A DNA stretch of 64,000 nt from Dehalococcoidia bacterium (GTDB lineage Bacteria > Chloroflexota > Dehalococcoidia > Plut-88900): positions 892,492 through 956,491 of the forward strand of contig CBDFLQ010000006.1 in the NCBI GenBank assembly GCA_965249275.1, given 5' to 3'. A program made the position numbers and the translations under genes. Shown here piece by piece: positions 1 to 64,000 of this stretch. Each line of letters starts with the position of its first letter. Within the stretch, counting starts at the first letter, position 1. The notes beneath the pieces are model-generated. The model was not told where the DNA came from, did not search any database, and saw only the letters and a program-made list of their open reading frames with translations.

Positions 1-18
1 CCGTTCATGAAGCCGGGG

Positions 19-339
19 TTACCATTTCATCCGGCTTAGTTCGTCCACGTTCACCGAGGACCGGTTCCTGTACAACCTGAGCACTATGCCCAAGGCCAGC
101 CCGACCTCCGCGGCAGCTATGGTTATGACAAAGATTGCGAATATGAAGCCCAGGTGTTTTTCAGTCTCACCCCTCGGTACCAGGTACGTCGAAAAGGCAA
201 TAAGGTTAATGTTCACGGCCTGGAGCATAAGCTCGATGGACATGAGGATCAGTACGGCGTTCCTGCGTACCAGGACCCCGTAAGCGCCCACGGCAAAGAG
301 AGCGGCGGCCAGAATGAGATAGTATTCGATCTCTATCAA
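19..339 (-). CDS. nuoK: NADH-quinone oxidoreductase subunit K
   Basis: Hydrophobic 106 aa; RRN..LMSIELM and IAAAEVGLAL motifs; operon order. Confidence 0.95.
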   Translation of the reverse strand: MIEIEYYLILAAALFAVGAYGVLVRRNAVLILMSIELMLQAVNINLIAFSTYLVPRGETEKHLGFIFAIFVITIAAAEVGLALGIVLRLYRNRSSVNVDELSRMKW

Positions 340-350
340 AGGCTAGGCTC

Positions 351-848
351 CTACTCCTCGGGCCCCGGGCGCGAGATAACTATCGCCCCTATCAGGGCCA
401 CCAGCAGCACTAGCGACGCGATTTCGAACGGTATGGCCCACTGCTGGAACAGCACCTCTGATATTGCAGTGAACCCCGGACGCTGAGGGTCCTCCACGGG
501 GCCCGGCCAGTCCGACATCAGGAATATCACCGTAAGCGCGGCGAAGACAGCACCCGTAGCCAGAAAGGCCAGCACGCGCTGGTTGTTGTCCAGCTTCAGC
601 GCCGACTCCCGGGCCCTGGTCAGCATGAGAGCGAACAGCAGCAATATCGTGATTGCACCGCCGTAGATCAGGACCTGGACTATCGCCAGGAACTCGGCGA
701 GCAGAAGGACAAACAGTCCCGACACTGCCAGCAGGGACAGAATAAGAAACAGGGCCGCATGGACCACGTTGCGTGCCGCAACCGTGCCCACAGCCCCGAT
801 CATGGTCATCGCGGCCAGGATGAAGAAGAAGACCAGTACAGTGGTCAC
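351..848 (-). CDS. nuoJ: NADH-quinone oxidoreductase subunit J
   Basis: RNVVHAALFL, AEFLAIVQVLIYGGAI, PFEIAS motifs; GTG start at 848 overlapping the nuoI stop chosen over the longer ORF-track start. Confidence 0.92.
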   Translation of the reverse strand: MTTVLVFFFILAAMTMIGAVGTVAARNVVHAALFLILSLLAVSGLFVLLLAEFLAIVQVLIYGGAITILLLFALMLTRARESALKLDNNQRVLAFLATGAVFAALTVIFLMSDWPGPVEDPQRPGFTAISEVLFQQWAIPFEIASLVLLVALIGAIVISRPGPEE

Positions 849-1339
849 TACTCTTCTTCGACCTTCCCTTCCGGCACGGCCTCCGGGTACGCCGGGCCAT
901 GCTTTTTTTCGTAGTCCGACCCCAGGGCGTGGAGGGCGTCCAGGTCGGCCCAAAGACCCCTGCGGCCATACTGTCCTATCTCGTGCTCCTGGGTCATAAC
1001 TATCGCATCGAAGTTGCACACCTCCACGCAGATGCCGCAGACAATGCACCGGGACAGGTCCAGCTTGAAGTCCTCGACCATCTTCTTACGCTTGCTCGTG
1101 CCCGCTTCGTAGTTCTCGTTCGGCTTCATGGTCACGTACATGCAATCGGTCGGGCAGTATCGGGCGCAGACCTGGCACCCGACACACTTGGACTCCCCAA
1201 TCACGTCGTCCCACAGCAGCCCCGGAAAGCCCATGAACCTGTCTGAAACCGGCAGGTGCTCCTTCGGGTACTGCACCGTCACCGGCGACCTGAGCATCGT
1301 CTTGATTGTCGTGGCGAGACCCTTGATTACACCTATCAT
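848..1339 (-). CDS. nuoI: NADH-quinone oxidoreductase subunit I (2x[4Fe-4S])
   Basis: VTVQYP plus CVGCQVCARYCP and CIVCGICVEVC ferredoxin motifs. Confidence 0.95.
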   Translation of the reverse strand: MIGVIKGLATTIKTMLRSPVTVQYPKEHLPVSDRFMGFPGLLWDDVIGESKCVGCQVCARYCPTDCMYVTMKPNENYEAGTSKRKKMVEDFKLDLSRCIVCGICVEVCNFDAIVMTQEHEIGQYGRRGLWADLDALHALGSDYEKKHGPAYPEAVPEGKVEEE

Positions 1340-2427
1340 GTCGCCAGCTTCTCCTTACGGACTCTCAAAGCCTCTTCGAACTTCGCCGTCCGTGATTTCT
1401 GCCGAATTCTGATCACCACCCCGCTAACTGCCAACAGCGCCATCGACATCAGGAACATCGACCACGAGGGCCACCCGTAGAATGCGTATATGCCCGTCAC
1501 CAGGATGTTGGCGAAGGTCAGGGGAATCAGGAACTGCCAGCATATGGTCATAAGCTGGTCTATGCGGAAGCGGGGCAACGTCGCCCGCAGCCAGAATATC
1601 GCCATGATTATCGCAGTAGTCTTGATTGCGAACCAGATCACACCCGGGAGGAAAGGCCCGCTCCAGCCTCCCAGGAACAGCACCGTGGCCAGCGCCCCGA
1701 TGGCGAAGGTGTTGGCATACTCGGCGAGGAAGAATATGGACCAGTGCATGCCGCTGTACTCGACGTACGGCCCACCGACTATCTCCGACTCCGCAGTCGC
1801 TATGTCGAAGGGCGTGCGTCCTAACTCAGCCAGTCCCGCCACCAGAAAGACGACCAGGCCCAGGGGCTGCAGATAGACGTAGGGATAGCTTCCCTGGCCC
1901 AGGACTATCTCCCGCATGTCCAGGGTCCCGGCCAGCATTACTACCGCAAGTATCACCAGGATTATCGGCAGCTCATAGCTGATGAGCTGCGCCGCGGCTC
2001 TGGCCCCGCCAATTAGGGCGTATTTGTTGTTGGACCCCCAGCTCGCCATGATGATCCCGACAATCGACACCACGGTCACCGCGATGATGTAGAGGATCCC
2101 GTACTCCAGGTTCCTGACGACGAGGTCCTCGGTGAAGGGTATGGTGACCCACAATATGAACGCTGGTACAAAGACGATAATCGGCGCAATCCAGAAGGCT
2201 GACCTGTCCCGAACGGAGGGTGTTATATCCTCCTTGAGGAGCAGCTTCAGGGCGTCGGCGATAGGCTGGAAGATGCCGTGAAAGCCGGTCCGCATCGGGC
2301 CCATCCTCATCTGGAAACGACCCAGGACCTTGCGCTCGAGGTACGTGAGCAGCAACACCACCACCGTGATCAGCCCGATGATGGCTAGCACCTTCAGAAC
2401 AGTGAAGAGGACGTCCAGCCAGCTCAA
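1336..2427 (-). CDS. nuoH: NADH-quinone oxidoreductase subunit H
   Basis: ERKVLGRFQMRMGP, ADALKLLLKED, RTPFD..AESE, RFRIDQ motifs. Confidence 0.97.
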   Translation of the reverse strand: MSWLDVLFTVLKVLAIIGLITVVVLLLTYLERKVLGRFQMRMGPMRTGFHGIFQPIADALKLLLKEDITPSVRDRSAFWIAPIIVFVPAFILWVTIPFTEDLVVRNLEYGILYIIAVTVVSIVGIIMASWGSNNKYALIGGARAAAQLISYELPIILVILAVVMLAGTLDMREIVLGQGSYPYVYLQPLGLVVFLVAGLAELGRTPFDIATAESEIVGGPYVEYSGMHWSIFFLAEYANTFAIGALATVLFLGGWSGPFLPGVIWFAIKTTAIIMAIFWLRATLPRFRIDQLMTICWQFLIPLTFANILVTGIYAFYGWPSWSMFLMSMALLAVSGVVIRIRQKSRTAKFEEALRVRKEKLAT

Positions 2428-3536
2428 CGGTCGACGTCTCCCAGCACTATGTCTATCGAGCCCAGTATCACTACCGAGTCCGCCAAGTAGGACCCTATGA
2501 GCATGTGTCTCAGCGCCACCAGGTTGCAGAAGGACGGCGTCCTCATCTTTATCCTGTGGGGCTTGTCCTTGCCCTCGCTCACCAGGTAGACGCCCATCTC
2601 ACCCCGGGGGTTTTCCGTCCGCACGTACACGTCGCCCTTGGGAGGGCGGAGGGTGCGGGGGGTCTTGGCCATAATCGGGCCAGGCGGCATCTGAGCCATG
2701 GCCTGCTTCACTATTTTGATCGACTCCCACATCTCCTCCATCCGCACCATGTAACGATCGAAGCAGTCTCCGCTGGCGCCAACAGGTACGTTGAAGTCGA
2801 ATCTCGGGTACAGGAGGTAGGGGTCGTCTTTCCGCAAGTCGTAGGCCAGCCCCGAGGCCCGCAAGTTGGGGCCTGTCACCCCGAAGTCGATAGCCGTCTC
2901 CGCGTCGATGACGCCCACGCCAATGGTGCGCTCCAGAAAAAGCTCGTTCTTGGACAGCAGGTCTTCGCACTCGGTGATGCCCTTTTCGAGCATCGGGAGG
3001 AGGGCGTCGAGCCTCTGGTTAAAGTCGTCCGGCAGGTCCCGAAATACACCTCCCACGCGGAAGTAGCCGTGCATCATCCGGGCACCGCTCACCGACTCGA
3101 AGAGGGCCTGCATCTGCTCCCTCTCCCGGAACCCGTACAGGAACGGGGTGATTGCTCCGCAATCTGCGCCGAAGGCGCCGTAGAAGAGCAGGTGGCTCGC
3201 TATCCGGTTCAGCTCGCACATTATCAGGCGGATGTACTGGGCCCGCTCCGGGACCTCGAGCCCCATCAGCTTCTCAACCGCCATCACGTAGGGAAGCTCG
3301 TTGTTGAAGGAAGATACGTAGTCGAGCCTGTCGAAGAGGTCGATGATCTGGCGGTAGTCCTCCGCCTCGCACAGCTTCTCCGACCCCCGGTGCAGATATC
3401 CGATGTGCGGCACGACGTCGACTATGTTCTCGCCGTCCACGGTCAGCACCATGCGGAACACACCATGAGTGCTGGGGTGCTGAGGCCCCATGTTCAACAT
3501 CATGTCGACAGTGTCGAGCGGCTGATCGATGGTCAC
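2424..3536 (-). CDS. nuoD: NADH-quinone oxidoreductase subunit D
   Basis: LNMGPQHPSTHGV, GYLHRG, terminal DVDR; GTG start at 3536 overlapping the nuoC stop. Confidence 0.96.
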   Translation of the reverse strand: MTIDQPLDTVDMMLNMGPQHPSTHGVFRMVLTVDGENIVDVVPHIGYLHRGSEKLCEAEDYRQIIDLFDRLDYVSSFNNELPYVMAVEKLMGLEVPERAQYIRLIMCELNRIASHLLFYGAFGADCGAITPFLYGFREREQMQALFESVSGARMMHGYFRVGGVFRDLPDDFNQRLDALLPMLEKGITECEDLLSKNELFLERTIGVGVIDAETAIDFGVTGPNLRASGLAYDLRKDDPYLLYPRFDFNVPVGASGDCFDRYMVRMEEMWESIKIVKQAMAQMPPGPIMAKTPRTLRPPKGDVYVRTENPRGEMGVYLVSEGKDKPHRIKMRTPSFCNLVALRHMLIGSYLADSVVILGSIDIVLGDVDR

Positions 3537-4051
3537 TGGGGCACCTCGATGTCGTCCGGTATCTGTATCTCGGCGAAGGGATACTCCTTGCGGCCCGGGA
3601 ACCCTTCGAACCCATCCCAAAGCAGCAGAGGCCGGGGGTCGGGGTGTCCCGTGTACGCTACCCCGAACAGCTCCGCTCCCTCTCTTTCGAACCATTCCGC
3701 GCCCGCCCATACCCGTGACACGGAGGCGAAGACCGGATTGTCCCAGGGGGCGCTGGCCTTGAACACGGCCCCATGCCCGAGGCTCGTGGAGTAGAGATGG
3801 TAGACGGTCTGAAACACGTCGTCATATTCGACTACGGAGAGGCAGCTCAGAAAGTCGAACCGGAGCCTCGGGTCTTCCTTGGCCATGCGGCAGATGACAT
3901 CGGCCTGTACCGGCTCTATCGACATCTCCACCTGGTTAAGGTTAAGGGTCGGTTCCCTGCCGGAGAAGACCTCTTTCAGAATATCGAGAGTCGCCAGCGC
4001 TTTGGGATCCGGCTCGGGGGGCGGGGGGCCCTTTTTCCCCTTGGGCGGCAT
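3533..4051 (-). CDS. nuoC: NADH-quinone oxidoreductase subunit C
   Basis: AEWFERE.AELFG..YTGHPDPR..L and FPGRKEYP motifs. Confidence 0.93.
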   Translation of the reverse strand: MPPKGKKGPPPPEPDPKALATLDILKEVFSGREPTLNLNQVEMSIEPVQADVICRMAKEDPRLRFDFLSCLSVVEYDDVFQTVYHLYSTSLGHGAVFKASAPWDNPVFASVSRVWAGAEWFEREGAELFGVAYTGHPDPRPLLLWDGFEGFPGRKEYPFAEIQIPDDIEVPQ

Positions 4052-4053
4052 AC

Positions 4054-4572
4054 CTAGGTCCCGACCTCGCCGCGCTCGCGCATGATCTTTTCCTGCAGCT
4101 TCAGGATGCCGTCCATAAGCGCCTCGGGGCGGGGGGGACAGCCGGGCACATACACGTCAACGGGGATAATTTTATCCACGCCCATCACCACCGAGTAAGA
4201 TTTCTGGTACGGCCCCCCGGCGCTGGCGCAGCTGCCCATTGCAATCACCCACTTCGGTGATGGCATCTGTTCATAGAGAAGCTTGATGGGCTCCTCCATC
4301 TTCTTCACAACCGTCCCCGCCACGATCATCAGGTCCGACTGCCGGGGCGAGGGCCACGGGACTATCCCGAACCTGTCCAGATCATGGTGCGACATGAAGG
4401 TGCTTATCATCTCGATGGCACAGCACGCGAGCCCGAACTGCAACGGCCAAAGGGAAGATTTCCGCGCCATGGCGAATATCTGGTCTGCCTTGGCAGTGAT
4501 GATGCCGGGGGCTGCGCTCTTGAACAGGCTCTTCCCCGGCCAGTTGCGCCGGTCGCCGGGGTTTACTTCCAA
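4054..4572 (-). CDS. nuoB: NADH-quinone oxidoreductase subunit B
   Basis: [30 protein letters not shown] motifs; start uncertain (TTG at 4572 with upstream AAGGGA proposed). Confidence 0.93.
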
Positions 4573-4931
4573 CGGAGCATCCCTTTGCGCCAGCTGTACA
4601 GCAGACCGAAGAGCAGGATGGCGATGAACAGCATCATCTCGTAGAAAATGACGGGGCCGTTGCTCTTGAATATCACCGCCCAGGGAAACAGGAAGGCAGC
4701 TTCGACGTCGAAAATGAGGAAGAGGATGGCGAAGATGTAGTAGCGGATGTGGATCTGGGACCAGAATCGGCCCACGGGAGGGATGCCGCACTCGTAGGGG
4801 ATGTCTTTGGCCTCGGACTTGCTCTTCGGAGCCAGGAGCATGGAGCCAAGGAACGCGAAAAGCACCATCAGGGTGCCAGCAATGACGGCGATAAGAACGG
4901 CGGTGTATTCGAGAGAGTACTGTTCCGGCAC
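4563..4931 (-). CDS. nuoA: NADH-quinone oxidoreductase subunit A
   Basis: [27 protein letters not shown] motifs. Confidence 0.96.
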
Positions 4932-5116
4932 GTGCCTTATTCGTTATCTAGGGCCCTAGCCTAGGCCCTGAGCAAATCCCTTTTAGTCGCGCTTACAGCC
5001 CTTCATAACAATGCCAAAATCGGAGGTGCTTTTCCGTCCGGCGGCCAAGCGAGATCGGAGTAGCAATATACCAATCTCACCCCCTCAACGTCAAGAAAAA
5101 CAACCACATAAAGAGG

Positions 5117-5139
5117 AGCGGTTGGCTAAGCCAACCGCT
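5117..5139. terminator. Perfect hairpin, probable terminator of the tmk operon
   Basis: AGCGGTTGGC-TAA-GCCAACCGCT inverted repeat just downstream of the small membrane ORF. Confidence 0.5.
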
Positions 5140-5183
5140 TATTCGTGTCCATTCTCATAGGGGCGGGGGAGTACCGGGTACAC

Positions 5184-5495
5184 TCACCCTCCCAGAGCCC
5201 GCAAGAAGAGCCCGATACTGTACGTCCCCACAAACACCGGCACCATCCCGATACTCGGGCGGATGTTTCTCTCCGTCTTCTCCAGGTACAGCCGAGCTAT
5301 CGCCACCAGCAAGACTATCATGATCAGGAACGCCACTAACGTCGTCACCCCGATGACCACGCCGACTATCAGCCCGCCGAGCGCCCACGCCAATAGCTCC
5401 GTGTCGGAGCGCCTCAGCGGGCCGAATATGCCCTTCTGAGCGTCAGGTTTATCGCTTCTGGCCTGCCTCTTTCCGGACTTTCTTCTAGGACTCAG
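5184..5495 (-). CDS. Small hypothetical membrane protein
   Basis: Hydrophobic segments; the frame is open upstream of the ORF-track start to a CTG overlapping the tmk stop; start uncertain. Confidence 0.6.
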   Translation of the reverse strand: MSPRRKSGKRQARSDKPDAQKGIFGPLRRSDTELLAWALGGLIVGVVIGVTTLVAFLIMIVLLVAIARLYLEKTERNIRPSIGMVPVFVGTYSIGLFLRALGG

Positions 5496-6226
5496 ATCAA
5501 CCTTCTATTCTCCAGGCTGTCCTGGTTTTCGGTTATATGGGTCATGGTTTTGGGCAGCAGCGGCTTTACCCTTTCCCATATCTCTGAGGATACGATATCC
5601 GAGGCCCGGCTGGCATCCACAACGAGCCATGTCCCCGGGTCTCGCCTGGCCTGCTTCAAGTACCCTTCCCGGACCCTCTTGTGGAATGTGATGTTCTCAT
5701 CCTCGAACTTTCGGCCCTCTTTGTCCACCCGGCCCCCCTGCCCCGCGTTCTCTTCCATCGAAAGCTCCGGTGCAAGGGCAGCGATGCGTTTCATGGCCTC
5801 CTCAGGCTCCATGTCCAGCAGTATCGTCAGGTCGGGCATGACATCTTTGGTAGCTATCAGATTGACGGCCTGGATCTGCTTTTGCGTCGGCCCACCTTTA
5901 CGACCCTCGTACCCGTAGCCCTGGTAAGCGATGGTGGAGTGCACGTAGCGGTCCGCGATTACTATGGAGCCCCGTTCCAACTCAGGCCCGATGTGCCTGG
6001 TTACCAGTTCCGCCCTCGCCGCCGAGAACAGGAGAAGTTCCGCAATTGGTGTCGGGGGGGTCTGGCCCTTGAGGAGCGGCCTGAGTTTTTCTCCGAGGGC
6101 CGTTCCACCCGGTTCCCTCACCAGCGAGCAGACGTAGCCTTCCAGCCTGAGTCTATCCCACAGTTGTCGGGCCTGAGAAGTCTTGCCCGTACCCTCGCCG
6201 CCTTCAAAGGTTATGAAAAGTCCCAT
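5492..6226 (-). CDS. tmk: Thymidylate kinase
   Basis: FITFEGGEGTGKT P-loop, REPGGT, ADRY..STIAYQG. Confidence 0.97.
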   Translation of the reverse strand: MGLFITFEGGEGTGKTSQARQLWDRLRLEGYVCSLVREPGGTALGEKLRPLLKGQTPPTPIAELLLFSAARAELVTRHIGPELERGSIVIADRYVHSTIAYQGYGYEGRKGGPTQKQIQAVNLIATKDVMPDLTILLDMEPEEAMKRIAALAPELSMEENAGQGGRVDKEGRKFEDENITFHKRVREGYLKQARRDPGTWLVVDASRASDIVSSEIWERVKPLLPKTMTHITENQDSLENRRLI

Positions 6227-6244
6227 AGGGTTTGACAGCCCAGC

Positions 6245-7789
6245 CTAATAGGGGGCCGGGTTCCTTCTGGTCGGCTGACCGCCGGGCCGCGAGATGTTAA
6301 CGTGCCGCATCGGGTCCGTCCCCACACTGAAAGATTCCAGGTTGGAACGCTCCGCCGTCTGGTGCTGAAGCCGCCGGATGAAGCTGCTCTGGGGGCTCAA
6401 CGCCACCGAGTCCTCTCCCGTCTCCACTTGCCGTACAGCGTCCTCAGCCTCCTTTATCGCCGAGTTTAACGGGTCGCCCTTCTTCTCCAGACCGAACACC
6501 GACATCAGGTACTGCTCAATCTGGCTCACGCTGCTGTGGCGCAGCACGAAGACGGGCACACCCTCGGCTTCCGCGGCCCGGAGGGCCTGGGGTCTCTTCC
6601 GGTAGAAGGTCTTCGTGGTTATCACAAGGTCGGCGTCCCGGAATCCCTCCACAAGGCTTACGGGGAGTTTCAGCTTCTTGATTACGCTTTCCATTCGACC
6701 ACGATTTACACCAAAAGAGTAGATGCGGGAAATCCCTGCCAGCATCTTAGGCCTGGGCTCGACGGACGGGCCAGGCGCCGGAGTCCGAGTCTCTACTTTC
6801 TTACTGACGTTACCTTCCTCGTCCAGCCAGCGCTCTTCCGGGGGCGCGGATCTCTGCCGCAACGTCAAGTCCACCGTCGTCGACACGTCCGTGTGTACTG
6901 CCACCTTGTCCCAGCTCTGTATCTCTACCACTATGTCGAATGTCGGGGGGGCCTTCCGCTCCAGAATGGACTTCTGCGTTCCTCTTCGCCGCGCCTCGTC
7001 ATCACCCAGCGTCACCGACTGAATGCCCCCGATCAGGTCCGAAAGCGTGGGGTTCTGGATCAGGTTGTCCAGGTTGTTCCCGTGGGCCGTGGCCACCAAC
7101 TGCACGCCCCGCTCCCCTATCGTTCGGGCGGCGGTTGCCTCAAGCTCCGTGCCTATCTCATCGATGATGATCACCTGGGGCATGTGGTTCTCCACGGCCT
7201 CAATCATCACGGCATGTTGAAAGGCGGGGGTCGGGACCTGCATCCGGCGTGCCCGCCCTATGGCCGGATGGGGAATGTCTCCATCTCCGGCTATCTCGTT
7301 GGAAGTGTCCACGATGACGACCCGCTTCCGCATGTCGTCAGCCAGCACCCGTGCCACCTCCCGCAGCATCGTCGTCTTCCCGACACCCGGTCTCCCCAGG
7401 AGCAGAATGCTCTTGCCCGACTTTACCAGGTCATCAATAACCCGTATTGTGCCGTAGACCGCCCGCCCGACCCGGCAGGTCAACCCAACGATATTACCCT
7501 TCCGGTTCCTTAGCGCCGAGATTCGGTGCAGCGTCCTTTCGATTCCCGCCCGGTTGTCATCCCCGAAGCTGCCTATCCGCTCCGCGACGAAGTCCAGTTC
7601 CTCCTGAGTCACCTCGGTGTCCTGAAGGTATGCCTCTCCGTCAGGGAAGCGGGCCTCGGGCTTCCGGCCCAGGTCCATGACCACTTCCAACAGCTCCTTC
7701 CCGTCCTGCCGTTCCCGCAGCCGCTCCTGCAGGTGAGACGGCAGAGTCTGGAGCAGCGCCCCCAGATCGTCCGTTATCTGTTTTTCCAT
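6245..7789 (-). CDS. Ycf45/SpoIIIAA-like AAA ATPase with C-terminal R3H domain
   Basis: GRPGVGKTT Walker A, VDTSNEIAGDG, IIIDEIG, and R3H-like RRLQH near the C-terminus. Confidence 0.88.
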   Translation of the reverse strand: MEKQITDDLGALLQTLPSHLQERLRERQDGKELLEVVMDLGRKPEARFPDGEAYLQDTEVTQEELDFVAERIGSFGDDNRAGIERTLHRISALRNRKGNIVGLTCRVGRAVYGTIRVIDDLVKSGKSILLLGRPGVGKTTMLREVARVLADDMRKRVVIVDTSNEIAGDGDIPHPAIGRARRMQVPTPAFQHAVMIEAVENHMPQVIIIDEIGTELEATAARTIGERGVQLVATAHGNNLDNLIQNPTLSDLIGGIQSVTLGDDEARRRGTQKSILERKAPPTFDIVVEIQSWDKVAVHTDVSTTVDLTLRQRSAPPEERWLDEEGNVSKKVETRTPAPGPSVEPRPKMLAGISRIYSFGVNRGRMESVIKKLKLPVSLVEGFRDADLVITTKTFYRKRPQALRAAEAEGVPVFVLRHSSVSQIEQYLMSVFGLEKKGDPLNSAIKEAEDAVRQVETGEDSVALSPQSSFIRRLQHQTAERSNLESFSVGTDPMRHVNISRPGGQPTRRNPAPY

Positions 7790-7812
7790 TCCCGTTTAAC
7801 CGCCTATTGCTG

Positions 7813-8748
7813 CTATTCCGCACCTATGGGCACCAGAGAAGGCCGCTTGATCTTGGCCGTAACGTTTCGCACCCCCCTGGAATATTCCTGCACCAATGTG
7901 TACCCTCGGGCCTCCAGGGCTTGCATAAGTGGCGATTCGAACTCTGTGGCCATGCAGTGCACAGTCTCCAGGCCGGCCATCCGACTCTCCACCAGGTGCA
8001 GGATGTCGTCGGGGGATATCGAGGCCCCGGGCCTGATCATGATACTGAAGTAGCCCGCCCTCCCCTGCACCCGAGTCCCCACCCATCCCACCGTCAAACC
8101 CTTCTCCACAACAAAAAACTGCCCGGAGTTTCGTCCTGTCCAGTTTCCTGCCCGGGTCTGCCTCCAGTAATCAAGGGTCTGGCCCTCCACCACTCTCACG
8201 TGGAAAGGATACACGGCGTTGTAGAGCTGGAACACAGTGAACTCGTTGGATTGCGTCACCGGTTGCAGTTCAGCGTCCGTTCCACTGCCCGCAGTTTCCG
8301 TTCCGGAACGTGTGTCCCGACGGTACAAACGCTCCCGAAGATAAAAGGTAAATCCCACGGCCCGGACCCCGTCCCGGCACGGGCTATCTTCCGCAACCCT
8401 TATAAACAACCTGTCGACTCCCCGCCGGCCTGCGTTGAGGATAAGACCATTGAGCAGGTCCATGAGCGAATGCCCCAGGTCCGGGGAAAGGGCCAGGGAA
8501 CTCACCTCCCAAACCGTAGGGCTTCCCATATCCTGGGCCAGGGCCAGTCCCTTCACCTTGAATCCCCTGGTCAGGACGCAGGTGTGCCTACGGGGCGCGA
8601 GGCCCAGCAAGGGCTTGGGGGAGATTACGTCCAGCATGGACAGACGGTCCGAGCCCAGCTTCCTGTGGGGTTTCGCCTGGTTGGGCAGCTTTCCCATGCC
8701 GGAAAAGACCAGCCTGACCAGATCAAAAGGGCTGATGGTCCTTATCAT
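7813..8748 (-). CDS. Hypothetical protein, probable tandem GNAT-like fold
   Basis: Long ORF in the operon direction; WEVSSLAL and ALEARGY segments resemble GNAT folds; ATG start at 8748 proposed. Confidence 0.55.
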   Translation of the reverse strand: MIRTISPFDLVRLVFSGMGKLPNQAKPHRKLGSDRLSMLDVISPKPLLGLAPRRHTCVLTRGFKVKGLALAQDMGSPTVWEVSSLALSPDLGHSLMDLLNGLILNAGRRGVDRLFIRVAEDSPCRDGVRAVGFTFYLRERLYRRDTRSGTETAGSGTDAELQPVTQSNEFTVFQLYNAVYPFHVRVVEGQTLDYWRQTRAGNWTGRNSGQFFVVEKGLTVGWVGTRVQGRAGYFSIMIRPGASISPDDILHLVESRMAGLETVHCMATEFESPLMQALEARGYTLVQEYSRGVRNVTAKIKRPSLVPIGAE

Positions 8749-8806
8749 AGTCCCCGAGTCTGCTCGCCCGTCATCCGTATATGCGTGTACTCCGAACCGG
8801 GCCCCG

Positions 8807-9382
8807 TCAACGGCGGCCCATATCCAGGAACAACTTGTGGAACCGGGCATCGTCGGTGAGTTCGGGATGGAATGAGGTTACCAGGACGTTGCCCTGGCGT
8901 GCCGCCACCGGCGTACCGTTTTCCAGCTGGGTAATGAGATCGACTCCCGGCCCCATCCGTTCTATCCAGGGCGCCCTGATGAACACCGCATGAAATGGAC
9001 TTCCCCCCAACGCGGGGACAGGGAGGTCCGCCTCGAAACTGTCTATCTGAGACCCGAACGCGTTCCTTCTCACGTCAAGGTCTATAAGACCCATAGGCAC
9101 TAGAACGTCGCCAATCACGCGGCTAGAGGAAACAATCATGCCCGCGCACGTACCCCACAAGGGCTTACCGGACTCTGCGAACTGCTTCACGGGCTCCACG
9201 AGCCCGTAAATTTCCATGAGCTTCGTGATGGTGGTGCTTTCGCCGCCGGGGATCACCAAGCCGTCGAGTTCGTCAAGTTGCCGCGGCAACCGGACTTCCG
9301 AGGTCTCGACACCCAGGTCACTGAATATCTTACAGTGCTCGGCGAAGTCTCCCTGGATCGCCAGGACTCCTACCTTCTCCAT
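8807..9382 (-). CDS. pdxT: PLP synthase glutaminase subunit
   Basis: GVLAIQGDF, PGGESTT, GTCAG, FHPEL. Confidence 0.97.
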   Translation of the reverse strand: MEKVGVLAIQGDFAEHCKIFSDLGVETSEVRLPRQLDELDGLVIPGGESTTITKLMEIYGLVEPVKQFAESGKPLWGTCAGMIVSSSRVIGDVLVPMGLIDLDVRRNAFGSQIDSFEADLPVPALGGSPFHAVFIRAPWIERMGPGVDLITQLENGTPVAARQGNVLVTSFHPELTDDARFHKLFLDMGRR

Positions 9383-9406
9383 CAGAGAAGGGACACCTCC
9401 GCGAGT

Positions 9407-10288
9407 CTACCAGCCCCTGGAGGCCAGGAGAGCCTCCGGCGGCAGGTCCTTTGCAGACATCCCCTTCATCGGCGTTCCCAGGCCTTCCGAGACTCGAGCC
9501 ACGATGTCCGCGTCCTTGTAATGGGTCGTCGCCTCGACTATCGCCCGGGCCCTCGGGGCAGGGTCATCGGACTTGAAGATGCCGGAGCCCACGAACACAC
9601 CCTCGGCGCCAAGCTGCATGACGAGGGCAGCATCAGCAGGGGTCGCTATGCCGCCTGCGCAGAAGTTCACCACTGGCAACTTGCCGCTTTCCCTGACCTC
9701 GGCGACTAGCTCGCGGGATGCACGCATCTCCTCGGCTGCGATGGTCAGCTGGTCGTCATCCAGCTCACGCAGCCCTTCGATGCCCTCCGTAACAGTACGC
9801 AGGTGGTTGACGGCCTCTACGATGTCTCCCGTACCGGCCTCGCCCTTGGTCCTGATCATCGCCGCGCCTTCGTCGATGCGCCGGAGGGCCTCGCCCAGGT
9901 TACGGCACCCGCATACGAAGGGGACATTGAAGTTGTGCTTCCAGACGTGATATTTCTCGTCGGCAGGCGTAAGGACCTCCGACTCGTCAATGTAGTCGAC
10001 AGCGATTGCCTCAAGCACCTGGGCCTCGGCGAAGTGGCCGATGCGGCATTTCGCCATGACCGGAATCGTGACCGCGTCCTTGATGGCTTTGATTATCTCG
10101 GGGTCCGACATCCGGGCAACGCCGCCGTCCCTCCTGATGTCCGCGGGGACCCGTTCGAGGGCCATAACCGCGCATGCACCCGCGTCCTCAGCGATCTTGG
10201 CCTGCTCCGGGGTTACCACGTCCATGATCACCCCGCCCTTCAGCATCTGCGCCAGTCCCGCCTTTACTTTCCATGTCCCCTTGTCCAT
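9407..10288 (-). CDS. pdxS: PLP synthase lyase subunit
   Basis: [30 protein letters not shown]. Confidence 0.98.
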
Positions 10289-10411
10289 CTTAGCCCCTCC
10301 TTGGTCCTTTGCGACGGGATTCCGTCAAGTGCGAAATTCTCATTATGATAACGGAAGATATTCTATCATAACGCAGTTTTGGAGGGACGATCATCCCGGC
10401 CGGCCCCGACC

Positions 10412-11353
10412 CTAGACCCTGGCCGTCCCCACGATACTGGACAAGGTGTCTACGCCCTGCTGTTCCATGTACTCCCTTAACCCATCCGCCACGTCCACGC
10501 AGGCCCGAGGATTGGTGAAGTTGGCTGTCCCTATCTGGACTGCAGTGGCGCCTGCCATTATGAATTCCAGGGCATCCTGCGCGTTGCTGATGCCCCCCAT
10601 CCCGACCACCGGAACGTCTACCGCACCCGCGGCCCTGTATACCATAGCCAAGGCCAACGGTTTGATTGCCGGCCCCGAAAGACCGCCCGTCACCGTGCTC
10701 AGCGTAGGTCTGCGCTTGGGCACGTCTATGGTGAGCCCTACGTAGGTGTTCACCAGGGATATGCAGTCCGCTCCACTATCCACCACCGCCCGGGATATTT
10801 CGGCAATGTCGGTCACGTTGGGGGTGAGCTTGACCATGACGGGGAGCGACGTGTTTTTCTTGACTGTCTCTGTGACCAGCGCCGCCGCCCGTGCATCGAC
10901 ACCGAACTCCAGGCCCCCTCGCTCCACATTCGGGCACCCGATGTTCACTTCGAGACCGCTGATGCCCGGCCGGCCTTCCAGTATCCGGGCAATCTCACCG
11001 AACTCGGTCGCGGTCTCGCCGGATATGTTTGCTATGACTTTGATCGGCCACGTTGCCCACTCTGGAGCGAGCGCATCCGCCGCGGCCTCCGCACCGACGT
11101 TCTGCAGGCCGATTGTGTTAAGCAGTCCGGCGGATGTCTCGGCCAGGCGAGGCTGTGGGTTTCCAGCGCGCGGGTATCGGGTTATCCCCTTGCACACTAT
11201 CGCCCCAATACGGGACAGGTCCGAGACCTCTCCCAACTCCTTGCCGTAGGCCACCGTCCCCGAGGCCCCGATCACCGGATTGCTGATGACCAGGCCCCGC
11301 GGATGCAGAGGCGCCAGATTGACCGAAAGGTCCAGTTTTACGGCTGTCCTCAT
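10412..11353 (-). CDS. pyrD: Dihydroorotate dehydrogenase family 1B catalytic subunit
   Basis: ASGT, GNPQPR, NIGCPNV, KLTPNVTD, GGLSGPAIKP. Confidence 0.95.
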   Translation of the reverse strand: MRTAVKLDLSVNLAPLHPRGLVISNPVIGASGTVAYGKELGEVSDLSRIGAIVCKGITRYPRAGNPQPRLAETSAGLLNTIGLQNVGAEAAADALAPEWATWPIKVIANISGETATEFGEIARILEGRPGISGLEVNIGCPNVERGGLEFGVDARAAALVTETVKKNTSLPVMVKLTPNVTDIAEISRAVVDSGADCISLVNTYVGLTIDVPKRRPTLSTVTGGLSGPAIKPLALAMVYRAAGAVDVPVVGMGGISNAQDALEFIMAGATAVQIGTANFTNPRACVDVADGLREYMEQQGVDTLSSIVGTARV

Positions 11354-15628
<4,275 letters not shown>

Positions 15629-15631
15629 GTA

Positions 15632-18600
15632 CTACAACACCTCTTTTTCTGATTCTTCGGTTGCGGCTTCGTCCGGCTCGGGGCCCAGCTGTGCAAGTAT
15701 GTCCAACTCTCCCTCCACGCCGTCTTCTGTTTCGGCAATGTCTTCATCCAATAGCGTTTCTTCTGCTTCCTCGTTCAGCAGCTCCACCGAGAGCCCCAGG
15801 CTCTGCAACTCTTTCTGCAGCACCCGGAAGGATTCGGGAACGCCGGGCTGGAACACGTCCTCGCCCTTGACTATCGATTCGTAGGTCTTCACCCGACCCG
15901 CCACGTCGTCCGACTTGACTGTCAGCATCTCCTGGAGCAGGTGGGCCGCACTGTAGGCCTCAAGGGCCCACACCTCCATTTCCCCGAACCTCTGCCCTCC
16001 GAACTGAGCCTTGCCGCCCAGGGGCTGCTGGGTTATCAGGGAGTAGGGGCCGGTGGACCGGGCGTGGATCTTGTCCTCTACCAGGTGAATCAGCTTCATC
16101 ATGTAGATTGGCCCCACGGTTATCGGCTGGTCGAAAGCCTCTCCCGTACGGCCGTCACGCAGAAGCATCTTGCCGAAGAAAGGCGGGATGACATCCCGTT
16201 CGGACATGGCCTCCGTCATCTTGGCATTCAGCTCCTCGCGCCCGAAATCGGAAGCATCTATTCCCATATCATCGAACCAGAGCTTCAGGCACACCTCTTT
16301 TGCCAGGCCGGGGCTGTTGTCCCCCATAACCTGCTCCCCGTCGTATCCCTTGCCCTTCAGCCAGTCAATGGCCATGTGGCCGTTCTGGGGGCCGGCGCCG
16401 TTCTGGGGGTCGGAGCCGTTCTCGGGGCCCGGAAGTGCAGTCTCAGCCCGCTGGTTAATCCACATCTTGGACAGGGCATCTTCAATTGACGTGTCGCTCG
16501 CTCCGTCGAATACGGGCGTCGCGACCTTGAACCCGAGGGCCTGGGCCGCGAGGCCCAGGTGGGTCTCCAGAATCTGCCCCAGGTTCATCCTGGACGGCAC
16601 GCCGATGGGGTTTAACACTATGTCTATTGGAGTCCCATTCGGCAGGAAGGGCATCTCCTCCTCGGGCAGGATTACCGCTATGACGCCCTTGTTGCCGTGG
16701 CGTCCCGCCATCTTGTCTCCCTCGGCTATCTTCCGGGTGTGGGCCACCCAGACCCGGACCAGCTGGTTTACGCCTGGGGAAAGCTCGTCCTTGTCGTCCC
16801 TGGTGAACTTTTTGACGTCAATTACCTTGCCCTGCTCGCCGTGGGGAACCCGCAGGCAGGTGTCCTTAACTTCCCGGGCCTTCTCACCGAAGATCGCCCG
16901 CAGCAGCTTCTCTTCCGCCGTGAGCTCCGTTTCACCCTTGGGCGTTATCTTGCCGACCAGGATGTCTCCCGGCCCGACAACCGCCCCAATCCTGATGATT
17001 CCTTCCTCGTCCAGATCGGCCAGGCTTTCTTCGCCAACATTCGGGATGTCCTGGGTGATCTCCTCGGGGCCAAGTTTCGTGTCCCGGGCCTCCACCTCGT
17101 GCTTCTCGATATGAATCGAGGTGAACTTGTCCTCCCGGACTATCCGTTCGCTTATTACAATGGCGTCTTCGTAGTTGTAGCCTTCCCAGCTCATAAAGGC
17201 ACACAGGACGTTCTGTCCCAGCGCCAACTCTCCCATGTCGGTAGAGGAGCTGTCGGCCAGGACCTGGCCTCGGCTTACCCGGTCTCCCTTCTGCACAATC
17301 GGCCTCTGGTTTATGCAGGTACCCTGGTTGCTCCGCATGAACTTGAGCAAGGGGTATTCCCGCAGACCGCCCTCGTCCTGCTTAATCATGATTTCATCGC
17401 CGGAAACCGAGACCACCTTGCCGTCAGCCGCAGCCACACACACCTGACCACTGTCCTTGGCAACATAGGCCTCCATTCCAGTCCCGATCAGGGGCGACTC
17501 GGGGCGGAGGAGGGGCACGGCTTGCCTCTGCATGTTGGAGCCCATCAGCGCTCGGTTGGCGTCGTCGTGCTCCAGGAACGGGATCAAAGAAGTTGAAACA
17601 CTGACTATCTGCTTCGGCGATACGTCCATGAAGTCGACGTTCTCGGGAATCTCCATCCGCAGAGTTTCGCCGTAGCGGGCCTCGATCCTTTCCGTCGTGA
17701 ACTGGTTCTGCTCGTCCAGCCTCAAGTTGGCCTGCGCTATGACGTACTGCTCCTCTTCATCCGCCGCGAGGTAGTCGATATTGGCCGACACAAACGGCTT
17801 AACACTGATAGTCCGCCCGTTCAGACCAGCGATCCTCTTGGCCATCGCCTTCGTTACTACCTTGCCCTCCCGGGATATCGTTCTCCCCTCGTTCCCCACC
17901 ACCTTCTCAGTCAGCGTCTTGCCGACAATCTCGGGGGAATCGCAGGGGACTTCCTTTATGACCCGACGGTAGGGGGTCTCTATGAAGCCGTACTCGTTGA
18001 TGACTGAATAAGTGGCCAGGGACCCGAGAAGTCCAATGTTGGGCCCTTCAGGGGTCTCGATGGGGCATATCCGCCCGTAGTGGGAATGGTGTACGTCCCT
18101 GACGTCAAATCCCGCCCTCTCCCTGGACAGCCCGCCCGGGCCTAGTGTCGATAACCGGCGCTTGTGGGTCAGCTCCGCCAGGGGGTTGGTCTGGTCCATG
18201 AACTGGGACAGCTGCGAACCACCGAAGAACTCCTTGATGGAAGCCACTATGGGTCGCACGTTGACCAACGCCTGCGCCATCGCTGTTTCCGCCTCGGTCA
18301 GGGTCATCCTCTCCCGCACCACCCTCTCCATCCGCATCAGCCCGATACGGAACTGGTTCTGAATAAGCTCACCGACACCCTTCACTCGCCTGTTGCCCAG
18401 GTGGTCGATGTCGTCGACGGTGTCTTTGCCCTGGTTTACCAGGATCACCTTGCGGACTATAGCCAGCAGGTCCTCCTTGTTGAGGGCGCGGTTGCTGAAC
18501 ACCTCATTCACCTTCTCGGCCTTCTCCTCCGGCAGGATGGCCTTTACTGCCTCTTCGTCGAAGATGCCCGTCGCCACGATGGGGTGGACCATCGCCGCTT

Positions 18601-19585
18601 CCTCTTTATCCAGGCCCAGGGCCTTCAGCAGCTCGGTCCCCAGCCGCTTGTTTACCTTGTAGCGGCCAACCTTTCCGAAGTCGTACCTGCGCGGGTTGAA
18701 GAAAAGGGCCTTCAGCAGGTTGTCTGCATTCTCGACGGTGGGGGGCTCTCCGGGCCTGATGCGCCGGTACAGCTCTATCAGCGCCTCCTCCCGAGACTCG
18801 ATGCCCCCATCCTTCTCCAGCGTCCTGTCGATGTACGAGTTTTCGCCTTCCAGGTCGATGTCTTTGAACAGTTCCTTGATAGGTTCATCATTCCCGTACC
18901 CGACGCACCTGAGCAGCGTAGTCACGGGGAGCTTCCTCTTCCGGTCCACCTTCGCCGAGATTATGCCCCGGTTGCTGGTCTCAAGCTCCAGCCACGCACC
19001 CCGGTTGGGGATCAGCTTGGTCGAGCAGAGGCCTCGTCCCGTGGACGGGTCGGTGTCCAGTGTGAAATAGACCCCCGGCGAGCGCACGAGCTGGCTTACA
19101 ACCACCCGCTCCGCGCCGTTGATGATGAAGGTGCCCTGGGAGGTCATAAGGGGAATGTCCCCCATGAACAGCTCCTGCTCCTTCACCTCTCCCGTCTGCT
19201 TGATTACAAGCTGCACCTTCACGTACAGGGGAGCCGAGTAGGTTGCGTCGCGCATCCGGCACTCGCTCTCGTCGTACTTCGGGAAGTGCTTCTTTTGGCA
19301 ATCCGGGTTCTGCAGAGGACACGGGAGGGGAGTGCCGTCCGGGCTCTTATCCTTTGTCGGGTCCCGGAACTCGTAGTCCAGGAAGTGGAGGTCGAACCTG
19401 CCACCTGCGTAGTCGGATATCGGCGACACTTTTTCGAACAATTCCTTGAGTCCTTCTCTTCGGAACCATTCGTAGGAGTCCAGTTGGACAAGGATCAGGC
19501 TGGGTATCTCAAGGACTTCGGGGAGCTTGGAGAACGACACTCGGCTCCGGTCAAGGGTTTCGGGCGCGGGTAGAGTCGACACCAT
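15632..19585 (-). CDS. rpoB: RNA polymerase beta subunit
   Basis: [28 protein letters not shown]; SD GGAGG upstream. Confidence 0.99.
16379..16432. repeat. 3 x 18-nt in-frame tandem repeat within rpoB
   Basis: GCCGTTCTGGGGGCCGGC / GCCGTTCTGGGGGTCGGA / GCCGTTCTCGGGGCCCGG encoding [16 protein letters not shown]. Confidence 0.85.
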
Positions 19586-19868
19586 GGCGTCTAGAACCTC
19601 CAGGATAACAGGGTAGTAATGCCTATACCTGTGCTAGGTGAGGTGCGGGTACAAATGGTCAGCTCGGGGGGATGAGCCTTAGAGGGGGAATGGGGCACGG
19701 GGAGTACTGCATTCGACCTGCCATATTAGCACCCGCTAAATGCCCTGTCAATAGAATGCGACCCCTAATTTGGAGCAATTCCATGTTGCCTGGTGAGCGT
19801 CCTGAGGCCAAGGCCCGGGCCATTGGCCCAAAGAGGTCTCGATTCTCTGCCTCCTGTGCCTGTTCAAG

Positions 19869-19898
19869 TTGACAATAAGGCACGCATACAGGTAGGCT
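19869..19898 (+). promoter_or_regulatory. Sigma70-type promoter for the aro leader
   Basis: TTGACA (19869-74), 18-nt spacer, TAGGCT (19893-98). Confidence 0.55.
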
Positions 19899-19907
19899 TT
19901 ATCGGCT

Positions 19908-20003
19908 ATGACAAGCTGGGATGCTGCACAGGGCTATTATCGCCACTTTATAAGCGTGCCAATGTGCGCCGGTGAGGTCTTGACGCTCTACCCCCAATCA
20001 TAG
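19908..20003 (+). CDS. Putative aromatic-amino-acid leader peptide (31 aa)
   Basis: MTSWDAAQGYYRHFISVPMCAGEVLTLYPQS*; W, YY and F codons upstream of DAHP synthase; overlaps the antiterminator strand. Confidence 0.65.
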   Translation: MTSWDAAQGYYRHFISVPMCAGEVLTLYPQS

Positions 20004-20028
20004 GACAGGACAGACAAGAGAACGTTCG

Positions 20029-20061
20029 AGACCTCGACCACAACCGGTCGAGGTCTTTTTT
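20029..20061 (+). terminator. Attenuator terminator upstream of DAHP synthase
   Basis: AGACCTCGACC-acaacc-GGTCGAGGTCT followed by a T run. Confidence 0.85.
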
Positions 20062-20077
20062 GCTGAGAGGTGAGGAG

Positions 20078-21133
20078 ATGGTCCAGATCGAGAAGTCGGT
20101 AGTCCATGACGTAAGGGTTGAGAGCATCAAGCGGCTGGACCCACCGTCTGCATATTGGAAGCGTTACCCGCTGCCGGACCCCATAAGGGAGCAAATTGCC
20201 CGGCATCGGCGCCAGATAGAAGCAATTCTGAGCGGCCGCGACGCACGGCTGCTCATAATCGTCGGGCCATGCTCGATCCACGACACCGAATTGGGCCTCG
20301 ACTACGCCCGGCGCTTGGCAGGGCTTGCCAAAGAGGTCGAAGACCGGCTCATGATCGCCATGCGGGTCTACTTCGAGAAGCCTCGCACTACTGTCGGCTG
20401 GAAGGGCCTCATAAATGACCCTCAGCTCAACGGCACCTACGATGTACAAGAGGGCCTGGCCAAGGCTCGGCAGTTTCTGATAGACGTATGCTCCCAGGGT
20501 CTGCCGACTGCTACAGAGTTCCTGGAGCCGTTCACTCCTCAATATCTCAGCGACATGATCTCCTGGGGCGCTATCGGCGCAAGGACCACCGAGAGCCAGC
20601 CCCACAGGCTCATGGCGAGCGGTCTCAGTATGCCGATAGGGTTCAAGAACGGTACAGGCGGGGGCGTGGAAATCGCAGTTGATGGCGTAGTGTCCGCCAT
20701 GTCGGAGCATGTTTTCCTCGGCATCGATGCCGACGGCATCGCATCCGTGGTAAAGACCATAGGCAACCCTGCCGCCCATTTGATACTCCGGGGAGGAAAG
20801 TCGGGCCCCAACTACGGCGTGGAGTCGGTGGCTACCGCACAGGGATTACTCAAGAAGCGCGGCCTCTCCTCCAACCTGCTCGTGGACTGTTCTCATGCCA
20901 ACTCGAACAAGGACCACAAGTTGCAATCCGCCGTCTTCAACGCACTCCTCGATCAAAGGGCGACCAATCCGGGGATTGTCGGCCTAATGCTCGAAAGCAA
21001 CATCAAAGAGGGAAACCAGTCCTTGGGAGATCCTTCAAAGCTCGAATACGGCGTTTCGATCACGGATGCCTGCATCGGGTGGGAGGAAACCGAGGAAATC
21101 ATCCGGTCAGCCCATGCGCGGCTGGGGAGCTAG
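20078..21133 (+). CDS. 3-deoxy-7-phosphoheptulonate (DAHP) synthase, class Ia (AroF/G/H family)
   Basis: GPCSIHD, RVYFEKPRTTVGWKGL, IGARTTESQ, DCSHANS, SITDAC; SD GAGG. Confidence 0.96.
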   Translation: MVQIEKSVVHDVRVESIKRLDPPSAYWKRYPLPDPIREQIARHRRQIEAILSGRDARLLIIVGPCSIHDTELGLDYARRLAGLAKEVEDRLMIAMRVYFEKPRTTVGWKGLINDPQLNGTYDVQEGLAKARQFLIDVCSQGLPTATEFLEPFTPQYLSDMISWGAIGARTTESQPHRLMASGLSMPIGFKNGTGGGVEIAVDGVVSAMSEHVFLGIDADGIASVVKTIGNPAAHLILRGGKSGPNYGVESVATAQGLLKKRGLSSNLLVDCSHANSNKDHKLQSAVFNALLDQRATNPGIVGLMLESNIKEGNQSLGDPSKLEYGVSITDACIGWEETEEIIRSAHARLGS

Positions 21134-21215
21134 GGATTTTGCCTGCCTTGATTGGAGCGCTCAGCCCGGACCCGAGGGACTCGCTAAGCGAGACCTTTGC
21201 ATAACCTCTAGTGGT

Positions 21216-21294
21216 GGGGCCGCTCGTGCTGTCGTAGATCCGCCGAGGCGGGAGGCTCTCGAAGTATGAGCGGGGGGCCACGCACTGCCAATCC
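21216..21294. repeat. Dispersed REP-like palindromic repeat, copy A
   Basis: GGGGCCGCTC...TGTCGTAGATCCGCCGAGGCGGGAG...TCGAAG...GAGCGGGG...CTGCCAATCC; related copies at 27432 and 50650. Confidence 0.8.
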
Positions 21295-21419
21295 GTCGCA
21301 GTTATCCGCCCTATTTTTTGTGACACGGACCCCTTGCCCCTCCCCTCACCGCCCCATCTATAATGCCGTTATGCGAATGTTCCTCACTTTCCTTCACGGG
21401 CCCCGAAATCCCTGGAGTT

Positions 21420-21464
21420 TCCAAACAATCAAACATCGTGCCTGCTTCCTCCAAACAATCAAAC
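21420..21464. repeat. Direct repeat TCCAAACAATCAAAC x2 (30-nt period)
   Basis: Exact 15-mer at 21420-21434 and 21450-21464. Confidence 0.8.
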
Positions 21465-21604
21465 GTAAGGCCGGTTTTTTTGGTTGACCGCTTTCTTATT
21501 GATTGGCATATGTCAACTAAACCGTATGCTCAGCACCAATTCAGAGGTTTCCCGCCACCTTCCCCTGTGCTATCATCGTCCGGTAGTTTTCCTCCTCTGG
21601 TGGC

Positions 21605-22183
21605 ATGTCTCCCCTTGACCTGAGTCTTCTCATTGAGCCCCCTTACCGCGACAATTTGGATGCCGCATTGATCCAATGTGCCGTGTCAAATGTCCTCGAA
21701 GTAGAGGGTGCCCGATACCCCGCCGAGGTTTCCGTCGCCGTCACTGGAGACGACACGGTAGCCGACCTTAACCTGAGGTTCAGGGGCAAATCGGGCACCA
21801 CCGACGTGCTGTCATTCACCATGAGTGGGAGCGAGGTCGGAGAGGGAGGATTCGTCAGCCCGCCCAGCGGCAAGCAGGACCTTGGAGAGGTGATAATCTC
21901 CTACCCCCAGGCCTCCCGTCAGGCCGAGAGTCTGGGCCACGAGACCAAGGACGAAATAGCCTTCCTTACAGTTCACGGCATGTTTCACCTCCTGGGCTAC
22001 GACCACGAAGTACCCTCCGAGGCGGACCTGATGAAAGAGATGGAGACCCGAGCATTACGCCTCATGGGTATTGAGCGAAAGGCCCTGTTCCCGGAGCAAA
22101 ATGATGGGGAGGGGATGGACTCACGCCTCGGCGCATCTTCGACCGGCTCGGAGGCCCGAATGACGGATTTGGGGAACAACTGA
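21605..22183 (+). CDS. ybeY: rRNA maturation endoribonuclease YbeY
   Basis: TDVLSF, LGEVIIS, HGMFHLLGYDH metal motif. Confidence 0.95.
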   Translation: MSPLDLSLLIEPPYRDNLDAALIQCAVSNVLEVEGARYPAEVSVAVTGDDTVADLNLRFRGKSGTTDVLSFTMSGSEVGEGGFVSPPSGKQDLGEVIISYPQASRQAESLGHETKDEIAFLTVHGMFHLLGYDHEVPSEADLMKEMETRALRLMGIERKALFPEQNDGEGMDSRLGASSTGSEARMTDLGNN

Positions 22184-24042
22184 TGGTCTCCGAAGTGCTC
22201 TATCGTAAGTGGCGACCCCAGACCCTCGCCGGAGTGGTGGGGCAGGAGCACGTTACCCGCACCCTCATCAACGCCCTTACCCAGGGCCGGGTCGCCCACG
22301 CCTACCTCTTCTGCGGGCCCCGGGGCACAGGCAAGACCAGCACCGCCCGAATCCTCGCCAAGGCTGTCAACTGCGTCAGGAACGGCAAGGGCGAGCCCTG
22401 CAACGAGTGCCCGCAATGCGTGGCGGTCGGCATGGGCAACGCCCTCGATCTCATTGAGATAGACGCCGCCTCCAACCGAGGCATCGACGAGGTGCGTGAC
22501 CTACGGGAGCGCGTCAACTATTTGCCTGCCGAGTCCCCCTTCAAGGTCTATATTGTCGACGAAGTCCATATGATGACCACGCCCGCCTTCAACGCCCTCC
22601 TCAAGATTCTGGAGGAACCCCCGAGGCACGTAATCTTCATTCTCGCCACAACCGAAGCTCACAGGCTCCCCGTCACCATCGTATCCCGCTGCCAGCGCTT
22701 CGACTTCCGCCGTCTCAGCCAAAGCTCCGTCGAGGGCCGGCTCCAGGAACTCTGCGACGACGAGGGCGTAAAGGTCGAGCCCTGGGTGATGAAGTCCATC
22801 GTCCGGGCCTCGGAGGGGAGCCTCCGGGACGCCGAGAACCTGCTGGAGCAGCTCATCGTCTCTTTCGGCGCCAGCATCGAACCTGCCCACCTGCGGGAGC
22901 TGCTCGGCGTATCATCGGGCCTGCCCCTTCAGGAGGTCGCCGCGGGGATGCTCTCCGGCGACCTGCCAGGTGCACTCAGGTCCCTGCACGGTGTCGCCGA
23001 GCAGGGGTTGAACCTGAAGCACTTCCACCGGGAGATGCTCGAATATCTCCGGTCGTTGCTCCTGATCAAGGCCGGGGCCGCCGACGTGCTGGACTTGCCC
23101 GACGAGGACTTGGTAGGGGCGCGTGAGCAGGCCTCGACATCCGACATCGGACTGTTGCAGCGCGCCCTCGCCCTCTGGAGCAGCGCCAACCTGAGAGCCG
23201 ATTCCTCGAGCCCCATGCCCCTGGAAATGGCCATCATTGACGTCGCTCTATACGCCTCCCAACCCGCCTCCACCCCCCAGCAAACCAGGCCTGCCAGGAG
23301 CGCTGCTGCCCCAGAACCCGCAAGGCCGGCGGCACCCGCACCGCGCGCAAGAACCGCCCCGACGCCCGCACCCCAACCTCCAAAGCCACCCGTCCGTGAC
23401 CCCGAGCTCCAACCGGTCGCAAAGGCCCCTTCAAACGGTGTCCCGGCACCCGATACCCATTTAGAGGAAACCCAGAGTCCCGCGCCGGTCTCAGAGCCTC
23501 AGCCCGAGCCTTTAGCTACACCCGTGCCGGTATCTGAAGGAACAGGCGACATCTCCGATTTCAAAGAGAGATGGCCGGCATTGGTGGATGCTCTACGAGG
23601 CGTCGGGTCCAAGGGAAGCCTGGATGCGGTTCTCCGCAGTGCCAGCGAGCCCGTGGCCCTTGAGGGCGACACCCTGGTTATCGGTTTCTTCCACGAATTC
23701 CACAAGAACTGGATCGACAACCCCAAGTATCGCCACTTGGTCGAAAAGAAGGTAAACGAGGTGTTCGGCGGGCCCTATCGGATCCGCTGCGACCTTGTCA
23801 GTAAGGATAGGTCACCTCGCCTCGAATCCGGTCCGGCCATAAGCGAGCCTGCGCCCCCGAACGGCGGCTACGGACAACCCGCCTTGGCAGCGCAACCGGA
23901 GCCCCGAGCCAAGGAACCCCCACTCGTCCCCGCCACCCCCGACTCGGGGCCCGGGCCACTGGTGAAGGCAGCGCTAGAGATGGGAGCCAGGATTATCGAG
24001 CGGGGGCCGGAGAATTCCAGCGTCACCGGGAGCGCATTATGA
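22183..24042 (+). CDS. dnaX: DNA polymerase III subunit gamma/tau
   Basis: LYRKWRP, GPRGTGKT, IDAASNRG, SRCQRF; Pro/Ala-rich linker. Confidence 0.97.
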   Translation: MVSEVLYRKWRPQTLAGVVGQEHVTRTLINALTQGRVAHAYLFCGPRGTGKTSTARILAKAVNCVRNGKGEPCNECPQCVAVGMGNALDLIEIDAASNRGIDEVRDLRERVNYLPAESPFKVYIVDEVHMMTTPAFNALLKILEEPPRHVIFILATTEAHRLPVTIVSRCQRFDFRRLSQSSVEGRLQELCDDEGVKVEPWVMKSIVRASEGSLRDAENLLEQLIVSFGASIEPAHLRELLGVSSGLPLQEVAAGMLSGDLPGALRSLHGVAEQGLNLKHFHREMLEYLRSLLLIKAGAADVLDLPDEDLVGAREQASTSDIGLLQRALALWSSANLRADSSSPMPLEMAIIDVALYASQPASTPQQTRPARSAAAPEPARPAAPAPRARTAPTPAPQPPKPPVRDPELQPVAKAPSNGVPAPDTHLEETQSPAPVSEPQPEPLATPVPVSEGTGDISDFKERWPALVDALRGVGSKGSLDAVLRSASEPVALEGDTLVIGFFHEFHKNWIDNPKYRHLVEKKVNEVFGGPYRIRCDLVSKDRSPRLESGPAISEPAPPNGGYGQPALAAQPEPRAKEPPLVPATPDSGPGPLVKAALEMGARIIERGPENSSVTGSAL

Positions 24043-24350
24043 ACAGACAGATGCGGCGTCAGATGAAACAGATGCAGGATGTCCAGTCCCTGCTGGCCAA
24101 GGCCCAGGAAGAGCTGGCCGACAAGGACGTCGAGGCCAGTGTCGGCGGCGGCGCAGTCAAGGTCGTCATGAATGGCAAACAGGAGATCAAGTCCATCACC
24201 ATCTCACCCGAGGTCGTTGACCCGGAGGACGTGGAGATGCTCCAGGACCTTGTCCAGGCCGCCGTCACCGAGGCCATCGAGAAGTCCCAGGGCCTGGCCT
24301 CCAGCCACCTTGGAGGACTCACCGCGGGCCTCAACATCCCCGGGCTGTAG
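24039..24350 (+). CDS. ybaB: YbaB/EbfC nucleoid-associated protein
   Basis: GGGAVKV..NG, DPEDVEMLQDL; located between dnaX and recR. Confidence 0.95.
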   Translation: MNRQMRRQMKQMQDVQSLLAKAQEELADKDVEASVGGGAVKVVMNGKQEIKSITISPEVVDPEDVEMLQDLVQAAVTEAIEKSQGLASSHLGGLTAGLNIPGL

Positions 24351-24365
24351 GCAGCGGGGAAGTCC

Positions 24366-24971
24366 ATGTCCACCTCGCCCACCTCTCCAGCCGTGACCCG
24401 GCTCATAGAGGCATTCCACCGGCTGCCGGGCATCGGGCCCAAGACGGCCCAGCGGCTAACCTATCACGTGGTGCGCCTCCCCGAAGAGGAGGCCCGAGCC
24501 CTCTCCGAAGCCATCATCGCCGTCAAGGAGCGCACCACCCTTTGCGGCTCGTGCCAGAACATCGCCGAGACCGAGGTGTGCCCCCTCTGCAGCGACTTTC
24601 GTCGTGACCGTAGCCAGATCTGCGTCGTAGAAGAGCCTTTGGACATCCTCCCCATCGAGAGGTCGGGCAAGTTCCACGGACTGTTCCACGTCCTCCACGG
24701 CGTGATCTCTCCCATGGACGGCATCACACCCGACGACCTGAAGGTGAAGGAGTTGCTGCACCGTCTCCGCGACGGCCAGGTGAAGGAGATAATCCTCGGC
24801 ATCAACCCCAACATCGAGGGTGACGCCACCTGCATGTATCTGAACGGGCTGATATCGCCCCTTGGGATACGGGTCACGCGGCTGGCTCGGGGCCTCCCCG
24901 CCGGCGGCGACCTCGAGTATGTGGATGACGTGACGCTGGCTCGGGCCCTGGAGGGTCGGCAGCCGTTTTAG
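24366..24971 (+). CDS. recR: Recombination mediator RecR
   Basis: LPGIGPKTAQRL, C4 Zn finger, Toprim PNIEGDAT. Confidence 0.97.
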   Translation: MSTSPTSPAVTRLIEAFHRLPGIGPKTAQRLTYHVVRLPEEEARALSEAIIAVKERTTLCGSCQNIAETEVCPLCSDFRRDRSQICVVEEPLDILPIERSGKFHGLFHVLHGVISPMDGITPDDLKVKELLHRLRDGQVKEIILGINPNIEGDATCMYLNGLISPLGIRVTRLARGLPAGGDLEYVDDVTLARALEGRQPF

Positions 24972-25078
24972 CGCCCCGACCCGCAACTCCTTCTTTCGGA
25001 TGCCCAGAGAAGACACTAAGGCCCTTTTTCGACGTTTCCTTCATCCTTTAATATGAGGCCTCGGCGTATAATCCCCTC

Positions 25079-25849
25079 ATGTCCAGACCCCGAGTCTATA
25101 AGTCCGAGGCCATTGTCCTCCGCCACCAGAACCTCGGCGATGCGGACAAGATTGTCACCGTATACAGCCCATATTTGGGCAAGCTGAGGCTCGTGGGAAA
25201 GGGCGTGCTGAAGCCCAGGAGCAGGGTCGGAGGCCACGTCGAGCCGCTGTCCCGGGTCTCGCTGCTCATTGCACGGGGCCAGAATCTCGACGTCATAAGC
25301 CAGGTCAGCCCCATCGAAAGCTTCGTCGAGCTGCGGGATGACCTGCAGCGCACTGCCCAGGCCCTCTACGCCGCCGAGCTTATCGACCTCTTCACCGGCG
25401 AGGAAGATGCCAGCCCCGAGCTCTACGAGGCCCTTTTGGAAACGTTGAGAGCGCTGACCCTAAACAAGGACGGCGGCCTAGTCCTGCGCCGCTATGAGCT
25501 GCGCCTTCTGGCAATTCTCGGCTACGCGCCCGACCTCGACTCCTGCGTAGTGTGCCGGGCCTCGAGCTTCCAGGGTGGCGCATCCTTCAGTTCCGTCGGT
25601 GGCGGCCTCGTCTGCCCCGACTGCGCCGAGGGAGACGGGGCGGCGCGGCCCATCTCTCGGGACGCCCTGGCATCCTTCCGCTACCTTCGCAACTCAGATC
25701 CATCCGCGATAGCGGAAAAGGTGACCCCTGAACGGCTGGCCGGGGAGATGGAAATGACCCTGGGCCGCTACATCCGCTATCAGCTGGAGAGGGAGGTGAG
25801 GTCGGCGGGTTTCCTCGACCGGCTTGCGTCATTGCCTTCGAGGAGATAG
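25079..25849 (+). CDS. recO: DNA repair protein RecO
   Basis: EAIVLR...GDADKIV, GYAPDL..CVVC, GGLVCPDC. Confidence 0.93.
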   Translation: MSRPRVYKSEAIVLRHQNLGDADKIVTVYSPYLGKLRLVGKGVLKPRSRVGGHVEPLSRVSLLIARGQNLDVISQVSPIESFVELRDDLQRTAQALYAAELIDLFTGEEDASPELYEALLETLRALTLNKDGGLVLRRYELRLLAILGYAPDLDSCVVCRASSFQGGASFSSVGGGLVCPDCAEGDGAARPISRDALASFRYLRNSDPSAIAEKVTPERLAGEMEMTLGRYIRYQLEREVRSAGFLDRLASLPSRR

Positions 25850-25986
25850 CAGAGTTGAAAGGCAATGCCTTTTTCTGATTGTGGTCTTGGGCATCGCACG
25901 CGAGCGATGATCCGAGTTCCTAGCGGCGAAAAAGCCTGTGCTATACTCGCCTAAATCCCGATACCCTCCCCCCTGAAGGAGAATTC

Positions 25987-27291
25987 ATGTCTGACACTCA
26001 GCGCAGCTCGGAGCTCATGGCCCGGGCCTCCCAGTTCCTGGCCGGCGGCACCATGCACCACACCACCCACGGGTCCCTTCCCCAAGAGCTTCAGCCCATC
26101 GTGGCCCGGGGCGAAGGGAGCAGGTTCTGGGATGTTGACGGCAAGGAATATATCGACTATGTCATGGGGTCGGGGCCCCTGATCCTGGGCCACGCCCACC
26201 CCGAAGTCGTTGAGGCCGCTGAAAAGCAGGCCGCCGCCGGGTCCCAGTATTACAACCTCAGCGAGTCCATGATCGATCTCGCCGAGACTATTGTCAGCGC
26301 CGTTCCCTGCGGCCAGCGCATCAAGTTCGCAGGCTCGGGCAACGAGGCCACCATGATGGCCCTCCGCCTAGCCAGGGCGGTCACCGGCAAACCCAAGATC
26401 ATGAAGATGGAGGGCGGCTATCACGGCACCCACGACTACACAGCCTGGGCCGGTACCCACAAGGAGCCCTTCGAATATCCCTACCCGCCCAGCGACTCCC
26501 GCGGCATCCCCGACGCCCTTGCAGATCTCGTACTGGTGGCCCCCTTCAACGATATAGAGACTACCTCCCGCCTTATCGAGCGCAACAAGAATGAGCTGGC
26601 AGCGGTCATCGTGGAACCGGTACAGCGGAACATCCCTCCAAAGGTTGAGTTTTTGGAAGGGCTCCGGGACGTCACCCGCCGGTGTGACGTGGTACTCATT
26701 TTCGACGAGGTGGTGACCGGGTTCCGGCTCGCTTGGGGCGGAGGCCAGGAGTACTACGGCGTCTCTCCCGACCTTGCCACCATGGGCAAGGTTATAGGAG
26801 GCGGCTACCCCATCGGGGCCATAGTCGGCCAGAATGACCTCTTCTATCCCTTCACCCCCGAGGCAGCCGCCCGCGGTGAGTTGGCGATGTACGGCGGCAC
26901 CTTCAGCGGCAATCCCGCATCCATGGCCGCAGGCCGAGCTACCCTCAATGTCCTGAGACGGCCCGGCCAATACGAACGGCTGGCCACGATGGGCAAGAGG
27001 CTCGGGGACGGGCTCAAGGAATTGGGCCAGATGCTCGAGATCCCCATGTTCGTGTGTCAGGAAGGTTCGATAGTCGACGTACTATTCACCGACCAGCCCG
27101 TGACCCAATACCGGGACACCTGGTCGGCCGACGCTGACATGGGCCGAAGATTCAAGATGGGCCTCATCCGCCGAGGCGTCTGGAGCGTTCCCGGCGGCCC
27201 GAAAATGTACGTCTCGCTGGTCCACTCGGAAGAGGACATTGACCACACCCTCGCCGTCGCTGAGGAATCCCTGAGAGACCTCCGGGCTTAG
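25987..27291 (+). CDS. Class III PLP aminotransferase (GSA-aminomutase-like)
   Basis: DVDGKEYIDY, GYHG, FDEVVTGFR, GKVIGGGYP, GTFSGNP. Confidence 0.85.
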   Translation: MSDTQRSSELMARASQFLAGGTMHHTTHGSLPQELQPIVARGEGSRFWDVDGKEYIDYVMGSGPLILGHAHPEVVEAAEKQAAAGSQYYNLSESMIDLAETIVSAVPCGQRIKFAGSGNEATMMALRLARAVTGKPKIMKMEGGYHGTHDYTAWAGTHKEPFEYPYPPSDSRGIPDALADLVLVAPFNDIETTSRLIERNKNELAAVIVEPVQRNIPPKVEFLEGLRDVTRRCDVVLIFDEVVTGFRLAWGGGQEYYGVSPDLATMGKVIGGGYPIGAIVGQNDLFYPFTPEAAARGELAMYGGTFSGNPASMAAGRATLNVLRRPGQYERLATMGKRLGDGLKELGQMLEIPMFVCQEGSIVDVLFTDQPVTQYRDTWSADADMGRRFKMGLIRRGVWSVPGGPKMYVSLVHSEEDIDHTLAVAEESLRDLRA

Positions 27292-27299
27292 CCCCCCAC

Positions 27300-27515
27300 C
27301 CGAGGGGAGCCTGTCCGCCTAAGGCGGATCATTCCCGTGCCCCGACACGGGCCGAAGATGCGCCGTGCTGAAAGTGGAACATACGCCTCAGGTGGGTCCG
27401 CCTTTGGCGGAGCGTGAATCCATCCCCAGGCGGGGCCGCTCATCTTGTCGAAGATCCGCCTCAGGCGGGAGCCCCGTCGAAGGGTCGAGCGGGGGCGGCC
27501 CACGACTGCCAATCC
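27300..27515. repeat. Composite REP-like palindrome cluster including repeat copy B (27432-27515)
   Basis: Multiple TCCGCC-nnn-GGCGGA hairpins, a CATTCCCG...AATCC frame, and a copy of the 21216/50650 repeat. Confidence 0.75.
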
Positions 27516-27616
27516 ATCACATCCTCCCAAACAACCCACTCCCCTTCTCCCCCATCTCTCCCCACCTTTGACTCTCATTCCGAGCGCCCGGCGCAGTTGG
27601 CACACCAGGAGACAAC

Positions 27617-27913
27617 CTATACCTTGACACGTAGCACGGAACGAACCAATAGTCTGATTGTCACCATCACACCTGCGATTATGGGGGTCGTAGCTAATGC
27701 CGTAGCAGCCACTAGTAGAAGTTCGTCTATGGTCTCGTTGCGCAAATCTAGGTAATAGTCCGCGCATAAGGCGACCAGCCATACTATCAAAGCTGTGTAC
27801 CAGACAAGGGCAGCCGTTGCAATACTTCTAAGAAACCCCTTCAAGGATTCCCAGTAGCGTTGTTTGGTGGACGGATCATACATGCCCGCTTCAAACGGGT
27901 CGCATAGGCTCAT
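27617..27913 (-). CDS. Small hypothetical membrane protein
   Basis: 98 aa ORF with two hydrophobic helices in a lower-GC island. Confidence 0.45.
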   Translation of the reverse strand: MSLCDPFEAGMYDPSTKQRYWESLKGFLRSIATAALVWYTALIVWLVALCADYYLDLRNETIDELLLVAATALATTPIIAGVMVTIRLLVRSVLRVKV

Positions 27914-28130
27914 AAGCTCTCATTGTCCTAATGACTGAAAATGACTAGCTTCCGAGAGATTCCGTTTGGTTGTTGGATTTTATCAAATAACTACCGCGCG
28001 GACGCTTCACGCTGAACGGAAAACCCCACTCCCACCCCCCCTCCCATCCCGAGGCCCCGCGAAGAATCTAGGACTTGCCCACCCCTGTCATTTGTTCCCG
28101 AAAGGGGTAGGTCCAGACGATAAACAAGGG

Positions 28131-28373
28131 CTAAAGGACGGGTTCACCCCTAAGCTTAGCGAGGACATTATGCCCGTTCCAAGTGAGGCCAGTCACATCA
28201 TCCATATCGTCTGTAGTTACCAGCCCCGCTTCTTTACAGAGTCGCGCGTGAGCCCGTACAACTCCGTTTGAGTATCCATGGAAGATGGTCGCTTTTAACG
28301 TACCCTCCGACAAGGCGCTCTGTTCTTCAACGAGTTCTAGCATCTTTTGGATTAAATCTATGTCCCTCTTCAT
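28131..28373 (-). CDS. DUF2513-like winged-helix protein
   Basis: MKRDIDLI start and GLTWNGH..L..LR signature; SD GAGGA. Confidence 0.75.
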   Translation of the reverse strand: MKRDIDLIQKMLELVEEQSALSEGTLKATIFHGYSNGVVRAHARLCKEAGLVTTDDMDDVTGLTWNGHNVLAKLRGEPVL

Positions 28374-28531
28374 AGTCGTCCTCGTCAGTCTAGAGATTCC
28401 CGAATGAGAAAGACACCGTCAGGCTTTCGGCACTTTCGTTCAACGAGTGCCGACTTAAGCATCTGGCGAAGTTTCAATATGCCACATTTTCATCGCGTTA
28501 TCAATTTCGCTCACATTTATCCCCCCACCCC

Positions 28532-29920
28532 CTACCCCCTCGCCGCCAGCCTCACCATCAAATAAGCCATATCCCTGTCCCCCTTGATCGAATTGCACGC
28601 CGCGCAAAGCAACTGAAGGTTCTCCAGGTGGTCCGTCCCTCCCTTGGCCCGAGGCACCACGTGATCAATCGTCAGGTTGTGGATTGGGAACAGAATCTTG
28701 CACCCGGCACAGTTCCCCGCCTGCTGGCCGAACAGCACGTGCTTCTGCTTCCGGTACGGGATCGGAGCCTCGATATCCATGCGCCGAGGTATATCCGTCC
28801 GGGCCGTGACGTAGCCGTGGTGAAAGAGGCTGCCCATGGCCTGCTGCAACCGCATGTTCACCAGTTCGACCGCTTTCGGAGAGACGTCTATCCCCACCCA
28901 CTTCCTCCCCAACATCTCCGCCGCGACGCACGCGGTTGCACACCCGCAGAACGGGTCCAGAACCATGTCACCGGGATTAGAAGACGCCGAGATAATCCGT
29001 TCCAGCAGCGCAAGTGGCTTTTGAGTCGGGTAGCCAGTTCGCTCTTTTGCGTGGGCTTGGACAGGCTTGATGTCCGTCCACTGATCCTGCAAGGGAACGC
29101 CTGGCATTTCATCGAGATAGCGTTTATACCTAGGGACCGCTCCCGGCTTGCTCTGAACTATGCGACCCTCTTTGGCCAGTTTAGCCATCTGTTCTTGGCT
29201 ATACCTCCAGTATCGTATGACCCCAAGTAATTCATAGTGGGGATTTCCTTTAGCGTCACCACCTGGCCCTGTTAAATCGCCAAGTGTGTATCTTCTGCCC
29301 GTTTCCGGCTCTATGTGACGATAGAAGCGGTCTACATAGTCTTGGTCGTATTCCGTATAGATTGGGTTCCACGTCCAACTGTCTCCCTTGGAGTAGAAGA
29401 GTAGGGAGTCACGTATGCGCCCGTGCTGGCGTCGGCCTTGCTTGGTGTCGCTGTGGGCGCTACTCCGCTTCCAAGATATATCGCTGCGGAAGTTGCCTGC
29501 CCCGAATACCGAGTCCATCAACATCTTGAGATAGTGCCCCGCCGTCGGGTCGCAATGCAGGTAGATAGAGCCGGTGCCCTTCAGCACCCGCCGCATCTCA
29601 ACCAGCCGCACCGCCATCATACACAGGTAGGACTGCATCCCCTTCCCGTGCGTCAGCCCCGCCGCCTCTATCAGCTTGTACATCGCCGGTTGCTCGTCGG
29701 CAATCAACCCCATCCACGCAACATCCAACTCTGAAAGCGTCCACGTGTCCTTAAACGCCGCCCCTGCCGCCCGTGACCCGACCGGTGCGGCATAGTTCCG
29801 GTTGGAATTGAACGGCGGATCGAGATATATCAGGTCCACCGACTCGGAGTTCAACCCCCTCAAAATATCCAGGTTGTCCCCCGTCCAAATCGTCTTGTCT
29901 ACAAAATTAGCTTCAGCCAT
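28532..29920 (-). CDS. N4/N6 DNA methyltransferase fused to a C-terminal HNH nuclease
   Basis: DLIYLDPPF, YPTQKP, DPFCGC motifs; CAGC...DHVVPRAKGGTDH..NLQLLCAACN HNH motif. Confidence 0.92.
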   Translation of the reverse strand: MAEANFVDKTIWTGDNLDILRGLNSESVDLIYLDPPFNSNRNYAAPVGSRAAGAAFKDTWTLSELDVAWMGLIADEQPAMYKLIEAAGLTHGKGMQSYLCMMAVRLVEMRRVLKGTGSIYLHCDPTAGHYLKMLMDSVFGAGNFRSDISWKRSSAHSDTKQGRRQHGRIRDSLLFYSKGDSWTWNPIYTEYDQDYVDRFYRHIEPETGRRYTLGDLTGPGGDAKGNPHYELLGVIRYWRYSQEQMAKLAKEGRIVQSKPGAVPRYKRYLDEMPGVPLQDQWTDIKPVQAHAKERTGYPTQKPLALLERIISASSNPGDMVLDPFCGCATACVAAEMLGRKWVGIDVSPKAVELVNMRLQQAMGSLFHHGYVTARTDIPRRMDIEAPIPYRKQKHVLFGQQAGNCAGCKILFPIHNLTIDHVVPRAKGGTDHLENLQLLCAACNSIKGDRDMAYLMVRLAARG

Positions 29921-29966
29921 GCCGCTAGTGTAGATTAACTGTCAACTTCCCCTCCCCCTTGGTAAC

Positions 29967-30007
29967 GACATATCAGCCATGTTGCAGAGCAACATGGCTG
30001 ATATGTC
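29967..30007. repeat. Perfect 19-bp inverted repeat
   Basis: GACATATCAGCCATGTTGC-AGA-GCAACATGGCTGATATGTC. Confidence 0.9.
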
Positions 30008-30067
30008 AATAAAACAGGGCGGGGGGGGCGGGACTCAATATATCCCTGAGGGTGGTGAGACATACCT

Positions 30068-30117
30068 CCAAAAGTGACACGAACCCCTTGACCAAACTTG
30101 TACACTTGTACTATATT
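30068..30117 (+). promoter_or_regulatory. Repeated promoter (copy 1) with LexA-like box
   Basis: 29-nt identity with 53997-54025; TTGACC-N18-TATATT; GTAC-ACTT-GTAC at 30100-30111. Confidence 0.65.
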
Positions 30118-30306
30118 CACCTCCGATAGGCCAATCACTCACCCTAAACCCAAAGGAGGTACCAAAAACTAGGGAAGCCCACCCGACCCACCCGAGGACT
30201 CAACGCCCCAGCCCATCCCAACGGCCCTCGCGCAGACCCGCGGCACAAGCGAAAGTCGCCATCTCCTCATCCCCACCGGGTCCCGTGCCCCCTTCCCTGT
30301 CCCCCA

Positions 30307-30790
30307 GGCGATGGAAAGACGCCCTGGTTCGCTTATGTTCCATGTGAACCCCCTCTAAGACGCCCTCAGCCTCTTACAGGGAAACCCTCCCTCGGGAGGA
30401 ACACGCTCTTTCGAGCGGAATAGCGGTCGGATAGACCCGGCGCTGAGGTCCTCTCGGTACACCGTCCGCTTAATGAAGCCGGGAGCCGGTGGTCTACGCG
30501 CTCCTGGTCGCACCGGCAAACTCGGACACACTACGCCTGCAGAGGCCCGGCGTCGGACGCTGGACGAGCCTCCTTGCCGCCCTATAGCGGTGCAGCCAAC
30601 CCTCGGAGTCGGACTCGGACCTGCTGGCCCTGAAGGTCCCTGCCCATGTCCGGCGTATACAGGGCCACAGGCCGCAGCAGCGGCAGGCGGCGGTAGTCCG
30701 CCCCAGTCGGGCCGGCGTCCTTCCCCCAGCGCGTCGGAACACCCGAACCACAGGAACGGGGGCAGCGTCCAGCAAGCGTCTTCCATCGCC
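30307..30790 (+). ncRNA. Candidate large structured ncRNA 1 (about 484 nt)
   Basis: Ends pair (GGCGATGGAAAGACGC / GCGTCTTCCATCGCC); many nested helices; GAAA and UUCG-type loops; no credible ORF. Confidence 0.55.
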
Positions 30791-30981
30791 AACCCACCCC
30801 AAACAAACAGAACACACCGAAACCCCACCACCCATAACTGAATAACCCCCCTCCCCCGGCATAACGCCTTTGCGTAACTGTCATTCCCGAGAAATCAGAG
30901 TCCGGAAACGGTGTGAAGTGTGGGATGTTCCAGTTGTGACCAAACCCTGCGTGTGGTAGCATACTGCCCCGTCGCACGACC

Positions 30982-31953
30982 ATGATACTTACCGCCGTAG
31001 GCGCCTATCCGAAAATCACTGAAGGGCCCGAGGGACAGAGGCTCCGTAGAGCCATAGCCCGCTCCGATAGAGGAGACATCACCCCCGAAGACCTCGCCCG
31101 GGTTGAGGACGACGTCACACGGGAGGTCATCGAACAGCAGGTTGCCGCAGGCCTCGACATGGTCACCGACGGCATGATTCGCTGGGACGATGGGCAGACA
31201 TACATCGCCCGTAACCTGGAAGGCTTCGAGGCAACGGGCCTCCTGCGCTACTTCGACACCAACACCTATTACCGCCAGCCTGTAGCCACGGGCCCCATCA
31301 GCTGGAAGGGCCCCATCACCGTATCTGACTACCGGTTCGCCGCGGGCTGCACTTCGCTGCAGGTCAAGGCGATTATCACCGGCCCCTATACCCTGGCCAA
31401 GCTCTCCCGCTCCGACCACCACCGGGACCTCACTCACCTCGCTACGGATCTGGCCGACGCCCTCAGGCAGGAAGCCCTTGCCCTGGAAAGCGAGGGCGTG
31501 CCCCTTCTCCAGGTAGACGAGCCTGCCATTGTCAGGAACAAAGAGGACTGGGCACTCTTCCGTGAGGTGATGGACCGCTTCACCCAGGGTTTGAACGTAG
31601 AGCGGATGTTGTACACCTGGTTTGGTGACGTCACCGGGCTGGATGGCTTTTTTGATCTTCCCTTCCACGGCTTCGGCCTGGACTTCGTCAAGGGCCCGGC
31701 CAACTTTGACCTGCTGGACCGGTTCCCCGCAGACAAGACCCTGGGCCTCGGCATCCTGGACGCCCGCAACGTCCGCCTGGAAACGGTCGAGCATATTTCG
31801 AATACTCTTACGGAGACCTCGCGGCGGGTGTCTCTGGCCCGCATTCACCTGACCCCCAGCTGCGGGCTCGACTACCTGCCCCGGGACACGGCAATAGCTA
31901 AGCTGAGGCGCATGTCTGAGGGCGCAGCGGCGCTGAAGGAGGCGGTAAGTTAG
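30982..31953 (+). CDS. MetE-like protein, N-terminal (probably non-catalytic) half of a split methionine synthase
   Basis: TDGMIRW, ITGPYTL, QVDEP, PSCGL; the Zn-binding HxC is replaced by YTW. Confidence 0.8.
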   Translation: MILTAVGAYPKITEGPEGQRLRRAIARSDRGDITPEDLARVEDDVTREVIEQQVAAGLDMVTDGMIRWDDGQTYIARNLEGFEATGLLRYFDTNTYYRQPVATGPISWKGPITVSDYRFAAGCTSLQVKAIITGPYTLAKLSRSDHHRDLTHLATDLADALRQEALALESEGVPLLQVDEPAIVRNKEDWALFREVMDRFTQGLNVERMLYTWFGDVTGLDGFFDLPFHGFGLDFVKGPANFDLLDRFPADKTLGLGILDARNVRLETVEHISNTLTETSRRVSLARIHLTPSCGLDYLPRDTAIAKLRRMSEGAAALKEAVS

Positions 31954-32925
31954 ATGGGAGCCTTGTTGACGACCTCCGTAGGAAGCTTCCCCAAGCCTCC
32001 TTACCTGAGAAAGGCCAGGGGACGCTACTCCCGCGGCGAGATGGACCGGCAGGAGCTCCGGGAGCTGGAGTTGCAGGCAACCCGCGAGTGGATCGAGGCC
32101 CAGGAGGAGATCGGCATCGACATCCTTGTCGACGGGGAGATGGACCGTGGCGACATGGTCACTTATTTCGCCGAGAACCTGGACGGGTTCGCAATCAGCG
32201 GCCTGGTCCGCTCCTACGGCAACCGCTACTACCGCAAGCCAATTGCCACCGGCCCCATTAAAAGGCGTCAGCCCGTCACCCTTGACACCTGGAAATACGC
32301 CCAGAGCCTCACCGAAAAGCCGGTCAAAGGCATGCTCACCGGCCCTTATACCATCTGCGACTGGTCTTTCGACGAGTACTTCCCCAACCGTGAAGCCTTC
32401 ATTATGAACGTGGCTGAGTTTGTGCGAGACGAGGCCCGGGACCTGGAAGCCGCCGGCGCCACCTATATTCAGATCGACGAGCCCGCCCTCTCTACCCGCC
32501 CGGAGGAGATCGACGTCGCCATCCGGGCCATGGGCGTCGTCACCGAGGGCCTCACCGCCACGACCATTACCCATATTTGCTACGGTGATTTCGCCAAAAT
32601 ATATCCCCGGATGCTGGATATGCCCGTAGACATCTTCGACCTGGAGATGGCCAACAGCGGCTACCAGCTCATGGATGTGTTCGCCTCCCACCCCTTCAGA
32701 AAGATGTTGTCCGCCGGCGTCGTCGACGTGCACAGCCACCAGATAGAACCCCCCGAAGAGGTTGCCGAAGGTGTGCGCCGGGTCCTGACCCAGTTCTCCC
32801 TCGACCAGATCCTCGCCGACCCCGACTGCGGGCTCAAGACCCGAACGGTGGAAGAGGCCAAGGCCAAGCTGAAGGCCGTCAGGATGGGAGTGGACCTCGT
32901 CAAAGAGCAGCTGGGCGTCGCCTAG
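31954..32925 (+). CDS. metE: Cobalamin-independent methionine synthase catalytic half
   Basis: TTSVGSFP, DGEMDRGDMVTYF, KGMLTGPYT, THICY, PDCGLKTR; SD AAGGAGG. Confidence 0.88.
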   Translation: MGALLTTSVGSFPKPPYLRKARGRYSRGEMDRQELRELELQATREWIEAQEEIGIDILVDGEMDRGDMVTYFAENLDGFAISGLVRSYGNRYYRKPIATGPIKRRQPVTLDTWKYAQSLTEKPVKGMLTGPYTICDWSFDEYFPNREAFIMNVAEFVRDEARDLEAAGATYIQIDEPALSTRPEEIDVAIRAMGVVTEGLTATTITHICYGDFAKIYPRMLDMPVDIFDLEMANSGYQLMDVFASHPFRKMLSAGVVDVHSHQIEPPEEVAEGVRRVLTQFSLDQILADPDCGLKTRTVEEAKAKLKAVRMGVDLVKEQLGVA

Positions 32926-33012
32926 GGTCCAACCGGCCCTCAAAGCAGAACGCCTGGCTCCCCCAGCAAGCTTCCTGTAGGGTGCAAGCTAAGTAGAGAA
33001 GGGCAGGCCGGT

Positions 33013-34038
33013 TTGAGAGCGGTATCGATAGAGGAACACGGCGGCCCCGAGGTCCTGCAGGTCCACAAGGTGCCCAACCCGGAGATCGGGCCCCTGGAGG
33101 TCTTGATCAAAGTCTGGGCCTGCGGCGTCAACCACGTCGACCTCTATCTTCGACAGGGAATCATCGGCGCTACCATACCCCTGCCCGCGATCCCCGGCCG
33201 AGAGGTTGCCGGAGAGATCGTCGAAATGGGTGAGTTGGTCACCGACTTCTCCATCGGAGACAGGGTGACGGTCATCCCTCGCTTCCCCTGCGGCAACTGC
33301 GACCCGTGCCGCATCGGGGAGGAGGGCATGTGCCTCAAGGCGGCCAGCATCCCCGGCGGTTATGCCGAGCTCACCAAGGCTCCCGTCTCCAGCCTCATTC
33401 TTCTCCCGCCGGAGGTTTCCTACGACATGGGCGCCAGCGTCGCTCTCGCCTATCTCACGGCATGGCACATGCTGATCACCCGGGCCAAGGTGCGGAGTGG
33501 GGAGGACGTGCTCGTTCACGCGGCGGGCAGCGGAGTCGGCAGCGGGGCGATCCAGATAGCAAAGATGGCCGGGGCCCGCGTCTTGGCCACCGCATCCTCG
33601 GACATCAAGCTGGAGCGGGCCCGCCAGATCGGCGCCGACGAGACCATCAACTACTCCACTGAAGACTTCAGGGACTCCGTGATGGGCCTCACCGAGGGCC
33701 GCGGCGTAGATATCGTAGTGGAGCACATTGGCACCGATACGTGGCAGAGCAGCATCGGGTGCCTGGCCTTCAATGGCCGGCTGGTGACCTCCGGGGCACA
33801 CACCGGGGTTTACGGCAGGATCAACATCCAGGAGCTGTTCATCAAGCAGCTAACCATCATCGGGTCCTACCTGGGCTCGCGCCACGAGCTGGCCCAACTG
33901 CTCAAGGTAGTGGCCCAGGGCAAGGTCAAGCCTGCCATAGACAGCGTCTATCCCCTGGAGGGCGCCAAAGAGGCGCACCAGATGATGGAGGAGAGGCGCC
34001 AGTTCGGCAAGCTGCTGATCAAACCCTGGCTCCGATAG
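33013..34038 (+). CDS. Zn-binding alcohol dehydrogenase/quinone oxidoreductase (MDR family)
   Basis: CGVNH, CGNCDPC...C structural Zn site, AAGSGVG, FGKLL. Confidence 0.9.
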   Translation: MRAVSIEEHGGPEVLQVHKVPNPEIGPLEVLIKVWACGVNHVDLYLRQGIIGATIPLPAIPGREVAGEIVEMGELVTDFSIGDRVTVIPRFPCGNCDPCRIGEEGMCLKAASIPGGYAELTKAPVSSLILLPPEVSYDMGASVALAYLTAWHMLITRAKVRSGEDVLVHAAGSGVGSGAIQIAKMAGARVLATASSDIKLERARQIGADETINYSTEDFRDSVMGLTEGRGVDIVVEHIGTDTWQSSIGCLAFNGRLVTSGAHTGVYGRINIQELFIKQLTIIGSYLGSRHELAQLLKVVAQGKVKPAIDSVYPLEGAKEAHQMMEERRQFGKLLIKPWLR

Positions 34039-34120
34039 ACTTTCCCGTTTCGTTCCTCATTCGATCTCTCTATTAAGAGAGAGCCAGGATGATCCCCAGT
34101 CCCCACACCCCTTGAAACCA

Positions 34121-34155
34121 TTATTGGTGAATGCGCATAGCGCATTCACCAATAA
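34121..34155. repeat. Perfect 16-bp inverted repeat
   Basis: TTATTGGTGAATGCGC-ATA-GCGCATTCACCAATAA between convergent genes. Confidence 0.85.
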
Positions 34156-34180
34156 CCTATAACTCTTCGGAAAGAACAAC

Positions 34181-34203
34181 GGGCCGGCGCTGAGCGCCGG
34201 CCC
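34181..34203 (-). terminator. Probable groEL terminator
   Basis: GGGCCGGCGC-TGA-GCGCCGGCCC with T-rich tail on the minus strand. Confidence 0.7.
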
Positions 34204-34241
34204 ATTATTACTATTCGGTTGTGAATTGCCGTCCTGTTGGA

Positions 34242-35861
<1,620 letters not shown>

Positions 35862-35906
35862 TTAAGCTCCTTTCCTAATTCTTCCCGGTCCAGGTGTGCC
35901 CCGGAA

Positions 35907-36200
35907 CTAGGTTATCTTGGCGACGATGTCGGACTCCCGCACTATCAGGTAATCCTCGTCATCCTCTTTCAACTCGGTGCCGGAGTACTTCCGGAACATG
36001 ACCATGTCGCCCTTTTTCACCTCCATGGCTACCCGGTTGCCGTCGTCATCGAGACGACCGGGGCCCACGGTTATGACCTCGCCCTCTTGGGGCTTCTCTC
36101 TAGCCGTGTCGGGAAGTACAAGGCCGCTGGCCGTGACCTCCTCTTTTTCGGCGGGCTTGATGAGCACTCCGTCTCCCAACGGTTCAAGCGTTCGTGTCAA
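35907..36200 (-). CDS. groS: Co-chaperonin GroES
   Basis: [23 protein letters not shown]. Confidence 0.98.
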
Positions 36201-36239
36201 TATGAATCCTCCTTTCGAATCATTCGTCCGTACAAAATT

Positions 36240-36266
36240 TTAGCACTCAAGTGGCCCGAGTGCTAA
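36240..36266. promoter_or_regulatory. CIRCE element (HrcA operator)
   Basis: Exact TTAGCACTC-N9-GAGTGCTAA upstream of groES. Confidence 0.97.
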
Positions 36267-36352
36267 CCGGTGCAGATTTTAACGCCAGAAATAGCGTTTC
36301 GCAAGGGGTTGATGTCACCCCTCTATGTGAACGGGATCAGGGGGGTTATTTG

Positions 36353-37051
36353 TTAATCGCCTCCTTCAGGCAAACTCTCTAATCGGAGTCCAAAAACCTG
36401 CCCGAACGCCTCTCTAAGCGCGCTCAGGACATCCCACCGGGACACGGGTCTACCCAATATCTTCTCCACGGAAGTCATGGGTGCGTCCTTGATCCCGCAC
36501 GGATATATCAGCGATAGGTGCTCCATGTCAGGGGAGACGTTGAGTGCAAAACCGTGCATCGTCACCCAGCGCCTGACGTGAATCCCTATCGAGGCGATCT
36601 TGTTTTCTCCAACCCACACCCCCGTCAACCCCTCCCGTCTTCTCCCCCCCACCCCGAGGCCCTCAAGGGCCCGTATCAAGACCTCTTCCAGCTTCCACAG
36701 GTGTTTGCGGAGGTCTATCCCATGCGAGGTAAGGTCCATGATCGTATAGCCGACTATCTGACCGGGGCCGTGGTAAGTGACGTCTCCTCCCCGGTTGGCG
36801 TGAAAGAATTGGATCCCGCGGTCGGTCAACTCTGACTCGGGTACCAGGATGTTCTCCATGTTGCCCGACCTTCCGAGCGTTATGACCGGCGGGTGTTCGA
36901 GCAGGACCAGGGTGTCGGGTATCTCATCAGCAATGCGCCGGTCTCTGAGGTCGGTCTGCAGGTCGAGGGCAGACTGATAGTCCACCAAGCCAAGATCCAG
37001 TACCTGCGCCTCCCTTTTATCAGTGGAGGCTTGTTTCTGTTCGGCTATCAT
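36353..37051 (-). CDS. lipB: Octanoyltransferase LipB
   Basis: LEHPPVITLG, RGGDVTYHGPGQ, KIASIG, HGFALN, PCG. Confidence 0.95.
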   Translation of the reverse strand: MIAEQKQASTDKREAQVLDLGLVDYQSALDLQTDLRDRRIADEIPDTLVLLEHPPVITLGRSGNMENILVPESELTDRGIQFFHANRGGDVTYHGPGQIVGYTIMDLTSHGIDLRKHLWKLEEVLIRALEGLGVGGRRREGLTGVWVGENKIASIGIHVRRWVTMHGFALNVSPDMEHLSLIYPCGIKDAPMTSVEKILGRPVSRWDVLSALREAFGQVFGLRLESLPEGGD

Positions 37052-37060
37052 GCATAAAAG

Positions 37061-37090
37061 GCTTTGGGCCGCTTAACAGCAGCCCAAAGC
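37061..37090 (-). terminator. Terminator after the 2-oxoacid oxidoreductase beta gene
   Basis: GCTTTGGGC...GCCCAAAGC hairpin followed by CTTTT on the minus strand. Confidence 0.65.
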
Positions 37091-37137
37091 AATTTCAAAT
37101 TAATCTACGCGGGCGCCTGATTACCCGAGAGCGGTAA

Positions 37138-38037
37138 CTAGACGCTGAAGCCGTCCAGCATCTTCTCCAAAGTCATCTGCCTGGCCTTGCTTCTGACCTC
37201 ATCCTGTCGCTCGTGCAAGGGCTTGGAGTCGGGGTCCTTGTAGATTATTCCTACAGGAATCCCGGGCTCGTGGATGGCCTTGTACGCCGACATCCTGTCG
37301 CTCGAATCGTAGTCTTCGGACAGGGCCCAGAGGGCGGGCTTTATCCCCTGCTTGGCATTACCTTTTAGGAGGTCGTAAGTGTCGTTGTATTCGGTGCAGG
37401 GGGACTGTATGTGCACTATGGAGAAGCCCTTGTGGTCCATCCCCTGGAGTATGAGAGAGGCCAGGTCCCTGGGCTTGCCCGAAAAACCGGAGGCAATGAA
37501 TGAGGCGCCGCTAGTAAGGTAGAGGTCCAGCGGGTCCACCGACCCCTCGATCTTGCCGAACGGTGTGCTTGAAGTCTTGACACCCATGTCGGTGGTCGGA
37601 GAACTCTGGCCCTTGGTGAGCCCGTAGACGCCGTTGTCCATGATGACAGCGCAGACGTCCAGGTTTCTCTGGGCCTGAGGCACGATGTGCTCTCCCCCAA
37701 TGCTGAGAAAGTCCCCGTCTCCAGCGACCACAAGAACATTCAACTCCGGCCGGGCCATCTTTATACCAAATGCCTGGGGCAGTGTGCGCCCGTGGACTCC
37801 GTGGATCCCGAAGGGTTGCTCGCCCTCGACCAGGTGGACCAGGTTACCGGAGCAGCCTATGCCCGCGACTATGACCGTCTCGGTAAGAGGGGCCTCGTCT
37901 CTCAAGGCCCGCTCCCGAATGGCCATCTCGACAGCACGCCGCACCCCGAAGTCGCCGCAACCGGGGCACCACTTGAAGTCGTACTCTGCGTTCTTGATCT
38001 TCGGCGCCTTTCGCGGCGCCTGCTTTAGTGTGGTCAT
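37138..38037 (-). CDS. korB: 2-oxoacid:ferredoxin oxidoreductase beta subunit
   Basis: WCPGCGDF, GIGCSG, TPP-binding GDGD...N..YGLTKGQ; substrate not determinable. Confidence 0.88.
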   Translation of the reverse strand: MTTLKQAPRKAPKIKNAEYDFKWCPGCGDFGVRRAVEMAIRERALRDEAPLTETVIVAGIGCSGNLVHLVEGEQPFGIHGVHGRTLPQAFGIKMARPELNVLVVAGDGDFLSIGGEHIVPQAQRNLDVCAVIMDNGVYGLTKGQSSPTTDMGVKTSSTPFGKIEGSVDPLDLYLTSGASFIASGFSGKPRDLASLILQGMDHKGFSIVHIQSPCTEYNDTYDLLKGNAKQGIKPALWALSEDYDSSDRMSAYKAIHEPGIPVGIIYKDPDSKPLHERQDEVRSKARQMTLEKMLDGFSV

Positions 38038-39749
38038 ACTTGAACTGTCCTTTCAGCCTGTACCCGGACTCTCTCCCCGATACGCTCTACCAGGTCTCTC
38101 ACCTTGAACGGCAGTCCCGTAATCTGGGTGATCGACTCGGCTTTCACGCCCTTAGCTCTCAGAATCATGGACATCTGCCCCATGTAGTTTAGCTCTGGGA
38201 CTATTACCAGTTCTTTCTTCTTCAGTTCTTTAAGCAGGGTCGGAGGCAAGGGGTTGATGTTCATCGTGTAGTACCAACCCAGATCGCACCCCTCGGCAAT
38301 GAGCTGCCGATATGCTTCCAGCCCAGGGCCTTTTGACCCACCCCACGGCAACAGCGTCACCGGGCAATCTCCGTTCTCCACCTCGAACTCGTCCTCCAGC
38401 AGCAGGTCCAGCTTGCTAAACCTGCGATTGGTCATCTGGATGTGCCTGTCCGGCCTGTGGGTTGTATCTCCATACGGGTCGTGCTCGCTGGCATTGGCCA
38501 CGTAGGGGCCCGGCCCGCCCGGAAGGGGCATGGGGGAGACGTGGCTGGCCTCATAACGCAGGTAGCCGTTCGACCCGGTATAGACGTCCCGGTTTTCGAC
38601 GACCAAGGCCTCGAGATTGGGCCTGGGAATGTTCTGCGCCCTCTCCGAGAGGTTGTGATCGCTGAGCAGGGCCACGGGGCCCTGGTACCGCTCCGCCCAG
38701 TTAAGGGCCTTGACCGCGGCATCAAAGCACTCCGACACGTCGCCGGGGGCTATGATCGGCAGTTCCATGTCCCCGTGGGCGGGATGCAAAGCCGCCAGCA
38801 GGTCAGACTGCTCGGTTTTCGTTGGCAGTCCCGTGGCCGGCCCACCCCTCATGACGTCAACCACTACGCAAGGAATCTCGGCCATCCAGGCAAACCCAAG
38901 GCCCTCGCTCATAAGGCTGAACCCGGGTCCTGCCGTGGAGGTCATCGCCTTCTTGCCGGCGTACCCCGCCCCCACTATTGAGTTAATGGATTCTATTTCG
39001 GAGCTGGCCTGATATGCGAACTTGCCTTCCCCGACCAGGTTGTTCTCCATGAATATCAGTATCGAAGTGGCCGGGGAGATGGGATATCCGATGAAGCAGT
39101 CGAGCCCTGCGGCTATGGCGCCCATGGAAAGGGCCTGATTACCGTTGATAAGTACCTGGTTACCCTCGGTCTTGGTGGCCGGGGCCAGGGTCCCGAGTCT
39201 CAAGCCGCTCTTGGCAGCGCCTTCCCTGCCGAGGAGCAGAGCCTTGTTGTTGGACTCAATTATCTGCTCGTCGTTGGCGCGGCCTCTCGTATAGCGCTTT
39301 CGGTTGAACTCCGCCAGGTACTCGTGGGGCATGTCGACCAGATGGGCCAAGGCTCCTACGACGACAAAGTTAGCCGCCCGCAAGTTGCCTGTGGAGCGGG
39401 CCATTTCCTCGAAGGGCAACCCGACGCTCTGATCATCCTCTTCAAGCTGGAAGTCACCGGTGTTATATATTACTACACCGTCTTCCCTAACCTCTTCCAG
39501 GTGGGTCTCGTAGGCTTCTTTGTTGAAGGCTACCAGGACGTTAAGGTCATCCCCGGAACTCAGAATAGGAGAGGTCGCTACCCGGACCTGGGTCCAGGTG
39601 GGTCCACCCCGGATCTGAGACGGAAAAGTCGAGAATGTCAGGACGTGGTAGCCTACCTGAGCCGCCGCCTGCGCCAAGGCCGCGGCTGCTGTCACTACAC
39701 CCTGCCCGCCCTCGCCGGCAAAGCGGACTACAAAGTCTCTTGTCTCCAA
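38034..39749 (-). CDS. korA: 2-oxoacid:ferredoxin oxidoreductase alpha subunit (gamma-alpha fusion)
   Basis: AGEGGQG, GYPISPAT, TSTAGPG, RGGPATGLPT. Confidence 0.9.
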   Translation of the reverse strand: METRDFVVRFAGEGGQGVVTAAAALAQAAAQVGYHVLTFSTFPSQIRGGPTWTQVRVATSPILSSGDDLNVLVAFNKEAYETHLEEVREDGVVIYNTGDFQLEEDDQSVGLPFEEMARSTGNLRAANFVVVGALAHLVDMPHEYLAEFNRKRYTRGRANDEQIIESNNKALLLGREGAAKSGLRLGTLAPATKTEGNQVLINGNQALSMGAIAAGLDCFIGYPISPATSILIFMENNLVGEGKFAYQASSEIESINSIVGAGYAGKKAMTSTAGPGFSLMSEGLGFAWMAEIPCVVVDVMRGGPATGLPTKTEQSDLLAALHPAHGDMELPIIAPGDVSECFDAAVKALNWAERYQGPVALLSDHNLSERAQNIPRPNLEALVVENRDVYTGSNGYLRYEASHVSPMPLPGGPGPYVANASEHDPYGDTTHRPDRHIQMTNRRFSKLDLLLEDEFEVENGDCPVTLLPWGGSKGPGLEAYRQLIAEGCDLGWYYTMNINPLPPTLLKELKKKELVIVPELNYMGQMSMILRAKGVKAESITQITGLPFKVRDLVERIGERVRVQAERTVQV

Positions 39750-40267
39750 TTGCCTTTCTCCCGTCTAGCCGGCCGCTGTAACGGTTTGAGCATCCACAAC
39801 TGGGGCCCTAAGAGGACACGGCCGTGCCTATCATGTCCATTTTTGTTCCCCTTCTTCTTTCCTCACGCGCGCATCGGGAGGCGATGCCAAAGGAACCCGC
39901 CATCGCGCAAGACCCCCCACTGCCTAGGCACGAGTGGCCGGAAAATCCTAGCATCTAGAGGGCCGGATGTCAACTTATGCACTTCCAAATACATCCCAAA
40001 TCCCGTTCCTTGACACTCAGACGGACAGAATGATAAAGTCCGAATCCGGTACTCAAGCAGGCCAGATTCCAGTCAGCCCCGTCCGGGCTTTGGTACCCGA
40101 CACTTTCGGACTTAATGTAGTCGAGTGTCGGTCATGTCGCCCAAGGCGGGGGGCCGGGACTTATGGCCCCCGGTGGCGTTCAAACGGCCCGGGGTTCTTG
40201 ACTCGGATGGCTCTAGCCCGGAACCTATATTTTGACAGTATCATGACAGGCTGCTCAGGGGGCACGA

Positions 40268-41413
40268 ATGGCTGAGGCCAAAGAAGATATTCAGCTACAC
40301 CGCGGGCTAAAAGGCATCTACTTCGAGCGATCGGCAGCCTCTTTTATCGACGGCGATGTCGGCAAGCTCCTCTATCGGGGATACAACATCCATGACCTCG
40401 CCGAGAACTCCACTTTCGAAGAAACCACTTATCTGCTCCTCCATGGCTCCCTGCCCACCCGCAGTCAGCTTAGCGAGATAGACGAAACCCTAAAGTCCAG
40501 CCGCCAAATTCCCGATGCCGTTTACCAGGTGATAGACTTGGTCAAGGATGCCCACCCGATGGATGTCCTGCGCACAGGGATATCCGCACTATCCGCCTTC
40601 GACCCCGACGTATCCGACAACTCCGCCGAGGCCAACATCCGCAAGGGCATCCGGGTAACGTCTCAGGCTTCCACCATTGTTGCCGCACACCACCGGATAA
40701 GGCAGGGCCTGGATCCCGTGACTCCCAACCCCTCGCTAGGCCATGCTGCAAGCTTCCTCCACATGCTTCACGGGGAAAAACCGACTGATGAGGATGCCAA
40801 GTTACTTGACGTCGACTTCATCCTCCACGCCGAGCACGGGACCAACGCATCGGCATTTGCGGCAAGGGTCTGCGCCAGCACAATCTCGGACCTCCACTCG
40901 GCCATCGTTACTGGCGTAGCCGTCTTGAAAGGGCCGGCACACGGGGGCGCCGCAGAGGCTGCCCAGACCATGACGCAGGCCATCGGCTCACCCGACAACG
41001 CCGAAACCTACATCAGGGACACCATCAAGAACGGCGGGCGGATAATGGGCTTCGGTCACAGGGTCTACAAGGCGGAGGATCCCAGGGCTAGGCACCTCAG
41101 AGAGAGGTCTCGGGCCTTGGGCGAGAAGCTGGGCGAGCCGGAGTGGTACCAAATCCTCACCCGTGTCGAAGAAGCGATGGCCCCCTATAGAAAGCGCGGC
41201 GTATTCGTAAACGTGGACTTTTACGCCGGTTCCATCTACCACCTCCTCGGCATCCCGGACGATCTGTTCATACCCCTGTTTGCCATGGGTCGCATACCCG
41301 GATGGACCCTGCAAGTAGTGGAACAACACGAAAAGAACATACTCATCCGGCCGCTTGCGGAGTACACGGGTCCGATGGACCTGGAGTACGTCCCACTGGA
41401 CCAGCGCGGGTAG
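40268..41413 (+). CDS. gltA: Citrate/2-methylcitrate synthase
   Basis: [36 protein letters not shown]. Confidence 0.9.
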
Positions 41414-41522
41414 CGGACTCCCGCCTCCCTTTCGCTGCCTGAATCTCATAACTCTTTGTGCTATCATTTGCCAAGCTGTTTGCAGCAACCTCATTCGTCA
41501 ATATCGTGGGAGGAACATAACC

Positions 41523-41984
41523 ATGGCGGACCAGATCCAGGTAGGACAGGAAGCCCCCGACTTTACACTTAAAGGCACTCAGGGCGGGGACGTAACCCTA
41601 AGTAGTTACAGGGGCGACAAGAACGTACTCCTCGCTTTCTATATTCTCGATTTCACCGGCGGCTGAAGCACCGAACTGGCCACCCTTAGGGCGGCCCGGA
41701 GCTCCTTCAACGACGCCAACACCCAGGTCCTCGGCCTGAGCATCGACAGCATCTTCGCCCACAAAGTCTACGACCTCAGCCTAGGCGGTCTCTGGTTCCC
41801 ACTCCTCGCCGACTTCCACCCCAAGGGCGCGGTAGCGGACCTCTACGGCATCATGACTGAGAACGGCATCAGCAAGAGAGCCTGCTTCCTTATCGATAAG
41901 CAGGGCGTCGTACAGGCAGCTGAAGTGTACGAGCGGGGCCTGCCCGATGTCCCAGCCCTTGCCGCCAAGGCCGCGGCCCTTTAG
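41523..41984 (+). CDS. Peroxiredoxin (AhpC/TSA family), putative selenoprotein with UGA at 41664-41666
   Basis: APDFTL...LAFY..DFTGG-UGA-STE; the frame continues through [16 protein letters not shown] and [10 protein letters not shown] to TAG; SD GGAGG. Confidence 0.85.
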
Positions 41985-42017
41985 GCCCGGTCCGGTTTAC
42001 AGCGGAGGCGGCAGCCT

Positions 42018-42593
42018 ATGAAGACCAGGCAAGAAGCACTGGACCTCCTCCACGAATACACGAAGAGCGAAAACCTGCGAAAGCACGGCCTCGGGGTGGA
42101 GGCTGCAATGCGCGCCTATGCCCGCAAGTTCTCGGAGGACGAGGACGTCTGGGGAATTGTGGGCCTGCTCCATGACTTCGACTACGAGGTGCATCCCACC
42201 GCGGACAAACACCCTATGGAAGGCTCCAAAATCCTCAGGGAGCGGGGTTACCCGGAAGAGATCATCTACGCCATCCAGTGCCACGCCGACTACCTCGGCC
42301 TGGATAGGAAGGCGAATATGGATAAGGCCATTTTCGCCTGCGATGAGCTTGTCGGGCTCGTCAATGCCGTAGCCCTCGTCCAGCCCACGAAGAGCGTCAT
42401 GGACGTCAAGGTCAGGTCGGTCAAGAAGAAGCTGAAGGACAAGTCCTTCGCCAGGGGCGTGATTCGCGAAGACATTACTAACGGAACGGCCCAGCTTGGC
42501 GTCGAACTTGACGATCACATCGCAACGGTGATCGAGGCCATGCAGGGCGTCGCCGCCGAGCTCGGGCTGGACGGCAGCCTGGCCAAGTCTTAG
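42018..42593 (+). CDS. HD-domain metal-dependent phosphohydrolase
   Basis: RKH...GLLHDFDYE, KSFARGV. Confidence 0.88.
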   Translation: MKTRQEALDLLHEYTKSENLRKHGLGVEAAMRAYARKFSEDEDVWGIVGLLHDFDYEVHPTADKHPMEGSKILRERGYPEEIIYAIQCHADYLGLDRKANMDKAIFACDELVGLVNAVALVQPTKSVMDVKVRSVKKKLKDKSFARGVIREDITNGTAQLGVELDDHIATVIEAMQGVAAELGLDGSLAKS

Positions 42594-42601
42594 GGACTCC
42601 C

Positions 42602-42994
42602 TTGCAGCCCGACAAGATCCTGCTGGAGGGTATGGAGTTCTACGCCTATCACGGCGTCAATGAGATTGAGAAGACCCAAGGGCAGCGATTTATAGTCGAC
42701 GTGGAACTGTCCGCCGACCTTGCCAGGGCCGCAGAGACCGACTCCCTGGCAGACACCATCAACTACAGCGAAGTCTTTCGCCTGGTCAAACGCACAGTAG
42801 AAGGCCCTTCCCGTGACCTTATCGAGACCGTAGCGGGGGAGATAGCTGCCCGGGTTTTGCACGACTTCCCTGTGGAGCAGGTCAGGGTCAAAGTCAGCAA
42901 ACCGGACGTACCGATAACCGACGCAACACTCTCGGCGGCCGCGGTAGAGATCGTCAGGCGCCGGGATAACCCCCACGGAGGTAAAGCGAATTGA
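42602..42994 (+). CDS. folB: Dihydroneopterin aldolase
   Basis: FYAYHGV...EK..GQRF, TINY, LIE..A, KP. Confidence 0.93.
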   Translation: MQPDKILLEGMEFYAYHGVNEIEKTQGQRFIVDVELSADLARAAETDSLADTINYSEVFRLVKRTVEGPSRDLIETVAGEIAARVLHDFPVEQVRVKVSKPDVPITDATLSAAAVEIVRRRDNPHGGKAN

Positions 42995-43794
42995 ACGCAG
43001 CAAATGACAACCGGGACTGGGCCATAGTTCTCGGAGCGTCCAGCGGATTCGGGGGGGCTTGCGCCCTGGCGCTGGCGGAGAAGGGGCTTAACATAGCAGG
43101 CGTTCATCTCGACAGAAGGGCCACGCTGCCAAACGCTCAAGCCGTCGCTGCGAAAGTTAAAGCCTTGGGCGTCAGGGCCCTGTTCTTCAACACCAACGCC
43201 GCCGACGATGGGAAAAGAGCCAACGTCCTGGATAGTGTGAAGGAGAACCTGTCACCGGGCTCCTCGGTTAAAGTGCTGGTACACTCGCTGGCCTTTGGGA
43301 CCCTCAAAGCCTACGTACCGGAAGACCCCAAAGACTCGCTAACCCAGGCCCAGATGGACATGACCCTGCACGTCATGGCGAACTCCCTGGTCTACTGGGT
43401 TCAAGACATGGTCTATCGAGACCTGATGACTGAGGGGGGTCGGGTCTACGCCCTCACCAGTGCCGGTTCCCATCGAGTAGTTCCCACATACGGCGCAGTA
43501 TCAGCGGCCAAGGCCGCCCTGGAGTCCCACGTTAGACAGCTGGCCATGGAGCTCGGCGGGCGAGGTATCACAGTGAACGCCATCAGAGCCGGCATAACCA
43601 ACACCCCAGCCCTCAGGAAGATCCCCGGCCACGAGGAGCTCATAGCCGGTGCGTCCGCGAGCAATCCCGGAGGACGGATGACCACACCCCAGGATGTCGC
43701 TGCAGTCATCGCCATGCTGGCCACGGGTCCGACCGGTTGGATTTCCGGGGATGTAATCGGCGTAGACGGCGGAGAGGATATATCCGGGTTCTAG
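42991..43794 (+). CDS. SDR oxidoreductase, enoyl-ACP reductase (FabL/FabI-like)
   Basis: GASSGFG, YGAVSAAK (Yx6K), TPALRKIPG, VDGG. Confidence 0.75.
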   Translation: MNAANDNRDWAIVLGASSGFGGACALALAEKGLNIAGVHLDRRATLPNAQAVAAKVKALGVRALFFNTNAADDGKRANVLDSVKENLSPGSSVKVLVHSLAFGTLKAYVPEDPKDSLTQAQMDMTLHVMANSLVYWVQDMVYRDLMTEGGRVYALTSAGSHRVVPTYGAVSAAKAALESHVRQLAMELGGRGITVNAIRAGITNTPALRKIPGHEELIAGASASNPGGRMTTPQDVAAVIAMLATGPTGWISGDVIGVDGGEDISGF

Positions 43795-43813
43795 AAGCCC
43801 AGCATCTCTGCCT

Positions 43814-45007
43814 CTACCCCACGTCCCACGCCATATGGGGATATTTCCCCTCCAATAGGTTGACGTGCCGCTCGGATATTAGGGGCACAGGCAGGCCATC
43901 GTGGAAGATGAGACCCTCGCCACCCAGCCCGGACAGCCCCCCAGCCTCTACTTCCTTGGCCTGAATACAGAACTTAAAACCACCCAGACCCTCGGGGTCG
44001 ATCAAGTTGCCCAGTCCCATCATGTTGGCATTATATTTACTCGACGGCAGGCCCATGCCCCGAAGGCCGTTCCTGATCCCCAAGATGCCGAGGTTACCCA
44101 GGAAGTCCCTCTGGGAGACCAGTCCGCACGCCTGAAGCCCCCTTCTCTTTGCCATCTGCATCAGCGTCGTGAAGTCCACATGCGCGGTGATGTCCTGCCG
44201 CCCGATGCGCCGGAAAGGTTGGCTATTAACCGTGTGCCGATAGTGGCACATCAGCGTTCCCTGCGGTCGGGACGAGGAGTACAAATCCGAGGCTTCGTGC
44301 CCGTAGTCGATGCTGATTATGTATCCTGACTCCAGGGACTCGGCGAGGGAACGGGTCAGGTCTTCCAGGCCCAGGTTGATCTCGGCGCATTGGCCCTCGG
44401 CCAGAGTGACTCCTAGGCCATTGAGCCGCTCCTGCAAGAGCCCTGTAGACGGCTCACCCACAACTTCAACAAGCCCCCCACCCCCCACCCCGACGTACAA
44501 CTCCCGCAGTTTCCCTTCCTCCATCGTGACCCGGTGCACGGGCATCGCATCCAGGTACTCGTTGGACAGGATGCAACCGGTGATTCCCCTGAGAGGAATG
44601 CCGCCTGACACAACGTGATGGGCGCCCTGAACACGGTGTGCGTGTCTCATATCTATGGTCACATACTCCAAAGCGTCGGCAAAATCGGAGGAGACGTGGC
44701 ATGAATATTCGATGATGTCCCTAGCCATTACCCCTGTCCCAGCGCCCAGCTCAACTACATGGAACGGCGAGGGCTTGCCCATCATCCCCCACATTCCCGT
44801 CAGCTGCACCGTCAGCAGCGCCCCGAAGGCAGGATGGGCCACGGGGCTCGTGTAGAAGTCTCCCCCCGCCCCGATTCGCTCAGGGCCGGAGGAGTAGTAA
44901 CCCCAGGGCTCGTGATACAGCGCCAGATCCATGAAGCGAGCGAAGGTCATCGGGCCGCGGGCACGTACCTCTTCAACTATCAGCGATTCGAGAGGATTTT
45001 CGGCCAT
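43814..45007 (-). CDS. SAM-dependent methyltransferase, MidA/NDUFAF7 family
   Basis: FARFM..ALY...GYY, GDFYTSP, ELGAGTG, SNEYLDAMP, IDYG, QDITAHVDF. Confidence 0.9.
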   Translation of the reverse strand: MAENPLESLIVEEVRARGPMTFARFMDLALYHEPWGYYSSGPERIGAGGDFYTSPVAHPAFGALLTVQLTGMWGMMGKPSPFHVVELGAGTGVMARDIIEYSCHVSSDFADALEYVTIDMRHAHRVQGAHHVVSGGIPLRGITGCILSNEYLDAMPVHRVTMEEGKLRELYVGVGGGGLVEVVGEPSTGLLQERLNGLGVTLAEGQCAEINLGLEDLTRSLAESLESGYIISIDYGHEASDLYSSSRPQGTLMCHYRHTVNSQPFRRIGRQDITAHVDFTTLMQMAKRRGLQACGLVSQRDFLGNLGILGIRNGLRGMGLPSSKYNANMMGLGNLIDPEGLGGFKFCIQAKEVEAGGLSGLGGEGLIFHDGLPVPLISERHVNLLEGKYPHMAWDVG

Positions 45008-45113
45008 AAGGATAAGTCTGTCGAACCACGGGTCTGATTGACACCTAAACCGGCCCACTTGTAGGATATCGCATATTGCGGCACTGAGTTTTTCCATTCG
45101 GGAGCGACAGGCT

Positions 45114-45878
45114 ATGGCCACAAAAATCGACTTCAACTGCGACATGGGAGAGAGTTACGGCGCATGGAAGATGGGCCTCGACGAGGAGGTCATAAAGCAC
45201 GTTACCTCTTCGAACGTGGCCTGCGGCTATCATGCCGGAGACCCGATATGGATGCAGCACACCGTGAATTTGGCCAAGGCCAGCGGTGTCGCAATTGGCG
45301 CCCACCCTAGCTACCCAGACCTTCTCGGCTTTGGACGCCGCAACATGAACACAACCCCCGAAGAAGCCCGAGCCTATGTGAAATACCAGGTCGGGGCCTT
45401 GCAGGGGTTCATGGGCGGAGCCAAGCTCCAGCACGTCAAGGCCCACGGGGCCCTGTACAACTCCGCCGTCAAGAACGATGACCTCGCCAAGGGCATTTGC
45501 CAGGCCATCCTGGACATCGACCCCGAGATAATTCTTGTAGTGCTAGCCGGTACCAACTGGGTCAACATAGCCAAAGAGATGGGTAACCGGGTCGCTCGGG
45601 AGACGTTCGCCGACAGGGCGTTCAACGCTGACGGCACCCTCGTCGCCCGCTCAATAGAGGGCTCCGTGCTGCACGATCCCTCGGAAGTCGTTGAACGGAG
45701 CCTCAAAATGATCACGGAAGGCTCCGTAACTGCAATCACCGGGGAAGAGATCCCCATGCAGGCCGACACCATATGCCTCCACGGCGACAATCCCGGCGCC
45801 GTGGAGCTGGCTTCCGCCATCCGAAGTCGGTTCGAGGAAGCGGGCGTAGAGGTCGTTCCTATGGGGACTTTCTGCTAG
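45114..45878 (+). CDS. pxpA: 5-oxoprolinase subunit A (LamB/YcsF)
   Basis: DFNCDMGES, ACGYHAGDP, HVKAHGALYN, CLHGD. Confidence 0.93.
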   Translation: MATKIDFNCDMGESYGAWKMGLDEEVIKHVTSSNVACGYHAGDPIWMQHTVNLAKASGVAIGAHPSYPDLLGFGRRNMNTTPEEARAYVKYQVGALQGFMGGAKLQHVKAHGALYNSAVKNDDLAKGICQAILDIDPEIILVVLAGTNWVNIAKEMGNRVARETFADRAFNADGTLVARSIEGSVLHDPSEVVERSLKMITEGSVTAITGEEIPMQADTICLHGDNPGAVELASAIRSRFEEAGVEVVPMGTFC

Positions 45879-45905
45879 TCCCGAGCCGAGGGCAAAAGCC
45901 AGTGC

Positions 45906-46640
45906 ATGCCACTCTTCACTGAACCCACCTTCCGCTATGGCGGCGATAAATCCCTGTTCATTGAGGTGGGCGACGAGATAACCCCCGAGGTCAACCGGAG
46001 CATACGGCACCTGCTCAACGCAATCGATGCCGCCGATATCCCCGGTGTACAGGCCCTTGCCCCTACCTACCGCTCCATCCTCGTCTATTACGATCCACTC
46101 ACTATGCGGGTAGAAGACCTCCAGCAGCGTCTTGCCGAGCTATACGGCAACCTCGAGGACGCTGATCTGGGTGCTTCGAAGGTCGTGGAGATACCCACCC
46201 TTTACGGGGGGGAGTACGGCCCGGACATCGAGTTCGTTGCCACACACAGCAACCTTACCGAGGCCGAGGTCATTGAGGTCCACACAAGTGCCGACTACCT
46301 TGTCTATATGGTTGGGTTCAACCCCGGATTCCCGTACCTCGGGGGCATGTCGGAGAAGATTGCCACGCCGCGGCTCCCAACTCCCCGGGTGAGGATGGTC
46401 CCGGGCTCCGTGGGCATCGCCGAGCGGCAGACGGGCATATATCCGCTGGCCAGTCCGGGGGGTTGGCGGGTTATAGGAAGGTCGCCCATAAGAATGTTCG
46501 ACCCCGGCAGGGAGCCCCCGTCCCTCGTCGAGGCGGGCGATATGGTCCGCTTTACGTCCATCGAGGAGGCGCAGTACCGGGAGATTGAGAAGCAGGTAGA
46601 GGCGGGAACGTTCAAGGTCACGGTTCGGGACGCGGGCTGA
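45906..46640 (+). CDS. pxpB: 5-oxoprolinase subunit B
   Basis: YGGEYGPD, GFNPGFPYL, GIYP..SPGGW. Confidence 0.93.
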   Translation: MPLFTEPTFRYGGDKSLFIEVGDEITPEVNRSIRHLLNAIDAADIPGVQALAPTYRSILVYYDPLTMRVEDLQQRLAELYGNLEDADLGASKVVEIPTLYGGEYGPDIEFVATHSNLTEAEVIEVHTSADYLVYMVGFNPGFPYLGGMSEKIATPRLPTPRVRMVPGSVGIAERQTGIYPLASPGGWRVIGRSPIRMFDPGREPPSLVEAGDMVRFTSIEEAQYREIEKQVEAGTFKVTVRDAG

Positions 46641-46647
46641 TATCAAT

Positions 46648-47754
46648 ATGGGCGTCATAGAAGTAATAGAGCCCGGTCTCCTCACCACGGTCCAGGACAT
46701 GGGCCGCTACGGTTACCTGCACCACGGCGTCCCGGCGTCCGGGGCAATGGACACCGTCGCCCTTCGCATGGCCAACATCCTCACCGGCAACCCCGAGGAC
46801 GAGGCCTGCCTGGAAGTCACCCTGGCAGGGCCTAGACTCCACTTCCGTTCTCCCGCTCTCGTAGCCATAAGCGGGGCAGACCTCTCTCCATCTCTCAACG
46901 ACGCTCCCACCCCGATGTGGGAGTCGTTCCTGGCTCGGCAGGGAGACGTCCTATCCTTCGGGGAGCACAGGTCCGGGACCCGGGCCTACGTGGCGGTGGC
47001 CGGGGGTTTCGACATCCCAATGGTCATGGGCAGCAAGTCCACCTTTATGAAGGCGGCAATAGGCGGCTTGAAGGGCCGAGCGCTGGAGGCGGGCGACATG
47101 CTTTTGACTCGGCTGCCCGTCTCTTCCAGTGATCGTTCAGGTCGGCGGATTCCCCGAAGCCTGGTCCCCAACTACGACCCTGAGCTTGCTATCCGCGTGG
47201 TCCTGGGACCCCAGGACGACCGTTTCACCCAGGCTGGATTGACCGTTTTATTTGGCGAGTCCTTCACTGTATCGGCAAATTCGGACCGGATGGGATACCG
47301 CCTGCAGGGCCCGAAAGTCGAGCACAGCGACGGGCCCGACATCATCTCCGACGGTATTCCCTTCGGAGGGGTACAGGTCTCGGGGGACGGGCAGCCCATT
47401 ATCCTGATGGCCGACCGGGGCACGTCCGGCGGCTACACCAAGCCTGCGACCGTTATCAGCTCGGATATCGGCAAGGTTGCCCAGAGGATGCCCGGAGACG
47501 AGATCCGATTTCAATCGGTAACCTTGGCTGAGGCCCACGAGGCCCTAAGAAGCCTGGAAGCAACAATAGCTCAGGCCAAAGAACACCTGAAGGCCCCAAT
47601 CTCCCGGCGCCGGTTCACGGTAACCGTCGAGGGAGAGCCGTTCCAAGTCGACGTGGAGATTGCACGGTCAGAGTTCGTGGCTGCTGGCCGGGCTGTTGTG
47701 TCGGGGGCGGGGGAAGCGGCGAAGACTTTTGCCGTGGATATTTCGGCTCGGTAG
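46648..47754 (+). CDS. pxpC: 5-oxoprolinase subunit C with C-terminal extension
   Basis: TTVQDMGR, SGAMD, SDRMGYRL, GGYTK. Confidence 0.92.
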   Translation: MGVIEVIEPGLLTTVQDMGRYGYLHHGVPASGAMDTVALRMANILTGNPEDEACLEVTLAGPRLHFRSPALVAISGADLSPSLNDAPTPMWESFLARQGDVLSFGEHRSGTRAYVAVAGGFDIPMVMGSKSTFMKAAIGGLKGRALEAGDMLLTRLPVSSSDRSGRRIPRSLVPNYDPELAIRVVLGPQDDRFTQAGLTVLFGESFTVSANSDRMGYRLQGPKVEHSDGPDIISDGIPFGGVQVSGDGQPIILMADRGTSGGYTKPATVISSDIGKVAQRMPGDEIRFQSVTLAEAHEALRSLEATIAQAKEHLKAPISRRRFTVTVEGEPFQVDVEIARSEFVAAGRAVVSGAGEAAKTFAVDISAR

Positions 47755-47796
47755 ACCCGGGAGCACTAGGGGTCCCAGGTGTGCGGTAGAGGGGAT

Positions 47797-48984
47797 TTAA
47801 GCCTCTTCTTCGTTGTCCTCTTCTTCGAATTCGTTGACGACGGGAGTTAGGGTCTCGATGAAGGCTTTTACCGTCTGGGAAAGCCTATCGGCGAGGTGAT
47901 CGTCCAAAGAGGATGAAGCATGGGTTAGCACTACCCTTGTTTCTTCCAGAGTTGGTTCCGAGTCGATGCCCACTAACTTCAGCTTGTTAGACAGTTCCTC
48001 GATTACCTCCCGCTCCTGAAACCTGGCCCGCAGATCACCTGAGAGGTAAGCCAATTCTACGTCTGCCTTACTAGGCTGGGCTTGATCGTCGAAGAAAAGA
48101 TTCACCATATAAGACAAGCGCCAATTGCCCCAATGTTGACTTGCATACCAAAAGTGGTAGTAACGCCAACCTCCCGTATCTCCGGCCCATCTGCTATTCC
48201 TGTTTGGTCGGACTTCCTGCGGGAGTCCGCTCAATACACGATCGCCCACATTCCGCAGGAAAGTGGTGACATGATCACTTCTGTTCTTCGCGAACGTTTC
48301 CGTTAGCTTAATTCCTAAGCTGCTGGACAATCCGCCACCTTCATCCGGTCTGCTGCCAACCTGTACCATGTAGTCTTCCGCGCCGGGCACAGGGATGATG
48401 GTATTCGCATGTACGTACATGGATTCGCCGTCCATGTATGGCGTTAATTGCACACAGGTTATTAAGTTAGGTGATTTCCCGTTCAACCACAGGGCAGCAG
48501 ACGTCACTTCAGGTGCGAAGCGATGGCTCGCAAGGATAATACGTTGGTCGTTGTTCAGGCTGCTCAAATCATCTTCGTCAAGGTGCCGCCGCAATTTATG
48601 CACTGCTTCTTCACTCGATGAACCATCATAGCTCGCCAGTATCTCGACGATTATTTCAGAACGGGTCTTTTGAAAATAACTTGCATATTTGACCGCCTGC
48701 CAATAAGCGTCTGCACCAGAGTCGTCACGCTTCAACTCAATAATGACCAGTTTACCGTCCGGGTCTACAGCCAGAAGGTCTAGTCTTTCGTTCGTCCTGT
48801 CGAAACCGCTAAACTCCTTGCCGATTATCAGCAAGTCCTCGCCCAGAATGCTTGGGTTGGCGGCTACCCATTCCTGAATATCCCGCCGTTCCTGGAATCC
48901 CAGATGGGAGAATTCAGCCTCCTTTATCGCCTGGCTCTGCTTATCTTTGCTGTCTATCTTGAACAGTTGGGAAACAGAGTTCAT
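47797..48984 (-). CDS. NucS/DUF91-like PD-(D/E)xK endonuclease
   Basis: ERRDIQEW, IIGKE, RLDLLAVD..GKLVIIELKR, QAVKYA; visibly lower GC. Confidence 0.8.
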   Translation of the reverse strand: MNSVSQLFKIDSKDKQSQAIKEAEFSHLGFQERRDIQEWVAANPSILGEDLLIIGKEFSGFDRTNERLDLLAVDPDGKLVIIELKRDDSGADAYWQAVKYASYFQKTRSEIIVEILASYDGSSSEEAVHKLRRHLDEDDLSSLNNDQRIILASHRFAPEVTSAALWLNGKSPNLITCVQLTPYMDGESMYVHANTIIPVPGAEDYMVQVGSRPDEGGGLSSSLGIKLTETFAKNRSDHVTTFLRNVGDRVLSGLPQEVRPNRNSRWAGDTGGWRYYHFWYASQHWGNWRLSYMVNLFFDDQAQPSKADVELAYLSGDLRARFQEREVIEELSNKLKLVGIDSEPTLEETRVVLTHASSSLDDHLADRLSQTVKAFIETLTPVVNEFEEEDNEEEA

Positions 48985-49029
48985 TTCATGGTCCTCAAGA
49001 TTAACCAAGCCGCTGGAGAGCTTGCCCGC

Positions 49030-50184
49030 CTACACCACCGTCAGGTCCCGGCTGGTCTTCGACAATATCTCGCAGCCGGTGTCGGTCACAAGCACGTTGT
49101 CGATTATCCGGGCCCCGAGTCTCTCCTCCGGCAGAAACACCGGAGGCTCGATGGACAGCACCATGCCGCTCTGCAACGGCTCGTCGATACTGCCGTCCAT
49201 CTGAAACGGCTCCGACCACCTGGGCGGGAATCCGGGAGCTATTCCGTAGCCGGTGGTGTGCCACCGACCCTCCTCCATCCCCGCATCCCCGATGACCTTC
49301 TTCGCCGCCTCGTGAGGCACCGACGCCGGGACCCCCGCCCTGATCGCCCCGATGGTCGCGTCGCAGGCGTCCCGGACAACCTGGTAGACCTCTTTCATCC
49401 TGGCCGTCGGCTCCCCGATGCACATCACCCGACCGATAGTGCAGGTGTACCGACGATAGGCTGAACCGTATTCGTGGTGGACCAAGTCCCCATCCTGAAG
49501 CACCCTCTCCGATGGAAAGCCGTGGGAGTAGGGCGTCCGCTCTCCGCTCACGAAGTTCATCGGGCTGGAGGTGAACTCACCGCCGAGGGACATCATCGTG
49601 CGATGCATCTCGCCCACAACCTGGAACTCGGTCTTGCCTGCTGCCATGGTATCGAGGCACGTCTGGTGGACGGCGTCATTGATGTCGGATGCCTTGCGGA
49701 TGTACGCCAGCTCCGCAGGGGACTTAACGAACTTGAGCTCCTCGATCAGGCGGGTCGGTTCGGCTACCAGGGCATCGCCGAGAACATCCCTGAGCTGCAG
49801 ATAATCGTGAACGTTGAGATACGTATTCGGGACCTCAAGCCCTATCCTCCGGCTGAGATACCCCTTCTCCTCCAGTATTGACTTGAGGATGGGCACGGCA
49901 TGGTCGCCCGGGTCCCGGTCCCACCCCCGCACGTCCCCCGACAGCGACATTTCCTGTGCCTCGAAGACATCAGCGAAACGAGTCTGGAGTATCAGGTCGC
50001 TGGGCTCCAGGGTGAATAGCAGGGCCTGGAACTCCTGGTATCCCTTGATCCGGCTGCCGGCCAGGTAGTTGATGTTGACGGGGTTAGTCACTATGAGAAG
50101 GTCTATGCCGATCTTCTCCATGGCCGCCCGAGTCCTCTGCTGCCGGTCCTCGAATTCGGATATCTCGAAGTCCAGGTTTGTCAT
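49030..50184 (-). CDS. M24-fold hydrolase (creatinase/ectoine hydrolase-like)
   Basis: VKSPAEL, HTTGYGI, SIEP; canonical di-metal Asp ligands appear substituted. Confidence 0.8.
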   Translation of the reverse strand: MTNLDFEISEFEDRQQRTRAAMEKIGIDLLIVTNPVNINYLAGSRIKGYQEFQALLFTLEPSDLILQTRFADVFEAQEMSLSGDVRGWDRDPGDHAVPILKSILEEKGYLSRRIGLEVPNTYLNVHDYLQLRDVLGDALVAEPTRLIEELKFVKSPAELAYIRKASDINDAVHQTCLDTMAAGKTEFQVVGEMHRTMMSLGGEFTSSPMNFVSGERTPYSHGFPSERVLQDGDLVHHEYGSAYRRYTCTIGRVMCIGEPTARMKEVYQVVRDACDATIGAIRAGVPASVPHEAAKKVIGDAGMEEGRWHTTGYGIAPGFPPRWSEPFQMDGSIDEPLQSGMVLSIEPPVFLPEERLGARIIDNVLVTDTGCEILSKTSRDLTVV

Positions 50185-50218
50185 GGGTGACGCCTTTCTT
50201 ATTGGAAGACTGGCTGGA

Positions 50219-50569
50219 CTAGGTTTCGGGGGTGGGGGGTGCGCCGTCGGTGGGAGCGAACGCCTCGGTGAGGCTCGAGATAATGTCGTCCTCGCCGGCG
50301 CCGGCGAGGAGATCGACGTTGATAGCCTGAAGGGTCTCGGTGTGGACCCCGGCTCGGAGCCCGAACTCCAGGGACAACCGGGCCACCGACTCCGGGCCGT
50401 CCGCCTCGGCGATGATTACGAAGTCGTACCTGCCGAGAACCATGTACCGCGCCATAAGGCGGGCGCCGGGCACATCCACCTCCTGCGCGACGTCATTTAT
50501 AAGCTCGGGATTATCTATCAGCTTCCGCTGCCCGTCAGTCGTCAGAGTGGCCAGGAGAATGTAAAGCAT
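50219..50569 (-). CDS. GYD-domain protein
   Basis: YILLATLT..G, LGRYDFV, TETL. Confidence 0.85.
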   Translation of the reverse strand: MLYILLATLTTDGQRKLIDNPELINDVAQEVDVPGARLMARYMVLGRYDFVIIAEADGPESVARLSLEFGLRAGVHTETLQAINVDLLAGAGEDDIISSLTEAFAPTDGAPPTPET

Positions 50570-50649
50570 GGCGACCGCCGTTCTCTGAAATTCAGGCGCA
50601 TTCTAACACACACCCCCCCATCATCCCCCACCCCAATCGGGAATCCAGT

Positions 50650-50760
50650 GGGGCCGCTCACCCTGTCGTAGATCCGCTGAGGCGGGAGCCACTCGAAGGG
50701 TCGAGCGGGGCGGGGTCTTATCCCCTCTCCCTCGATGGGAGAGGGCTAGGGTGAGGGTGA
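50650..50760. repeat. REP-like repeat copy C plus a CCCTCTCCC...GGGAGAGGG-type palindrome
   Basis: GGGGCCGCTCACCCTGTCGTAGATCCGCTGAGGCGGGAGCCACTCGAAGGGTCGAGCGGGG then CCCCTCTCCCTCGATGGGAGAGGGCTAGGGTGAGGG. Confidence 0.8.
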
Positions 50761-50854
50761 TCCCCTCCTCGGTGCGGGGTGTCCCAATGCCCGTTATGCC
50801 GTACAATCAACCCCCACCACCCTTGTCCCGGTCACCAAAGGACCCACACACCAG

Positions 50855-53761
50855 ATGCCCCGTCAAACCGAGCCAAACGCCAACAACGCCTTGGGCATTC
50901 TGTTGCAGGCCATGTTCTCCCGCAGCAGCATCTATTACGAGAACACTCGGGTCATTGTCGACCATCCCGGCCGACAGCCCGACATCCTCATCACATCCCC
51001 CGGCCGCTCGCCCGTTGTAGTCGAGGCAGAATACATGCCTGCCGCCACCGTGGAACCCGAGGCAAAGGCTCGCCTCGGACTCGACGTCACGGTCGATTCT
51101 CGCCCCATTGAGGCCGCTATTGCCCTTCGTTACCCAGGGGAGCTTGCCGATGAGTCCGACTTGGCGGCTACCATAAAGTCCTCAACCCTCTCCTACTGCA
51201 TATTCACCCAGGAGCGTAAAGACGTCAAGCGCTTCCCAGAATCCGGTTGGCTGGACGGCTCCGTTGAAGACCTCGCCGACCTGATTCGCCTCGTTTCCGT
51301 CCCTCAATGGGCCGTCGATGCGGCTACGAAGATACTGAGAAAGGGCATCGATAACGCTGCGAAGATACTGGACGAGACGGCCACTTCGCGCCCGGAGACT
51401 GTCAAAGACATTGCCGCACGGCTGGGCATGACCGATGTCACCCAGACCCGACGCATGGCTTGCGCCATCATGGCCAACGCCATGGTCTTCCACGAGCGCA
51501 TCGCCAAGATGCACGCGGGTATCAAGACCCTGGAGAAGGTCTGCGGAGAAGATGTTGCCAACCCTCAGCACGAGGTCTTGGCCTCATGGGACGCCATTCT
51601 CAAAATTAACTACTGGCCCATTTTCGCTATCGCTAGGGACATTTTAAGCGAACTGCAGTCCAGCGACGCTGCCCGGATTCTACGGCGGCTAAGGGACACC
51701 GCCCAGGAAATCAACTCCTCCGGTGTGGAGAACGCTCACGACCTCACGGGCCGCATCTTCCAGAACCTCATTGCGGACCGGAAGTACCTGGCCACCTTCT
51801 ACACCCTTCCCGCCTCCGCTGCCCTCCTTGCAAGGCTGGCCGTCGCCAAGATGGAGGGTGTCGACTGGTCCGATAAGGAAACCATAGGCAAGCTCCGTAT
51901 TGCCGACTTCGCCTGCGGCACCGGCGCCCTCTTGTCAGCAGTCTATGAGCAGATCGCTGCCCGACACGAACGGACAGGGGGCAACCCCACCGAGCTTCAC
52001 AAGGTGATGATGGAAGAGATGTTTTACGGCTGCGACGTCATGCCCTCCGCAGTCCACATCACCTGCTCCACGCTCTCGGGATTGGAGCCTGCCCAAGGTT
52101 TCGGAAAGTCCCGCCTATACGCCCTCCAGTATGGACGTCAGAAGGATGGCAGTGTGAAGATCGGCTCCCTGGAATTCCTCCAGACCTCCGCACAGTGGAC
52201 CCTCTTCAACACCAGCGACCCCGCCACCCAGATAGCCAGCACTGGCGAGCAGACCACACCCCAGGCCATCGCCAACATCCCCGACGAAGCGTATGACATA
52301 GTGATAATGAATCCTCCGTTTACGAGACCAGGCTCCGATTGGGAGGGTGAAGAGAGGGCTGAGGACTATATCAAACACTTTAGAGGCCTGAGTACCGCAT
52401 GGGTCACTCAGAAGGATATGGCGAAACGCCTTAGTCGTTACACAGGAGATACGTGTTACCACGGCTATGCCGGCATAGCCTCAGCTTTTGCAGCCCTTGC
52501 CCACAAGAAGCTCAAGCCCGGCGGAGCTTTAGCTCTAGTGCTCCCCCTGTCAGTAGCGTCGGGCCTGTCTTGGGAGGGTTTTCGCGAGATGATTACCCGC
52601 GACTACACAGGGCTAAATGTGCTAACAATAGCTGCTGCGGGCAATGATGACATCTCCTTTTCAGCAGACACAGGCATGGCAGAATGTTTGGTCATTGCCC
52701 GCAAGCTCAGGCCAGACGAAACACCCCAAGACCGCATGTATTTCACGTCGTTCCTGCGAAGGCCCCAGGGCTTCCCCCACGCAAGCTCCCTAGCTACCAA
52801 CCTATTGGTTGGCAGCAGAGTCAGGCGAATTGAGGACGGACCCTATGGCGGCACGCCCTTGATGGTTGGGGAAGAGTTGGCTGGTGAGACAATAACCGCG
52901 CCCCGCGTTGCGGGTGGGGCAGGCTGGGGTGCAGTGCGCCTAGCCGACTATTCTCTGGCGCAAACTTCTTATGCCCTCTCGCAGTCTAAGTTGTGGCTCC
53001 CAGGGATAGCATCAGCCTTGGAGTTGAAAGTCGCACCCCTAAGCGATGTTGGTAGACGCGGCTGGCACGACATAAACATAGCTGGTTCTGCTGGCCCCTT
53101 CACTAAGGTGCCGTCAAGTCTGACATCTACTTATCCCTCTCTCTGGGGCCACAATGCCAAACGGGAAACACAGATGGTCTGTCTGTCAGACTCGCAATTG
53201 CTCGTCAAGCCAGGAATGGAAGATAGAGCCGCCAAAGCGTGGGCGACCGCAAGCCGTGCTCACTTGAACCGCGACTTCCGCTTTAATTCGCAGCCGCTGG
53301 GTGCCGCATTCACTGAGCAAACCAGCATCGGTGGTCGCGCCTGGCCAAATATCGTATTCGACAACCAACGGTTTGATTACACCTTCATGATTTGGGCTAA
53401 CAACACCTTGGGACTACTATGCTTCTGGTGGCATTCCAATCGCCAAGTTGCGGGCCGAGGCACCACTACCGTCAGTGCAATTGACTCCCTCCCCACCCTC
53501 GACCTCCGCACCCTCACCGACGCCCAACTCGCCAAGGCAAAAGAAATCTTCGACGAGTTCCGTGACAAGGAACTCCACCCCGCCTACCTCGCAGACGCAG
53601 ACCCCAACCGTGCCTTGCTGGACCGCCGCGTCATCCGCGACCTCCTCGGCTTTGACGAGGACACCTACCTCGGAGTCCGACGCCTGGCCGCCAAGTGGTG
53701 CGCCGAGCCCTCCGTCCACGGCGGCAAGAAACGGCCCGTATGGGCCAAGTTCGTCACATAA
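50855..53761 (+). CDS. Type IIG-like restriction-modification enzyme (nuclease-like + N6-MTase + specificity region)
   Basis: N-terminal PD..(E)AE nuclease-like motif, ATFYT, DFACGTG (motif I), NPPF (motif IV). Confidence 0.82.
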   Translation: MPRQTEPNANNALGILLQAMFSRSSIYYENTRVIVDHPGRQPDILITSPGRSPVVVEAEYMPAATVEPEAKARLGLDVTVDSRPIEAAIALRYPGELADESDLAATIKSSTLSYCIFTQERKDVKRFPESGWLDGSVEDLADLIRLVSVPQWAVDAATKILRKGIDNAAKILDETATSRPETVKDIAARLGMTDVTQTRRMACAIMANAMVFHERIAKMHAGIKTLEKVCGEDVANPQHEVLASWDAILKINYWPIFAIARDILSELQSSDAARILRRLRDTAQEINSSGVENAHDLTGRIFQNLIADRKYLATFYTLPASAALLARLAVAKMEGVDWSDKETIGKLRIADFACGTGALLSAVYEQIAARHERTGGNPTELHKVMMEEMFYGCDVMPSAVHITCSTLSGLEPAQGFGKSRLYALQYGRQKDGSVKIGSLEFLQTSAQWTLFNTSDPATQIASTGEQTTPQAIANIPDEAYDIVIMNPPFTRPGSDWEGEERAEDYIKHFRGLSTAWVTQKDMAKRLSRYTGDTCYHGYAGIASAFAALAHKKLKPGGALALVLPLSVASGLSWEGFREMITRDYTGLNVLTIAAAGNDDISFSADTGMAECLVIARKLRPDETPQDRMYFTSFLRRPQGFPHASSLATNLLVGSRVRRIEDGPYGGTPLMVGEELAGETITAPRVAGGAGWGAVRLADYSLAQTSYALSQSKLWLPGIASALELKVAPLSDVGRRGWHDINIAGSAGPFTKVPSSLTSTYPSLWGHNAKRETQMVCLSDSQLLVKPGMEDRAAKAWATASRAHLNRDFRFNSQPLGAAFTEQTSIGGRAWPNIVFDNQRFDYTFMIWANNTLGLLCFWWHSNRQVAGRGTTTVSAIDSLPTLDLRTLTDAQLAKAKEIFDEFRDKELHPAYLADADPNRALLDRRVIRDLLGFDEDTYLGVRRLAAKWCAEPSVHGGKKRPVWAKFVT

Positions 53762-53844
53762 CCCTCCCCCCATCCACCCCCTCCATCATTCCGGCCGCCG
53801 AGAGCCAGAATCCATCCCCATCCCCTTCTACCCAGTACTGAACT

Positions 53845-53884
53845 AGAGGCAGAGGTTGGCGCTTCTGCGCCAACCTCTGCCTCT
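53845..53884. repeat. Perfect 18-bp inverted repeat
   Basis: AGAGGCAGAGGTTGGCGC-TTCT-GCGCCAACCTCTGCCTCT. Confidence 0.9.
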
Positions 53885-53996
53885 GTTCTTATCTCCCCCT
53901 CTCCCTTGACGGCCCTAAGGGTCGAAGATGCGCCTATGGCGTGAGAGGGGGATTAAGGGGGTGAAGGTTCCCCGGTGGGGCTGGGGCGGTGTCTCC

Positions 53997-54046
53997 CCAA
54001 AAGTGACACGAACCCCTTGACCAAAGCAAAACATCTGTACTATATT
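53997..54046 (+). promoter_or_regulatory. Repeated promoter (copy 2) with LexA-like box
   Basis: CCAAAAGTGACACGAACCCCTTGACCAAA identical to 30068-30096; TTGACC-N18-TATATT; AAAC-ATCT-GTAC. Confidence 0.65.
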
Positions 54047-54397
54047 ACCCCCCCAAGCCCGACACCCCACGTCGGCCCTAATAAGGAAAGGACAAGGAGT
54101 CCCATGAGTCGCACAAGCCTCCATAGGCCCCGTCGTCCCCGAGCGGCATGCCACCGCCCGGCCACCGGCACGCGCCTACTCCCCAATCCCTTTCCACCCA
54201 ACCTCCCACATCCCAACCCCCACTACAAGCGCTGCCCCAAGGCCCATCGCCTCCGCCTCCGCAGCGATCAATCACTGTCCCTCCCGGTCCACGTGACCGG
54301 CCATGGAAGGTCCCCGGACAAAAACCTGCATACCCTTTCCAAGGGCCACTGCCAAGTGCGCGCCCCACTCACCCGGCGCATCCGTTTCGCCTCCTCA

Positions 54398-54778
54398 GGC
54401 GACGCCCCGGAGCACAGCGTCATGTCGCTCCCTTGGGCCATAGCGCCCCCTTGGGCCTTTGTGCCCTTCCCGGATTCCCCCGCCGCAGACCTTGCCGGCG
54501 AATCCGAACAGTCGGATGAGCGCCGACTCAAAACCAACGCACCATTTAAGGATTCCACCGTCGTCACCATCGGAGAACTCCGGTCTACGAACGCCGGTCA
54601 CGGGTCCACGCTCCCATCCCTTAGGATGGTCGAGCACTTCTGGTGGACGGGACTGCCCCACACCGAGAATTTCTCGGGTCTCGTCCACATCCCCTCAGAA
54701 GTTAGGGGCTGTCGCAAAGCCGGCGCTGATGTCGAACATCCGCTGTCGCGGAAAACGCCCATCGGTACAGGCGTCGCC
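54398..54778 (+). ncRNA. Candidate large structured ncRNA 2 (about 381 nt)
   Basis: Ends pair (GGCGACGCC / GGCGTCGCC); nested helices throughout; no credible ORF. Confidence 0.5.
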
Positions 54779-54988
54779 GTCTTCCTGCGCAACCGTCCGG
54801 GACCTTCCATCCCATCCACCTCCCCGGCCCCCTCAATCCAGGGAAAAGCGGACTTTTCCCGCAAAACAATCAGACCTCACGCCTGGGTCCGCGTATCAAT
54901 CAAAACTCTCCCATTCATACCCACCAAAGGAACCGCCCAACAGCCCATACCCTCAACCCCTCCCTCCACAACTAAATAACCGCCGCCC

Positions 54989-56248
54989 CTAGCTCCGCGT
55001 ATACACCGCCTCCCCTGCTCGGCGGGTGATGCGGCCGGCCCGCACCTCGGCAGTCACCAGCGCCAGGTCGGTCACGTACTGCTCGACGATGTCGTGGTGC
55101 GAGTAGTCGAAGAAGAGGTGGATGCCCTCTGGGTCAACAATGCGGTTGCTGTTCCACCCCCGGTCGGACATGCCATCGTGGACGGCATAGATGTCGAGAT
55201 TCTTCGACCCGAAAGCTGCCAGGTAGGCATGAGGCGTCCCGAACACCTCGAGCCCCTCGATGGAGTTGATCCCGTCAATGAACCGGTCCCGCGTCCCCAG
55301 AATCCTCTCCACGATGCGTAGGTATCCCTCCTCCCCCAGGTAGTTCATAACCGCCCACGCCGACGCCACCCCACCCCCGGACCTGGACCCCGTGTTGTTG
55401 CGAGTCGAGTAGAGCCCCGAGGGCCACTCGTCGAAGGTGAACCGCTGGTACTTCTCCAACGTATCGTCCCGCAGCAGCAACCCCGAGACGCCTTTGTTGG
55501 CATACCCCAGCTTGTGCACGTCCACCGAGATGGAGGTGACGCCACTCACTCCAAAGTCATAGTCCGGAATGTCATATCCGAGCTTCCTTGCAAAGGGCAG
55601 TACGAACCCACCGTGGCACGCGTCGACATGGCACCAGAGGCCCTGCTCCTCCGCCAAGGCCCCGATCTCGGTTATCGCATCGTTGGCCCCGTACGGGTAG
55701 GAGGGAGCCGATCCGGCGACCATGATGGTGTTGTCGTTAATGGCCCGGGCCATTGCATCCACGTCCGCCCGGTAGTCGATGCTGTCCGGCACCCGGACGG
55801 TCTTGATGCCGAGAATATGTGTCGCTTTGTCGAAGGCCGGGTGGGCAGCCCGCGGCACCAAGATCTCAGGCTCGGTGGCCGAGGGCCTGTGGTCTCGGGC
55901 CCAGGCCTTGGCCGCCTTCACCGCCACCACGATACTCTCCGTGCCGCCGGATGTGACGCTCCCGCCGGCGCCCTCAGGCGCGGTCAGCATCTCCAGCAGG
56001 GCGCCGATCAGCTCCCGCTCGTACCTGACTAGGCTGGGGAAGAGGTCGGGGGCGAAGAGGGCGTTGTGGTTGATGTACATCTGATAGGCATCGTTGGCCA
56101 CCTTGACCACGTCCTCCCCGCCAAAGTAGCTGCCCCCCTTGAACTGCCGAGGCTCATACCAGGGCTTGTCCTCCTCGTGCGCCGACTCCATCTCGGCGCG
56201 GACGTCGGGCCAGGGTCGGGAGCTGGGGGGAAATTGGGGTGGGGTCAT
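54989..56248 (-). CDS. PLP-dependent decarboxylase/sphingosine-1-phosphate lyase-like protein
   Basis: TSGGTES, AHPAFDKA, HVDACHGG, SVDVHK, GSRSGG; ATG start at 56248. Confidence 0.88.
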   Translation of the reverse strand: MTPPQFPPSSRPWPDVRAEMESAHEEDKPWYEPRQFKGGSYFGGEDVVKVANDAYQMYINHNALFAPDLFPSLVRYERELIGALLEMLTAPEGAGGSVTSGGTESIVVAVKAAKAWARDHRPSATEPEILVPRAAHPAFDKATHILGIKTVRVPDSIDYRADVDAMARAINDNTIMVAGSAPSYPYGANDAITEIGALAEEQGLWCHVDACHGGFVLPFARKLGYDIPDYDFGVSGVTSISVDVHKLGYANKGVSGLLLRDDTLEKYQRFTFDEWPSGLYSTRNNTGSRSGGGVASAWAVMNYLGEEGYLRIVERILGTRDRFIDGINSIEGLEVFGTPHAYLAAFGSKNLDIYAVHDGMSDRGWNSNRIVDPEGIHLFFDYSHHDIVEQYVTDLALVTAEVRAGRITRRAGEAVYTRS

Positions 56249-56922
56249 GGTGGGGCCTCCTGAAACGCTACACTTGGAATTCCTGATATTGGGATAGTCA
56301 ATCCTATCCTGGAGGTGAAGTAAGGGAGGGAGTGGTGGAGGATGGAGGGATTCGGATTTAGCTACGAAACATATATATTTTAGTGTGCATTCCCACAATC
56401 CTCACCACACTGATAGGCTAATGGCAACCTTCGCCGATCATTGCCTCGCAAGGTATGGTATCACGCCTTCACCTATGAATATGATCGGAGTGACTGTATC
56501 CAGCGTTCTGCACGCATCTGAGTGCAGGACGCGGTTGCGCAGGGGCCAATTGAAAGTTCGAGGCTAACTAGACGGGTCTAAGTGTGCTGTACTGCAAACG
56601 TTCCGGTGGGAAATCTCAATTTAAGAAGCCGATCAGGTAAATCCGAGTCGTGACCAGTTCTAGCGATGGCCCCGCCGAAACCCATGGCTCCGCTTTCTCC
56701 ATGCGGTCTCCGAAGCAAAACTCGTGGAACATATCTCTTGCCTATCAAATTTGCTGCTTCATAGTTCTTGAATGCAAGTGAGGTTGCCTGACGGCCATGT
56801 TATCTAGAGGTAATCGAGATTGATCCACTACCGATCTAGCTTGTGCTCTTACGCGATGGGCATCTCGGCACAATGTCGCAGGCGCCGCTACTTCAGCAAT
56901 CAGCCAGGTTGGACAAGACATC

Positions 56923-58338
56923 TCAGGACCGGTCGGTGAGCTCCTTCAAGGCTATGCTCGCCTCGCGGCGTAGCCTGTTGGAATTATCCCGCTCCCGATC
57001 CACCGCTATGAAGGCGTCAACGGTGAAAGGCTGCCAGGAGGTGCGCAAGGTTCGGACAGCGCCCTCTTCCCTTTCCACTGCTTCTACCAACAGGTTGTAC
57101 ATGGGCAGCAGGTAACCTGACTGCGGAAGGTCTCTCACTTGAAGCCCGAGTTCACTTATGCGTATGTTGAATTGACTCAAGGCTTTGAGAACTTCGGTAC
57201 GGTCGCATCCGCCTTCGACCTCCCGCCAGCCGTTGTAACCCTCGTGGAATGCGCCCCATGAAGCCAACAGGCTCTCGTACCCGTCAACAAACTCTCTAAG
57301 GTCCTGCAAATCTTCTTCGCCACTGCCATCCAACGCATCCTCGATGGATAGATTGACTTCCTTGAGGGTTGCCTGGGATTTCTTGATGGCGGCCTGCGGC
57401 GCCTTCAGACGCGGTGCGATCGTTTGACTGGACGTTTCTGGTTCAGGGGTGGCCGGCTCATCACCTATCTCCAAGGCTGCCATAATGGCCTGTCTGACGA
57501 CTTTAAGTGTGTTCGACAGGGCAGCTTGTTCAGCCTCCGCTACCTTTTGAAGCTCCCCGATCATATCTTTCGTAGCGTCTGTCGCAGTTAGCCTGTCAAT
57601 AGAATCAACTACCTCGTCGAGTTGCTCGATTAGCTGGTTGAGCCGGGTGAGCACTTTCGCGTTGTCCAGGGTCTCGGACTCCTTCAGCAAGCCGGAGTAG
57701 TCGTCGTGATAGCCCTCCCATGCATCACCGATGGCATCAAGGGCCTCGGACAAATCTTCTATCGCCTGCAATCTCTCGGGGTCGGTAGCCTTCTCGAGAT
57801 CTTCCTGTAACTCCGCGACCTGGTCTTGCACTGTCCTTTGGGCGAAGGCCGATTCGGAGCGCTGCTGCTCAACTGTCTCAAACAATGAAAGGTTGTTTGG
57901 CTGCCAGCGGTCGCGTAACTGTCGGAATGCCTTCTCCTCCGACTCGGCAGCCGCTATCAACACGTCGGCTAACTCCCGAGTCACCGTCGCCCTGGGAAGG
58001 TCCCGGGCCTGTTCCGTTACACCGTTGAAAGCTACGGCAAAGTCCCGCAGGGCATTCTGAGCGGTGCTCTCGTGACAAGATGTTAACCCGGCGCGCCAGT
58101 GGTCAAAGTCCTTGTGGAATTGGTCCCACTCCAGCCCAACGGCCTCCTGTTGTGTGGCAAATTCATCCACCACCATCAGTTCCCTAACCGACAGGGGCCT
58201 GGACGATTGGGGGGTTGAGTCTGTGGGCAGGGTAACGGGCGCGGTTTCAGAATCGCCACTGCCTCCACAGGCCAGGACCAGGCCCAGCGTTAATATCAAA
58301 GTGGGTAGAAGGATATATAGACCTAATTGTTTCTTCAT
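56923..58338 (-). CDS. Hypothetical helical lipoprotein with internal N/C repeat
   Basis: Signal peptide with lipobox LAC; repeated W..FH..(F/Y)..WR....(S/G)C motif. Confidence 0.7.
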   Translation of the reverse strand: MKKQLGLYILLPTLILTLGLVLACGGSGDSETAPVTLPTDSTPQSSRPLSVRELMVVDEFATQQEAVGLEWDQFHKDFDHWRAGLTSCHESTAQNALRDFAVAFNGVTEQARDLPRATVTRELADVLIAAAESEEKAFRQLRDRWQPNNLSLFETVEQQRSESAFAQRTVQDQVAELQEDLEKATDPERLQAIEDLSEALDAIGDAWEGYHDDYSGLLKESETLDNAKVLTRLNQLIEQLDEVVDSIDRLTATDATKDMIGELQKVAEAEQAALSNTLKVVRQAIMAALEIGDEPATPEPETSSQTIAPRLKAPQAAIKKSQATLKEVNLSIEDALDGSGEEDLQDLREFVDGYESLLASWGAFHEGYNGWREVEGGCDRTEVLKALSQFNIRISELGLQVRDLPQSGYLLPMYNLLVEAVEREEGAVRTLRTSWQPFTVDAFIAVDRERDNSNRLRREASIALKELTDRS

Positions 58339-59648
58339 TGACTATTACGCAACCCCAGATAGTCGCTAACTAGTTCGTCTCTGAATTCACCGTTGAACAA
58401 GCTGCTCACAGCCCCGGTCAAGGCAACGGGTGTTTCCCCGAGGACTACCAGCACGTATCGGCCTTGGTCCCTATGAAGCAGGATGATCGCTGTTCCTTCC
58501 CTGTCGATTTCCGGGGCAAAGGGCAGGGTAATTGCCTCGTCGATGCTAACGCCGGCAGCCTGTAGATATTGGCTCACCATGCGTGAGTCTTCATACAGGC
58601 CCAGGAACACCGTGTCCTGGCTCACGTCTTCCCCTTCACCAATCCTGGAGGATAGACCGTAGGCCGTGAGGCCGTTTCTCATCTCGAGGCCAATGTTCCA
58701 GAGAGAAGGCTGGCCCAACAGGATGTCGGTATTGTCTCCGGGGTCGCCCTCATAGAAGTGGGGAAAATCGCCGAGGTCAAACTCACGTTGACCGTCGGTC
58801 AGAAAGTCCGCCAGATTTGACAACAGCCTGTCGTTATCCAGTAGAGAGTTATAGGGAGGTACCATAAATGTGAAATCAGCAATAGCCAGGACGTTCCTCT
58901 TGTCTCCCAGAGAAATGGGGTTGAATTTCTCTGCAATGTTCCCCAAAGAAGACTCCGTATTTGTATCGGTAAAGGCCAAGCCGTCACCGGAAGACTGCAC
59001 CGACCCGGCGATATACAGGGCTATAGTCTCGAGGCCACTGGTAAGGGGGGCGGGCTGGAAATCTCTAACGAATATGTGCCTGAAGTTCAGGTCGTATTCC
59101 ACGGTGTTGTAGAGATAGTCGGGTTGGAACTCCACACCAAATCTCTTAGCCAGGGCATTTATCCGGTTGGGCCGGGTCGGATCAGACACCAGCACCAGTT
59201 TTCCGCCCTTCTTGACGAACCGTTCCACCAAGTCGACTTCCTCGTCCAGGTAGGTAGTTCGGGGAAGCATGACTAGGAAGCTGTCGGCTTCCCGCAGCTT
59301 CTTTTCCATCTGTTCCAGTCTGGTCGGTGCCAGCACACCGAAAAAGTTGCCAATGAATTCAACGTCATAACCTCTGTCGGTTACCCAGGAGCTGAGGGTG
59401 GCAATTTCACTTTCACTGAAGGAGTTGTAGTGCAGAGCGTCGACGACCAGCAGTCCCTTCCGAACCTGGGCCGCCCCCGTATCAACGGGAGCAACGGGGG
59501 CCACCGCGGGCGAAGTTATCTGCTCATAGGGAATATCCACCGAAGGCGGAGGGTCATAGGCGCCTTGGTAAAAGAAAAAGAATATGCCCGCAAAAGTAGC
59601 GGCGGCAATTATGGGGAATAGAAAGAGAGATGCTAGTTTAAGGGTCAT
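58335..59648 (-). CDS. Membrane-anchored DUF4350/GldG-like (GATase-fold) protein
   Basis: N-terminal TM; VDALHYN, FVKKGGKLVL, NALAKRFGV, DNDRLLSNL. Confidence 0.65.
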   Translation of the reverse strand: MTLKLASLFLFPIIAAATFAGIFFFFYQGAYDPPPSVDIPYEQITSPAVAPVAPVDTGAAQVRKGLLVVDALHYNSFSESEIATLSSWVTDRGYDVEFIGNFFGVLAPTRLEQMEKKLREADSFLVMLPRTTYLDEEVDLVERFVKKGGKLVLVSDPTRPNRINALAKRFGVEFQPDYLYNTVEYDLNFRHIFVRDFQPAPLTSGLETIALYIAGSVQSSGDGLAFTDTNTESSLGNIAEKFNPISLGDKRNVLAIADFTFMVPPYNSLLDNDRLLSNLADFLTDGQREFDLGDFPHFYEGDPGDNTDILLGQPSLWNIGLEMRNGLTAYGLSSRIGEGEDVSQDTVFLGLYEDSRMVSQYLQAAGVSIDEAITLPFAPEIDREGTAIILLHRDQGRYVLVVLGETPVALTGAVSSLFNGEFRDELVSDYLGLRNSQ

Positions 59649-60621
59649 GCCCAACGTACAGGTAATAGATTTCCGGGCGCTGTATGTCGACGGGTAATCC
59701 CGGGAGGGCTTCCTCCCCGTCTGCTCCGAGGCCCTGGTCCAGCATCAAGTCTCTCAAGGTACGGAGAGTTGTCAGGGCGTTCTCGGTTTCGCCTTCCGAG
59801 GGCAGGGGCTCCCCGTCTCGGGAGGGATTGGATAGGAAGGAGAGGGCCCCCGACAGGTCTCCATCTCCGTCTTCGAGTGTAAAGACAAAATCGAGCTCCT
59901 GAACGAATTCCCGCAACACTTCCAAGTTTACGTCTACGAATCCGTAGTTGGAGATTCCCGCCAAGTCGGCGGCCTTTTCAATCGCGTCAGAATAACTCCC
60001 AACTTCGTCGGCCAGTCCCAGTCTCACTGCAACCATCCCCGGATAAAGGCGTCCTGTGCTAAGCTCCTCCCTGGAAATACGCAGCTTGTCTCCCCGTTCG
60101 CTAACCACCATTTGAACAAAGGCCGCATTCAGTATGTCCACCGTCCCGATCCACTCTCTCCTGGTGCCTCCATCCAGCTTGTTGGGGCTGCTGAAGACCA
60201 GCCCCTCATCGGGAAGTTCCGGGATCAGGGGGCCCGTGGAGAAAATCACTCCCACGTTCCCCACCATTGAAGATGTCTGGGCGTAGGTGTAGGAAGCGCC
60301 CATTGACATCATGTAGCCGCCGCTAGCTACCAGGTTACCCATAACTAGCACCACCGGCTTTTCTTCACGAAGTCTGCGGGTCTCGTTGTAGAGGCGTTCG
60401 CTGGCTGAGGCGCCTCCACCGGGAGTGCTCAGTTTAATCACCACAGCCTTTATGGAGTCATCTCGACGGGCGTAGTCGATGTATTGGCCAATAGCGAAGG
60501 CCGAGCGATCGTTGATGACTGTGTGGGGAACCTCTATGATCCCAATCTGGGGTTTGCCGGGAGTCAGGTAGACGAAGCCCAGCGCACCTGCCGCTATGCC
60601 CAAGCCCACCATAGCCGGCAC
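59638..60621 (-). CDS. S49 family (SppA-like) peptidase
   Basis: IKAVVIKLSTPGG, KPVV, ASGGY, VGNVGV, GLADEVG; true start may lie further upstream (frame open to about 60696). Confidence 0.88.
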   Translation of the reverse strand: MPAMVGLGIAAGALGFVYLTPGKPQIGIIEVPHTVINDRSAFAIGQYIDYARRDDSIKAVVIKLSTPGGGASASERLYNETRRLREEKPVVLVMGNLVASGGYMMSMGASYTYAQTSSMVGNVGVIFSTGPLIPELPDEGLVFSSPNKLDGGTRREWIGTVDILNAAFVQMVVSERGDKLRISREELSTGRLYPGMVAVRLGLADEVGSYSDAIEKAADLAGISNYGFVDVNLEVLREFVQELDFVFTLEDGDGDLSGALSFLSNPSRDGEPLPSEGETENALTTLRTLRDLMLDQGLGADGEEALPGLPVDIQRPEIYYLYVGHDP

Positions 60622-60693
60622 TAGGATGTACCAGCTGACTAAGAATCTACCTATAGGGGAAATGAGGAAAATGCTCCACCTCTTCGGCCTTGG

Positions 60694-60711
60694 CAGGCCG
60701 CTGAAAAACTC
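60694..60711 (+). mobile_element. Possible isolated IS terminal inverted-repeat remnant
   Basis: CAGGCCGCTGAAAAACTC resembles IS5/IS1182-type ends from recall; no transposase or partner end seen. Confidence 0.3.
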
Positions 60712-61495
60712 ACTAGGACGAACTCTGTGTCGATGAACTGTAGTTTTGTGTACTTTTCCAGAGTGATTTTGCGATCCACACCTGTGATTTGAAGTATGTC
60801 ATTGTAGAGGGCGAATTGGGACCTTAGTGTTTAGGTCTGCGTCAGAAAAAGAAGTTCTATTTGTGAATAAACTAATTATACCAAAGAGGAATTCGGGCTG
60901 GCGGCATTACTCGGAGTACCATGCTCGGTCACTGGTTGCCATTCGAGGTGTTTCACCTATCTGCACACTGGAATTACACTGCCGATGCTGCGAGGCAGGG
61001 CCGACGCTATTTGCGCATGGTGACGCAACGGGATTTTGAAGGGTTTGCTTATGTGCGCAGAAGCAGTGGAAAGATTGAGATTTGGGAATTTGTCCGGGGT
61101 GGTGGGCCGGCGCGTATTGTACAGCGAACCTGGCAATGGGTAATGTCAATACAAAAGGACAGGACATCCAATCGATAAGTCACAATATCCTGCCCTTCGG
61201 TGAACGGCGCCGGTATTCCAGACGCCAGGTACCCTTGGCAGCTCTTGTAGCCTCGGCCGCTGAACCCGTAAGCCCCGGTCCAAATCCAGGTTGCACAGCC
61301 AAAATGTCGTCCTCTTCCACCCACCCTTCCCAAGGTAATGGCTCGCTTTTGGTGCTAGGATATCCCCTAGTTGTCCTTCTGTAGTGGCTGAGGTCTCGTG
61401 TGGAGGCAGCAATTCGTGTGCTTGTTTTTGTCGTAGGGGACAAGGCAGTGGTTACTGGGAATGATTGTGGGTACGTTTAGACTTGGTGCAGCTAG

Positions 61496-62776
61496 ATGTT
61501 AGGCATCATGCGCGCTCAGCGGAACGCGGGCCAGCGTTTTTTGCCGGCCCTAGCCCACCGGGATTATCGAGTGATGTGGTTCGGGCACATCTTCGGCGAA
61601 TCGGCATCGTGGGCGATGGGAGCCGCCGAAGGGTGGCTGATTTTCAACTTGGCGGATAGTAATCCCAGTACCTGGGTGGGCGCGATATTTCTCGTAGCTA
61701 TGCTCCCCTGGTTCGTTGTACCTATCATCGCCGGATACTTAACCGACCGGTTCATACGACGAAACATACTGGCGTTAGCCTACGTCGTCAGCCTTTTGCA
61801 TAGCTTGACCCTGGCCCTTCTGGTCCTCACCGGTGTGGTGCAACCCTGGCACATTCTTGCTCTGGCCTTCGTCAACGGATGCGCCAGGGCGGTCCACATG
61901 GGCGCAATAGAATCTCTGGCTGCTAATCTGGTACCGGGGCAAGTCCTGCCGAACGCATACATTCTGGTTAACGCAGGCTACTACGCTACCCGACTGATCG
62001 GCCCCGGAGTGATTGCGCCGATTATAGATGTGGTCGGTCTGGAATGGATATTTTTCACCTGCACTGCTTTCTACGGCGTAGGGGTATTCTTCGTACTCCG
62101 GATACGCACTCGATCTACGGGCATCATAGATCCCGACAAAGGTTTGCTTGACAACGCTTTTTCGGGATTCAAATACGTCTACGGCCATAAGGTGCTACGG
62201 AGCATCATCCTGATAGTGCTGTTCCACTGAACTTTGATAATGTCATTTGAATCGCTCGTGCCAGCGATTTCGGAAAACCGGTTGGGTTCCGGCGGCAGCG
62301 GCGTAGCCTACATGCATATGATGGTTGGTTTTGGTGCGCTGTTAATCTCCGTTGCAATTGCTCCAATGCGAAGGGAATCAACGATAGGACGACTCTTCCT
62401 GGTGACGGCCGTGATCAGCGCTCTGGGCAATTTTGTTCTTGCAGTGGCGCCCACCCTGCCCTTAGCACTGTTGGGGACTGTGATTATAGGCATCTCTCAT
62501 ACGGGTTTCATGACCATGGCTACGATCATGATTCAGTCGGTAGCTCCTGATCACCTTCGTGGTCGAATCACCAGCATATACCTGATTCACGCCGGCGGGA
62601 TCATGGCGTTTTCATACTTCGCTAACGGCGTCCTGGCAGACGTGTTTAACCCCGGGTGGATACTCCTGGTTGGAAGCGCGGCGTTCCTGGGAGTGATGGT
62701 TCTCAGTGTCTTTACACCGACACCGCGAAGACTGTACATATCGGGTGTGCCCGCACTTGCGCCGGCAACCTCGTAA
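61496..62776 (+). CDS. MFS transporter interrupted by one in-frame UGA (62228-62230): selenoprotein or pseudogene
   Basis: The two ORF-track pieces are in the same frame; joined they give 426 aa with GYLTDRFIRR (motif A) and PDHLRGRI; SECIS-like hairpin downstream of the UGA. Confidence 0.75.
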
Positions 62777-63250
62777 TAGCCCCTAACAGCCTTCATCACT
62801 CCATACACCTCCTCAGTCATCTGCGGGGTAAGAGAGAAGGGGAGCAAATTGATAACTTTCGATCCCAATGTAGTCTGCAGCTAGTGGCAAGACCGGGCCC
62901 CAAGCAAGTTCGCTACACTTGAGCGCGCCGTATTGCGAAGTTCATGTCTGCTTCGCAATAGACACCAAAAGTTGTCTACTCGTGGGCCGCTGTCCTGGAT
63001 GATCTATCCCGCTGACTTCTTGCGTCGGCGGCACGGGCTATTTCGTCGGTTCGAGCAGCATTCCACGCTGGCCCGTCTTGCCGCACATCGTGCAACCGTC
63101 GTCCCCGGTATCCGCCGCGAACGTGAGACGCTCTAGATGGGCTGCTCGTCCCCGTTCATAAGGCACGAACCTTAACCTCTGAAACGCACGGTTTGGTCGG
63201 CGGTCTCTTAGCCGGCACGACGTGCTGCCCAGGCCCATCAGGTGGATCCT

Positions 63251-64000
63251 TTACTGGAGCAGCTCAGCTATTGCTATTCCCTGTTCACCAGCGACCGAGT
63301 ACAGCAGATAGGCGGACTCGCCGACCTGGAATATCGCCGGGTCTCTTAACTGACGCACCGGCTCCTTGACGGCGCCTCTTGCGGAAGGCGCCTGCGGCAG
63401 GTCTCCCCCCTCGTACTTCATCTCCGGTTCCAGTACAACCTCCGGCTCGGAAGCAGTCCACTGTGCCCAGTCCCGGCTGAGGTCGATTCGGGAGCGAAGG
63501 ATACGCTCGGGCTGGGCGTAGGCGTTTGTGTAGTAGACCTCTGCCTCATTGCCGACAACTCGCACCGCCGAGTGGCGCATATCGGAAGTGAACAGCGTTG
63601 GCCCCTCCTCGAAGCCTGTCAGGCCGTCCTTAGACCGGTAGAAGATTCCAGGCATGGCCAGGGCGTAGAAGTACCCGCCCCAGCGGAACAGCCGGAAGTA
63701 GGGCTCTCCCAGATTATCGGCCCGTGCTATGAACCTGATGCCGTCGTCGGAGAGGGCCACCTTGGTCCGCTGTACATCTTCACCGACCCAGCCGTGATAG
63801 TACATGCGGACCTGTCGGTTGGTCTCTTCCACATGTACGTCCGGGGAAGCGATGTGGTTGTAGCAGTAGGACTGCTCCAGACGCAGGGTTCCCGGCTGGT
63901 AGATCCGCCACGGCCCCTCCAGGCTGTCCGAGTAGGCGAGACGGATGTAGTCACCCTGATGATGGGCAAAATAGAGGTAGTACCTGCCCAGGGGACGGTC
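63251..64000 (-). CDS. Five-bladed beta-propeller glycoside-hydrolase-like protein (5' end outside window)
   Basis: Frame open to the window edge: YYLYFAHH, LEGPW, HIASPDV, QLRDPAIF, YSVAGEQGI. Confidence 0.7.
   Translation of the reverse strand, partial: DRPLGRYYLYFAHHQGDYIRLAYSDSLEGPWRIYQPGTLRLEQSYCYNHIASPDVHVEETNRQVRMYYHGWVGEDVQRTKVALSDDGIRFIARADNLGEPYFRLFRWGGYFYALAMPGIFYRSKDGLTGFEEGPTLFTSDMRHSAVRVVGNEAEVYYTNAYAQPERILRSRIDLSRDWAQWTASEPEVVLEPEMKYEGGDLPQAPSARGAVKEPVRQLRDPAIFQVGESAYLLYSVAGEQGIAIAELLQ

Follow-up and report, generated by a model that had tools for sequence, protein, structure and literature searches.

What is the heavily folded segment that lies beside a DNA methylase-HNH gene near the middle of a 64,000-nucleotide stretch (hereafter the window) of a Dehalococcoidia genome? 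A preliminary description of this DNA saw a single locus there, with a hairpin, a promoter, a large structured RNA that might be SOS-induced, and a possible link with defence or mobility. Our analysis points to one copy among many. We consider, with a probability of about 0.55, that positions 30065-30845 are a member of a genus-level family of multicopy non-coding cassettes that descended from a terminase-like operon, spread by transposition, and encode a core RNA acting in trans. The features of the window copy, of its surroundings, and of a second cassette in the window are listed in Table 1.

Table 1. Features of the window copy, its neighbours and cassette 2 (positions are those of the window).
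Feature	Position	Strand	Remarks
DNA methylase-HNH endonuclease fusion, incidental neighbour	28532..29920	-	Pfam N6_N4_Mtase E 2.8e-39, HNH E 1.9e-13
Repeat module with perfect 19-bp hairpin (29967-30007), separate from the element	29946..30040	.	
Window copy, type A family member	30065-30845		type A copies number 54 in the 2.9-Mb genome
Promoter block	30065..30124	+	AAAAGTGACACGAACCCC; -35 TTGACC (30088-93); palindrome GTACACTTGTAC (30100-11); -10 TATATT (30112-17)
Conserved leader, C-rich and G-poor	30153..30306	+	starts with AAGGAGG
Structured core, subfamily "cluster 2"	30307..30790	+ (predicted)	closed by helix P1 (30307-30327 with 30769-30790)
Extra hairpins, an insertion in one sub-branch of the subfamily only	30351..30389	+	15 of 33 aligned cores
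Tail, A/C-rich, G and T nearly absent	30791..30845	+	terminates in CTGAATAA
Cobalamin-independent methionine-synthase-like gene, downstream, co-oriented	30982..31953	+	Pfam Meth_synt_2 E 4.3e-32
Cassette 2, type B	53976..54990	+	same promoter block, other leader (AGGAGTCCCATG...)

Most of the elements that had been noticed by eye at this locus are present. The inverted repeat is perfect (19+3+19), the promoter block recurs in the window (30047-30124 and 53976-54053, 74% identity over 78 nt with an exact core of 27 nt), and the spacer that follows it is C-rich (GC skew of -0.39 at 30100-30299). The ends of the segment pair as described, GGCGATGGAAAGACGC (30307-30322) with GCGTCTTCCATCGCC (30776-30790). 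Two of the proposed inner helices, 30559-66/30766-73 and 30620-32/30660-71, have the claimed complementarity, and the first of them is part of the minimum-energy fold. A third one, 30364-70/30442-48, which was thought to enclose several small hairpins, falls with them mostly within an insertion of about 40 nt carried by 15 of the 33 relatives (alignment columns 45-85); it belongs to this sub-branch and is not a feature of the family. A promoter scan confirmed a good promoter upstream of the segment, TTGACC-18-TATATT at 30088-30117 on the + strand (one site, against 0.3 expected). The hairpin is part of a repeat module of its own, which has around 17 matches in the genome, the window copy included, and which, in genomes G002, G005 and G003, is conserved at the orthologous locus along with the element. 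It was ruled out as a terminator, given that a T-run is absent 3' of the hairpin on both strands. The scan of 29900-31100 for terminator-like sites found none.

Homologous leaders allowed us to count 54 type A copies in the genome. Type B has at least eight, among them the cassette at 54 kb. The copies share a common layout, in which a sigma-70-type promoter is followed by a conserved C-rich leader, a core of 310-542 nt inside the closing helix P1, and an A/C-rich tail. A promoter of the form TTGAY-N17-20-TAHHHT precedes the leader in 52 of the 53 type A copies examined, and the tail of the window copy has 26-32 matching places in the genome. The type A cores form 10 clusters (of 13, 12, 10, 6, 4, 3, 2, 2, 1 and 1 copies). 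Across these subfamilies the median identity is 0.81 for the leader versus 0.59 for the core interior. Within one core cluster it is 0.91 for the interior, 0.84 for the leader, 0.78 for the promoter and 0.73 for the tail. The higher identity of interior over leader, and of leader over promoter, points to modular exchange between copies.

By blastn, we found the family in all eight other genomes of the genus and in none of the three other genera of the same family, and a class-wide search of 29 further genomes gave a single borderline match (E 9.6e-4). The exact 28-nt leader motif occurs in at least 87 stretches of a species-representative collection; among the 80 matches listed, all 80 are titled as Dehalococcoidia MAGs. 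In full-text searches of the literature, we found no description of such an element in Dehalococcoidia.

The sites orthologous to that of the window copy show how quickly the cores change. An element with another core occupies the site in G001, G002, G003 and G005. The core in G003 resembles the cluster 0 copies and the one in G001 the cluster 1 copies; those of G002 and G005 have no close counterpart among the cores of G000 and look cluster-4-like by eye. The element is 82% conserved at this site, versus 91-94% for the flanks, which speaks against constraint on the core at the level of the locus. The methylase-HNH gene had no match at any of the eight orthologous loci, whether the element was present or absent, and 53 more type A copies lie elsewhere, which contradicts a functional tie between the two as a single locus. 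We found no evidence supporting a role in defence.

The proposal that the region is heavily base-paired was borne out. On the + strand, 30307-30790 folds much better than shuffled sequences (z = -4.6), and none of 100 shuffles was as good. Every copy (62 of 62) retains P1, whose duplex energies range from -23.7 to -38.6 kcal/mol and whose inner segment differs by subfamily: GACTA/TAGTC, CTGGA/TCCAG, GACTCT/AGAGTC, TTGGA/TCCAA or CCGGAC/GTCCGG. About 240-290 nt of the element precede P1 on the 5' side and about 120 nt follow it on the 3' side; being internal at both sides, P1 is not a transposon terminal repeat. In the alignment of cluster 2 (33 distinct relatives from seven genomes), 90 pairs are predicted and nine of them have a compensatory change; the shuffles gave 3.3±1.3 (0 of 500) and the slid controls 2-6. 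Covariation inside the core is modest, with an RNAalifold term of -1.56 and most pairs invariant.

The strand is less easily read from the fold. GAAA/UUCG-type loops had been taken as evidence for the + strand, and they do not fix it. The - strand of 30307-30790 also folds well (z = -3.2), and in three of the four alignments the consensus fold of the - strand is equal or better. Helices common to both strands have 6, 9, 2 and 4 G-U pairs in the four alignments, against 7, 17, 1 and 6 A-C pairs. Wobble pairs are uninformative in this respect because each strand's predicted structure has its own.

The expectation that the segment matches no described RNA family also held. Rfam 15, used at the gathering threshold with models that include HEARO, GOLLD, ROOL, OLE, group I and II introns, RNase P, tmRNA, SRP and 6S, had no match in the whole window. 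The 11 matches within 29900-31000 (E 0.09-9.4) are all far below the cut-off and at chance level. In 12 loci of other subfamilies the only matches were to SRP RNA and Ms_IGR-5, both outside the elements. Two further candidates were rejected: a DNA inversion switch flanked by the P1 arms, since reverse-orientation matches between copies consist of the arms only and contain no cores, and a retron or other product of retrotransposition, since the genome (87% complete) has no RVT_1 match.

Some of the cores retain the trace of a protein gene. The core of cassette 2, whose P1 arms lie at 54296-54320 and 54795-54818, still aligns to a protein of 437 aa (54212-54394 and 54482-54817; 52% identity over 204 aa, E 5.6e-56). 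Alignments to this protein were obtained for all eight type B copies, at 34-53% identity and with a best E of 6e-56, and for eight of the 54 type A copies. It is terminase-large-subunit-like and is encoded with a small protein in one operon. In the structural model, which has a pLDDT of 70-92 in the nuclease domain, 54 overall and less than 50 in the N-terminal half, the fold of residues 207-425 is that of a terminase nuclease. The seven best matches are all terminase nucleases (Z of 14.0-16.4, against 9.4 for RuvC), the best being 5m1f (Z 16.4, rmsd 3.5, 174 residues aligned), and 13 of the 14 top entries of the structure search are large terminases. Among sequence profiles, PHROG terminase families matched at E 2.4e-6 and 3.5e-6, the N-terminal half, where a packaging ATPase domain would be expected, gave a single weak PHROG match over residues 5-140 (E 0.0077), and Pfam had no match on the protein; PF17289 is precomputed on four of the 120 homologues listed. 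Sequence searches of the PDB returned matches at E 0.2 only, all of them terminase nucleases, and the single-sequence search gave no relevant match. The gene is present in 32 of 41 relatives, representing 24 of 33 genera, and there are no portal or capsid genes beside the operon within the 3 kb examined.

The operon and the cassettes also share their regulatory region. In five of the nine genus genomes (G000, G001, G002, G003 and G005) the terminase-like operon carries the GTGACACG...TTGAC block at its head; looser versions occur in G007 and G008. The P1 arms are complementary in the intact paralogues too, at -17 to -35 kcal/mol in nine out of nine genus genes. In the consensus fold of these gene segments the covariation term is +0.27 and P1 was not recovered (1 of 9 rows, L077, 54 nt off register). 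At one locus outside the genus (G021) the arms are GC-rich and hence uninformative. Judged by sequence similarity, the terminase-large-subunit-like operon is the source of the family's promoter and, in one supergroup, of the cores. The window copy belongs to another supergroup (clusters 1, 2, 3, 7 and 9). With the arms removed, nhmmer found no hit between the two at E ≤ 10, and tblastx and blastn of these five clusters against the masked genome returned noise only. A terminase origin thus could not be read from the window's own core, and the link of this copy to the operon is made through the promoter, leader, arms and tail that it shares with the family.

We propose the following scenario. 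The family would have arisen as a deletion derivative of the chromosomal operon encoding the small protein and the terminase-large-subunit-like protein, an origin seen for part of the family and extended by inference to the window copy. The derivative would have retained the operon promoter and the stretch encoding the first two thirds of the nuclease domain, and its coding function would have been lost later. Promoters, leaders and cores were probably reshuffled among copies after the spread. The window copy may have lost its transposon ends, or never had them; its site is occupied by an element in five species. Each cassette would be a self-contained transcription unit, with a strong predicted sigma-70-type promoter that carries a palindromic operator-like sequence, and with a leader that is unstructured. 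The promoter would produce a + strand RNA of about 700 nt. P1 (about 20 bp) would then be a substrate of RNase III, whose gene is present in the genome, and the cut would release a stable core of about 480 nt. This core might work in trans, controlled together with the terminase-like operon. A trans-acting RNA is our best guess for the function of the cassettes, because the promoter, leader and P1 are kept in nearly all copies, and the transposition parts in less than a third of them.

The suspected link with mobility is real. The family spread by cut-and-paste-type transposition, as evidenced by imperfect TG...CA inverted ends and 5-bp target duplications. The genome has 17 complete pairs of these terminal inverted repeats, of which 10 have a perfect 5-bp duplication and two have one with a single mismatch. 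One site is filled with 873-874 nt in G002 and G005 and empty in G000. The window copy has neither the TGATCCCGTTCAC... nor the ...GAACGAGTACA end. Within G000, no pair of end motifs encloses more than 1.2 kb, as a larger partner with the same ends would, and we found no cognate transposase with matching ends. The resident IS481-like IS, which is active in this genome and has 12 copies and an rve-type transposase, also makes 5-bp duplications.

The inverted ends, the duplications and the filled and empty states of one site would equally be expected of a purely selfish non-autonomous transposon, of the MITE or mobile-insertion-cassette type. The interior would then be a decaying terminase-like relic and the RNA would have no function in trans; promoter and folding would be by-products or serve the element itself, e.g., by insulating transcripts or by RNase III cleavage that spares neighbouring genes. 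The 60-100 first-look candidates in each genus genome fit this explanation, as do the high turnover that leaves sister species with other cores at the same site, folding that is equally good on both strands, and an IS in the same genome that makes duplications of the same length. There are precedents as well: according to a passage of PMC10969869, Correia and other MITEs carry sigma-70 promoters, and their transcripts form stable stem-loops that are cut by RNase III. We nevertheless find selfishness alone doubtful. Conservation within the family is lowest for the transposition ends (15 of 54 type A copies have both), in contrast to the promoter (52 of 53) and P1 (62 of 62). P1 has grown longer: it counts 15-20 bp in the elements, against around 6-9 bp in one paralogue of the gene. 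It also covaries from one subfamily to another. Core interiors are more alike within a subfamily (0.91) than are promoters (0.78) or tails (0.73), which is unexpected for a neutral relic. Finally, the ends of the elements (TGATCCCGTTCACATAG...) differ from those of the IS481-like IS (TGTAGATGTCAGGTAATTCGTTGACAG).

The trans-acting reading can be made more specific through the promoter. Its spacer holds the palindrome GTAC-ACTT-GTAC (30100-30111), which resembles the GAAC-N4-GTTC box upstream of the genome's own lexA and differs from it at position 2 of each half-site. The sequence upstream of lexA is GAACGCCCGTTC, and the one upstream of recA, TAGAACACATATCCTAA, is similar to the lexA box. Other copies have GAACACCCGTGC, GTACTTATGTTC or AAACACATGTAC at this place. 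The terminase-like operon has TAGTACACATATTCTA, in which 14 of 16 positions agree, by manual count, with the recA sequence. The cassettes might be host-maintained large RNAs, born from the terminase-like mRNA, switched together with the gene through a shared LexA-like operator, and acting with or against the terminase-like ATPase-nuclease. We think this version unlikely. It could take three forms: the RNA might be a packaging cofactor, by analogy with phi29 pRNA; it might be a decoy that titrates the terminase-like protein or its regulator; or the copies might be marks that guide the machine to many chromosomal sites. If any of this were true, a coding sequence would have been exapted as RNA, giving a diversified gene family that transposition then spread.

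The orientation of the neighbouring genes bears on a role in cis, in which the cassette would be a mobile promoter with a long structured 5' UTR, possibly stress-responsive, and the tail an unstructured landing zone for ribosomes. In 36 of 52 copies the downstream neighbour points the same way as the element, and in 30 of these 36 cases it begins no more than about 200 nt from the tail. In the window, this neighbour is the methionine-synthase-like gene, which is conserved in nine out of nine genus genomes, and no terminator-like site separates it from the element. A Rho-dependent terminator in the tail is unsupported, as the Rho RNA-binding domain was not found in the genome (87% complete). 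Yet in 16 of the 52 copies the gene ahead is convergent, with its 3' end towards the element, and the bias towards gene starts is two-sided, the upstream neighbour being divergent in 34 of 50 cases. Such a two-sided bias suits copies that prefer promoter-containing spacers, or survive in them, better than it suits directional control. Moreover, reading by eye shows a promoter-like TTGTGA-N17-TAGCAT in the window, after the element and before the downstream gene, and at the equivalent position of a genome that lacks the element. A core of 400-500 nt also far exceeds what a 5' UTR needs. We therefore regard the 5' UTR explanation as quite improbable.

The cores are not coding, in agreement with the early impression that the ORFs of this region are spurious. 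The window subfamily has no 3-periodicity (ratio of 1.05, p=0.90) and only nine of its 54 gap runs are multiples of 3, whereas the positive control of nine intact terminase-like genes gave a ratio of 2.17 (p<0.0002) and 0 gaps. Every frame of the window copy is interrupted by stops, and four core ORFs had no match in Pfam or PHROG. The frames that are open differ among copies over the same conserved nucleotides of leader and core, and are mostly not the terminase frame. The AAGGAGG of the leader has no start codon at a usable distance. A family of Pro/Arg-rich protein genes, or of silent donor cassettes for conversion of the terminase-like gene, could draw on the 11 copies of the GGTCC-type subfamilies with one frame open over 202-236 codons, on the weak periodicity of cluster 0 (ratio of 1.65, p=0.036), on the eight of 12 type B gap runs that are multiples of 3 and on the 334 open codons of cassette 2, but is very hard to reconcile with the shifting frames (which led us to reject the donor variant), with the stops, aperiodicity and mainly non-triplet indels of the window subfamily, with a leader A that offers no start and ORFs that match no family, and with a C-rich strand on which stop codons are rare by composition.

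If the trans-acting core RNA is made and functional, the family would be a clear natural case of a phage-type nuclease coding segment turned into a large structured RNA gene. This gene would have been multiplied by a transposon to around 2% of the genome, in many subfamilies behind one promoter and leader. The parent operon deserves attention in itself, as it is unannotated yet conserved in most of the Dehalococcoidia genomes searched (32 of 41). Even if the cassettes were selfish they would matter for annotation, with 60-100 units per genome, predicted strong outward promoters, and positions mostly near gene starts. Gene callers and Rfam miss them.

Several known systems resemble parts of the cassettes. 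Insertion sequences of the IS3/IS481 type also have TG...CA termini, with imperfect inverted repeats of about 17-29 bp at their ends, and make short duplications of fixed length (5 bp); unlike them, the element has no transposase. The pRNA of phage phi29, about 170 nt long, comes from a phage gene in single copy, whereas the cassettes are present in dozens of chromosomal copies with cores of 400-500 nt, and have no sequence or model similarity to it. In PMC5066667, pRNA is described as a structured non-coding RNA tied to a phage-type DNA-packaging ATPase. The likeness would be one of functional analogy only.

Promoter-bearing MITEs and mobile insertion cassettes, such as the Correia elements of Neisseria, are like the cassettes protein-less, multicopy and intergenic, with terminal inverted repeats and target duplications. 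Correia-type elements measure about 100-300 nt, and the cassettes are much larger (740-900 nt). The conserved helix of the cassettes is internal and is not made by the terminal repeats. Their interior is multi-helical, falls into at least 10 subfamilies and, in part of the family, is derived from a protein gene, and most copies lack transposon ends yet keep the promoter and the fold.

Large ornate RNAs, i.e., HEARO (omega-RNA), OLE, GOLLD, ROOL and raiA, are similar to the cassettes in their length of several hundred nucleotides, their intricate pairing and their discovery by comparative genomics. HEARO is, in addition, multicopy and associated with a mobile element. The cassettes differ from all of these in matching no Rfam model, and from HEARO in having no adjoining IscB, TnpB or HNH partner, the HNH gene of the window not being conserved with the element. 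What sets them apart from the large ornate RNAs is that every copy has its own promoter and conserved leader, and that the core, in part of the family, descends from a terminase-like coding sequence.

The segment 30307-30790 had been described as a single RNA gene, and proved instead to belong to a repeat family. A query spanning 30040-30900 gave 78 matches in the window's own genome (2.9 Mb in 7 contigs, 87% complete). Counting from the leader (30153-30327) gave 54 copies of type A, one of the two leader types of the family. All 54 follow one plan, with the promoter first and then the parts listed in the table. Their cores fell into 10 sequence clusters (13, 12, 10, 6, 4, 3, 2, 2, 1 and 1 members), the window copy being one of the 10 members of cluster 2. 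The genome contains 42 occurrences of the promoter block AAAAGTGACACGAACCCCTTGACC (at most four mismatches), 30 of them at the head of type A leaders; the other 24 type A copies have the variant promoter GTGACATCACCCCCTTGAC...TATTAT. A promoter of the form TTGAY-N17-20-TAHHHT was present in 52 of the 53 copies examined. The 12 remaining blocks comprise eight that head type B leaders, the cassette at 54 kb in the window among them, two that head a two-gene operon, one that adjoins an IS481-like transposase, and one weak match.

Parts of the type A cassette and location of the terminase-like operon (G000, the window's own genome; C7, one of its contigs)
Feature	Location or length	Description
Type A leader	~155 nt	starts AAGGAGG
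Type A 5' arm	after leader	GGCGATGGAAG...
Type A core	310-542 nt	between arms
Type A 3' arm	after core	...CTTCCATCGCC
Type A tail	~55 nt	A/C-rich; end usually CTGAATAA
Two-gene operon	G000:C7:110676-112614, outside the window	137-aa protein and terminase-large-subunit-like protein

The preliminary description had correctly read several features at the window locus: a perfect 19-bp inverted repeat (29967-30007), a duplicated promoter block (second copy at 53976-54053), a C-rich stretch after this block (GC skew as low as -0.39), and pairing between the ends of the 484-nt segment 30307-30790 (GGCGATGGAAAGACGC with GCGTCTTCCATCGCC). The + strand of this segment folds better than dinucleotide shuffles (z -4.6, 0 of 100 shuffles as good), and so does the - strand (z -3.2). 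The failure to recognise a known RNA was also borne out, as Rfam gave no match at the gathering score across the 64-kb window and only chance-level matches in the region itself. The helix 30364-70/30442-48 can be found in the sequence, but lies within an insertion carried by just 15 of 33 relatives. A consensus scan of 29900-31100 found a sole promoter (TTGACC-18-TATATT, 30088-30117, +) and no terminator-like site. The 19-bp hairpin, which is followed by no T-run on either strand, is part of a ~95-nt repeat module (29946-30040) present at ~16 other places in the genome; this module accompanies some, not all, class-1 promoters. More generally, dispersed repeat modules make up a mosaic in the spacers between genes of this genome, e.g., a hairpin AGAGGCAGAGGTTGGCGC...GCGCCAACCTCTGCCTCT, GTCATTCC...GGAATCC units, and GGGGGATCAAGGGGGTGAGGGTT accompanying a palindrome CCCTCTCCCTT...AAGGGAGAGGG. 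Such modules were noted at 53840-53975 in the window and at several other loci, among them the regions that follow the terminase-like operon and precede C7:349002.

The cores do not behave as protein-coding genes. When 33 distinct cluster-2-like cores, drawn from 7 genomes, were aligned, their substitutions lacked codon periodicity (ratio 1.05; p=0.90 by permutation), and 9 of the 54 distinct gap runs were of triplet length. Nine intact terminase-like genes served as a positive control; over the same segment their ratio was 2.17 (p<0.0002) and gaps were absent. In other subfamilies, some copies have a frame open over 202-236 codons (11 copies exceed 200); the identity of the open frame varies between copies across the same conserved nucleotides, and the strand is C-rich. 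In the window's genome, cluster 0 cores showed weak periodicity (1.65, p=0.036) and 8 of 12 indels in type B cores were triplets, with no conserved protein in either group. Neither the four ORFs of the window core nor the 334-codon frame of the cassette at 54 kb matched a family in Pfam or PHROG. The cassette is multicopy, non-coding and promoter-bearing.

The strongest structural evidence is P1, the long-range helix that closes the core, which is universally conserved and covarying. It forms in every copy, type A (54) or type B (8), 62 in all, and its duplex energies lie between -23.7 and -38.6 kcal/mol. Apart from the common GGCGATGGAAG/CTTCCATCGCC, each subfamily has a complementary pair of its own in the inner part of P1 (GACGC-CTGGA, GGTCC-GACTA, GGTCC-GACTCT, GACGCC-TTGGA, GGTCCCCGGAC). 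P1 is not a transposon end, its arms lying ~290 nt and ~120 nt internal to the ends of the one element with exactly known limits. For the window's subfamily, the consensus fold of the core interior comprises 90 pairs, and 98.1% of its cells are paired vs 34-43% with partners slid. Homologues do covary (9 compensatory pairs vs 3.3±1.3 in shuffled alignments, 0/500, and 2-6 in slid controls); this speaks for the fold, though only modestly, since the majority of columns are invariant. No strand signal came from the predicted structure. Upstream of one type B cassette, the same genome has a match to Ms_IGR-5 of Rfam (58.9 bits vs a cut-off of 45; L015:2738-2932, - strand, i.e., contig C5, ~736795-736989). 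This sRNA family is actinobacterial, and its presence in a member of the Dehalococcoidia was not expected.

The two promoter blocks that head the operon drive a 137-aa ORF and then a 437-aa ORF, whose database homologues have ~462 aa. The 437-aa protein has no Pfam match, and matched terminase-large-subunit families of PHROG (E 2.4e-6 and 3.5e-6). Its modelled residues 207-425 align with the terminase nuclease 5m1f (Z 16.4, rmsd 3.5, 174 residues), and their top seven structural matches are terminase nucleases (RuvC, 9.4). The gene extends well beyond the genus and through most of the class: 32 of 41 relatives, representing 24 of 33 genera, have it, as a rule in a single copy; its database homologues exceed 4000 and, where named, are called "hypothetical protein". 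No capsid or portal genes occur in the 3 kb examined near the operon, which is followed in this genome by a short gene that we take to encode ribosomal protein L34.

Residues 169-343 of this protein align, without a change of frame, to all eight type B elements (identity 34-53%, E to 5.6e-56), and residues 202-343 to 8 of the 54 type A copies (clusters 4, 5, 6 and 8). The P1 5' arm coincides with the codons of G-(K/D)-G-R-F, and the 3' arm with those of G-P-S-I-V; the arms are already complementary in all nine intact genes of the genus (duplex -17 to -35 kcal/mol). The operon promoter contains the GTGACACG...TTGAC block in five of the nine genus genomes (G000, G001, G002, G003 and G005), the same block that the elements carry; G007 and G008 have looser versions of it. 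At the level of sequence, these data demonstrate that part of the family, with its promoter, descended from the terminase-like operon. The family is therefore best read as derived from this operon by deletion, with its coding capacity lost. Cores form two supergroups, {0, 4, 5, 6, 8, B} and {1, 2, 3, 7, 9}; in the second, to which the window copy belongs, nothing but the arms resembles the terminase gene. The window copy would share this descent, as suggested by the common promoter, leader, arms and tail.

Blastn identified the family in all eight other genomes of the genus, in none of three genomes that represent other genera within its taxonomic family, and, among 29 further genomes of the class, as one borderline match. 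At first look, candidates in the genus numbered 60-99 per genome. The exact 28-nt leader motif was found in at least 87 stretches among species representatives; among the matches listed, all 80 rows were records titled Dehalococcoidia MAGs.

Copies with different cores have median identities of 0.81 in the leader, 0.88 in the P1 arms, 0.69 in the tail and 0.59 in core interiors. Copies of the same cluster have 0.91 in the interior vs 0.84 in the leader, 0.78 in the promoter and 0.73 in the tail, and both promoter variants occur within cluster 2. The window copy lies upstream of a methionine-synthase-like gene, and its orthologous site carries an element in G001, G002, G003 and G005 and none in G004, G006, G007 and G008. 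In each case the core of this element is of another subfamily, although the flanks are 87-95% identical. Modules have evidently been exchanged between copies, either by recombination or by repeated insertion at one site. Downstream neighbours are co-oriented for 36 of 52 copies and upstream neighbours divergent for 34 of 50, so the elements lie mostly in spacers facing gene starts. The proposed tie to the methylase-HNH gene was not upheld: this gene had no match at any of the eight orthologous loci examined, is therefore itself part of a variable insertion, and does not belong to the cassette unit. A second partial match to this fusion gene (28532-29920) occurs elsewhere in the genome.

A subset of copies carries transposon ends and target duplications. 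The motif (T)GATCCCGTTCACATAGAGG occurs at 21 genomic places, ~20 nt upstream of the variant promoter, and is followed at 17 of them by ...CTACCGAACGAGTACA within 0.74-1.2 kb. Together these ends make up an inverted repeat, imperfect and with TG...CA at its termini, and a perfect 5-bp direct repeat lies directly outside 10 of the 17 pairs (two more have one mismatch). An 873-874-nt element fills a site in G002 and G005 whose flanks (95-96% identical) are contiguous in G000 (C7:435882-435884). This insertion lies ~95 nt upstream of the SRP RNA gene (Rfam Bacteria_large_SRP, 190.9 bits, L059:2312-2578 in G005). Both ends are present in 15 of the 54 type A copies, and neither was found for the window copy. 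The resident IS481-like element (1056 nt, 12 copies at 89-100% identity, e.g., C7:999572-1000627; also in G002, L058:373-1428) encodes a 320-aa transposase, presumably rve/DDE-type from its motif YRPQTNGKIERFWRTL, and makes 5-bp duplications (GGAAT). Its ends, TGTAGATGTCAGGTAATTCGTTGACAG, are unlike those of the cassette. This IS targets GTCATTCC-type palindromic repeats and is often right beside RNA cassettes. No reverse transcriptase was found in the 87% complete genome.

The promoter had been called LexA-like. In the window's genome, lexA has GAACGCCCGTTC directly after its -10 element and the recA promoter contains TAGAACACATATCCTAA. The spacer 12-mer of the window promoter, GTACACTTGTAC, is related to these; other element promoters have GAACACCCGTGC, GTACTTATGTTC or AAACACATGTAC, and the terminase-like operon has TAGTACACATATTCTA, which closely resembles the recA sequence. 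The likeness of the spacer boxes is real as far as sequence goes. LexA regulation is a testable lead rather than a result, because the window box departs from the GAAC/GTTC half-sites.

The cassettes might be purely selfish relics, as their transposon ends and high turnover at single loci could suggest. We prefer, with moderate confidence, a functional RNA, because the parts for expression and folding are found in nearly all copies and those for transposition in less than a third, and because subfamily cores are better conserved than their surroundings. This confidence is moderate given a transcript that is only predicted, the absent strand signal and the turnover. A functional RNA would be transcribed from the + strand and cut at P1 by RNase III, an enzyme encoded in this genome, and may act in trans. 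A literature search covering full texts, with supplements outside its scope, returned no description of such an element or of a conserved terminase-like gene in Dehalococcoidia. Among known systems, the comparison we draw is with Correia-type elements, as outlined in a review of prokaryotic MITEs (PMC10969869).

What the first reader, a model, noticed from the sequence alone, without database searches (positions are those of the whole stretch)
53845..54778. Cassette 2: same architecture (hairpin, same promoter, ~380-nt structured RNA) right after a type IIG R-M gene
Seen: a perfect 18-bp inverted repeat (53845-84), the same promoter block, a C-rich spacer, then 54398-54778 closed by GGCGACGCC/GGCGTCGCC. 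Internal helices: 54471-77/54500-06, 54510-15/54523-28, 54614-19/54624-29, 54636-42/54696-702 enclosing 54643-49/54682-88 and 54663-77. Both cassette RNAs start CAGGCGA, end TCGCC and share an internal GGTCTACG, yet the bodies are otherwise divergent. Inference: two diverged members of one RNA family (or non-autonomous element family) recurring next to restriction-modification genes; this is the best candidate for a new system in the window.
Basis: partly seen in the sequence, partly recalled or inferred. Interest (0 to 1): 0.85.

Follow-up and report, generated by a model that had tools for sequence, protein, structure and literature searches.

The report
Multi-copy remnant of a phage terminase gene
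The supposed new RNA gene is one of about fifty promoter-driven, cut-down copies of a phage DNA-packaging (terminase) gene in this genome; its reading frame is kept open although the encoded amino acids drift freely, and nothing yet explains that.

Summary
The described sequence features exist, but the reading changes. Cassette 2 (about 53999-54981) is one of about 53 cassettes in this 2.9-Mb genome. The promoter block occurs 29 times. One copy drives an intact small-ORF plus large-terminase (TerL) pair on another contig. Structure prediction and Foldseek confirm that gene as a TerL.

The frame 54104-54979 matches TerL residues 198-364, in frame (45% identity, E 2e-54). So the body is a cut-down terminase nuclease-domain gene, not a de novo RNA gene.

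In this subfamily 37 of 39 copies from nine genomes keep the frame open. A neutral simulation expects 0.7, and 23 of 27 indels are multiples of three. Yet dN/dS is about 0.8 in all three frames, against 0.21 for intact terL, and the product is predicted unfolded.

Predicted RNA pairs covary no more than on the antisense strand or in intact terL. The only derived structure is a 16-17-nt inverted repeat (54303-19/54795-810).

Linkage to restriction-modification genes is modest: 4 of 11 loci, 3 independent. Function is unknown. The scan reached the same terminase-derived reading before on another genome (note e1-4378031).

The parts
53767..53998 (+). Separate REP-like repeat module upstream of the cassette. 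It holds the 19-bp hairpin and a second long hairpin.
   Evidence: blastn against the genome finds about 20 copies in both orientations, often without a cassette.
53844..53885 (+). Perfect hairpin followed by a T-rich tail. Terminator-like, 83 nt after the stop of the type IIG-like gene.
   Evidence: 19 pairs, 12 G-C; sequence.
53999..54050 (+). Conserved promoter block: upstream 18 nt, -35 TTGACC (54017-22), -10 TATATT (54041-46).
   Evidence: Identical 27-mer at 30070. 29 copies with at most 4 mismatches in the genome: 27 before cassettes, 1 before the intact small-ORF/terL pair, 1 before a terS-like ORF. Consensus scan.
54094..54106 (+). Shine-Dalgarno-like AAGGAG and the ATG start (54104-54106), conserved in the type B subfamily.
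   Evidence: Alignment of copies. All 12 type B copies in this genome start MSR... from this ATG.
54104..54979 (+). ORF of 291 codons plus TAA. The frame is kept open by selection, but the amino-acid sequence is unconstrained.
   Evidence: open frame, in-frame indels. (dN/dS about 0.8-0.9 in every frame; no codon-position pattern). (AlphaFold pLDDT 50, no secondary structure). (low protein-likeness).
54215..54811 (+). Segment homologous, in frame, to residues 198-364 of the intact TerL-like protein (end of the ATPase linker plus the first half of the RNase-H-like nuclease domain). It carries 30-aa and 7-aa insertions.
   Evidence: BLASTP 45% identity, E 2e-54. tblastn 52.9% over 174 aa, E 5e-45. 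DNA alignment with intact terL.
54303..54319 (+). 5' arm of the long-range inverted repeat (ATGGAAGGTCCCCGGAC).
   Evidence: Only GGAAGG/CCTTCC (6 bp) in the intact terL of contig C7, longer in some intact terL genes of the genus.
54795..54810 (+). 3' arm of the inverted repeat (GTCCGGGACCTTCCAT). Homology to terL ends here.
54548..54709 (+). 162-nt (54-codon) module (DSTVV...SEVRGC) that is tandemly duplicated 2-3 times, in frame, in copies of related genomes.
54398..54406 (+).
   Evidence: Present. Pairs locally in the MFE and consensus folds, not with 54770-78.
54770..54778 (+). These are codons G-V-A, inherited from terL.
54969..54981 (+). 3' terminal family motif CAACTAAATAACC (consensus CAACTGAATAACC). 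It holds the ORF's stop codon and lies 8 nt from the stop of the convergent decarboxylase gene.
   Evidence: 15 matches in the genome, 13 of them downstream of a 3' arm. Sequence.
50855..53761 (+). Neighbour: type IIG-like restriction-modification gene (968 aa).
   Evidence: Pfam Eco57I E 1e-5. PADLOC MTase_II and REase_MTase_IIG, weak. Absent at this site in G002 and G007.
54989..56398 (-). Neighbour: convergent PLP-dependent decarboxylase gene, conserved in all 9 genomes of the genus.
   Evidence: Pfam Pyridoxal_deC E 3e-20..

Best explanation
Cassette 2 is a truncated, fast-drifting paralogue of a phage-type large-terminase gene (terL), sitting behind a copy of the promoter that also drives the intact small-ORF/terL pair in this genome.

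Shown:
- It has the same promoter block as the intact pair.
- It matches TerL residues 198-364 in frame.
- It belongs to a genus-restricted family of about 53 copies in three subfamilies.
- In its own subfamily (type B) the SD, the ATG and an open frame are maintained against mutation, while the amino acids evolve as in non-coding DNA.
- A 12-17-bp inverted repeat brackets the terL-derived part in all subfamilies.

Inferred:
- The unit is transcribed from its near-consensus sigma-70-type promoter together with the terminase operon.
- In type B it is also translated. What selection protects is ribosome passage or the bulk properties of a basic, proline-rich, disordered product, not a folded nuclease. 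A nonsense codon in a long C-rich transcript would expose it to decay or premature termination.
- The inverted repeat acts either in DNA or as a long-range RNA helix. The data do not say which strand or which molecule.

It is not a dedicated partner of restriction-modification genes.
For: Identity:
- tblastn and BLASTP hits to the intact 462-aa gene.
- That gene is a TerL: PHROG large-terminase families at E 2.6e-6, 3.8e-6 and 2.5e-4; database homologues carry Pfam Terminase_6C; AlphaFold pLDDT 86.7; the best PDB matches are almost all large terminases (HK97 E 6.7e-18; D6E TM 0.57-0.69).
- The gene sits beside an SPP1-type portal gene in 3 of 4 other genera examined, and each of the other 8 genomes of the genus has one such portal gene.
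- The promoter is shared by all units.

Frame kept open:
- 12 of 12 copies in this genome and 37 of 39 across nine genomes have no stop, against 1-12 stops in the other frames.
- A neutral simulation on the family tree gives 0.7 +/- 1.4 open copies, maximum 7, in 300 runs.
- 23.9 new stops are expected on terminal branches alone; none is seen.
- 23 of 27 indel events are multiples of three.
- Third-position C is 0.48-0.50, as in real genes.

No amino-acid constraint:
- dN/dS is 0.88/0.90/0.79 and 0.82/0.84/0.77 in the three frames, against 0.21 in frame for intact terL.
- Orthologue divergence by codon position is 0.057/0.078/0.082, against 0.02/0.018/0.14 in the neighbouring gene.
- AlphaFold pLDDT is 50.3 with no secondary structure.

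Function and expression:
- Subfamily A lacks the ATG and its frames are broken, as expected if the ATG matters in type B.
- Pieces of the family occur in RNA-library contigs of two studies.
Against: - A frame kept open with no amino-acid constraint has no established mechanism; the explanation given is inference.
- The tree length (3.58) may be inflated by recombination and misalignment, although the terminal-branch and indel counts point the same way.
- The majority subfamily (A; 40 of 53 copies) has no start codon. It still keeps the promoter and the inverted repeat, so whatever maintains the family as a whole cannot be a protein.
- The product scores like a shuffled sequence in the protein atlas.
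- Expression is not shown. The RNA data are contigs without strand or ends, and their depth ratio to the neighbouring gene could be copy number or DNA carry-over.
- The first 37 residues and the leader have no detectable source in the terS-like gene.
- How copies spread is unknown. No terminal inverted repeats or target duplications were seen at the one occupied/empty comparison made.
Confidence: 0.6

Rival explanations
1. A large structured non-coding RNA. The sense transcript folds into a roughly 500-nt domain closed by the inverted repeat, perhaps cut out by RNase III, and acts as RNA. The open frame would be incidental or would serve only to carry ribosomes.
For: - Fold z -5.2, against -2.0 for the same region of intact terL.
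- The closing repeat is longer than in the intact terL of contig C7 and is kept in all subfamilies, including those without a frame.
- 15 of 95 consensus pairs show double changes, against 4.8 +/- 1.4 in shuffles and 2-6 in slid controls.
- The promoter is far better conserved than the body.
Against: - No Rfam family matches.
- The same procedure gives 13 double-change pairs on the antisense strand and 12-21 in intact terL genes, so the covariation is not diagnostic.
- The covariation term is only -2.1 of -105.8 kcal/mol.
- The inverted repeat pairs better on the antisense strand in 31 of 53 copies, on the sense strand in 10, and equally in 12.
- Several internal hairpins are inherited from terL codons.
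- In-frame indels and stop avoidance need translation, which would unwind such a fold.
Confidence: 0.2
2. A functionless, decaying repeat. Duplicated fragments of the terminase operon were scattered by recombination among repeat-rich intergenic hot spots. The promoter, the repeat and the open frame persist by youth and by gene conversion among copies and from the intact terL.
For: - dN/dS is near 1 and the product is predicted unfolded.
- Subfamily A frames are broken.
- A segment (54480-54731) is 89-91% identical to intact terL while its neighbours are about 70%, suggesting conversion.
- Clustered differences between orthologues also suggest conversion.
- The site is a variable hot spot.
- There is no orientation bias toward downstream genes: 28 co-oriented, 25 convergent.
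Against: - Conversion alone does not remove stops.
- Only 0.7 of 39 copies are expected to stay open, against 37 seen.
- 23 of 27 indels are in frame.
- Orthologous copies are retained in at least 3 species.
- The 27-mer promoter is nearly invariant in 29 copies while bodies differ by 15-40%.
Confidence: 0.15
3. A DNA-level role tied to the terminase: either dispersed recognition or packaging-initiation sites for the TerS/TerL machinery, or a reservoir of partial terL copies used for gene conversion into the intact gene (as with silent pilS or vls cassettes, recalled from general knowledge).
For: - The best-conserved part of every unit is the promoter-proximal block shared with the terminase operon.
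- There are signs of conversion between cassettes and intact terL.
- Silent-cassette systems also keep frames open while sequences vary (recalled).
- The inverted repeat is equally good on both strands.
Against: - Each unit has its own strong promoter, SD and ATG, unlike silent cassettes.
- No pac site is known here.
- The promoter block is not found upstream of the terminase genes in the neighbouring genus examined.
- Diversifying a terminase nuclease domain has no obvious benefit.
Confidence: 0.05

Closest known systems
Phage large terminase subunit (TerL), nuclease domain (Pfam Terminase_6C; solved examples HK97 6z6d, D6E 5oe8)
   Same: The cassette frame is homologous, in frame, to residues 198-364 of a bona fide TerL encoded in the same genome. 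It keeps the DLAGE and DSTVV motifs.
   Different: There is no ATPase domain and only the first half of the nuclease fold. No Pfam or PHROG hit. dN/dS is about 0.8 against 0.21. It is predicted unfolded. There are about 50 copies per genome instead of 1-4.
MITEs and other non-autonomous derivatives of longer elements (recalled category)
   Same: It is a short, multi-copy, intergenic internal-deletion derivative of a longer coding unit that is also present in the genome. It contains an inverted repeat and carries an outward promoter.
   Different: The parent is a terminase operon, not a transposase gene. The inverted repeat is internal, not terminal. No target duplication or terminal repeats were found at the site compared. 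The IS481-family element nearby is a separate insertion in a REP hairpin.
Silent partial-gene cassettes used for gene conversion (Neisseria pilS, Borrelia vls; recalled)
   Same: There are many partial copies of one expressed gene. Frames stay open while sequences vary, and there are signs of conversion with the intact gene.
   Different: Each copy has a strong promoter, SD and ATG. The copies are dispersed rather than arrayed. The parent gene is not a surface antigen.
Large bacterial structured ncRNAs (OLE, GOLLD, ROOL, HEARO/omega RNA; recalled, all in Rfam)
   Same: It is a promoter-driven unit of 0.5-0.9 kb, with a long-range closing helix and a strongly negative folding z-score.
   Different: No Rfam match. 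It is derived from a coding sequence. Its covariation is no better than the controls. A translated frame is maintained.
Terminase-related genes of phage satellites (PICI/SaPI TerS variants, packaging-interference proteins; recalled)
   Same: They are terminase-derived genes outside a complete phage, sometimes near defence genes.
   Different: Those are intact, folded proteins present in single copies. No PADLOC family matches here.

Membership tests
Any Rfam RNA family | Covariance-model score at or above the gathering threshold | tested here: not met
   0 matches in the whole window at gathering threshold. Only chance-level microRNA-type hits to the hairpin at E-value threshold.
Conserved structured ncRNA (generic) | Covariation of base pairs above what unstructured controls give | tested here: not met
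   15 double-change pairs on the sense strand, against 13 on the antisense strand and 12-21 in intact terL coding sequence.
Conserved structured ncRNA (generic) | No conserved reading frame | tested here: not met
   The frame is open in 37 of 39 type B copies, and 23 of 27 indels are in frame.
Conserved structured ncRNA (generic) | A defined transcript with mapped ends | tested here: inconclusive
   Only RNA-library contigs without strand or ends were available. Pieces of the family are present.
Large terminase (TerL) | N-terminal ATPase domain with Walker A/B motifs | tested here: not met
   The cassette aligns only to TerL residues 198-364. The ATPase part has just 2 full copies in the genome.
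Large terminase (TerL) | Complete RNase-H-like nuclease fold | tested here: not met
   Homology ends at the 3' repeat arm. AlphaFold pLDDT 50.3, no secondary structure. No Pfam or PHROG hit.
Large terminase (TerL) | Sequence descent from a TerL gene | tested here: met
   45% identity, E 2e-54, to the in-genome TerL, which is itself confirmed by fold.
Protein-coding gene under purifying selection | Frame-specific dN/dS well below 1 | tested here: not met
   0.82/0.84/0.77 in the three frames, against 0.21 in frame for intact terL. Variable columns by codon position are 99/104/103.
Protein-coding gene under purifying selection | Start signals and an open frame maintained | tested here: met
   SD plus ATG conserved. 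Stop avoidance and in-frame indels.
MITE / non-autonomous transposon | Terminal inverted repeats and target-site duplication at the element ends | tested here: not met
   None seen at the occupied (G003) versus empty (G008, G007) site. The family's inverted repeat is internal. Only one locus was compared.
MITE / non-autonomous transposon | Autonomous partner encoding a transposase with matching ends | tested here: not met
   The longer relatives are small-ORF/terL pairs. The adjacent IS481-family element has different ends.
Defence-system component | Match to a known defence protein family, or consistent linkage to defence genes | tested here: inconclusive
   No PADLOC hit. 4 of 11 methylase-type loci lie within about 1 kb of a cassette against about 0.6 expected, and two of the four are one duplication.

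The most novel reading that the evidence does not exclude
The roughly 50 cassettes per genome would be a domesticated, co-regulated satellite set of the phage-derived packaging module. They would switch on with the terminase promoter and act through their transcripts or their sequence-free translated products, for example as decoys or regulators of terminase, or as markers of packaging or recombination sites. That would make them a new class of element in which selection preserves translation itself rather than the protein.
Probability: 0.2. Interest if true: 0.8.

Novelty: new variant of a known kind. Interest (0 to 1): 0.55.

Why it matters
The finding removes a false lead. This is not a new RNA system attached to restriction-modification genes. 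What replaces it is still odd. A phage terminase gene has spawned about 50 promoter-bearing remnants per genome in one genus of Dehalococcoidia (class label from protein names and earlier notes). One subfamily shows strong selection for an open frame with no selection on the amino acids. If that holds in expression data, it is a clean natural case of selection on translation itself, and possibly a link between a domesticated packaging module and dispersed genomic elements. It also warns that folding z-scores and raw covariation counts can make decayed coding sequence look like structured RNA. Three literature searches found no description of such cassettes.

Tried and rejected
- Rfam, whole window and local permissive scan: nothing.
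- Pfam, PHROG, PADLOC and NCBIfam on the cassette ORF or the small ORF: nothing. PDB sequence search with TerL: nothing useful.
- Derivation of the cassette start from the terS-like gene: no similarity found.
- Strand-specific G-U asymmetry as evidence for a sense RNA: rejected. The same bias appears when the antisense strand is folded, and the repeat pairs slightly better antisense. My first genome-wide repeat scan was too loose, giving 622 mostly false hits, and was redone.
- Cassettes as mobile promoters for downstream genes: rejected (28 co-oriented, 25 convergent).
- IS481-mediated spread: rejected. That element is a separate insertion in a REP hairpin 26 nt upstream of one cassette, and it is absent at the same site in G003.
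- A GTGACAC/GTGTCAC terminal inverted repeat: seen at 2-3 of 13 ends only, so dropped.
- Portal and capsid Pfam families in the window's own genome: not found. The genome is 87% complete, and one terL copy abuts a contig end.
- RNA-library contigs: pieces of the family are covered, with gaps at 53882-54063 and 54428-54518. They give no strand, ends or level, so neither expression nor its absence can be claimed.
- A clean empty site for cassette 2 alone was not found. Relatives either have the cassette or differ over the whole hot spot.
- Literature: three searches gave nothing relevant (listings and abstract starts only).

Full report
**What is at the coordinates.** The stop of a type IIG-like restriction-modification gene lies at 53761 (Pfam Eco57I; PADLOC). 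After it comes a perfect hairpin, 53844-53885, with 19 pairs and a T-rich tail, which is terminator-like. The hairpin lies inside a 230-nt repeat (53767-53998) that occurs about 20 times in the genome in both orientations, often without any cassette. A promoter block follows at 53999-54050. Its 27-mer is identical at 30070, with none in shuffles, and it reads TTGACC-18-TATATT. Next come AAGGAG and an ATG at 54104, then an open frame of 291 codons ending at TAA 54977-54979. That stop lies inside a family end motif, 8 nt from the stop of a convergent PLP-decarboxylase gene. The real closing helix is ATGGAAGGTCCCCGGAC (54303-19) with GTCCGGGACCTTCCAT (54795-810).

**It is a multi-copy family.** The promoter 27-mer occurs 29 times in the 2.9-Mb genome at up to 4 mismatches. 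Two main subfamilies follow it. Type A has the leader AAGGAGGAACCACAACCCAGGGGG and no ATG; cassette 1 at 30070 is of this type. Type B is cassette 2's type, with 12 copies. All carry ATGGAA(G)...(C)TTCCAT 300-570 nt apart. A stricter scan counts 53 cassettes: 36 type A and 10 type B with a promoter, 4 type A without one, and 3 others. Related DNA is found in 8 of 8 other genomes of the genus and in 0 of 32 genomes of other genera of the class. Type A is abundant in only one clade of the genus. Gene callers have predicted 503 related proteins in public data, all unnamed.

**The turning point.** One promoter copy (contig C7:110676) is followed by a 137-aa ORF and a 462-aa ORF, and the C-terminal half of the larger ORF contains the cassette's protein sequence. 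tblastn with that half hits the window cassette (52.9% over 174 aa, E 5e-45) and the other type B copies, plus some type A and a third type. The N-terminal half has only two copies. BLASTP aligns cassette residues 38-236 with residues 198-364 of the long protein (45% identity, E 2e-54).

The long protein is a large terminase on four grounds:
- Three PHROG terminase families match it.
- Homologues carry Pfam Terminase_6C.
- Its AlphaFold model is confident (pLDDT 86.7, pTM 0.80).
- Its best PDB matches are nearly all large terminases: HK97, D6E, Sf6, T4 and G20c.

In 3 of 4 other genera examined it sits next to an SPP1-type portal gene. Each of the other 8 genomes of the genus has one such portal gene. 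The terL N-terminal domain is found in 32 of 41 genomes of the class, mostly once, and 1-4 times within the genus. Cassette 1's body does not align with either cassette 2 or terL, so its descent rests on the shared promoter, leader type and repeat.

**Coding or not.** All 12 type B copies in this genome keep the frame open for 246 to more than 330 codons from the conserved ATG, and their lengths differ by multiples of three. Across nine genomes, 37 of 39 copies have no stop in this frame, against 1-12 stops in the other frames; the two exceptions carry a frameshift. A neutral simulation along the family tree (length 3.58) leaves 0.7 +/- 1.4 copies open, with a maximum of 7 in 300 runs. On terminal branches alone, 23.9 new stops are expected and none is seen, and 23 of 27 indel events are multiples of three. 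Third positions are C-rich, as in real genes.

There is nevertheless no amino-acid constraint:
- dN/dS is 0.88/0.90/0.79 and 0.82/0.84/0.77 in the three frames. The intact terL region gives 0.21 in frame and 1.2/1.7 out of frame.
- Between orthologous copies in G005 and G002, the cassette diverges equally at all codon positions (0.057/0.078/0.082). The neighbouring gene shows 0.02/0.018/0.14.
- AlphaFold gives pLDDT 50.3 and no secondary structure with a 63-sequence alignment.
- The protein atlas scores the product like a shuffled sequence.

Type A copies lack the ATG and have shifted, broken frames. My reading is that type B is translated, and that selection protects passage of ribosomes or bulk properties of a basic, proline-rich product (28 R, 39 P of 291), not a fold. 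This step is inference. The tree length may be inflated by recombination.

**RNA structure.** The domain folds with z -5.2 (sense) and -4.3 (antisense), against -2.0 for the same part of intact terL. Most of that gain is the closing repeat. On 16 single-module type B copies, RNAalifold gives 95 pairs with a covariation term of only -2.1 kcal/mol. Fifteen pairs show double changes, against 4.8 +/- 1.4 in shuffles. The identical procedure gives 13 such pairs on the antisense strand and 12-21 in five intact terL genes, so these counts do not show a conserved RNA fold. The repeat pairs better antisense in 31 of 53 cassettes, better sense in 10, and equally in 12. In the intact terL of contig C7 the repeat is only GGAAGG/CCTTCC, but some intact terL genes of the genus have about 12 bp. 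It is therefore elaborated in the cassettes rather than unique to them. Whether it acts in DNA or in RNA is open.

**Context.** The same cassette is present in G005 with the R-M gene and in G002 without it. G007 has neither, and four other genomes carry different inserts at this site, so it is a variable hot spot. Eleven methylase-type loci were found, and four lie within about 1 kb of a cassette, against about 0.6 expected from the share of the genome near cassettes. Two of the four are one duplicated MTase-HNH-plus-cassette block. Downstream genes are co-oriented with the cassette in 28 cases and convergent in 25, so the cassettes do not serve as promoters for their neighbours. At a second locus, G003 has the cassette and G008 and G007 have none. 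No target duplication or terminal repeats are visible there. An IS481-family element sits 26 nt upstream in this genome only and is a separate insertion in a REP hairpin. How copies spread remains unknown.

**Expression and literature.** Four RNA libraries from two studies contain contigs covering parts of the cassette family. They carry no strand or end information, and their depth ratios could reflect copy number or DNA carry-over. Three literature searches (listings and abstract starts only) found no description of such cassettes.

**Earlier notes of this scan.** Notes on this genome described the family as a transposon-borne structured RNA without a protein gene, spread by an IS481-like mechanism. 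My results contradict both the "no frame" claim and the IS481 claim. A note on another genome (e1-4378031) reached the same terminase-derived, open-frame-with-drifting-residues reading that I reached independently.

**Verdict.** The RNA-system interpretation is replaced by a terminase-derived, promoter-driven gene-remnant family, with an unexplained selection for an open frame.

Noticed in passing
L059:2308-4118 (G000:C7:110807-112617); L078-L081: A small-ORF/terL module is found in 32 of 41 genomes of the class, mostly in single copy, and is followed by an SPP1-type portal gene in 3 of 4 other genera examined. It may be a widespread prophage remnant or a gene-transfer-agent-like module. In this genome one terL pair lies next to rpmH-rnpA-yidC-jag, with no portal.
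   Followed up: partly
L082:4479-5830 (G000:C7:459478-460829): An IS481-family insertion sequence (394-aa DDE transposase, 19-bp perfect terminal repeats) is present in 8 nearly identical copies. Here it is inserted in a REP hairpin 26 nt upstream of a cassette promoter. It is absent at the same site in G003.
   Followed up: partly
window 53767-53998: A REP-like module with two hairpins has about 20 copies in both orientations. A related motif (…GGGAGAGGGCTAGGGTGAGGGTGATCC…) lies just upstream of the promoter in about 10 of 29 cassettes.
   Followed up: partly
window 28532-30800 and G000:C6:413093-415757: The MTase-HNH gene plus its divergent type A cassette is a duplicated block (69% aa identity, 78-88% nt identity). 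A terS-like ORF lies nearby at C6:411258-411617. HNH genes beside terminase genes are known from phages (recalled), so this neighbourhood may be ancestral phage synteny rather than defence linkage.
   Followed up: partly
window 50571-54989: The interval between the gene at 50002-50571 and the decarboxylase gene is a variable hot spot. It holds about 130 nt in G007, and 2.3-3 kb of unrelated inserts in G001, G004 and G006.
   Followed up: partly
window 54431-54466; G000:C5:168-169 kb copy: An 18-nt (6-codon) tandem repeat lies inside the frame, with 2 units here and about 7 in another copy (…AIVP/AIMP…).
   Followed up: no
L045, L037, L033 and other loci: The 162-nt module corresponding to window 54548-54709 is tandemly repeated 2-3 times, always in frame, in many copies of the more distant clade of the genus.
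   Followed up: partly
window 54848-54885, minus strand: Two terminator-like hairpins for the convergent decarboxylase gene lie inside the cassette's tail. The last 170 nt of the 'cassette' may therefore be that gene's 3' region.
   Followed up: no
L078:10059-10077: A 3-mismatch relative of the promoter block occurs in a genome of another genus, downstream of its portal gene and not upstream of its terminase genes.
   Followed up: no
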